Source: Eledone cirrhosa
Lineage: Eukaryota
Length of the DNA: 64,000 nucleotides
Reading direction: 5' to 3'
Assembly (NCBI GenBank): GCA_964016885.1
Contig: OZ024740.1
Location: 97,030,001-97,094,000, forward strand
Position numbers and translations under genes: made by a program. Of the stretch, positions 1-64,000 are shown in pieces. Position 1 is the stretch's first letter; each line of letters starts with the position of its first letter. Below the pieces are notes generated by a model. That model saw only the letters and a list, made by a program, of their open reading frames with translations. It was not told the DNA's origin and searched no databases.

Positions 1-9278
<9,278 letters not shown>

Positions 9279-9680
9279 TTTATATATATATTTATGTGTG
9301 TTTGTGTGGGTGGGCGTTTATCTATATATACATATATATTCTTTGTTTTCGTATTTGTTTCGCAAACACACAAGATATAAATTTCTGAGATGAAACAGAT
9401 ATTGTTATATTTCGGAAGTGTCATGTTGTTGTTAAAAATACACGCACCAAACGATTTCACTACAGATTTTTTATTAGTTAGTAACTTTAGTTAGTTTAGT
9501 AACCGGAAGCTGATTTAATGGTTAAAATTAATTGTCAAACTTTTTCGTCGTCACACATTCTGTGATACTTCTAATAGTTATTCTTAATCCTTTGTGTCTG
9601 TTATCTATTTCTCATCTTATTCTATTTACCAACTGTAGTCTTTGTGTGGTGTGTAGACAATCTGTGCATGCGTGCTTGCT

Positions 9681-9724
<44 letters not shown>

Positions 9725-10031
9725 GTGTGTGTGTGTTTGTGTGTGTGCGCGTGTCTGTGTGTATATGTGTGTGTATTTGTGTATACGTGTATGTGTATAT
9801 TTCTTTCCTCTTACTTTTACAACATTGTGCGCTTGACATGTGTAAGGATGTGTTTCTCTATATCTCTTGAGAGGACCAGCGTAGATTCAGAAGAAATGTC
9901 TTTTCTCCAGTTACCACGAAAATATGCCACATACAATAATTGAAAATATTACAATTCATATGTGAGTTAGAAAAAATATTTACAGATATTTGATGGGGAT
10001 TAAGCAACAAAAATAACAACAGCCAACGTGA

Positions 10032-10067
<36 letters not shown>

Positions 10068-10160
10068 GTGTGTGTGTGTGCGTGTTGGGGTGTATGTATG
10101 TATATATGTATATGTGACCGGTTGCCACGTATATATCTATGACTTTATGTATATGTAAAT

Positions 10161-10211
<51 letters not shown>

Positions 10212-10567
10212 TGGCGAAGGGTAACCTGGAAAGCAGGGCATGCAGTCCAATCGCCATGGCGGAACGTGGGCTGTGCAGCCTTACCCCCCTCACCAATTCC
10301 CTCTAAATGACCCTCCCGGTCAAAGCCGCATGTAGTGTTATCTAGTGTGTGTTTTATCTTTTTATGTGTCTAAGATTTAGTAAGCAGTCAAAATTCTGCT
10401 TGCCCCAAACCTGTCGTGTGTGTATGTGTGTGTGTGTTATCCTTTTTTGTGTCTATACGTTTTAGTAAGCAGCCAACATTCTGCTTGCTTCAACCGACGC
10501 AATTGATCAACTCAAGATTCCATAACTCATACACTGCATGTGTTGCATGCACGGACCCTTCACCCTG

Positions 10568-10599
<32 letters not shown>

Positions 10600-11150
10600 A
10601 ATAGAATAGGTAACGGGGAATAAGAACATGAGAGAACAACAAAATACAATGTTGTTTTTTGAAGCATTTAACATTTCGGGAATGTGTCCTTCATCGTGAG
10701 AGATAAAGCAGAAGAGCATTTGTTAGAGAGAAGAAAAAGAAAAATAGGAATTTAAATTTTGTGTTGTGTGATAGACGAATGCAAAAGCAAAGATAAGTAT
10801 GTGTGTGCTTTTTTGGTGTAGGTATGTGTATAAGAGATATAAACAACTGTGTGTGAGGATTGCATAAGTCCTTGTGATAGTGTGTGTGTCCACACGTTTA
10901 TGCGAATGTATATGGGATTAGAGCATCAGTAGTGGAGAAATTAAGAACATTTGGAATAGTGGTTTCAAAAAAATGTCAATTTTTGTTCTCTCTGGAAGTA
11001 TAAGTTTCGCAATCCGATGTGTGAAATGCAGTCTGATTAACAAAAAGTGTTGTGTGGAGTGGTTGGAGAAGGGGAAGTGACAGGTGACAGGAATGTTGTT
11101 GGCAAGTCGGATATCTCCCAGGTGCCTACTAGTTATATTTGAAGGAGTAT
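10600..11150 (-). mobile_element. Decayed 3' end of a Penelope-like element (GIY-YIG C-terminus plus 3' UTR)
   Basis: The minus strand encodes RHLGDIRLANNIPVTCHF..NHS, then after frameshifts approximately QREQKLTF..TTIPNVLN. This matches the H..DI....PV..HF...HS / RE...I..L....P.GLN tail of PLE GIY-YIG domains. A degenerate GATGAagga..tcccGAAA motif lies at ~10670-10700. Confidence 0.55.
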
Positions 11151-11507
11151 ATATTAAAAACATTTTTAACGTAAGAATTCATCGATTACAATATTATATA
11201 TAAAGACATTTAAATCGTTCGATCATCTTTTTTCTTCTAAATTGTTATCTGTCGTAAACAAATATCATCAGTATCAATACTACTGCCTCCGATAACACTG
11301 TCTATTTATCAGTCACCAAAATGTCATCTTCATCACAAAACAGTTTTAGGAGGATCAGCTGTAAAACATCAAATCAGAAAACGTCAGCTTGAGTTCAAGC
11401 TTAGTATTGCTTTCTGCAGTTTGCTGTTGAGTTAGGTACCTCCCCCTTCCTCACAGCCATCGTTACCATCATCATCATTCTCCACTTTCTTATTATTATT
11501 CAATGCA

Positions 11508-11700
11508 TAGTGGATTGGCAGTATCGGTAGAGAGTCGGACGCCATGCTTTGCAGCAAAGAGTTACGGCTCTTTATGGTTTGAATTCAAATTCCGCCGAGG
11601 TTCACTTTGCCTTTCATCCTTACAGAGTCGAGAAAATAAAGTACCAGTAATACACTGGAATAATTACTGGTCTTGTGCCAAAAGTAGAAGCAATTATTAT
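11508..11700 (+). mobile_element. tRNA-derived SINE
   Basis: A-box-like tggcagtatcggt and B-box-like gaattcaaattcc, then the central ctttgcctttcatcctt..gtcga.aaaataaagtaccag box and an (att)n tail. Homologous to 22614-22805 and 12195-12300. Confidence 0.8.
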
Positions 11701-12133
11701 TCAATGCATTATCACTCATGCATATACAAATATATAATTATATGTGTGTGTGTGTATGTGTATGTGTGTGTGCATGTGCGTGTGTGTATGTGTGTGTATG
11801 TGTGTGTGCGCGCGCGCGTGTGTGTGTGATTGTTTCAGCATTAGAAAGGTAAATTGAAACAGTGTGTCCCTGTATTTATCCATAAATTTATGGACGTGCA
11901 GACATATGTATATGTAAGTGCGTGATTGTCTCCAATGCGTGAGCGAAGTGATCTGCATAACTAATTATTTTCAGAAGACATGGATCGGCAGGTGCTATGA
12001 GACCTATTCCCTATCTTGCTTCTCATCACCTGAACTACTCCAAAAGGGAGTTTTGGTCTTTAAATTGCAAGGAGAGTCTCGCTTGATTAAAGTTTTCTCG
12101 TGGATTGTAATATTCGGAGAGGCGAAAAGCTTT

Positions 12134-12194
<61 letters not shown>

Positions 12195-12199
<5 letters not shown>

Positions 12200-12300
12200 G
12201 TTTCTACTTTTGGCACAAGGCCAGCAATTACCCAGTGTATTACTGGTACTTTATTTTATCGACCCCGTAAAGATGAAAGGCAAAGTTAACCTCGGCGGGA
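12195..12300 (-). mobile_element. 3' half of the same SINE family
   Basis: Reverse complement of the SINE 3' part (ctggtactttattttatcgacccc..gatgaaaggcaaagttaacctcggcggga), flanked by (AT)n. Confidence 0.8.
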
Positions 12301-14347
12301 TATATATATATATATAATATAATATATATATATATATATAATATATAATATATATATAATATATATTATATATATATATAATATATAATATACATATATA
12401 TAATTTAGACTGAACATTCCTTAATCGGCATAGCTATTTTGCAATAGAACGGTTTGTAGGTAAGATAGTTTTTTTGTGATATTCGGGTGCACATGTCGGT
12501 AAGACATACAACCCCGAACGAAACATTGGTTAGCTACTAGAGGGGTGGTACTGTTAGCTGTTAAGAAATCTCTCACAATCCAGTGATGTAGTTACGATAA
12601 AAGAGGTAAAGACCGCCTCTAGAAAAGACTTGTCCTCATGATTCTGAGAAATTACCTCTCAAGATAGGTAGAAGGCTCATCGCCAGTCTCTTTGGTATAT
12701 AATAGCGGTGGTGTATACGGGTGTATGCTGGTTGGATGCAAGTTATATATATTTCTTGGATAAGAATAAAATGATGTTAATTTTTAGTGTCCGCCATTGC
12801 GGACATGCTTGACTGTAGTGCACAGTGATAATTAACAAAAAATACAAACTTGATTGCAGTATGAGCAAATTGTTAAGACGATGTAGTTGCTGTCGTAACA
12901 TCCATGGATCTATCTATCTGCATGTTTCCTAATAAACGAATAGTTTTACTCAAGCTTTGCATTGATCAAAGCCTTTGTTACATAGACAGATTCTGTCTAT
13001 GTTACATAGACATATTCTCTCCATGTTACATAAACAGCATGTTTCGAAAGCCATCGTATAGACTGTACCTAAGGATGAACCAGGTGGCCTAAAGGCTGAA
13101 GCTAAATTAATCAGCCTATAGAACGCTGAGGTATGTCCACGTTAGTTTCAGGAGAGTTTTGTTCCGATAATTGAACAACTGAAACATTCATGGTCGAAAC
13201 TCACAGACATCAATTCCCTGATTAGATTCCTTTCCAATCGTTTATGACTTTACTTGTATTTAGTCAAGAAATATAGTATACAGTGTTGGTTGGTGCATGC
13301 GCAGTGATTTTGGGATTCGGTGATATAAATATGCTTGGTGACAGTAGGCAAATGCACTTAAGTATCTAGATGTGAATGGTAACAAGAGGAATGTTGATAT
13401 TAGAAAGATATCTGTTTGTTTTCGGGTTTATAGTATTAACAGAGTTTAGGTTATATATTGGTCTTTCAAGAAGGTATTCTTGATCTGTATAACATACATT
13501 AGTTGGTTTGTAGGAAACTCTGAGAAACCTGTATAGACGCATGTATTCGAAGAGACGCACTTATGAATAAACTTATACATTTTTTAGAAGTAGATAAATA
13601 TTTACAGACATACAGAAATGACAATATATGCCTAAATATCTGTAAAACAAAAATACAGATACGCATACTCACACAGATATACGCGCAAACACACCTATAT
13701 GTGTGAGAGTGTCGATACAGGCGTGTGAATGTGTGTGTGGATTAGGGGATAAAAACTTATTTATTACTCCGATTCTCTACGTACCGAAATACGAAGGGGA
13801 GTGATGAATAGGATCAGAAAAGCCAGTATGTATATATATAACATAGAGAATATATGGATGATTTATAACAAATGTTGGTGGGTTAATGAGTGAACTATAC
13901 ATGACTTTACTTTAAATCCTTGTTTGAAAAGAATAAATAAACATTCGCTTACTTGAAATATCGAATAATGTAGATGATGTGGGGTGAAACAGTGAAATGA
14001 AAACATAACTAATATTTATGTAGTTTTGTGACCATTTAGCTTGGGAAATGTTGCGCATGTTATTAAAGTTATTGAATGAAGTATGTATGTGAATATATTG
14101 CAAACAAAATATATTTAAATATATATATATTTGTGTAAATCGTTTATTACAAAAGTATAAGAAGACAATAACAGGAATTTTCACTGTATAAAGAGAAATT
14201 CCATGTGTGCGTGAGAAAATCCGCGTATATTAAAATTATTAAATCACATAAATTGTATTAAATATGCGTGGAATTAAATTGTGAAAAAAATAAACTAAAA
14301 ATGATTCACATGCGCACGCACACACATACACATATTTATATATGTAT

Positions 14348-14379
<32 letters not shown>

Positions 14380-14993
14380 CACGATAAATTAACGGAGCCA
14401 TAGACTCTCGCTATTCCCTGTCAATAATGTTCTCAAAGGAGAAGGTATCCTGAGCTCTTTAAAATACAATGTGTTGAAAAGGAAACTCACTAGAGAGAGA
14501 TAGTGCGCCATCAATAAAAAAGGGAAAAACCACCAGTGTATGGAATCTATAACCTATGAAAGGCAGGGTAGACACACGATGATTAAAAATATAAATTAAA
14601 GTGTATATACGTACCTCTATAACTATATAATACACAAGTACAAATCCAAAGAGATCTGTTTCGCCAATAAGTTGTTGACTGAAATGAAATAGCCCATGGT
14701 TCATCAGCGTGTGCAAGGCTATACATTTCAAACAAGTCTAAGAGAATCTAAAGCAACCGTCCAAACTTGACTGTCACCAAATATTATGAACCTGAAGATT
14801 GCGAAAGCATGAAAGTACTTGTTCAATTAACACTTAGAATTTAATATTCTATCATACTATTTCATTATAATACCATTATAAATTTTAAAGGATTGTAAAT
14901 AAAACGAGTAAATCAGACAAAGTTGGAATTCCTCTTATTAATATAATCTTCTATACACAATCATACACACCCGTGTATATTTATCTATCTATC

Positions 14994-15032
<39 letters not shown>

Positions 15033-15465
15033 AGAGGTTATATTTAATTTGTTGGGATACAACAAGCAAAATATTATTATAATTGATATAAAGCACTCAA
15101 CAAATTATTGGAGTAAATATACAATATATTAACAAATGGAAATATACTCACATTTTTTTTCTTTTTCTCTTTCTTTCTTTCATTTTCCTTATTTCAACGG
15201 CTTAATTTAAATATACTGTTATTTAAACCTTTCCGAAACTAATTTGCATAATAAACCAACAATAAATCAAATAACTCCACTATCCAGGAGACTCCAACCA
15301 GAATGGTAGCCTTTTTTCAGGGTATGTCAATATTTATTTATAAAACTAACCTATATTATATTTTATTTGATGAAATCGCACCATAATTTGCCTTGGTGGC
15401 CCTTGAAATATGAATGATGAAATAAATATGGTTTTATAAATATAGTTTCAATTTGTTAATATATT
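15033..15465. mobile_element. Degenerate PLE pLTR-like remnant, inverted fragment plus direct fragment
   Basis: 15033-15145 is the reverse complement of ~16760-16865. 15290-15465 matches the 16500-16780 family and carries a degenerate HHR (TTGATGA...GAAA). Confidence 0.6.
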
Positions 15466-15472
15466 GTATATA

Positions 15473-15566
<94 letters not shown>

Positions 15567-15568
<2 letters not shown>

Positions 15569-15599
15569 AACGAGTAGGACCCCGACGGCTGAGCTCAAG
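15567..15599 (+). mobile_element. Terminal fragment of the long-TIR element family
   Basis: ggaacgagtaggaccccgacggctgagctcaag matches the termini at 51138 and 52930. It is preceded by (TA)n. Confidence 0.7.
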
Positions 15600-15772
15600 G
15601 TAAAGTTTTCTCGGTGGAACTGGGATGTTCTTGGTGGAGAAGTCGATGTTGTGTTTTCGCATGGTGCGGGTGAAAGAACTTGAGCTTAACAGAAAAGTCT
15701 GGATACGGCGTGGTACGGTCGGAAAGTATACAAATATATACAAATAAATATATATATATATACAAATAAATA

Positions 15773-15805
<33 letters not shown>

Positions 15806-16485
15806 GTGTGCATATATAAATATGTATATATATATATGTGTATATACATATATATATACATATATATATATGTACGGCAACACTCATCTTTTTCCATTTC
15901 TCCGAGGGTTATAAACCCCACTATCAGGCTAGAAATTTCTTTAGTCTAAAAATACGGTGAAAGCTTATAATTTCTAATTTCTATATATATATATATATAT
16001 ACACTATAGAGTAAAGCATGTCCAGAGAATTATTTGATAATATATATACATCATCTCTACTCCCAATCAGCATCATTAACCACGCAAAATATCAATTAGA
16101 CCAGTCTATAAGAATAAAAGGCATCTATGAAGAAACAGTAAATAAATACGCTAACGTGGCGTCTTCGCGTGCAACCGCTATAGGATATTTACCCACCATT
16201 TCAACAGCACGTGGAAATTAATTAAATATACATACCAGGATTAAATATATATAGAGAGAGAGAGTGAGAAGAAGTTTATGAAGTGGAAATGCGGGTATAC
16301 AGAATTTATTAGGTAACAATTGTTTCTATAGTGTATGGGTTACCTATACCTCGCTATTTGAATAATATAAAAATGTTATCATAAACCGAAGGTACACTGT
16401 AAGCAAACACACCATGTCGTCAGACCTTTGTATTGGAATGATATATATATATATATAATTGTGTATATAAATGTATATATATATA

Positions 16486-16992
<507 letters not shown>

Positions 16993-16993
16993 G

Positions 16994-17097
<104 letters not shown>

Positions 17098-17127
17098 TAT
17101 ATATATATATATATATATATAGCCCAA

Positions 17128-17159
<32 letters not shown>

Positions 17160-18623
17160 ACAAACATGTTTTCCGCTGGACACTACTGACGATGGAACCT
17201 CATCCGAAAACCTCGATGTAGGATTTACCAGAGGACTTCAAACACACGCAAAACAATTTCCCTGAAAAGCCAAATGTATTTCAACAAATGAGCTGTGTCT
17301 CTGCCTCGAGATTATCAAGTAATATCAGTTAATCCATGGACAGGAACTAGAGTGTGAAAATTGCATATAACTACAAGATCTGAATTGTGTTATAAAACTA
17401 TCTAACATTGTGGATTTCAGTGCTAAACGTAATCGCGCGAGAACGATTAGTATAGAAACTTTAATGCTAAACATATCTTAGCTTTAGACAGAAATACAAG
17501 TTCTGAATTCTATTGTTTTTCTTTTACATTGGAAATTAATTATTTGGATTTTATTTCGAATTCTTTTGGGGAGTTGTAACTGTTGCGCTGACAGAGTACT
17601 AGCTGGCAAATCGAAATTATTATGTACTACTATTATATGTGAAATCACTTTTAATTGATAACCGAACGTAAAGACCCTTCGTAATCTATTGACGTACATA
17701 TATATGTATGTATCCGTAACTCGTAATAGAGTTATAGCGGAGCCGCCATAATATAAACCTGTTTCGGGTATTCTAAACCTGGTGCAGCCTATCCCCTCTC
17801 CAGGTAAGAACACAGTCGATTTCATTCAGGAAAAGGAGAAGGGGGATGTGAGAAAAACATTTAGAGGAAGAATGGAATATTTTTATGACGTTAAAATGAT
17901 GAAAGGCTAAGCAAATCACTATAAATTTGAGCACCGCATGATGTGAGAGCAGAGCCGGTACGAAGCCACAACTTATCTAATACAAACAAACCTTATGAAC
18001 ACACATATACATACACACAGACATATTCAATCACGCTAACACGTCCATATAATAAGAGATAGTTTTGCCATTTGTCGCCTTTGATTATATCATCTCAACT
18101 GAGAAAGTTCACTCATTCTGTCATTGGTCCCTATTTGGAATCCATAATGTTCTGTTTGCGGCAAAGGATCATAGTCCAATGGACAACATTCAGTTATCTA
18201 GCTCCGTAAGTCAGGTTTAAAGTACGAATGGCGGAATTTATTTTGTTTCTATTGAAGCATGAATTATTACCCTCAATTCTCGCTCCTGCATTAAATCTGA
18301 AAGGAAATTTGAAGCTGATTTGGCGAAATGCATTTGACTCTTCAGAAAAAAGAAAATTAAAGTGTCATAAGTCACTTTATCCATCTTGCGACTTGTGACG
18401 ACATGCCACTCTAAGGGATTTCCATCAAATCTCCGCAGTCACATATATCGAGAATTTAAGATATAATCTGTTTCTTGCGCTCGAACACGCTCCTGGTTAT
18501 TGACTCATTATGTGCCCACTAAGTCATTAATTCCAAAACAGATTTGAATTTGCTGCGTTGATAAGCCTCGTAAATATGTTATCTCTTTCAGATTCTAGTA
18601 TCGGAGAATGACCTTGCATGAAT

Positions 18624-18679
<56 letters not shown>

Positions 18680-18692
18680 GAGAGCTAGAGAT

Positions 18693-18725
<33 letters not shown>

Positions 18726-18746
18726 GAGAGAAAGAGAGAGATAGAT

Positions 18747-18824
<78 letters not shown>

Positions 18825-19319
18825 ATATAATTCTCTTTCATGATTATATTTTTAATATATTTTGTTGACAATATAACCGCACGCATATTTAATTCAATAT
18901 ATGTAATTTAATAATTTTAATAAACTTGATTTTTCACCCCAACACACGTAATTTTGTGCATGAATTTTCACTGAAAACTTCCTATATATAAATGTATATA
19001 TGCTTACATAATTATACCTTTTTCGCGGATAAACATTTTAAAATATTTTGTTTACCATTTTAACACATGCATACATAATTTAATTTCAATACCATACACT
19101 GATTTCTTTCCAGAAAAGCGCAATTTTTCTACACTGATATAAAGTCCTCAGCACCCAGTCTCGTTAATTAGTTTCGGGAAAATATTAAAATAGTGGATTA
19201 AACGAATTCTGAAAAATTATTCTTTTCAGTGCTCAAGGAAAACGTTTTGAATATCTACTGCCTGCCCTATTATAATATATATATATATATTATATGTATA
19301 TAGATATATTTATTTATTT

Positions 19320-19550
19320 CTTTTGGCGGCTACCCGGACTAGCAACTGATCATTTTGGCCGCCTTCTGGTCTTAAACATTTCTCTCTACTTTTCAGCCCC
19401 ACGGATTGCATATATTATTATATTCCCTTATTAGATAAATTTCGTAACATCTGATGATGTCACCGGGTTCATGCTGAACCTGGTCATTAAAATGTTTATA
19501 GTATAATAAATATTTAAGGAATTTCACCAGTCCGGCCTCCTGTCATTTTA
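19320..19550 (+). mobile_element. pLTR-like fragment with degenerate HHR (related copy 22940-23160)
   Basis: Both loci share tgatgat.tcaccg..ttcat...gaacc.ggtcatt.aaatg...tataataaa...ccagtcc.gcctcctgt. One copy keeps CTGATGA and the other keeps GAAA plus the palindrome atgatcat. Confidence 0.5.
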
Positions 19551-19558
19551 TAATACTC

Positions 19559-19600
<42 letters not shown>

Positions 19601-20399
19601 TTCAAGAGTAACCAATCTTAAAGAGAGAGATGGAGATAGTACAGGTGATATGAGAGGAGAGATTGGTGAGTTAGTTAGAAGCCAAAGCGTAAAGGCATGT
19701 GCTCAATGTGCAATATGCAGTAGAAAGCAGCTAGGTGGCTGGGTTCATGCAGAAGTTAGGTGCGCAGAGCTGGAAATATTCATTAGTTATGCAAAACAAG
19801 ACCACAAACTTCACAAGGAAGACATTATTAAAAGATTGTCAACATAGTTTAGTTTGATGTAAGGAATGTAGAGAATAATAATAATAATATTAATAATAAT
19901 AATGTCCGTTTACAATTGTTTCGCTACTCCATATAATATTTCTGGATCAGATGACTATATATCATAATTGATCTGGTTCAGTTGAAAATAATTAACATAT
20001 TTAAAAAAAACAGAGTGGCTCATCTGAACTCAAATTAAAATAATGTTACATAATATAATGTTCCATATATTGGTTTTTACTATGGTGTCTTGGTTGCATC
20101 AGCTGTCAGCCATAATGAAGCAGTATTCATCTGTCGATGCTGCATTGTGTGAGATCTGCCTATGGGTAACAAGATGGCTTCCAAAGGGCATATTTACCTT
20201 ACTAATTAGAGGGTGGTTTCAGGGGAAGTAACTTCTCGAGAGATTGGAGATTGTGAGTATTTATAGTTAAGTGCTAATGTTTTTATTTTTCTATTGAGAG
20301 ACAATGTAGGGGAGGTAACTTATAATTATCGAGTTGTTCATAGCAATTTAACTTATTAGCTACAAGTAGAAATGGGGCTACATGACTAAGTTGGGTCAA

Positions 20400-22410
20400 A
20401 AACTCTATTGGCGAAGGAATTAGCCCTTCGATGTTGACAGCTAATGGTTACCTCCGTTCTATCGTTAATCGGTAGAGGTAGTGACAGAGTTATGTAATAT
20501 GCTTCCCTAACTCAGAGATCACAAGATTTTCTTCGTCCATTGAACGGTTGGGCCTTAGCTACGATATCCCATTTTAGTGAGTGTTGAACGTTGTTTAATT
20601 TAAGGTTTTTAATGAGCCTAGCTAGCGATGTCGAACATCAGTTGCTAGGGTCCCGGAACGAAAAAGAGTGCGCGTTATACCGTACCTTAAAAGGGTTAGA
20701 GGTAGACCCGATATTCGAAGCAATCTCAACCGTGCACCTATAGACTATGTTGGGTGTCAGGCAGTGTCCATTTAATGGGCGTGCATTGGGGTAACGGCAG
20801 TTGCAGTTGCTTCTGCGGTTAGTGAGAGTAGGGTTGTTTAACCTAAGCGGTTGGTCCGTGCTAGAAGGATTAGATGGGGGAGGTGTGCTACTAGAGTAAT
20901 TATTGGTGTAGTGGCGTGGTGTATTTGATAGGGATGGTGGTACCGCGGTGTGGGAGTTATACTGTCTTAGCTTATGATGGTTACTGAACGCGATGTGGTT
21001 AGCTAGGTTAGGTGTTGTGGAGAATGAGATTTTAATGTTATTTTTATTAAAGAATTTGTAATATCTATGGTTGGGGGGAGAGTTTTTGGATAGGGTAGAG
21101 AAGAAGCGTTTGGGGATATTAGTGGCTAGATTAGATGAGAATGGTGGGTTGAGCCAGGTGATATTTCTAGGTCTATTCCTTCTAGGGGTTCTAGTGGAGT
21201 TGGTAGGGGCCTTCCTAGGGTTATTATTACCTGGGGATTTGTTATTTGTCATCCCATTTCTCATTCCTATTCTAGGGTTGATTTTTAGTTTGTTACTTGG
21301 AGTGGGGAGCAGGCCGTTGCCACCATTAAAGTTCCCTGTATAGGTGCTGTTACTGCTAAAATTCCGGCGAATCTGGCTATATGCTAAGGTATTTCTAGTT
21401 CTCGTGTTAAGTTTATTATGGTCAGTTGCTGTTTTATGGCATTTAGGTATGTAATAAATTGATTGTTTATAACCAGATTCAGAGAGAGCCTTATTATAAT
21501 ATTGTGCGTGGTTTATAAATATCTCTTCATTTGCTGATAGCATTGAGATCCTATAGGAGACATATTTGATTACTGCTCTGATGACTGCCGGTGGGTGGAT
21601 AGAGTGTGGGCTAATATATGTGAGTATTTCACCTGGTTTATGGTAAGGGTTATAAAGGTTATTGTTGAGATCAAGGGTGACGTCTAGCAAGTTTACTACT
21701 TTATCGTTCAGCAGGATGGTGATAGAGAGACCGTTATTTTTGAAGAATCTATGAAATTGTTTCTTTAGCAAATCGAGTCCCCGATTAGTGCAATTGTGGA
21801 CGGCAAATAGGGCGTCTTCCCTGTATATTCCGCCTTGCATGGGTTGGATTTCGGCTCTGATGTTACGTAATAGGTAAATCCCAACTAAATCGGTGATTTG
21901 CGTGGAGTCACTTGAGCCCATCGTAATGTCAAAGTTGTCTGTTCTATCTTTTCTAGTCCAGAGTGCTCCGTTGAATTCAATGATAGTCTGCCTAGCCATG
22001 AGTATGATGTTAATATCATTATTGGTTATGTCCGAGTTGGTGGTGGCTAGGGCTAGTGCTTTGTTGAGCAGTTCCGGGGTTATTGACGCGTAATAGCTAT
22101 CTATATCAAATTGGATGAACCTCATAGATTGCTTGAACCTTAGATCGGAGAACCATCTGATGACTTGGCCGGTGTTGGACCACAACTTGTAGGTGGTATC
22201 ATCCCGTAGCCCAGGGATTATCCTATCAAGGATGTTCTTACTGATGCGGCCCAGGTCAGATGTGATTGGGCGTATGAGTCTAATGGATGGGTTCAGTAAA
22301 AAGTTTGGCTTGTGATACTTGAGAGAGAACCTTGGGGTTGTTGGTACATAAGAGTGGGTAAATCTATCCAAATGCAAGTCCTTAACCAAAGCCTGGGCTT
22401 TTCGGTTAAG
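20400..22410 (-). pseudogene. PLE reverse transcriptase + GIY-YIG endonuclease (Naiad-like motif pattern), disabled
   Basis: Motifs FIQFDIDSYYASI, DITMGSSDSTQITDLVG, GGIYREDAL (catalytic YRDD altered), WLNPPFS and CNC...PLNGHCL..NIVYRC. The frame reads on past TGA 20638-20640 as ..TSLA..LK..LKWDIV..CDL*VRE..INDRTE..SCQH. Confidence 0.9.
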
Positions 22411-22613
22411 TACGTTTACACCATAGTAAAAACCAATACATGGAACATTATATTATGTAACATTATTTTAATTTAAATCCCTTTGAGTTCCGATGAGCCC
22501 CTCTGTTTTTTAAATATGTTAATTATTTTCAACTGAACCAGATCAATTATGATATATAGTCATCTGATCGAGAAATATTATATGGAGTAGCGAAACAATT
22601 GTAAACGGACATT

Positions 22614-22805
22614 GGTGGTGGATTGGCAGTATCGGTAGAGGATCGGACGCCATGCTTTGACGCATAGAGTTACGGCCCTTGCCATTCTGAATTTAAATCC
22701 CGCCAAGGTTAACGTTGCCTTTCATCCTTACGGGGTCGATAAAATAAAGTACCAGTAATGTACTGGGTAATTGCTGGCCTTGTGCCAATAGTAGAAACAA
22801 TTATT
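22614..22805 (+). mobile_element. tRNA-derived SINE inserted into the inverted pLTR
   Basis: Same family as 11508-11700. It is absent from the matching arm at ~19900, where only an (AAT)n tract occurs. Confidence 0.85.
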
Positions 22806-23371
22806 ATTAATATTATTATTCTTATTCTCTACATTCCTTACATCAAACTAAAATATGTTGACAATCTTTTAATAATGTCTTCCTTGTGAAGTTTGTGGTC
22901 TTGTTTTGCTTAACTAATGAATATATATATATATATCTTTCTTTGAGGGCCGCTGGCTGTGTAGCTAGTTGGTCAGCCGCCTTCTCTGTCTCCGGTTTCT
23001 CGGACCCATGGTTTTTCGGACCCATGGGTTTTTACATATTCCTTTGTTATATTCCAATACATGATGATATCACCGAATTCATATGGAACCCGGTCATTGA
23101 AATGATCATATTATAATAAACCTTTCAAGGATTTAAACCAGTCCAGCCTCCTGTTACTTCATTTATATATATATATATATATATATAGAAATTATTTAGC
23201 CTGATAGTGGGGTTAAGAACACTTGGAGAAATGGAAAAAGATGAGTATTGACGTACATGGGAGTCGAATCTACATCTTTGGTTATCCGGACCACTGTGCT
23301 AACATTTACACCAACACAGGTGATGATAATTTCGTTAGTCAAAATACGGCGATAGCTTACATTTCTAATAA

Positions 23372-24315
23372 TATATGCATATATATATGTGTGCATGTAT
23401 GTATATATATATATACATACTACTGTACGTCGGTATACATATATGTATGTACGTGTACATACTTATATTTAAGTAACAGCCGTACTAAGATTGGGAAATG
23501 AAATATCGTTTCATTTTTTCCGTTTATCGTTTTCGGTGCACCCGGCCGATTAACCCACTCGATATGCAAATTGGGCTACTCAGCCGTTAATATGCATAAG
23601 GTAAGTATATACGTTCAACAATCTGGCAGGAAGGTATACGTTGCTGACGATAGCTAACAAGCTTGAAACTAGTACAGCGTTCCTTTGTCAGTGTTGAACA
23701 AACGAGCAACGGTGGTTGCTAGACACTACGGCTTAATACGGGATGTTTATTTACAAACACACCGAGCGTTATAATAAATGTTAGGTGAATCCATACGTGC
23801 ATATATATATGTGTGCATGTATGTATGTATATATATATATATACATACTACTGTACGTCGGTATACATATATGTATGTACGTATACATACTTATATTTAA
23901 GTAACAGCCGTACTAAGAGTGGGAAATGAAATATCGTTTCATTTTTTCCGTTTATCGTTTTCGGTGCACCCGGCCGATTAACCCACTCGATATACAAATT
24001 GGGCTACTCAGCCATTAATATGCATAAGGTAAGTATATACGTTCAACAATCTGGCAGGAAGGTATACGTTGCTGACGATAGCTAACAAGCTTGAAACTAG
24101 TACAGCGTTCCTTTGTCAGTGTTGAACAAACGAGCAACGGTGGTTGCTAGACACTACGGCTTAATACGGGATGTTTGTTTACAAACACACCGAGCATTAT
24201 AATAAATGTTCGGTGAATCCATACGTGCATATATATATGTGTGCATGTATGTATGTATATATATATATACATACTACTGTACGTCGGTATACATATATGT
24301 ATGTACGTGTACATA

Positions 24316-24318
<3 letters not shown>
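23372..24318 (+). repeat. Second, short array (~2.25 units) of the 420-bp HHR family
   Basis: Same unit. HHR cores CTGACGA at 23644 and 24072, both with loop II variant taacaa. Ends in (AT)n. Confidence 0.93.
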
Positions 24319-24365
<47 letters not shown>

Positions 24366-24411
24366 TATGTACACGTACATACATATATGTATACCGACGT
24401 ACAGTAGTATG

Positions 24412-24514
<103 letters not shown>

Positions 24515-24924
24515 ATACTTGGGGAGGGTCATATTTGCGTAATATTGCCAGAATTAATAACAGAACACACTCACTGTTTGGTTGGTTTTCGCTTCTCGCT
24601 GTCTTTTATATCTGCGATCTAACTTACTCGGTCCTCAATGTTGCCATTGACTGACCGACGGTCAAAAATAATACAGATACAATATAGACACAAACACATA
24701 TATATAGTTTACATAATTTACATAAATCTTTCGTTGCACATCTGCAACATCGTCAGTGGTGTTATATTCTTTGTTCCTCCTGTTGTGTTGTATGTCTACG
24801 CCATTTTTTATTCAGTCTGTCTATATATTTATTTTTTTATTAGCTTGTTTGTTTACCTTATTTTATTTTGTCTTCTTTGCGTATATCTGTTTCGACACAC
24901 GATTTCATATAAAAAACCTCGCTA

Positions 24925-24996
<72 letters not shown>

Positions 24997-26369
24997 AAAA
25001 AAGTCCGTAATTTACAATTGAGGATTCAGTTAATTATTTTAGGTGGTCATGTCGTCTTCAGCAAGCATGGATACACGTGAGATATAGTTATTCTGGACCT
25101 GCAGAACATCCAGTATCTGATACCAATAGACAGGAAAAGAGGTGTACTATCATTAGTCTAATAGTTTCTTTATCCACTCAAATTGATGAGAAGCAACGTA
25201 GACCGCTGCCGGATCTCAGCACAGGATGCACAGATCAAGAACGTATGCTAAAACGCATATTATCGAACGCGCAAATGATTCTACAAAAACCACTGCCTTC
25301 ACGGTAGAAAAAATGAAGATCAATGATAGCCTCTGCATGGCTGCTTGATATTCTAGAAAAACTCCCACCCACGGCCAAATAAATTTCCTTCAAACCATTT
25401 AGTAATATCTTTGAAAACGAAAAGATGAAGGATTCCTTAAAAGTTAAAGTGGTGGTGGTGGTGATGGTGATAGTTGTGGTAGTGGTCATATGCTTCATCG
25501 TTGCGGTGATGTCGGTGGTTATCGGGGTAAAAAGAAGGAAGAAGATTGTGTTAGGGGTGGCAGTAAGAATGACAGTGCTTGACACGGTGGTTGTGGCAAT
25601 GGAAATGATGATTATTTGTCTATGCAATTTGCACCTTTTTGTTTTTGCAGCAAAAGATTATGGTGATGAAAATCCCGTAGATATTTAATGGCTCAAAATA
25701 GATTCTACTTTGCACTGAAGAATTAATTAGTCGATAAAACAGTACCGGTAAATTATTGGAGACGGCAACTCAAAGCTGTATCGTGTACAATTATGGAGGG
25801 CAGTAGGCTAAATTGTATGCAACGATTGCTGGTGCTCGCATGCTAGGGCACCAGTTTCATGTCATCGAAAGAAGGGAACTAAGATTAAAACCCAATTCGC
25901 TATCTTCAATTCTGTGTTTGTGTCTACCCTTACAGATAAACATGAATCTTGTGTAAGGCTCGAAAATATACAATGGTGAATGGGGTTCCTCCGAATGGTC
26001 TTTGACGTAACCTTATTTGGCAGGGTGCAAAATTGAGAGATTGGGGATTCGTTTCAGGTAGAGCCCCAACTTTTCAATATCCTGAGTCTAAAGCTCCGTT
26101 AAAACAGAAATATCGTTAGAAAGTTTAAGAAATGAATTACTAGACAGATTTACAGACATTATCAACAGACATGGAGATCCAGAAACAGAAGCAAGACAGA
26201 TAGTTGGATAACATCAATACGATCAGTGCGTGTTAGTCGTATAACATGAAGACGGTTTCATCTTTTAGGACCTTCTGGAAGGTTCATCTGAGGAATCAGC
26301 CCTAATCTCACTCCAATGGAATATGTGGGCAAAGAAAATGAATTGGAGAAAAGAAATATATATATATAG

Positions 26370-26615
26370 TCAGCTCGAGAGTAGCACAGAGGTGACAGAA
26401 GTTAGCTGAACATGCTCACCGACATCCAGAGTTGACACTGCACTCAATGCTCCTGTGGGAGCCACTGCATGGACACACTAGAAGAGAGCGACCGAGCTTC
26501 GCATATGTTGATGCCCTAAGGACAGACACTGGACTTTGGAGACGCAGGACATGGCAGCGATGACGAACTACAGAGACGGCTGTAGAGAACTCGTCCATGT
26601 ATCTCGGGAATTGTA
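26370..26615 (+). mobile_element. RTE-clade LINE 3' fragment
   Basis: Translates as R*QKLAEHAHRHPELTLHSMLLWEPLHGHTRRERPSFAYVDALRTDTGL, then after a frameshift DMAAMTNYRDGCRELV. This is the typical RTE C-terminal (AGH..R.....LLW.P.HG.R.RGRP...Y.D) pattern. Confidence 0.7.
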
Positions 26616-26810
26616 GCCACCCTATATTCATATATATGTACGTCAATACTCATCTTTTTCCATTTCTCCGAGGGCTCTTAACCCCACTATCAGGCTAAAT
26701 AATTTCTTTAATTTCTTTAGTCAAAATACGGCGTAAGCTTACATTTATAATAATTTCAAACCCATTCGCTCTTTCGAAAATATTCTTAATTGATATATAT
26801 ATATATATAT

Positions 26811-29800
26811 ATATAGACATAGAATATTCGAAAATATTCTGTATGTTTATAATAAACATTTTGAAGACCTAATCGCTATAGAATAGAATACGTCACGTAT
26901 TACAATTAGATTCTCGATAAAAGCAAGGGAAGTAATCTACGCGTTTCATTCTCGTTAGAAATCATCAGGACTACATATCCAGTGCTTTTATCGAGAATGA
27001 CACAGCTAGAGACTTATAGAATACTTAGCTGTGTACAGGAACTGGTTTGAAAGAGCGGTTGCCGGTCCGGCAGAAATTAGAAATTGGAATAAATGCTCTG
27101 AAATAGCGATATATATGTGAATATAGACATAGAATATTCGAAAATATTCTGTATGTTTATAATAAACATTTTGAAGACCTAATCGCTATAGAATAGAATA
27201 CGTCACGTATTACAATTAGATTCTCGATAAAAGCAAGGGAAGTAATCTACGCGTTTCATTCTCGTTAGAAATCATCAGGACTACATATCCAGTGCTTTTA
27301 TCGAGAATGACACAGCTAGAGACTTATAGAATACTTAGCTGTGTACAGGAACTGGTTTGAAAGAGCGGTTGCCGGTCCGGCAGAAATTAGAAATTGGAAT
27401 AAATGCTCTGAAATAGCGATATATATGTGAATATAGACATAGAATATTCGAAAATATTCTGTATGTTTATAATAAACATTTTGAAGACCTAATCGCTATA
27501 GAATAGAATACGTCACGTATTACAATTAGATTCTCGATAAAAGCAAGGGAAGTAATCTACGCGTTTCATTCTCGTTAGAAATCATCAGGACTACATATCC
27601 AGTGCTTTTATCGAGAATGACACAGCTAGAGACTTATAGAATACTTAGCTGTGTACAGGAACTGGTTTGAAAGAGCGGTTGCCGGTCCGGCAGAAATTAG
27701 AAATTGGAATAAATGCTCTGAAATAGCGATATATATGTGAATATAGACATAGAATATTCGAAAATATTCTGTATGTTTATAATAAACATTTTGAAGACCT
27801 AATCGCTATAGAATAGAATACGTCACGTATTACAATTAGATTCTCGATAAAAGCAAGGGAAGTAATCTACGCGTTTCATTCTCGTTAGAAATCATCAGGA
27901 CTACATATCCAGTGCTTTTATCGAGAATGACACAGCTAGAGACTTATAGAATACTTAGCTGTGTACAGGAACTGGTTTGAAAGAGCGGTTGCCGGTCCGG
28001 CAGAAATTAGAAATTCTATGTCTATATTCTATGTCTATATTCACATATATATCGCTATTTCAGAGCATTTATTCCAATTTCTAATTTCTGCCGGACCGGC
28101 AACCGCTCTTTCAAACCAGTTCCTGTACACAGCTAAGTATTCTATAAGTCTCTAGCTGTGTCATTCTCGATAAAAGCACTGGATATGTAGTCCTGATGAT
28201 TTCTAACGAGAATGAAACGCGTAGATTACTTCCCTTGCTTTTATCGAGAATCTAATTGTAATACGTGACGTATTCTATTCTATAGCGATTAGGTCTTCAA
28301 AATGTTTATTATAAACATACAGAATATTTTCGAATATTCTATGTCTATATTCACATATATATCGCTATTTCAGAGCATTTATTCCAATTTCTAATTTCTG
28401 CCGGACCGGCAACCGCTCTTTCAAACCAGTTCCTGTACACAGCTAAGTATTCTATAAGTCTCTAGCTGTGTCATTCTCGATAAAAGCACTGGATATGTAG
28501 TCCTGATGATTTCTAACGAGAATGAAACGCGTAGATTACTTCCCTTGCTTTTATCGAGAATCTAATTGTAATACGTGACGTATTCTATTCTATAGCGATT
28601 AGGTCTTCAAAATGTTTATTATAAACATACAGAATATTTTCGAATATTCTATGTCTATATTCACATATATATCGCTATTTCAGAGCATTTATTCCAATTT
28701 CTAATTTCTGCCGGACCGGCAACCGCTCTTTCAAACCAGTTCCTGTACACAGCTAAGTATTCTATAAGTCTCTAGCTGTGTCATTCTCGATAAAAGCACT
28801 GGATATGTAGTCCTGATGATTTCTAACGAGAATGAAACGCGTAGATTACTTCCCTTGCTTTTATCGAGAATCTAATTGTAATACGTGACGTATTCTATTC
28901 TATAGCGATTAGGTCTTCAAAATGTTTATTATAAACATACAGAATATTTTCGAATATTCTATGTCTATATTCACATATATATCGCTATTTCAGAGCATTT
29001 ATTCCAATTTCTAATTTCTGCCGGACCGGCAACCGCTCTTTCAAACCAGTTCCTGTACACAGCTAAGTATTCTATAAGTCTCTAGCTGTGTCATTCTCGA
29101 TAAAAGCACTGGATATGTAGTCCTGATGATTTCTAACGAGAATGAAACGCGTAGATTACTTCCCTTGCTTTTATCGAGAATCTAATTGTAATACGTGACG
29201 TATTCTATTCTATAGCGATTAGGTCTTCAAAATGTTTATTATAAACATACAGAATATTTTCGAATATTCTATGTCTATATTCACATATATATCGCTATTT
29301 CAGAGCATTTATTCCAATTTCTAATTTCTGCCGGACCGGCAACCGCTCTTTCAAACCAGTTCCTGTACACAGCTAAGTATTCTATAAGTCTCTAGCTGTG
29401 TCATTCTCGATAAAAGCACTGGATATGTAGTCCTGATGATTTCTAACGAGAATGAAACGCGTAGATTACTTCCCTTGCTTTTATCGAGAATCTAATTGTA
29501 ATACGTGACGTATTCTATTCTATAGCGATTAGGTCTTCAAAATGTTTATTATAAACATACAGAATATTTTCGAATATTCTATGTCTATATTCACATATAT
29601 ATCGCTATTTCAGAGCATTTATTCCAATTTCTAATTTCTGCCGGACCGGCAACCGCTCTTTCAAACCAGTTCCTGTACACAGCTAAGTATTCTATAAGTC
29701 TCTAGCTGTGTCATTCTCGATAAAAGCACTGGATATGTAGTCCTGATGATTTCTAACGAGAATGAAACGCGTAGATTACTTCCCTTGCTTTTATCGAGAA

Positions 29801-32726
29801 TCTAATTGTAATACGTGACGTATTCTATTCTATAGCGATTAGGTCTTCAAAATGTTTATTATAAACATACAGAATATTTTCGAATATTCTATGTCTATAT
29901 TCACATATATATCGCTATTTCAGAGCATTTATTCCAATTTCTAATTTCTGCCGGACCGGCAACCGCTCTTTCAAACCAGTTCCTGTACACAGCTAAGTAT
30001 TCTATAAGTCTCTAGCTGTGTCATTCTCGATAAAAGCACTGGATATGTAGTCCTGATGATTTCTAACGAGAATGAAACGCGTAGATTACTTCCCTTGCTT
30101 TTATCGAGAATCTAATTGTAATACGTGACGTATTCTATTCTATAGCGATTAGGTCTTCAAAATGTTTATTATAAACATACAGAATATTTTCGAATATTCT
30201 ATGTCTATATTCACATATATATCGCTATTTCAGAGCATTTATTCCAATTTCTAATTTCTGCCGGACCGGCAACCGCTCTTTCAAACCAGTTCCTGTACAC
30301 AGCTAAGTATTCTATAAGTCTCTAGCTGTGTCATTCTCGATAAAAGCACTGGATATGTAGTCCTGATGATTTCTAACGAGAATGAAACGCGTAGATTACT
30401 TCCCTTGCTTTTATCGAGAATCTAATTGTAATACGTGACGTATTCTATTCTATAGCGATTAGGTCTTCAAAATGTTTATTATAAACATACAGAATATTTT
30501 CGAATATTCTATGTCTATATTCACATATATATCGCTATTTCAGAGCATTTATTCCAATTTCTAATTTCTGCCGGACCGGCAACCGCTCTTCCAAACCAGT
30601 TCCTGTACACAGCTAAGTATTCTATAAGTCTCTAGCTGTGTCATTCTCGATAAAAGCACTGGATATGTAGTCCTGATGATTTCTAACGAGAATGAAACGC
30701 GTAGATTACTTCCCTTGCTTTTATCGAGAATCTAATTGTAATACGTGACGTATTCTATTCTATAGCGATTAGGTCTTCAAAATGTTTATTATAAACATAC
30801 AGAATATTTTCGAATATTCTATGTCTATATTCACATATATATCGCTATTTCAGAGCATTTATTCCAATTTCTAATTTCTGCCGGACCGGCAACCGCTCTT
30901 TCAAACCAGTTCCTGTACACAGCTAAGTATTCTATAAGTCTCTAGCTGTGTCATTCTCGATAAAAGCACTGGATATGTAGTCCTGATGATTTCTAACGAG
31001 AATGAAACGCGTAGATTACTTCCCTTGCTTTTATCGAGAATCTAATTGTAATACGTGACGTATTCTATTCTATAGCGATTAGGTCTTCAAAATGTTTATT
31101 ATAAACATACAGAATATTTTCGAATATTCTATGTCTATATTCACATATATATCGCTATTTCAGAGCATTTATTCCAATTTCTAATTTCTGCCGGACCGGC
31201 AACCGCTCTTTCAAACCAGTTCCTGTACACAGCTAAGTATTCTATAAGTCTCTAGCTGTGTCATTCTCGATAAAAGCACTGGATATGTAGTCCTGATGAT
31301 TTCTAACGAGAATGAAACGCGTAGATTACTTCCCTTGCTTTTATCGAGAATCTAATTGTAATACGTGACGTATTCTATTCTATAGCGATTAGGTCTTCAA
31401 AATGTTTATTATAAACATACAGAATATTTTCGAATATTCTATGTCTATATTCACATATATATCGCTATTTCAGAGCATTTATTCCAATTTCTAATTTCTG
31501 CCGGACCGGCAACCGCTCTTTCAAACCAGTTCCTGTACACAGCTAAGTATTCTATAAGTCTCTAGCTGTGTCATTCTCGATAAAAGCACTGGATATGTAG
31601 TCCTGATGATTTCTAACGAGAATGAAACGCGTAGATTACTTCCCTTGCTTTTATCGAGAATCTAATTGTAATACGTGACGTATTCTATTCTATAGCGATT
31701 AGGTCTTCAAAATGTTTATTATAAACATACAGAATATTTTCGAATATTCTATGTCTATATTCACATATATATCGCTATTTCAGAGCATTTATTCCAATTT
31801 CTAATTTCTGCCGGACCGGCAACCGCTCTTTCAAACCAGTTCCTGTACACAGCTAAGTATTCTATAAGTCTCTAGCTGTGTCATTCTCGATAAAAGCACT
31901 GGATATGTAGTCCTGATGATTTCTAACGAGAATGAAACGCGTAGATTACTTCCCTTGCTTTTATCGAGAATCTAATTGTAATACGTGACGTATTCTATTC
32001 TATAGCGATTAGGTCTTCAAAATGTTTATTATAAACATACAGAATATTTTCGAATATTCTATGTCTATATTCACATATATATCGCTATTTCAGAGCATTT
32101 ATTCCAATTTCTAATTTCTGCCGGACCGGCAACCGCTCTTTCAAACCAGTTCCTGTACACAGCTAAGTATTCTATAAGTCTCTAGCTGTGTCATTCTCGA
32201 TAAAAGCACTGGATATGTAGTCCTGATGATTTCTAACGAGAATGAAACGCGTAGATTACTTCCCTTGCTTTTATCGAGAATCTAATTGTAATACGTGACG
32301 TATTCTATTCTATAGCGATTAGGTCTTCAAAATGTTTATTATAAACATACAGAATATTTTCGAATATTCTATGTCTATATTCACATATATATCGCTATTT
32401 CAGAGCATTTATTCCAATTTCTAATTTCTGCCGGACCGGCAACCGCTCTTTCAAACCAGTTCCTGTACACAGCTAAGTATTCTATAAGTCTCTAGCTGTG
32501 TCATTCTCGATAAAAGCACTGGATATGTAGTCCTGATGATTTCTAACGAGAATGAAACGCGTAGATTACTTCCCTTGCTTTTATCGAGAATCTAATTGTA
32601 ATACGTGACGTATTCTATTCTATAGCGATTAGGTCTTCAAAATGTTTATTATAAACATACAGAATATTTTCGAATATTCTATGTCTATATTCACATATAT
32701 ATCGCTATTTCAGAGCATTTATTCCA

Positions 32727-32733
<7 letters not shown>
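26811..32733. repeat. Near-invariant 310-bp HHR tandem array: ~3.9 units on minus (26811-28015) joined to ~15.2 units on plus (28024-32733)
   Basis: Exact 310-bp period with only one substitution noticed (t>c at 30591). Orientation switch at ~28013-28024. (TA)n on both flanks. Confidence 0.97.
28187..28229 (+). ncRNA. Type I hammerhead ribozyme of the 310-bp unit (representative of 15 plus and 4 minus copies)
   Basis: gtagtc CTGATGA t ttct aacg agaa t GAAAC gc GTA gattac. Stem III is the palindrome ACGCGU. Stem I is extended by attctcgataaaagca/tgcttttatcgagaat (28163-28251). Confidence 0.9.
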
Positions 32734-32763
<30 letters not shown>

Positions 32764-32990
32764 TTTCATTTACCAGTGGTTCCTTGAAAGCAAACAAAAT
32801 TTGCTTTCAATCATCAGAATGAAAAAATCCTGGAGTATTTATTGACAGTGGATTTTAAAAACAAAAATATAATCTATATAAAATTGAGGCTGGAAAAGGA
32901 AGAAGGAAAGGAAAAAGAATAAGTATAAAAGTAGATAAGCACACATGCATACACACACACACACGCACACACACATATACATAAACACAC

Positions 32991-33022
<32 letters not shown>

Positions 33023-33032
<10 letters not shown>

Positions 33033-34891
33033 CGTAAAATAAGAAAATTATAAAATTAACTTACTTACTAAAATATCACTTCCAACTAATTAGTTTCTGA
33101 AATGGAATAAATATACTTTCCGAAGAAAGCATAGAGAATCATTTCGTCGTCAGGGAAGACTATTCTCAGTTAAGTATCCAGGCAAAGCGTGGATTCTGGA
33201 AACTTATTCAAAAATAATACAGTGGATAGAAAATAGCAAAGCCTGGACTGAATTCCTAGCCATTGAGAAAATCACTGCCTCTCCGTCGGTGGCAAATTCA
33301 AAAAGAATCAATCACGTGACATCGAGATCAATCAGTGGAAAGTGGTTTGCTAATAAGAGAGCGGCCTGCTTGCTACCATAGCAGCAGTCTTGGCCAATAT
33401 TGCTCGACAAATAATTTGGAGATAATTATAAAGAATTAATATTTAGTAACATATATATACATACAGATGCATATCAATGCTAGCAAATATATAGGTTTTG
33501 TCATAGTAACTTTGTGGTTCAATGCATGGGGTTGCAGAACAATAATATGAGAGACGTAAAATAAGAAAATTATAAAATTAACTTACTTACTAAAATATCA
33601 CTTCCAACTAATTAGTTTCTGAAATGGAATAAATATACTTTCCGAAGAAAGCAAAGAGAATCATTTCGTTGTCAGGGAAGACTATTCTCAGTTAAGTATC
33701 CAGGCAAAGCGTGGACTCTACGTCTCTCATATTATTGTTCTGCAACACCATGCATTGAACCACAAAGTTACTAAAACAAAACCTATATATTTGCTAGCAT
33801 TGATATGCATCTGTATGTATATATATGTTACTAAATATTAATTCTTTATAATTATCTCCAAATTATTTGTTAAGCAATATTGGCCAAGACTGTTGCTATG
33901 GTATCAGGCAGGCCGCTGTCTTATTAGCAAACCACTTTCCACTGATTGACCTCGATGTCACGTGATTGATTCTTTTTGAATTTGCCACCGACGCAGAGGC
34001 AGTGATTTTCTCAATGGCTAGAAATTCAGTCCACGCTTTGCTTTTTTCTATCCACTGTATTATTTTTGAATAAGTTTCCAGAGTCCACGCTTTGCCTGGA
34101 TACTTAACTGAGAATAGTCTTCCCTGACAACGAAATGATTCTCTATGCTTTCTTCGGAAAGTGTATTTATTCCATTTCAGAAACTAATTAGTTGGAAGTG
34201 ATATTTTAGTAAGTAAGTTAATTTTATAATTTTCTTATTTTATGTCTCTCATATTATTGTTCTGCAACCCCATGCATTGAACCACAAAGTTACTAAGACA
34301 AAACCTATATATTTGCTAGCATTGATATGCATCTGTATGTATATATATGTTACTAAATATTAATTCTTTATAATTATCTCCAAATTATTTGTCGAGCAAT
34401 ATTGGCCAAGACTGCTGCTATGGTAGCAGGCAGGCCGCTGTCTTATTAGCAAACCACTTTCCACTGATTGACCTCGATGTCACGTGATTGATTCTTTTTG
34501 AATTTGCCACCGACGCAGAGGCAGTGATTTTCTCAATGGCTAGGAATTCAGTCCACGCTTTGCTATTTTCTATCCACTGTATTATTTTTGAATAATTTTC
34601 CAGGATCCACGCTTTGCCTGGATACTTAACTGAGAATAGTCTTCCCTGACGACGAAATGATTCTCTATGCTTTCTTCGGAAAGTATATTTATTCCATTCC
34701 AGAAACTAATTAGTTGGAAGTGATATTTTAGTAAGTAAGTTAATTTTATAATTTTCTTATTTTACGTCTCTCATATTATTGTTCTGCAACCCCCCATGCA
34801 TTGAACCAGAAAGTTACTAAGACAAAACCTATATATTTGCTAGCATTGATATGCATCTGTATGTATATATATATGTTACTAAATATTAATT
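33023..34891. repeat. 522-bp HHR tandem array: ~1.3 units on minus (33023-33718) joined to ~2.25 units on plus (33719-34891)
   Basis: Period 522 (tctctcatatt at 33723, 34245, 34767). Orientation switch at 33718/33719. AT microsatellite flanks. Confidence 0.93.
33079..33158 (-). ncRNA. Type I hammerhead ribozyme with extended stem II (522-bp unit; also 34641-34720 on plus)
   Basis: cttcc CTGACGA c gaaatg..atgctttc TTCG gaaagtat..catttc a GAAAC taatta GTT ggaag. Stem III is the palindrome ACUAAUUAGU. Copies at 33601-33680 and 34119-34198 have CTGACAA. Confidence 0.75.
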
Positions 34892-34967
34892 ATTTATATA
34901 TATATATATCAATATATATATATATTTATATATATATTCATATATATCTATATATCTATAATAGATG

Positions 34968-35039
<72 letters not shown>

Positions 35040-35148
35040 AATGAATAATAACAGGTAGACATCATATTTGCAGAACTCAAATATCCAATGCTGTGACTAC
35101 TGTATCCTCAGAGCAGAATGGTAAAATGTACAATGGGTAATCCTATAC

Positions 35149-35206
<58 letters not shown>

Positions 35207-36938
35207 CTTAAAACAATTAACAAAAAAGAGAATAAGACAACGAACGAAGACAAAACAAAACGAAAGCATTTTTTAAGGGGAGATCTTAAAAAAAATTAAG
35301 AAAAATAAAAATACAAACAAAGGGCACAGAACTCCATGGTCATCGGCTGTTCGGATGGAATTTGGCAGTTTCGACATCTACCAACGGCACTGCTGGTCCA
35401 GCCGGGCTCAAAGCTACTGACATTAACCGAATTTGTGTATTTGTATATAAAGCGATATACGGTATGTTTATAAATAAATATTAGAAAGATGTAACTATGA
35501 ATTTTTGAAGCTGATATCTAGCGCTATCAGGTGGATTCCATCAAAAGTACGCGCAGGTACTCTGCAGCCAGTGATCTGTTTCTGACTAATGGTCATTATC
35601 ACGACAGTGTTCTCTCTCCCCGCTCTCTTCTGGAATCCAACGTAGGCAAAATCATATAGTTTAATGCCTATGTACATAGGCTAATAAGCCTCATTTGTAT
35701 ATATAGTGTTCTGCCGGTTCGGCCTGAAAATAAAATAAAATTCGCCCGGACATAGCTGTTTACAGATAAGTATGTGTAATTTGTCTATCTTGTTAACGAC
35801 CATAAGTTTGTGAATTGAAAAATAAATAATTCAGCTCAATTCAATAGATTGAGATGTTTTTGCGGTCAGATATTTTGATCAGGCTTCTTATGCTTAGGTT
35901 GCTTGAGAATGTATATATCTCTAGAGAACGAACGATACGTTATTGACCCGTCAGTGATATGTATGAGATGTTCTATATATATTTTTACTTCTCTGAATAA
36001 GATATCTTAACGATCTATTTTCATTGAGATGTTATGTATATTCGTGACGAATTTTAATTATTTATAATTAATAATACTGCTCCTAATAAATGCTATTAAA
36101 ACCCGTATTGATTGCTATTTCTAGCGACATTTTAGGCCTGTACTTTTTTCCGTTCATACAAACATATACTTGTTTATTGGTTCACACATGCGTGCGTTAA
36201 TATTATTATTTAATTTGATCGTACCATATTGGATGGATGAGGAATACAATCTCTCTTAATAGGTATCTATTCTTATACTAAACAGAAACCCTCCGAAGAG
36301 GAATATGGTTCAAGTAATGATGACCATATCGATCTATTTATATGGTTTCATTTATTCTGCGATTCAGAATCTGCACGAAGAGTGGAAGAATTTGATCTGA
36401 TAATGATGACCATCTCAATCTATTGCATTGGTCTGACTAATTTAGTTTTCCATTCAAAGATTGTTTTTACGGTCAGCGATTCTGTTCAGGCTTACTATGT
36501 TTAAGTTGCTTGAGGTTGTATATACAACTAGGGGACGAAATTTTTTCGACCCGTTAATGATATGTATGAGATATTCTGCATGTATTATTACTCCTCTGAA
36601 AACGATATTTAAACGAGCTATTTTCATTGAGATGTTATGTATATTCGTGACATATTATGATTATGTATAATGAATGTATATATAAAGGGGGGTTTATTCT
36701 AATCTCGAAATACACAGAGCACAGTCAACTGTGGCATATTCTGTTGTTGAAAGTATAACACTTCTCTCAACCAACAGCCGTTGCACTGGTACACTATTAG
36801 CCACTAAGAAAGAGTGAAACACAAATTTGACCTCAGCAGAACTTGAACTCAGAGAGCAGATTTGTAAGATATATCAACGCCATAATCATATATATCAAAG
36901 AAAAATAGAATCTGTGTTGCGACGAATGGAATTTATTG

Positions 36939-37033
36939 GACACATTACAATCGTTTCTATGGCCACCAGCTCGAGGCACGATCGATGTGTGATCGAACCT
37001 GACTCTGAAAATCGCAAGGTCCTCAGATACGTC
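36939..37033 (-). ncRNA. Degenerate long-stem-II hammerhead motif (solo pLTR remnant)
   Basis: Minus strand reads gacgtat CTGAGGA ... GAAAC gatt GTA atgtgtc, followed by AATAAA. The base of stem II pairs poorly. Confidence 0.5.
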
Positions 37034-37057
37034 TTGAGTCTACGAAGCATATTTTCC

Positions 37058-37125
<68 letters not shown>

Positions 37126-37364
37126 ATATATACTATTTATAGTTATGTATATAGTATAAACAACCATAAACAGCAAGGTCAGTAATATCTTAATTACCTT
37201 ATTACCAGTAAGAGAAATAGCTCAATGTATGAACATCGGTTGTTTTACAGAGCAGTTAAATAATAAATTATACAATTATTAAAGTTGTGTTCAAATCATC
37301 TAATAGCTGACAATCGTTGCTTCCAAACTATCGTTTGGAGTCATCGGAGCATTATCAATGTTTG

Positions 37365-39035
37365 CACATCAATTCTTACTACACCTCTATTTCGCCTATC
37401 CTATTAAATAAGGCTCTTATTAGGGCCATGAACAATAGCGACCTGACTAGATCCCAAATTGATGTCATACTTGCGGCCCGAAAAACCATAATCACATTTG
37501 AAGAACAATTATGGACCCGCAAGGATTAGCATAACAACTTCGACATAACCATGGGATGTAGTGACTCGGCGCAGGTCACCGATTTGGTGGGCCTATACCT
37601 ACTTAATGAAATCCATAAGAACCTACCCTACCTCAACGGTGGTTTATACCGCGATGATGCGCTTCTTCTCATAGACTATAACAAATTTAATATAGAAAAA
37701 ACTAAGAAGCAGTTACACAAAATGTTCAAAACCTACAACTTACGTATCACCTTAGATAAAAACACTAAAAACGTCAACTTCTTTGACGCTACCCTTAGCC
37801 TCGACTCTAGAGTATGCACACCATATCATAAACCTAGCGAAATAATAATTTATGTGAACACCAACTCTAACCACCCTAAATCCATATTAAACTCCATTAC
37901 CAAAGGAATATCTAATAGAATCTCTAATCTATCATATAAGGAAACTATATTTAACAATAATTTACAATACTATAATGAGGCCTTAGCTAAATCAGGACAT
38001 AAGAATGAGATTGAATTCCTACCTATAAAATCACATAGTTACAACATTATTTCTCATAATATGGCCATGAGGAAAAATAGTAAAAACACTGCCCACTATA
38101 ATTCTAGGACGAAGATTAATACCAAACGTAACTCGCACCAAAGTAAACACGATAATAATAATTTAAACAGGGATATGAATACCTAAAAAAATAATAATAT
38201 AGACAAAAATAGAAGGAGAACTAATACATTATTCAATCCCCCTTTCAATCTAAACGTCTGTACCAACTTGCTTAAGGCTTTCTTCTCAATCTTAGAAAAA
38301 TACTTCCCAACCGGCCACAAGTACCGTAGCCTTATCAATAAAAATACAATTGAAATATCATACTCTACCATACCTAACATAGCATACCATATAGCTAGTA
38401 GTAATAAAAGGAAGAATAATAGGTATTTCCAACTAATTAAAACACAACAGGAGGTAAACTTAATACCTGTAAACAATAGTAGTAATAATAGTAATAATGA
38501 TAATAGCATTAATGAAATCAATAACAATACGAATGAAAGGCATCATTACGTTAGCAACCAGAATTATTCACAACATAGGAACCGGCAAGCTAACACCCAG
38601 AATAAATGTAACTGTATAACTAATAGAACTTGCCCCTTAGGTAATAATTGATTAACCAAAGACATCATCTACTCATGCATCGTCAACGCAAACAACTCTT
38701 CTAAAACATATATAGGCTCTACTTCGAACAACTTCAAGACGAGATACAACTCGCACCTCCACTCTTTCAAGAAACACAATCTAGCCAGCTTCACTTCTTT
38801 ATCTAGCTACATACACTCTCTAAAAACTAGGAATAGACCGTTTACACTCCAATGGGAAGTAATAGGTAGGGCCGCATCGTATAAACCACCGAATAAATTG
38901 TGTAATCTCTGCCTTCTGGAGACCCATACTATAATCTTTTCGAAACTAGGCCCCCTGAATAGAAAGTCAGAGACATTTTCCTCGTGCAAACACCGGTACC
39001 GACACTCGTTCCATAACTTTAAACCTAGCTGTTAG
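37365..39035 (+). pseudogene. PLE RT + GIY-YIG in one frame with three in-frame stops
   Basis: INSYYTSI, DITMGCSDSAQVTDLVG, GGLYRDDAL, FNPPF, CNC..CPLGNN*L..IIYSC..TYIGST..FKTRYNSH..CNLCLLE..LNRKSE..CKH. Stops are TAG 37527, TAA 38184 and TGA 38649; the natural stop is 39033-39035. Confidence 0.92.
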
Positions 39036-40362
39036 TATACAACAATGTCAGATTTGAATTCCCCACCACCATTGAAACTACACATCTAGGACTTAGCAAC
39101 ACCCACAACCACAAACCCCTCGACCAACTCTTTCTGCTACACAACTCCTATGCATCTATAACCTTATGCTCTGCATTAACAGTTAGAATTGGACATAGAG
39201 TTACCACCTTGTGATATAACTACAATAGATTAATTATATCTTACACAGTAATGGATATTTGGCACTTGGTATGTAGAGACATTTAATGTAATGTATGAAG
39301 ATGAACTATGTGTGCATTTGAAATTGTATAATTAAATGCTTAAATTACACAACACAATAGTAATAAAGTATATATATACAGTTATAATTAAATATAGAAT
39401 GTAATAGCATTCTATATTAGGGATTGTATTATTGCACATATGGCATATCTACTATGACATATTAACAGCTGTATAATCCTTCATAACATATACCTTGTCC
39501 AGTAATGAATATATAACAACCTAAAGAAACCGTTAATGTATGATAGTAGAATACACTTTATTTAAAATCAGGCATAAATATACAGGGTTATGTAACAGAG
39601 ATCCAATGGTATCACATTATATTGTGTATTAGAACTAAGAATTTTAATAACTGAATTGAACTTAATTAGCTAGTTACCTCCCCTTACGCATTAGCTCCCC
39701 TTATTCACTTCCGGAAATTAACGATTGAAAATTTATCGGTCGATCAAATATGGTCTATGAATATGAATTCATTAAGACTAATTTACAATCCATTGCACTA
39801 ACTAACTTAAAACACTCAATATAAACATTAACTGAAATTTAATTCAACATATGTCATGGAAAAGTATGCAAAAACTGTATGTTTCTCAACACACATTAAT
39901 TTGAAAACCATCAACATTCAACACCCACCATAGACTCTAATACATTAACATTTTTCCTTCAACTGCAGTATTTATTCATCTATATATGCATAATAGCGTT
40001 GCTTGTCTCCTTCTCATGTATATGACTTACGCAGTCACATTATCCATACGCCTGCATATGATTTGTTATCGCACTCTTCCTTTCTCAAAACTGCTTCCTC
40101 AATGCCTCTTTAATATTTGGACTATTCCCTTGTTTTAAATGTTGCATGTATTCCAGTCCGTGCTTTTGATTTTGATTTTAATTTTAATTTTGATTTGAAT
40201 TTGAACTTGAATGTGTGTACAATTACTGTACAATTCTCGTAAAATATATGTCACATTCATTTCACCCTGTAAATACGAAGCTGTTGCTCACAAAATCAAT
40301 TTATATGTATCTATATTATTGTTCAATTGGATAGGATGGTAATTATATGTGCAAACATTGAT

Positions 40363-40414
40363 AATGCTCCGAGGACTCCAAACGAGAGTTTGGAAGAAAC
40401 GATTGTCAGCTATT
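40363..40414 (+). ncRNA. Hammerhead motif in PLE pLTR (CCGA core variant)
   Basis: aatgct CCGAGGA c tccaaac gaga gtttgga a GAAAC gatt GTC agctatt. The inverted copy reads CCGATGA...GCAAC. Confidence 0.65.
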
Positions 40415-40451
40415 AAATGATTTGAACACAACTTTGATAATTCTACAATTT

Positions 40452-40832
<381 letters not shown>

Positions 40833-41028
40833 CGAAACAATTGTAACACGCAATAAATTGAGTCCACATGCATCACTGATTTTTCGTTTTCTTTATACTA
40901 TCTACATTCTAATCTGCTGAATATTGAATGCTAATTTTGGCATACCGCCTATGGAAGCACCATAGTTACCATTACACACAAGTATATACTACGCTCCTCC
41001 ACAAGTAGAGCGCTTACAGCGATCCGCG

Positions 41029-42630
41029 ATGGAAAAATTCAATTACTCTTCTTCCCTGAAAGACATACCGATGCCGTCTGATAACACGTACATGGGCCTG
41101 CTGATATACCACACCAACTCGTTCATCAGACGCATCAGTTGGCGCCCATTTCACCACGACAGGCGGACACAACAAGACGCGCCCAACGCCCCTCAGGACC
41201 GCCTAAAGCGGATATTTAGATCGACAAGACCCCCACCGCATAATGCACAGCTGGAGGAATTTGAAAACCGTATAATCAACATAATTCGTAACATCAAATT
41301 CCATAGGAATAGTGCACGGCGGACGAAATATCTCAAAAGTCTCAGCTCCACCATCAAAACCATGGAAAGATGTCAGGATTTATTGTGCTCTCGGACAAAA
41401 CTGGTAATGCATACGTGCTTAACCGTTTTACATACAACGACTGCCTCGGGAAAGAGATTAGGAAAAACTATAGGACCACAGGACAGACAAATTTAGATAA
41501 AATTAACGCCACGGCAAAAAGTATACTGACGTGGCTAACACTAGATGATAGGACCGAGGTATATGTACCTAGAAAACCACGGATATCTATTAAGAACCAT
41601 AAATTAGACTTTAAAACAAAACTACCTGTTAGGTTAATAGCACCCTCCAAATCTGATCTGATTAGGCAGGACCAGCAAGAATATTATAGATCGGATACTA
41701 CCCGTACTTAGAAACAAAACTAAGCTTAGCCTATGGACCTACACTAAGGAGGTAATTGGTTCTCGTTAATAGGTGTCAAACAACAAGTAAATGTTATTCA
41801 GTTAGACATAGATAGCTATTACGCGTCAGTATCTCCGATACTAGTCAAAAAGGCCCTCATGAGCGCCATGGCCAGATCTAGCTACACTAGGGACGAGACC
41901 AACCTCATAGTAGTAGCCAGAAAGACGCTAATTAGATTCGAAGACAAGTTATGGGAGAGGAGGAACAGACCCTAGAGTGTCGATATAATCATGGGGTCGA
42001 GTGACTCGGCGCAGGTGACCGACCTTGTGGGGATATATCTCATCCATAGGCTAACGGAAGAGATCCCGGGGATCGGAGGTGGAATATACAGAGACGACGC
42101 ACTTTTCACCTTCTGTTCCCTTAACTCCAGTCAGATGGAGTGTATCAGGAAGCGCATATCGTATTTTTTTAAACAACACGTCTTATCCGTGACAATAGAC
42201 CCTAGCACTAAGACGGTCAATTTCCTGGACGTTACCTTGGAAATGAATACGGGCATCCACAGACCGTACAATAAGCCCAACGAAATCCTGCAATATGTGA
42301 ACAGGCAATCGAATCACTCTCAGTCAGTCATAGAAGCCATAGTTAAAGGGGTATCCAAACGCGTATCCACCCTGTCCTCGAACGCAGAAGTGTTTAAACA
42401 GCACGCCAAATATTATAATGAGTCACTGCGCAGGGCCGGTTACACAGACACCATACTCTATACCCCGGACAGAGTAGAGCCGAGTGATGAGGCGTGAAGA
42501 AATGCCAATAGCGGAGGCGCCTCCTTAGGTAGAAGAAATGACCCGGTAACAGTATCCAGGAACACTGATTGCAATACAAATGGCATTAATGACGCAGGAC
42601 CGACCGGAGGTAGTACAAAGGCACCCATAG
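41029..42630 (+). pseudogene. PLE N-terminus and RT, frameshifted, lacking the endonuclease; 5' UTR/pLTR tail at 40832-41028
   Basis: MEKFNYSSSLKDIPMPS..FIRRISWR N-terminus, SDKTGNAY, RLIAPSKSD, QLDIDSYYAS, MGSSDSAQVTDLVG, GGIYRDDAL and NFLDVTL. The upstream 40832-40985 segment matches the pLTR at 45672-45822 and 50470-50538. Confidence 0.9.
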
Positions 42631-42631
42631 T

Positions 42632-43190
42632 AGTCCAGCAATAGCAAGCGATGGGAGGGACCGTCCTTAAGAAGTCCAGTCAAGTCTGAAATGCATAGAC
42701 GGTTGTCCCCTTTGCTTCTGTTGGAGACCACCTGAGGGCATTAGCCACCACCCTGGTGTTTGCATAGCTACGGTTTCCTAAAACCGTATTTCGTTAGAAA
42801 TACGAAATTTCTATACATTTTGTATAAAGCTAAGCTTGAAGCGACATCTTATTTCCTTTCTATTATAAGTTGAGCCTACTTATGCAGCTTCATATGCAAA
42901 TGGAATTAATCACCTCATTTACACAGACGAGAACAATATATTTTCGACTGTTTTAAAGTCCAGCAGTAGCAAGCGGTGGGAGGGACCGTCCTGACGAAGG
43001 CCTGCCCAGTTTAAAATGCATAGACGGTTGTACCCCTTGATTCTGCTGGACACCAACAGAAAACGTAAGCCCCCCCCCCCCCCGGTGTTTGCATAGCTGC
43101 GGCTTCCTAAAACCGTATTTCTTTAGAAATACGAAATTTCTATAAAATATTGTATAAAGCTATGCTTGAGGCGAAATCTTATTTCTCTTC
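42632..43190 (+). repeat. ~322-bp tandem unit (1.7 copies) with degenerate HHR
   Basis: accgtc CTTAAGA..GAAA tgca TA gacggt (~42660) and accgtc CTGACGA..AAAA tgca TA gacggt (42985-43028). The consensus restores a full HHR with palindromic stem III AUGCAU. Confidence 0.75.
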
Positions 43191-43227
43191 TCTCTCTCTA
43201 TATATATATATATAAATATATATATAT

Positions 43228-43515
<288 letters not shown>

Positions 43516-43659
43516 TTTTTTTTAAATAACAGATTAAAGTTTAAGGAAAGAATCGCTGCTTTCACCCTTAACGGGATCTTCTGAAACTTATATATCTGAT
43601 ATATATTTGTCCTTATCGAGCCCTCTTTGAATTTTAGTCTTCAAATTTATTATTATTAC

Positions 43660-43691
<32 letters not shown>

Positions 43692-43775
43692 CATGTATAT
43701 ATAGCATGGTTGCTAGGATGTGTCCATCGGCGGTATGCCAGTTGGGCACTCAATGCTCTTTCGGAGCAGAGTATG

Positions 43776-43853
<78 letters not shown>

Positions 43854-43876
43854 TGTATGTATAGTATATGTGTCAG

Positions 43877-44080
43877 GTCACCAGTTGGTGCTGCTGGTAA
43901 CATGTATCCCAGTACAACCTGTCTCATGGTCGGGTCGTTGGCGACTAAACTGGCAACCCCACCAAGATTTCTTGGTGATTAGGATGACTTTGGACATCCT
44001 GCAGGACTAAAAACAAAACCTGTCAAAGGGCAAAGGAACTCCTGGGAGCTCTTAAGAGCTCTTGGAGTCAATGGCCATCC
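43877..44080 (+). mobile_element. Dispersed repeat, probable LINE (RTE-like) 5' UTR; second copy 48326-48580
   Basis: About 170 bp are nearly identical between the two loci. The second copy continues into ctaggagaaggaaaactctg, a motif recalled from RTE 5' regions. Confidence 0.45.
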
Positions 44081-45070
44081 AAAACCAGCACGGCCCGCCG
44101 AAAGGCGCTGCAGTGCCGGAAAAGTCAACTTCCAGCTACTAGTATGCTGGTAAGCTAGTACAACGTATTTCCAGACGGATAGAGTTGGTCCGTAGCTTTG
44201 GTTAGCGACTACTCTAGTGCTTGCAACACGAGCAATTTGGGCGAGGGTATAAATGCCAGGTTGGTATCTGGCGCAGTGTAACCCACCACACGGAGGAGAA
44301 AGCACCTTCTTCAAGACTTGGCTGGTAAATTCTTTCACATGTGTGTAGTAGTGGCGCCCACACACATTATTAGCTTTTTGAAAAGATGATGGATTTCGCA
44401 ACTAACCGCACCGCGGTTCCTGAATTCTGGAGCATGAGAGTGAGATCCGTCATCTCGACAGTAGTCGACGAATGAATGAATGAATGAATGTTTGGCAATA
44501 TACCGTATGTTTAATTAAACACATTTAGAAGACCATACACTATCAGTTTTAAAGTAATGACTATGTCACTTATTTCTTTTCAGCGAAAGAAGGGATAGAA
44601 GCTGACGGTCTGTTTCACGCTGGTTGGCGTTCATCACACCCACGGACTCCCCTGCTTCCGACGAAAATTATAAAAGCTGGATTCTATAGAATTCCAGTAA
44701 TAACCAGGTGCTGATTATACAGAGCGATTACCGGTCCAGCAAAAATTAGGTATTAGGATTGTTGCCCCGAAATTGTCAAATCTCTTTCGACACACATCCT
44801 GTGGCCTCCAGAACAAAGGAGGGACACATAATGAAAACCTAGTCACCGAGGAGGTCACGGAATGTGTGACGAAAGAGCTTTGACAATATATAAACAGCCC
44901 TCCGGTTCTAAAACCAACCAACCAACCAACAGGAAATGTATAAGGAAGTGAATTGAAAACCAACAGGATCGTGTTTTTATTGACTCCGTGACCCTCCCAC
45001 AGAAATAACAATATCTGTTTCAACACATGTTTTCAGATAAAAAATCTTGCAAAACTAAATCCAATACGAA

Positions 45071-45123
<53 letters not shown>

Positions 45124-45127
<4 letters not shown>

Positions 45128-45627
45128 TGTATATATAATGTATTTTGCAATACACTTTATGCTTAATTAAAAGCATTTTGAAGACCGTATGCTATTGTTT
45201 TAGAGTAGTAACAAACTAAGCATAAAGTGTATTGCAAAATACATTATATATACATTCATATATATATATGGCTATTTCAGAGCTCCAATTCTCATTTTTA
45301 ATTTCTGCCTGACCGGCAAACGCTCTGTATAATCAGTTCCTGATTATTTACTAGAATTCTATAAGAATATAACATCAGTGATCTCAGTAGACGGGGGGTG
45401 GGGGGTGGGGAGTAGTTAGCCTTGATAAGCATCAAAAAATGCAGAAACAAGGCCTTGTCGGCTTTATCTACACCTGTTTGCTGAGATTAAAGTAAGTGAG
45501 TTTGTCACTACTCTAAAACAATAGCATACGGTCTTCAAAATGCTTTTAATTAAGCATAAAGTGTATTGCAAAATACATTATATATACATTCATATATATA
45601 TGGCTATTTCAGAGCTCAAATTCTAAT

Positions 45628-45630
<3 letters not shown>
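45124..45630. repeat. Diverged relative of the 310-bp family (~335-bp unit) with short inverted 5' arm and degenerate HHR at 45418-45463
   Basis: Shares gctatttcagagc..aatttctgcc.gaccggcaa.cgctct and ggtcttcaaaatg with the 310-bp unit. 45124-45212 is inverted relative to ~45505-45600. HHR remnant agcc TTGATAA gcat..atgc a GAAAC aaggcctt GTC ggct. Another relative lies on minus at ~44510-44750. Confidence 0.65.
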
Positions 45631-45671
<41 letters not shown>

Positions 45672-45674
<3 letters not shown>

Positions 45675-46757
45675 CTTGTGTATAATGGTAGCTATGGTGC
45701 TTCCATAGGCGGTATGCCAAAATTAGCACTCAATATTCAGCCGAGTAGTGTAGATAGAATAAAGAAAACGAAATATCAGTGATGCATCTGGACTTAATTT
45801 ATTGCGTGTTACAATTGTTTCGCCGGCAGGTAGCTCGAGACATGGTCCCTGTATAGATCTGGCTGATTTTTCGGCTGCAGGTTCCTTCAGACACGGGTAG
45901 TTCGTTCGGAGCAAATTTTATCACGGGCGTGTTATCAAAAAACACCCTCAAAAATCCTCTTCCACTCTTGTCATGACATTAGCTGTTGTTACTCCACGTC
46001 ATCTTAAGTTCTGGTCAGTATTTACTGCTACACGGGTCATCAGCCATTTTTCGTCCGACACACTTCAATGGAGTCATGCTGGGTTCAGTATCTCACACGT
46101 CTGTTCATACTCCAGAGCAAGCACCCACACATACGAATACACACACAGGCAGACACAGACACATGCGTGCATACACACACATACGCATACATGCGTTGGC
46201 CTCTATATATGTGTATGTGTATTTGTGTATAAATGTATATGTTTATGTACATCTCACAGGAATGTGTACGGATGATTATATATGGAGTATATATACATTT
46301 TATTACTATTATTTTTTTTATTATTTTATCATATATCCATTGTATATATACGTATATGTATGTATGAATGGGTGTACATGTGTGTATATATATATATATA
46401 TATATTATATTGTATACTATATTGATATTTTATATTTTATGTAATGTTATTTTACCGTTATTTTATGGTATATTGTGTGTTTTATTATATAATGTAGAAA
46501 CAATTATATAATTTTATTATATAAAGTAGAAACAATTATATAATGTATTTTTAATTTACGGTTTTGTTTATATATGTATATGTGTAAACATGTGTGTGTA
46601 AGCGAATATGCATATTTGCAGGTGTCTGCATGTGGCAGTCCGTGTGCGTATGTATTAATATGTACATATATATATGTCTGCATGTATATATGTAAGTATA
46701 TGCGTGGGTGTGCGTATGCCTGTAGTGTTTTTTTGTATATATATATGTGTGTGTGTA

Positions 46758-46799
<42 letters not shown>

Positions 46800-46800
46800 C
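45672..46800. mobile_element. Rearranged copy of PLE 3' UTR/pLTR
   Basis: 45672-46190 is the reverse complement of ~50090-50538 plus the 40832-40985 tail. 46197-46745 is a direct copy of ~49180-49680. Confidence 0.75.
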
Positions 46801-46825
46801 ATGTGTGTATGTAATTGTGTGTAAC

Positions 46826-48910
46826 ACAGGCCTGCATAGGCCTGGCAACCACACTGCATGGTCCGCTGCAACTGGGACCATGGACAGGAAATCGACAAAT
46901 CCGGATGGGACACACGCCAGAGAGCACACCCAGTCTGGTTGTAGTCGTACAGCACCGACAGCAGCATAACACAGACCAAAGGGGAATAGACGTATAGCTG
47001 ACCACATAGAACGACGTAACTTTATAACTGTAGGGCACAACACCCTGAGAATCTTGAGAGGGCCATAAGAGATCAAGGCCCGGACATCGGATGCATAAGA
47101 ACTGACAACAGAACTTGTAACTGCAGAGCGGGCACCCGGTGCCCCCTACAGGAAAAATGCCTGATGAAGGATCTAATATACAAGTGTGTGGTTACAACCC
47201 AAAACGCGCATCGCACCTACATCGGCGCAACATCCACGACCTTTAAATCGCGGATGTATAATCACACGAATTACTTCAGGGACAGTAGCAAAAGGCACTC
47301 CACTAGGTTAGCCAACCTGGTGTGGGACGTGAAAGACCAAGGCACTCCGTACGCCTTGGAATGGAGTATCGTTCGCAATGCGAGGTCATATTCGGCCGGA
47401 AGTAGAAAGTGCCGATTATGCCTACACGAGGCCATGGAGATAGTCAGACTGAAAGATGACGCGGTCAACCTGAAGTCTGAAATTATCATGACCTGCAGAC
47501 ACCAGAGAAGATGCACATTTGCAGCATGGAATCCTCCAGGTGGCGCAGCCCGGTGGCATGGGAACGGGTACGCACAGACCCGAACGGCCCAACGGGATTA
47601 AGGGACCTGACGCCATGCCCCGATGACAGTGTGCGACCCGTGAGGCAAACATATGTAAACCAGGGGCACACCCGACCGAGCACACAATATTGGAAGATAC
47701 ATCGCCTGGGCTTGGACCGGCTAACACGTTGCCCACGGCCGCCCGGTCCGATACCCCAAACAAATAGAACAGCACACCCCAGTCACGGTGCCATGCCCCA
47801 TGGCGACCGGGCCGGGCGTCCCCTTGAATGTATATTCCGTAAATCCTGACTATACACTCTCGACATGTTCCACTTTGGAACAATTATTATTACTGTCATT
47901 ATTGTTCTATTATTGTTCTGTTACTGTTCCTTGTTCTATATACGGACCCAAGTTTGCACCTCATACTACTTGTGTGTAGTATATCACATGGATACACTCG
48001 ACTTCTCCTGTACCCCTCCCCCACGTTTTTTATTTACCCCTTTTTTCATGTACATATTTATGAAGTTACATACAGATTTTAATGTATCCTAAAATATTGT
48101 AAATTTATTTATTTTATTTTATTTTATTGGCCTATTGTGTTTATATTTGGGTGTTTTTAGGTGTGGACCTGTGCGTAGGTATATGTATGTGTGAGTGTAT
48201 GTAGATATATATATATATGGGTGTGTATGGGGGGTGTATATGGGAATGTGTACGTATATTCATGAGCTTATGAGAGAGTGTTCGTGCAGGCATGTACACT
48301 TATGTATGTGGCAGAGTGTGTGTGTACTGGTAACATGTATCCAAGTACAACCTGTCTCATGGTCGGGTCGTTGGCGACTAAACTGGCAACCCCACCAAGG
48401 TTTCTTGGTGAGGAGGGTGACTTTGGACATCCTGCAGGACTAAAAACAAAACCTGTCAAAGGGCAAAGGTGCTCTTAAGAGTCAATGGCCATCCAAAATC
48501 ACCGGGAGAGATGACCCCTTAGCCTTTGTCAAGGCAGAATTCTAGGAGAAGGAAAACTCTGTTATGACACCTGCAACCCTGTTGGTATCCAATGATGTTG
48601 ACTTGTTCTTCTTTTTGGTAAATATCATCTTGGTTAAGAGAGTGGGACTGGCTTTGTGCAGTGCCTTTGCTCACTATAAAAGCATCACAGCACAGGCATT
48701 GCTTTATATCTGGAGATCTCTCTGCACTTGTCGTCACATGGTACCATGGGCCCAGCACTATGTGTCAATAATTATCACAAGTGTAGTCTTTGTACCAGAG
48801 TTTACAAGTCGCTGGCTGGACTAAAAAGTCACACTCATTCAGCGCATCAGTAGGGGTACTCCTAAATGGATATAAAGTAGTGGCCGTACTCGAGAACGAG
48901 TTGGCAGCCA

Positions 48911-48959
<49 letters not shown>

Positions 48960-49028
48960 TAAACAAATAATGAACAAACAATTCCTTATATTAAACAAAA
49001 AAAGTTCACTCTTGGTAGATTTATCTAC

Positions 49029-49078
<50 letters not shown>

Positions 49079-49364
49079 ATGCACGTGTAGCTACGTATGA
49101 GTATGTGTGTGTATGTGGATGTGGATGTGTATATATATATGCATATATATATGTGTGGGTGCGGGTGTTTGCCTATGTGGGCCTCTATATATGTGTATGT
49201 GTATTTGTGTATTCATGTATATGTTTATGTACATCTTACAGGAATGTGTACGGATGTTTATAAATGGAGTATATATACATTTTATTACTATTATTTTTAT
49301 TTTTATTTTATCATATCTCCATTGTATATATCCGTATACGTATGTATCAATGTGTGTACACGTG

Positions 49365-49395
<31 letters not shown>

Positions 49396-49750
49396 TACAT
49401 TGTATACTATATTGATATTTTGTATTTTATGTTATGTTATTTTAACGTTATTTTATGGTATATTGTGTTTTTTATTATATAATGTATTTTTTATTTACGG
49501 TTTTCTTTATATATGTATGTGTAAACATGTGTGTATAAGCAAATATGCATGTGTGCAGGTGTCGCATGTGGCAGTTCGGTGCGTATGTATGTATATGTAG
49601 ATATATAAATGTCTGCATGTATATATGTGTGGGTGTGCGTATGCATGTACTGTTTGTTTTGTATATATATATATGTATATATATATATGTGTATGTATGT
49701 GTGTATGGAATTTCGTGTACGTATGTGTATTGTGTATGTATGTGTGTGCT

Positions 49751-49813
<63 letters not shown>

Positions 49814-50535
49814 AGGTATATATGTGTGTGTATGAGTGTATATATGTAAATGTATATAAGGTTGTGCGTAGGTATGTGTGCGCGCGTATGTGTGTATATA
49901 TGTTTATATTTGCGTGGGCCGCGCTTGTCGGACCGAATATATGGCGCAACTTAAGCAGCTGTTAAAAGGCTTGTGGCGGTATGTATATAGAAATGGGTGT
50001 GACTGGGTCCATGGAAGTGAGGGAGAGTGTGTGTGTTTATATATACATATATGTATATGTCTGTGGGGGGGGGGGGGTTTACGCATGTATGCGTATGTGT
50101 GTGTATGCACTCATGTTTCTGGGTCTGCCTCTGTGTGTATATGTGTGTGTGTATTCGTATGTGGGGGTGATTGCTCTGGAGTATGAACAGACGTGTGAGA
50201 TACTGAACCCAGCATGACTCCATTGAAGTGAGTCAGACGGAAAATAGCTGATGACCCGTGTAGCAGTAAATACTCACCAGAACTTAAGATGACGTGGAGT
50301 AACAACAGCCAATGTCATGACAAGAGTGGAAGGGGTTTTTTGAGGGTGTTTTTTGATGATAACACCCAGTGATAAAATTTGCTCCGAACGAACTACCCGT
50401 GTCTGAAGGAACCTGCAGCCGTAGAATCAGCCAGATCCATACAGGGACCATGTCTCGAGCTACCTGCCAGCGAAACAATTGTAACACGCAATAAATTGAG
50501 TCCAGATGCATCAGTGATTTTTCGTTTTCTTTATA

Positions 50536-50540
<5 letters not shown>
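46826..50540 (+). mobile_element. 3' part of a Penelope-like element (linker, GIY-YIG, long low-complexity 3' UTR, pLTR)
   Basis: Endonuclease ORF followed ~2.8 kb later by cgtgt CTGAAGG...GAAAC aatt GTA acacg and AATAAA, then (AT)n. Confidence 0.75.
47116..47601 (+). pseudogene. PLE GIY-YIG endonuclease domain fragment
   Basis: CNCRAGTRCPLQEKCLMKDLIYKCVV..TYIGATSTTFKSRMYNH..LEWSIV..CRLCLHE..VNLKSE..CRH. Confidence 0.9.
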
Positions 50541-50590
<50 letters not shown>

Positions 50591-51137
50591 ACACACACAT
50601 ATATATATACACTTCGTACAATTGATGTAAGGATGTTAGCTCTTGGGTAGTTCCGGCTGGTAACTGATTATGCAATAAATTACTTAAATCACTCACCGTT
50701 GTGCAAATCATCCATCGTAAATGTGGTATCCCGTGGCTGATGCAGGAACGTAGTTAAGTATTCATTATAAACAAATACAAGATGCCGAAAGGGAAATTTA
50801 ATTTAAAATTTTAATCTCGCGAAAGCCCTATGCATATTTCGACGACTCAGCCCTAACATCCTATCATGATGAAAGAACTAGACACTAGACGATTTCATCA
50901 AGTGTTAATTGCAGAATTAGTTACATAATACATTGCGTAGAACAAAAACAATCAAGAAAAGCACCTGCCAATATAATGTTATAGCCGTGGCAGACGAACC
51001 CGAGAATGTATATATATATATCCTAATTCAATATATATATATATATATATATATATAACGAAGGAAATGTGGTAACGAACCACATGCACCATAACGCACC
51101 AAAGTACTCAATACTTAGGGTGGTAGAGTGGGTAATA

Positions 51138-52930
51138 GGAACAAGTCGGACCCCGACGGCTGAGCTCAAGCCGTTTCGACGGCTAATTCTGGACTAAATG
51201 AAAATGTTTAGCCTGGTATGTGAATAGCCGAACTTCTCAAGGGATAATTCCATATATGGTAAAAGTGATTGTCACAAGGATTGGTCAAAAGTTTGTTGTT
51301 AAGACACATGATTCTATCATGGCAATTTCTGGAAGGTAGGGGTAGCTGAACTTGCCAGTAGAATAAAGAGGGAGAGGGAGTGTAGGAAACGCAGTCAAGC
51401 GTTGAAAGTGAAAACTACAGCAGATTATTAGGATAGTGTATAGAAGGTCGAAAAAGTTTACTAGAGAAGGGTAGGGGGGTTGAAACAATAAGTAAATCTA
51501 AAAGGGAGTAAATATATAAAAAATTTAAAAAATATAAAAAACAATTTCTGGTTACTCGTCCCCTACTACAATCATCAAATCTCTTACTGGTACTGCTAAG
51601 CTGTAGAAGAGTTTAATAAGTGGGAAGGGATACTAAGGGTAACCTCTACTTACAAAGGTAGACGTAAATTTTGTTATATATTATTTTTTTATATTCTTCT
51701 TTATATTTTTTTTGTCGTTTCCTCTTTATTTCCTTCTTCCCCCATCCCTTCCTAGTCCTTCCACCCCAGATCTCCTTCTTTGTCGTCGTTCTTTTCACCT
51801 TCTCGCCCACCCCGATGCAGCCCTTCGGTCCACTGTAGCCTCAGTACACCCACCCCCCTTATTTTATGATAGAATTGGCCGATTCCGCTTTTTATACCAG
51901 ATGTGCTAGACCCCAGATACTTGCTCCCTTCTCTGGTTGCTGCCCCATTTCCGTGATTTCTAGATTTCTTAGTGGTATTTCTGATTTAGTTTCTCGTATA
52001 TCAGTATTTATATTTTGTATTCTGAATTAATATTTCGTATTAGTTTTTCATATATATTGTACGAGAATTTATGTAGATTGTATTAGAATTTATGCTTTGT
52101 AGCAGTATTTATATATTGTATTAGTTATTTATATATATTGTATGAGTATTTATGTAGATTGAATTAGAATGTATGTATTGTAGCAGTACTTATATATATT
52201 GTATTAGTATTCACGTTTCGGGAGTCTGAATTAATATTTCGTATTAGTTTCGGGATCCTGAATTAATATTTCGTATTAGTTTTTTTTTAGTGTGTTGGCC
52301 CTCAACTTGTTGACCTGTCATTTTAAGACAGCATTGGCCGATTACTACTAACTATTGTAGTGGTGGTAGATCCCCTGTCATGATGGCCTCATAAAATTCT
52401 TTCACTACAATCTCGTATTTAGTATCCCTTCCGACTTATTAAACTCTTATATAGCTTAGCAGTACCAGTGAGAGATTTGATGATTGTAGAAGGGGACTAG
52501 TAACCAGAAATTGTTTTTATATTTTTTATATTTTTTATATTTTTTATATATTTACTCCCTTTTAGATTTACTTATTGTTTCAACCCCCCCCCCCTCCCCT
52601 TCTCTAGTAAACTTTTTCGTCCTTCTATACACTATCCTAAGAATCTGGTGTAGTTTTCACTTTCAACGCTTGACTGAGTTTCCTACACTCCCTCTCCCTC
52701 TTTATTCTACTGGCAAGTTCAGCTACCCCTACCTTCCAGAAATTGCCATGATAGAATCATGTGTCTTAACAACAAACGTTTGACCAATCCTTGTGACAAT
52801 CACTTTTACCATATATGGAATTACCCCTTGAGAAGTTCGGCTATTCACTTACCAGGCTAAACATTTTCATTTAGTCCAGAATTAGCCGTCGAAACGGCTT
52901 GAGCTCAGCCGTCGGGGTCCTACTTGTTCC
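51138..52930. mobile_element. Non-autonomous element with ~500-bp terminal inverted repeats (MITE/foldback-like)
   Basis: 51138-51636 is the reverse complement of 52419-52930. Termini GGAAC..GTTCC are flanked by TA. The non-coding core contains a ~32-bp degenerate minisatellite (~52000-52290). Confidence 0.85.
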
Positions 52931-52944
52931 TATATATATATATT

Positions 52945-52981
<37 letters not shown>

Positions 52982-53013
52982 ATATATATATGTATTTATA
53001 TATATAAAATATA

Positions 53014-54122
53014 TATGATCGTCGGCAAATCACTGATGAGGGACTTATTTTATTACATGTTATCCATGTGCAACCTGCAGTATTCTTCTCCCCATATTTT
53101 CACATATATTTACCTAAACTGCGATTCTGTTTTTTTCTCTCTCTCTTACTGCTCCCTCGTTCTCTCTGTTTCTCCTACTTTCTTTCGCCCCCTCTGTCAT
53201 GTCAGTTAACTCTTCCTCACACTTCCACTCACTCACTCACTGTTTCTCCTCTTCTCACTTCACCCCGTTCGTGACGAAAACATTTTCTCTCTTTCTCTCA
53301 TTTGGATTCGTTCCCGAAAGTTCTTTTTTCTAAGCGCTCATATATTCACCTAGCTTATGCTAACAGAATAACTATGAAGCTTGTTCCCTTCCTTCTACGG
53401 TTAGGTCTCCTCTTTGTTGTTATCTTGTCTCACTCGCTTTACGCATTTTAATTGTCCTAATAACTTAATTTAGTTATTATTGCACCGACGTGAGGTATAT
53501 GATTTTTAATGCAATGAAATATCTATGATCGTCGGCAAATCACTGATGAGGGACTTATTTTATTACATGTTATCCATGTGCAACCTGCAGTATTCTTCTC
53601 CCCATTTTTTCACATATATTTACCTAAACTGCGATTCTGTTTTTTTCTCTCTCTTACTGCTCCCTCGTTCTCTCTGTTTCTCCTACTTTCTTTCGCCCCC
53701 TCTGTCATGTCAGTTAACTCTTCCTCACACTTCCACTCACTCACTCACTGTTTCTCCTCTTCTCACTTCACCCCGTTCGTGACGAAAACATTTTCTCTCT
53801 TTCTCACATTTGGATTCGTTCCCGAAAGGTCTTTTTTCTAAGCGCTCATATATTCACCCAGCTTATGCTAACAGAATAACTATGAAGCTTGTTCCCTTCC
53901 TTCTACGGTTAGCTCTCCTCTTTGTTGTTATCTTGTCTCACTCGCTTTACGCGTTTTAATTGTCCTAATAACTTAATGTAGTTATTATTGCACCGACGTG
54001 AGGTATATGATTTTTAATGCAATGAAATATCTATGATCGTCGGCAAATCACTGATGAGGGACTTATTTTATTACATGTTATCCATGTGCAACCTGCAGTA
54101 TTCTTCTCCCCATTTTTTCACT
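53014..54122. repeat. ~509-bp tandem repeat, 2.2 copies, between AT microsatellites
   Basis: atgatcgtcggcaaatcactgatgaggg at 53015, 53525 and 54033. Confidence 0.92.
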
Positions 54123-54126
54123 CATT

Positions 54127-54157
<31 letters not shown>

Positions 54158-54190
54158 TTATATATATAAACTACGCAACACTCAACAAAC

Positions 54191-54231
<41 letters not shown>

Positions 54232-54250
54232 TATATATATATATTTATAT

Positions 54251-54332
<82 letters not shown>

Positions 54333-54339
54333 GTTTGTT

Positions 54340-54640
54340 GAGTGTTGCGTAGTTTAGTTGTTAAAGCAGTTGATTTAAAATCATGAGTGTGAGTTCGATT
54401 CTTTGACCGAGTATTTCACGTTCCTCTAGTTCACTCAACTGCAAAATAGTTGTTATGTCACTTGGCCATGTTGTATCAACTTTTGCCTTTTCATTGGACT
54501 ACATCAGTGGCGTGAGGAGGAGAGACTGGCAAGCTTGGGCGACTGCTGGTCATCCATAAAATCTGTTTGACCTAGTCTTGAGGCGCGAGGGGGAAACTCT
54601 TGGTGCAAAACCCTTTGTCATTCGTAACCAAATGGTTTCA
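54340..54640 (+). mobile_element. Degenerate tRNA-derived SINE (second family)
   Basis: tagtttagttgttaaagc A-box-like and gagttcgattc B-box-like head followed by a ~250-bp body. Confidence 0.55.
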
Positions 54641-55049
54641 TAACCATCGATCAACGACGAAAATGACCATATATATATATATGTGTGTATGTGTGTGTGT
54701 GTGTGTGTGAGGGCGTGTGTGTGTGTGTGTGTCTGTGTGTGTCTGTATGTGCGCGAGCGTGGGTGTGTGTGTGTGTGAGTATGTTTGCGTGTGTGTGTGT
54801 GTGTGCCTGTGTATGCATGTGTGTGTGTTACACACTTTTTGAAATGAAGCAACGAAGCACATTTTTCTGCTGAACTACCAAAATTAATATACATCAAAAG
54901 TGATGCCAAGTCAAGTGGCTAACAAACAGTCACACACATATGCGCACACAGGTGCGCCCGCAAATATACTTCTCATATCCACAAACATACACAAGGAAAC
55001 ACACATATAGAGATAATAATCATTTGAACATCCATTCATCCATACATAC

Positions 55050-55090
<41 letters not shown>

Positions 55091-56564
55091 ATGCATACCT
55101 ATGATAACTGTAGTCGAAAGTTATTTCCAGCTAAACGTTCCTGCCAATTTATCCCCAACACTGCATTACATCCACCTCACCATAACTGGAAAAAACTTCC
55201 CCCTGAAATATCATAATAATGTTTAATCTAACAAGAGCCAATTAAATAGTTAAGGTTGACCCAACCACTCTATGCCAACTGTGATATTGTTACAAAAATC
55301 ACATACATGAGAGTTTGTATTTCGTTTCACTAAACACAAGTGGTCGCACTAAGCTGTTATTTATCTCCAGCCTTTAGCATTAAACGTCTGGCACAAAAGT
55401 ATTTTTCAGGATAAGGTGGATATATGCTTGATCTGTTGCCAATCAGTTTAAGTGCCATCATCACCATAGTCATTCTTATTATCGTTCCTATTAGTGCAAT
55501 CATCAGTTTCCTCTGTATCATAGTGTTGTTTGACAGCTGTTGATTGGTAACATCGGTAGAACTTCAACTAATATGACACTATAATATTTACTTATGTATG
55601 TGTAGGTTCAAATCCAGTGGAAGTTTAAGTTTACTTTATTTGAATCAAGCAGAACTATGATCAATGATACAGCAAGAGTGACCAAACTATATTTTAGTTT
55701 AAAAATTGTATTGGATATAAAGACGGGTAATTGTTTAAGAAGTTCACTTAACAATTATTGATACAACTCTGTAACATCTCGTGCACGTGTCTTTATTATA
55801 GTCTTTAGTTTACCAAAGCCTTGTGAGTGACATAGATTGGATGGAAAATATTGAAAGCTATAATTCAAAATTCCAACAGTGCTGTATATTGTCACATGAT
55901 TTGGCTTGGGAATAACGTTAAAGGTCCTTGAGATATATGTGATTTCTTAGAGTTTAAGAGTTATCCAGAGACGCTGGTCATATACTCTCCCTTACAATTC
56001 CAAGTGTTCTTAATTCTTCAAGATGTTTTCCATCATGTACCATATTACCATGAGGAAGCACATCAAACGTCAATAATCGTTTGATTCCAATGTTGTTTGT
56101 GTTTGAAATAGAAGTATTTTATAACCGTTTAGTATATGATAACGCTTAAAGCTGAATATTCCGTTTGATAAATATAAAATGTACACTATTGGTTCGCAGT
56201 TTGGATTCCTCCCTTGAGATTTGAAATCCCCACCATCACATCAGAGACAAGTTACTCTCATTTGAGAATCTCTGACTTGAATATTATTTCGTGAGAGGCT
56301 TGCTTATTAAGTTGATCAAACAACAAAAAACTTAAATGTAAACTAGCATTATATAAAATACTACATTTTCTAAAGAGTTTGTTTATTTAAAGAATTTTGT
56401 ATGTGATTTTAGAAAAATGTTGCTGCAGTTTCTAACAAATGCAGTCAATTCGAATCGATCGACAAGTTCCAGACTCCATTCGCTTAACACGGGTGGTACT
56501 GAATTCGTGAGATCAGAGCAGGGAAAGATTTGTTCAGAGATCTTTACATTGCTGATAGTATCTA

Positions 56565-56700
56565 CTAGACGCACCTCCTGACAGAAAGGGCAACGTGAAA
56601 TAAAGTGTATTGCTCAAGAACATAACGCATCACCCGGGCCATGAATCGAAAAAGCAACCTCACAATAGCAAATTCAATTGTCTAACGACTAAACCACGCA
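56565..56700 (-). mobile_element. Degenerate tRNA-derived SINE 5' part
   Basis: Minus strand gcgtggtttagtcgttag...ttcgattc head followed by tcttgagcaatacactttatttcacgttgc. Confidence 0.5.
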
Positions 56701-57013
56701 ACTTCACAGAAGCAAATGCAATAAACACAAATATGTTCCAAATTCAAGTTTATCGCAAGTAACGTTGTCAGGTGATATTAAAACTGTTGCTAACCCCAGT
56801 ATAAACTAAAAACACATGTGTTTCCTTGGAGGCAGAATAAATTGGAAGAAGTAGCCACTTTTTATCTTTGTATAAAACCCATGAAAGTGGTAAACTGACA
56901 TAGCCCTGTATAATAAACAAAAGAACATCTAATTATATATCTATGTGCGAGTGTGTATGTGTGCAAATATAAATATATATTTATATATTGCATGAATACT
57001 TATACTTAATATA

Positions 57014-57089
<76 letters not shown>

Positions 57090-57132
57090 TAAACAAATAA
57101 TGAATAAACAATTCCTTATATTAAACAAAAAA

Positions 57133-57290
57133 AGTTCATTATTTAACGATCGTTTCTAGGATATATATGTGTTAGAATTGGTATGCATATTCAACAGATC
57201 TATGTACAAAATTATACAAAATTATACAAATTATCAAGATTAAATATACATACCAACACATATATACGCCGTCTTCAGAAATAATGAAGT
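57133..57290 (-). ncRNA. Type I hammerhead ribozyme with ~115-nt stem II, core intact (pLTR)
   Basis: Minus strand reads ttcattattt CTGAAGA c gg..tatatatgtgtt ggtatgtatatttaa ... ttgaatatgcatacc..aacacatatata.cc ta GAAAC gatc GTT aaataatgaa. This gives a 10-bp perfect stem I and palindromic stem III ACGAUCGU. Confidence 0.8.
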
Positions 57291-57959
57291 ATATTTATTG
57301 ATAATAACAACAATTCAAAATTTCAGGTCCGTTTGGGAACAAAATTGACCAATGAAAACACAAAGGGTTAAATGCAGTTCGGTGTGTGTATATACATGCA
57401 AAACCCTTACACATATTTTACAAAAATGTATGTATAATTTGTATACCCATACTAAAAGGATGGATGCAAATACAAAATTTCAAGGTTAATGTCTCTGTAG
57501 GTTTATAATGCACAGATAAGATGCGTATTGACACTTTTGAAATTAAGTATATAAATATATTTTTTCATACACACACATATCCGTACAATCACACATACAC
57601 GCGCGTATATGCATAAATATACACATAACCACGAACATACAAACACACACACACCCCCACTCACATTTATATATGTGGATATAAAATCATAAGCACATGG
57701 ATATTAATTCACTCACATAAAACACTGGCACACACATTTTTAGATCAAGATACAGAAATTAGGTGGGAGGGGGGGGGGGAGAGGTCAGTGTTCAACGGTC
57801 TGAGCTGACTGCCTAATATAGATGTATCTATAAACTAAGAAAATAATAAATAAATAAACATTAAAGAGGAAAGAATAGAAAGAAAACAGAAAAAAGAAAA
57901 AAGAAAAAAGAAATATATCAAGAAAATAAATATATATATATACATATATACACACATAT

Positions 57960-57993
<34 letters not shown>

Positions 57994-58181
57994 ACACATA
58001 TATATATATAATATACATATATATACACATATACACACATACACACATACATAAATATACACACATATACAAACACATACATACATATACACACATCCAC
58101 ACTAAGAACATACATACACACACATATATAAACATATATATATACACACATACATACATATACACATATACATACAAATAC

Positions 58182-58228
<47 letters not shown>

Positions 58229-58544
58229 TATGTATATACACGTACATATACACACACTTATACATATGATCACACATACTATATAGACACAGATATATAT
58301 AACCACACACATACATGCACATATATAACACTTACATACTAATATACATACAGATATACACATACATAGCTATATATACACACAAATATATAGAGACTTA
58401 CATATATACATACAGACAAATACTTACGCATCTATATATCGGTATATACATACAAACACCACTACACTATCACACAACTTAGAAATACCAAGAGAAAGGT
58501 ATATACCTATACACACATACATATACAAATAGAAAAACATATAG

Positions 58545-58577
<33 letters not shown>

Positions 58578-58600
58578 TATACATATACATATATATATAT

Positions 58601-58640
<40 letters not shown>

Positions 58641-58862
58641 CATATACACATACACACACATACACATATACACACATACATACATGTACACACACATAGA
58701 AATATATACGCATACACACATACACACATACATATAAAGTCATACACACACATACACCTACACGAACATACACATACACATATATAAAGATATATATACA
58801 CACACACACACACACACAACACATACACACATACATATATATATAAAAAAAATAAATAATAA

Positions 58863-58921
<59 letters not shown>

Positions 58922-59291
58922 CATACATACACACAAATATACATACACATACATACACACATACATATACATACATGTACATACATACACGTACATCGAT
59001 ATACATACATATATATATACACACATAGACATATACATACATACACACACATCTTACATACACACATATATATACATGTATATTCATACATAGAATTAGA
59101 TATATAATCATACATACATATGTACTTACTTATACTCATATATACAAATACATACGCATCCATATATGCGTATATACATAAAAACACCACTACAACCTCA
59201 CCTAACTCAGACATACAAATAAAAATAAAAAGGCATATGCATATACATATATACACGCATTAATAGAGATATATATATAGATACATACATA

Positions 59292-59331
<40 letters not shown>

Positions 59332-59578
59332 CACACATACATTCATACATATATATATATAGATACCCACACACTCATACCACCATAAATACACATACAA
59401 ACACCGACATATACATATATATATACACACGCATATATATATATATATATACACACACATAAAAGACAGACATGCACATATATATATATTTTTTTACACT
59501 TATATATACACATATTATATACACATACACAACCTCACATATACACACATACACATAAGTTATATTATAATAATAAAA

Positions 59579-59648
<70 letters not shown>

Positions 59649-59711
59649 ATACAAACATATACATACATATATACACACATACGAATATAGACATATATTC
59701 ACACATAGACA

Positions 59712-59781
<70 letters not shown>

Positions 59782-61435
59782 TACATATACACAGACATAT
59801 ATACACACTCACATATATATGTGTGTGCACACACACACATATATACACACATACACATATATACACATAAACACATATATGTGCATACATGCACACACAC
59901 ACACATATATCACATAGATACGAAGATAGACATATAAATAGAGAGACATACATATATATACAACACACATACACTCACATACATACACACACATATACAT
60001 ATACATATATATATATATATATATATTCCCATATACACATATATACACACATATACATATATATATATATATACATACACATATACATAACACATTCACA
60101 TACACATACATATATACATGCATATATACACATATATACATACATACACACACTCATATATACACACACAATCTTACATTCATATTTGCATGCGCATATA
60201 TGTATTATTATATTTAGATATAAATACCCAAACCTATATAGACACCTACCTACAAATATATTTTCATACATACACGCTTACAAATACAGATGATAATAGT
60301 ATGGGGGAAAGGGGGGGTTTGGAGAAGGGGATCATAGTAAATATATGTTTCAAGAAACATAGAATATTTTCCGTATCTTTATCCAATGTATGTTTTTACA
60401 TAGTTTCAGTGTTAGGAAATACAACAAACAAGAACTAAGGCAAAATCTATGCATCTCAAAATAAACAAGTATACCATTAATTATATGTTAACTAAACCAA
60501 AGATAGTTAACATATTGATTTCTAAGGTGTAAATTAGTTAGGTTTATAATATTTGAAGCAGAATTTTGAAGTTAAATAGTAGTAGAGTATTAATTATAGT
60601 ATAACTAAATTAAAGTTAATAACGTTATGGTATCAATATTAGGAAATGAATTTAGTAATAGGGAAAAAACAAATAAAATAAAGTATTACATCGGTAGTAG
60701 AATATAAATTATAGGTTAACTAAATTAAAAATTATATATTTATTTCTATAGTATATGTTAATTAGGTATATAATACATAAAGCAGATATTGTATTTTATC
60801 AATAGCATAATATAATTATATGCAAATAGAAATCAAAATTAATACATATACATATACATATGCATACATATACATATATACATATATATACACATATATA
60901 TATATATATATATATACATATATACACACATACATACATACACACATACACATACACATATACATATACATATCTTTTTCAAAAAATTGCATAGAATATA
61001 TTAACTAGGTATATATCCAAAACACATCCCATTCTATGATTACATGACATTCTGCAATTCGTCTGTATAAGGATACTAATTTTAAGCAAATAAAATTAAA
61101 TTTTTAGGTTGATTAAAATTAAAACCAAATTATAAATATATTTCTAAAATGTATATTAATTAGGTCTATAATACTAAAAATTATTTCTCTGTCATTGGAT
61201 ACACGATATTATTTTATTATATTTTATCTGTAAAATAAATTTATAATAAAAGGTTTAAATAAATTAAAATTAATCTATAAATTAAATTACTAAGTATATA
61301 TTAGTAATACTTAAAGGGTTTTCACAATTTATGATTACATAATATTTTATATTCTCATCTGTAATAAAATTTTAATTAAATTAAATTTATAGGTTAACTA
61401 ACATTTAAATTAAATTAATTTCTAAAATAATGCTA

Positions 61436-62340
61436 TTAATTAGGTTTATAATATTTAAATGTTTTTTTTAGTTTATGATTACACGATATAATTAATTCCT
61501 GTCGTTTATTTAATAAGATATCCTTAGACTTCATTATTTCAAATAGTTCTTGGGAACATAATCTACATTCATTTCTATTATTTTGATAAGGGGTGGCTCT
61601 TTTGAGCACACTCCAGGTCAAATCATATTCTATATTCTTATTTTTATAACTATTGATTTTTTCTGCTAGAGATGTTGTATTAGCCAGTGCGGCATTTTTA
61701 AAACTATGCTTGTGGGTATTAAACCTTGTCTTAAAATTGTTAGAGGTAGCTCCTATATATGAGCAAATAGAATCTTTAGTTTTAACATTACATTTATAGA
61801 CTATGTTGTTAACAAGACAATTCCCTTTTAATGGGCAGTTTGCTTTGTTTCTACAATTACATCCTTTCGTTAATTCTGTATTTGAGGAGATATTATGGTT
61901 AATTTGATGTACTGGTGGTATACTTGTGGTTTTCTTACATTTATATGCATTATATGCACTTATATTTTGTTTTATGTTATTTGTTGTAGAATATGAGAAT
62001 TTAACTGTAGACCTATTTAAGATTTGATGGTATTTGTGGTTTGGCGGGAAGTTTTTCTCAAGGATATAAAAAAATTTTTTAGCAATATTATCCTTAACTT
62101 GTAAATTAAAAGGAGCATTATACCAAGTAACCTGTCTATTACGGTTTCTATGTTGTTTATTATTTTTATTATTTTTATAGGTTGTATCGTGATTTTTACT
62201 AGGAGGATTAATGTTAATGATCTCACCACAACTATTTTTAGTTATATTTGTAGATTTAGGTGTTTTATCCTTTTTATTAGGAGTTATATTATTAATATTT
62301 ATTAGAGTTGTATGATGAGTAGTTTTTTGAGAGTTACTAT

Positions 62341-62342
<2 letters not shown>
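61436..62342 (-). pseudogene. PLE linker + GIY-YIG endonuclease, 5'-truncated at (AT)n
   Basis: WYNAPFN..NFPPNHKYH..KFSYSTT..CNCRNKANCPLKGNCL..IVYKC..SYIGATSNNFKTRFNTH..CRLCSQE..LNKRQE..CNH. The first ~50 aa of the listed ORF come from flank and microsatellite. Confidence 0.92.
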
Positions 62343-62376
<34 letters not shown>

Positions 62377-62914
62377 CTTTATCTTCATCAGCATCGCTTT
62401 CATGCTTGATTTCCACACCTGATTTCCACACCTGCACAGGTGTGGAAATCATGTGTGTCAATTTTTTAGGCATAACTGACATGGAGACCATTTTCTGCTC
62501 ATACTTTCCATAAGCGTGTTGCTTTCTGTAGCTGAATCACCTTCCTAACACCAACAACCTTAAGGATGTAATAACAGTACTTCAGTGTGTGATGCAGTTG
62601 AAGTGGCAACTAAATTATTTCGACTGTTCCGCTTATTTTCTACAACTTCTGAGAGAACACTAGAGAAGTGGTAGTTTTCATTGTTTCAGATGCATGTGAT
62701 ACTGTAATAACTACAAGGAAAGATCTGCAATTTATATGTAGCTCCAGCAAGTTCAAGTCCTTACAAATTAGATTTCATTGAGGAAATATTTGTAAAATAC
62801 GAAACCCACTTTCTTAATGGTTGAAACCATTAAGCTAGAATGAAGCAAAATACACAGCAAGCAGATTTCAAACAAGAGTATTCACCTTATCTGCGTATTT
62901 AGATAAATATGCAA

Positions 62915-63005
<91 letters not shown>

Positions 63006-63179
63006 AAAATATACATATACATTATTGATGACCGTTAACTCTCACGGGTTTCTCCACCGTTTGATAAGTTTTTTTTTCACCTTTCTCTCTAAATAGAGAT
63101 GTATTTAATGTACACTTCTGCTCCTTACGGCACAACACACACACACAGATGCACACACACACACACACACACACAGATC

Positions 63180-63245
<66 letters not shown>

Positions 63246-63555
63246 AAATAGGGTCTAGATAGTAGGGCTGGGTGGTGACTGAAACCTAAGAGCTGGCTGT
63301 ACCAAGAAATAGGATGAACAAGTGTTTGGAAGCAAATGCTTCGATTAGTCATAGAAGTTTCTTAATTTAGATCAACCAAGTTAATGCACCATGTCACTCA
63401 TTGTAATCTACTGAATGAAACCTTCACCAGAATTCATTGATTTCAGAATTAAAGAAATCTTCTTATGACACGTTACAACAATGTTACTTGTCCGGTGTCA
63501 ATTTTGTTTTCAGTTCATATCACAAATATAGTAATTTTTGACAGAGGAGGATTTT

Positions 63556-63688
<133 letters not shown>

Positions 63689-63724
63689 TGTGTGTATGTG
63701 TGTGTGTGTATGTATCTATGTATA

Positions 63725-64000
63725 TATATAAACGGAAAAAATGAAACGAAATTTCATTTCCCACTCTTAGTACGGCCGTTACTTAAATATAAGTATGTAC
63801 ACGTACATACATATATGTATACAGACGTACATTAGTATGTATATATATATATACATCGGCCGGGTATTGGTATATATACATCGGACGTACATTAGTATGT
63901 ATATATATATAAATCGGCCGGGTGCACCGAAAACGATAAATGGAAAGAATGAAACGAAATTTCATTTCCCACTCTTAGTACGGCTGTTACTTAAATATAA
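63725..64000 (-). repeat. Rearranged fragments/start of another 420-bp family array on the minus strand
   Basis: aacgaaatttcatttcccactcttagtacggc.gttacttaaatataa occurs twice, and aatcggccgggtgcaccgaaaacgataaa is the reverse complement of the unit. Confidence 0.9.

Follow-up and report, generated by a model that had tools for sequence, protein, structure and literature searches.

The array at 26811..32733 of the window (the whole 64,000-nucleotide stretch of Eledone cirrhosa DNA analysed here) is assembled as 19 copies of a 310-bp unit (~5.9 kb) and consists of two back-to-back arms, both facing outward into (TA)n microsatellite. We estimate a probability of roughly two in three that two-armed retrozyme insertions of this kind arise when reverse transcription is primed twice from the cut target, with a predicted circular RNA as template and probably with the enzyme of a Penelope-like element (PLE). 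The record left by the whole family speaks for reverse transcription having been primed by the target twice, at two different fixed sites, and speaks against fold-back. The features of the locus are as follows.

About 26360-26775: high-copy repeat directly left of the (AT)n tract, from read depth of the flank repeat
26793..26810, no strand: left (AT)n target tract, from sequence
26811..28015, minus strand: inverted arm of 3.9 units with 4 hammerhead cores, from unit mapping
28013..28038, no strand: centre junction, a 3-nt microhomology common to both arms followed by a 13-nt unit-derived duplication
28024..32733, plus strand: forward arm of 15.2 units with 15 hammerhead cores, from unit mapping
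28163..28251, plus strand: one type I hammerhead, from core motif, fold and variant pattern
28349..28362, plus strand: site A in one unit (phases 125-138), AU-rich
28386..28393, plus strand: site B in one unit (phases 162-169)
30591, plus strand: sole substitution of the array, T>C, at phase 197, outside the ribozyme
32732..32759, no strand: right (TA)14 target tract

The unit is about 35% GC, lacks LTR organisation and is non-coding, with stops interrupting all six frames. A search of the array in all frames yields no ORF, and hence no RT or GIY-YIG gene of its own. In the hammerhead at 28163..28251, stem I comprises a 16-bp distal and a 6-bp proximal helix separated by an internal loop, a 4-bp stem II is closed by U.U, stem III is a 2-bp palindrome, the core is intact, and cleavage is predicted between 28223 and 28224 (phase 0). 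Genome-wide there are 4,033 exact copies of the 43-nt core and 0 of its reversed control, so the locus is neither a chance match nor unique. An Rfam scan of the unit returned 0 hits at the gathering threshold and no hammerhead family at E<=10; the call of a hammerhead is therefore based on its core motif and stems, together with the fold and the variant pattern. The predicted circular fold of the unit reaches -67.8 kcal/mol with 60% of positions paired (z -4.5 against 150 shuffles), and the opposite strand is also predicted to fold well (z -5.3). The array is best read as an insertion of a non-coding 310-nt non-LTR hammerhead retrozyme with a predicted circle and predicted self-cleavage.

A preliminary description of this DNA had reported 19 intact hammerhead cores at a 310-bp period, a lone substitution over 5.9 kb and flanking (TA)n tracts, all of which hold: the type I core is intact in 19/19 units, the T>C at 30591 stands alone, and the outer-end sequences run into (TA)n. 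Its array, in contrast, is not one head-to-tail run but resolves into two arms, with 4 cores on the minus and 15 on the plus strand. The rolling-circle retro-insertion that it proposed survives as a recent event into (TA)n with circular RNA as the likeliest source of identical multimers, but one pass is insufficient; because a single pass of reverse transcription cannot give opposite arms, two priming events are needed. The inverted arm, which has zero mismatches to the unit, runs from site A at its outer end (unit phase 126) to phase 162 at its inner end, and the forward arm runs from phase 110 at its inner end to site B at its outer end (phase 169). The right flank of the locus occurs once in the assembly, which thus offers a single haplotype there. 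Target-site duplications are unreadable at these insertions because both ends lie within (TA)n.

Roughly 1,300 such insertions were found in the genome by sequence patterns, and 68 were examined in a sample of loci drawn from the first 120 Mb of one contig. Among these, 57/68 have two arms with both RNA-sense 3' ends outward, that is, the PLE-type inverted truncated copy at the 5' side. Every two-armed insertion (57/57) combines one A end with one B end. Site A, with 8-10 nt complementary to (TA)n, forms one outer end and site B, with a 1-2 nt match, the other. The two sites lie 24-47 nt apart, most often 35 or 26 nt, an offset that matches the Penelope-like 'tail' (30-40 bp, at one end only). 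Genome-wide forward-strand counts are 648 A ends and 688 B ends. Arms average about 5 turns and reach a maximum of 45. Inner ends fall within 5 nt of the ribozyme cut in 3/110 cases against 3.5 expected, and this lack of excess points to a template without an end there. The preliminary description had singled out the present locus as the best candidate for current activity, a rank it does not keep: 12/40 family insertions of at least 2 kb carry no sporadic variant, and this locus ranks 13th.

The centre junctions at 55 loci comprise 27 with microhomology of 1-5 nt, 21 with insertions, 6 blunt and 1 with a longer overlap; most insertions of 5-25 nt hold a unit-derived stretch. These junctions bear upon inversion by fold-back self-priming, a model put forward for the inverted repeats of PLEs, or by copying of one arm from the other. 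Self-priming from palindromes at PLE inverted junctions has indeed been proposed (PMC3846280, partial text), and inner ends lie within 20 nt of symmetry in 7 loci; this figure, however, is the chance level for 55 loci (7.3 expected; KS p 0.83). The A arm is longer in 22 and the B arm in 28 of 54 loci, which means that no one arm is consistently the copy. Most sporadic variants lack a mirror image in the other arm, and a fold-back would not account for the second end in (TA)n being fixed. On the chance-level symmetry, the variable longer arm and the unmirrored variants, we rejected the fold-back and arm-copying models as very improbable.

Both arms carry the same haplotype at 37/38 loci (permutation mean 6.4, maximum 16 in 100,000), which speaks for a shared template. 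At 11 two-armed loci an allele fixed at that locus only is found in both arms. Across 59 loci there are 26 distinct fixed haplotypes, mosaic loci number 7/68, and the pattern shows a monomer bottleneck. Against a shared template, the outer parts of the two arms differ in haplotype at L067. Locus-fixed alleles at paired ribozyme positions keep pairing in 6/6 cases, whereas sporadic alleles at such positions keep it in 0/15 (Fisher p 1.8e-5), and the 12 hammerhead core positions have no fixed allele. This contrast between fixed and sporadic alleles shows selection on the ribozyme fold at each round.

The same A/B double priming by a PLE enzyme could also have used as template an uncut, linear multimer transcribed from a homogeneous parent array, which we judge rather unlikely. 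The ribozyme looks weak, given its 2-bp stem III and the U.U in stem II, axolotl retrozymes with such motifs also yield multimeric RNA (PMC7229834, partial text), and PLE transcripts are tandem RNA (PMC11167929, partial text). At L082, moreover, one variant occurs in register in turn 1 of both arms and is absent from turn 2, a pattern that fits a multimeric template better. Yet with a linear template no daughter could be longer than its parent, and a new allele would have little chance of fixation across every unit, while single-locus fixed alleles fill 14-22 units in both arms (L054, L058, L061 and L080). Just 3 of 74 singleton alleles recur between loci, about the chance level, and 43/50 register-matched arm comparisons are unshared, with 6 of the 7 shared ones tracing to one near-fixed allele.

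The variants equally bear on growth at the DNA level, whereby a short two-armed PLE-type insertion would later be lengthened and homogenised by unequal exchange, gene conversion or extrachromosomal rolling-circle replication. Spread or block-duplicated variants at L051, L054, L055 and L086 are consistent with such growth, as is an older 420-bp ribozyme array in the window that has expanded to at least 69 units. Even so, there are arrays as long as 18 units without any variant, and 12 partly spread alleles (at 7 loci) stand against the 74 singletons, which almost never spread, so that exchange appears slow. DNA-level growth also leaves unexplained why fixed alleles respect the RNA fold and sporadic ones do not, and we consider it improbable.

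That the identity or the inversion is an artefact of assembly or reads (a collapsed consensus, or chimeric fold-back reads) seems extremely improbable. The near absence of coverage at the locus junction in three reduced-representation runs, where contig depth is mixed with that of other copies, leaves it some room. However, each locus keeps its own haplotype, length, singletons and junction, the 420-bp array in the same window retains 8% unit divergence, and assembly collapse, the alternative offered in the preliminary description, is for these reasons unlikely. The same alleles are present in raw reads of three other samples with the same species label; raw reads also hold opposite-strand joints, one of them recurring in each of the three runs (98-133 reads per run, all from a single start place), and in one run loose ends at sites A and B lead into (TA)n. 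Separately, 17 other organism labels contain 20-32% of the query words. Three labels were examined (X4, X9 and X14), and each has one 340-nt unit contig with 0-2 differences, along with fragments of the adjacent repeat at low depth and almost no unique flank; this pattern fits trace DNA and is not taken as evidence of horizontal transfer.

The two-site rule extends to other elements of this genome, for both the 420-bp ribozyme family and a young PLE family show it. The former has an inverted arm at 11/19 mapped loci; of these arms 9/11 end at a second site and none at the same site. The latter, whose RT/GIY-YIG copies of 832 aa are intact and nearly identical, pairs the two kinds of end in 9/9 two-armed loci. 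It has no sequence in common with the 310-nt unit and no recognisable hammerhead, the Rfam scan of its monomer being empty. Its arms reach 1.36 units, so arms longer than one unit need not require a ribozyme-made circle. Among 120 PLE loci screened, a subset of some 36,000-40,000 candidate places per protein search, none was an autonomous PLE with the 310-nt unit as its terminal repeat. Pfam, applied to 8 PLE-like proteins, named only one GIY-YIG fragment.

Our preferred reading, two target-primed starts on circular RNA, suggests the following course. Arrays would be transcribed, cut by the hammerhead into monomers and then ligated to circles, such monomer circles being suggested by the hammerhead motif, the variant pattern and published retrozymes. 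A PLE protein would cut both strands of a (TA)n tract. One 3' end would start at site B, almost without base-pairing, and the other would anneal to the AU-rich site A 24-47 nt upstream; the end positions are observed, the priming presumed. Each reverse transcriptase would then circle its template for a random number of turns, giving the observed arm lengths, and a putative repair pathway would join the two cDNA ends centrally by the microhomology or short templated insertions observed at the junctions. Both enzymes may act on one circle or on two sibling circles; if they shared a single 310-nt circle, each would need to push aside the cDNA made by the other at every turn. We advance only tentatively, at somewhat less than even odds, the stronger proposal that one 310-nt circle is copied simultaneously by both subunits of a PLE dimer, each primed at its own fixed site and displacing the other for up to 45 turns, and that asymmetric double priming is the general mechanism of PLE integration. 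If true, asymmetric double priming explains the tail, the inverted copy and the retrozyme arrays together.

Mechanistic work on PLE inverted copies and the one-sided tail has been called for (PMC8557442, partial text), self-priming has been offered (PMC3846280, partial text), and retrozyme circles as templates for genomic arrays are a hypothesis in PMC7229834 (partial text) and PMC4209133. The ~1,300 young insertions, with their marker haplotypes and multi-turn arms, record both questions. Double priming from both break ends would explain PLE inverted ends, and a direct test could draw on this genome for an intact PLE ORF, a (TA)n target and a 310-nt template with its start sites mapped.

The element class is already known; mechanistic evidence was not found in the searched literature. 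Metazoan non-LTR retrozymes form tandem 170-400 nt units (Cervera and de la Pena 2020, PMC7229834, partial text; Li et al. 2026, bioRxiv 10.64898/2026.07.22.740005) and, like the 310-nt unit, are non-coding and AT-rich with one type I hammerhead each, in genomes where PLEs co-occur; axolotl HHR_Amex2 shares the U.U pair at the base of stem II. Copying of circular RNA into tandem cDNA by a PLE enzyme is already the hypothesis of both papers, and Li et al. also suggest local tandem amplification. Expression of circRNA has been demonstrated for the published metazoan retrozymes, whereas the 310-nt circle is predicted from genome sequence. Hammerheads with a short helix III act as dimers, so that the monomer circle is left uncut (PMC4209133). 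Inverted arms, two end sites, (TA)n array targeting and shared arm haplotypes go unmentioned in the available part of PMC7229834 and in the main text of Li et al., where 'inverted' occurs 0 times and once, in a reference title, respectively. PMC11722881, PMC7761336 and bioRxiv 10.64898/2026.09.17.752431, in their available parts, add nothing on inverted arrays.

EN+ PLEs leave a 5'-truncated copy in inverted orientation together with a tail of 30-40 bp (Craig et al. 2021, PMC8557442; Arkhipova et al. 2013, PMC3846280; partial texts), by a mechanism that these sources leave open or ascribe to self-priming or endonuclease resolution; they also note non-autonomous multicopy head-to-tail PLE derivatives in Chlamydomonas. 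As there described, EN+ PLEs have an inverted arm placed head to head, are extended at just one end and use (TA)n targets that mask target-site duplications, all as in the 310-nt insertions. Unlike them, the 310-nt insertions have no ORF, carry long multimers in both arms, almost always include the inverted arm and have no excess of palindromes at their junctions. The purified protein of the Poseidon element PAc, for which a dimer is predicted, cleaves and extends both strands from two internal start sites (Frangieh et al. 2024, PMC11167929, partial text). Those sites define the tail and the targets are AT-rich, as here. In that partial account, however, the template was linear, no start-site difference between strands was observed and initiation needed no primer-template homology, whereas in the 310-nt insertions each end has its own site and site A shows complementarity to the target; ribozyme cleavage was dispensable for insertion in vitro.

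In L1 twin priming two target ends prime on the RNA, and inverted and forward segments are joined centrally. The L1 sites are the poly(A) end and an internal position that varies, and each segment derives from a separate part of a linear RNA. An inverted and a forward segment likewise meet at the centre of the 310-nt insertions (compare PMC2837659, partial text). Unlike in L1, each of the two sites is internal and fixed, and either arm spans the whole unit many times.

As the preliminary description had it, the 310-bp hammerhead repeat at 26811-32733 comprises 19 copies as assembled, with a lone substitution (30591) across 5,915 bp, (TA)n tracts on both sides and an intact hammerhead core in every unit. 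Its layout, however, is not that of the single array proposed there. Instead, the repeat consists of two opposed tandem arms:

26811-28015, minus strand: arm 1, 3.9 units, 4 hammerhead cores
28024-32733, plus strand: arm 2, 15.2 units, 15 hammerhead cores

Because the arms are directed apart, both outer ends are 3' ends in the sense of the RNA. The array centre carries 3 nt of microhomology and a 13-nt duplication of unit origin. In the left flank, roughly 25 bp short of the insertion, 13 nt (26774-26786) are identical to approximately phases 100-112 of the unit, with phase 0 set at the predicted ribozyme cut (28224); this identity may be due to chance.

The exact hammerhead core occurs 4,033 times in the 3.0-Gb genome, and unit ends entering (TA)n on the forward strand number 648 at one site of the unit (site A) and 688 at a second (site B), so the genome harbors at least about 1,300 insertions. 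Briefly, every locus among the first 100 listed matches each for core, A ends and B ends was taken; all lie within 120 Mb of the start of contig C1. Five segments were dropped (three partial duplicates at region edges, two diverged fragments) and 68 insertions kept, the window array included. Two arms are present in 57 of these (56 initially, the 57th completed from extended sequence); among the other 11, one enters an N gap, eight lack a second arm and two, on visual inspection, have a very short one.

Outer ends group at phases 124-138 (site A) and 162-169 (site B), the outlier A end at phase 117 resulting from a local variant. Every two-armed insertion has one end of each kind (55/55, then 2 more). 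A/A or B/B pairs would show below 72.9 Mb, where both sets of ends are complete and 37 two-armed loci lie; past this point A/A pairs could escape detection. Read off the sequence, complementarity to (TA)n extends 8-10 nt at site A and 1-2 nt at site B. Older relatives of the unit, about 72-80% identical, lie at 45074-45662 and 44472-44781; the former still has two arms, is flanked by (TA)n and ends at A- and B-like positions.

The two arms share one haplotype in 37 of the 38 loci where both span at least two units (permutation mean 6.4, maximum 16), and in 25 of 26 (3.4 expected) with the reference haplotype left out. Over 59 loci, 26 different haplotypes are fixed. Singletons number 74 in 195.8 kb, and mosaics are confined to 7 of the 68 loci. 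Eleven two-armed loci carry, in both arms and in up to 22 units, an allele that no other sampled locus has fixed, which requires a bottleneck of one unit that was then copied into many. Counter-evidence comes from L082, whose variant occurs only in turn 1 of both arms, from L067, which carries two haplotypes, and from later exchange evident in some arrays. Inner ends are scattered over the unit (KS p 0.08), with 3/110 near the cut against 3.5 expected; since they are not heaped there, no terminus of the template is apparent at that position. Arms average 4.2 units for A and 5.5 for B, with a roughly exponential length distribution (KS p 0.07), and the longest has 45. We infer a circular RNA template. 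In another insertion (L054:1409-8278), one arm carries two variants that reappear at a distance of seven units; a further variant is present once per arm, out of register.

The window also contains a second hammerhead family, whose unit measures about 420 bp:

1-9030: 420-bp array, running on at least 19.7 kb upstream
23376-24322: 420-bp family
63728-64000: 420-bp family

The first of these arrays comprises at least 69 units of about 92% identity. Collapse of the assembly, raised previously to explain the identical 310-bp copies, is opposed by the 8% divergence retained in this array and by the locus-specific haplotypes, lengths and junctions of the 310-bp family. The same alleles and opposite-strand joints occur in raw reads of three further samples with the same species label, and one of those runs also yields loose ends that enter (TA)n, at site A as well as at site B. 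The proposal that the window array is the best candidate for an active element does not hold, as it ranks 13th of 40 by sporadic variants and 12 loci have none; it is young yet typical of its family. Three runs labelled as other organisms (X4, X9, X14), compared with window 26200-27130, each contain the unit in a single 340-nt contig that differs at 0-2 positions; trace DNA is the likely source.

Three stems surround the core in each 310-bp unit: stem I has 6-bp proximal and 16-bp distal helices on either side of an internal loop, stem II measures 4 bp and is closed by U.U, and stem III has 2 bp and a palindromic tip. The predicted fold of this region has a z of -4.5; Rfam did not call the motif. 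PMC4209133 describes the same type I layout, with short-helix-III motifs cutting as dimers and sparing the monomer circle, and PMC7229834 places a U.U pair likewise at the stem II base of an axolotl retrozyme. At paired positions, fixed alleles preserve pairing (6/6) whereas non-fixed alleles disrupt it (15/15; Fisher p 1.8e-5), indicating that the RNA fold is retained in copies that go on to spread. The 43-nt ribozyme centre holds 11/27 fixed alleles (p 5.5e-4); the 12 core positions hold 0 fixed and 2 non-fixed, a contrast not significant by itself. Ribozyme cleavage would form part of the proposed cycle. Four loci (L041, L047, L092, L096) carry fixed one-base insertions at phase 1-2, two bases past the predicted cut/ligation site, and such insertions are present in raw reads too.

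Among 55 centre junctions, microhomology of 1-5 nt is present at 27 and inserted sequence at 21; 6 are blunt, and at 1 the arms overlap by 16 nt. Where the insert measures 5-25 nt, it is mostly of unit origin, as expected of microhomology-mediated end joining. Self-priming fold-back, proposed for Penelope-like elements (PLEs) in PMC3846280, and copying of one arm from its partner are both disfavoured, because inner phases are unrelated between arms (7/55 lie within 20 nt of each other, against 7.3 expected) and the longer arm is A in 22 loci and B in 28. At L041:3100-3799 the centre junction is duplicated, so that the insertion has four segments and one microhomology occurs twice, and at L055:3599-3870 an unrelated 272-bp GC-rich sequence occupies the junction.

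The 420-bp unit is likewise a type I hammerhead with U.U at the stem II base and a palindromic stem III. It has 2,232 exact ends of one kind; among 19 loci mapped from the first 20 listed, 11 contain an inverted arm, which ends at a second site 55 nt upstream in 9 and at the same site in 0. Coding sequences related to PLEs are as follows:

20638-22452, 37530-39035, 40966-42497, 47020-47601 and 61436-62536 (window): broken Penelope-like RT/GIY-YIG frames, several families
L222/L223 (G000:C4:159048574-159058254), L224-L228, L231, L234, L236 and L237 (elsewhere in the genome): 832-aa PLE-like family, young, intact, monomer 4,199 bp

The 832-aa ORFs are intact and near-identical, and in the atlas clusters nearest to them HTH_animal, GIY-YIG or RVT_1 families occur, mostly in a minority of members. 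From these cluster families and from motifs, we read them as putative endonuclease-bearing PLEs. Twelve insertions, selected for long ORFs, were mapped; in all 9 two-armed copies among them the ends run into (TA)n, one at each of two sites spaced 164 nt apart. This family and the 310-bp unit have no sequence in common, and the former lacks a recognisable hammerhead. In one insertion, two nearly complete copies stand back to back around a central 99-bp internal segment. A PLE enzyme, priming at both ends, would be our candidate for the 310-bp insertions.

Retrozymes, the circle-to-tandem-cDNA hypothesis, and PLE inverted copies, tails and two-strand extension are already published. The literature searched, mostly open-access main texts, does not report retrozyme arrays with two arms, a strict rule of one site per end, haplotypes shared between arms or the fold-keeping selection pattern; supplements, such as the model figure of PMC7229834 and tables of a 2026 preprint, may bear on novelty. 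The two-armed family supplies evidence on an open mechanism. The A-B offset of its insertions agrees with the one-sided PLE tail of 30-40 bp (PMC8557442) and with the pair of positions at which a purified PLE starts (PMC11167929).
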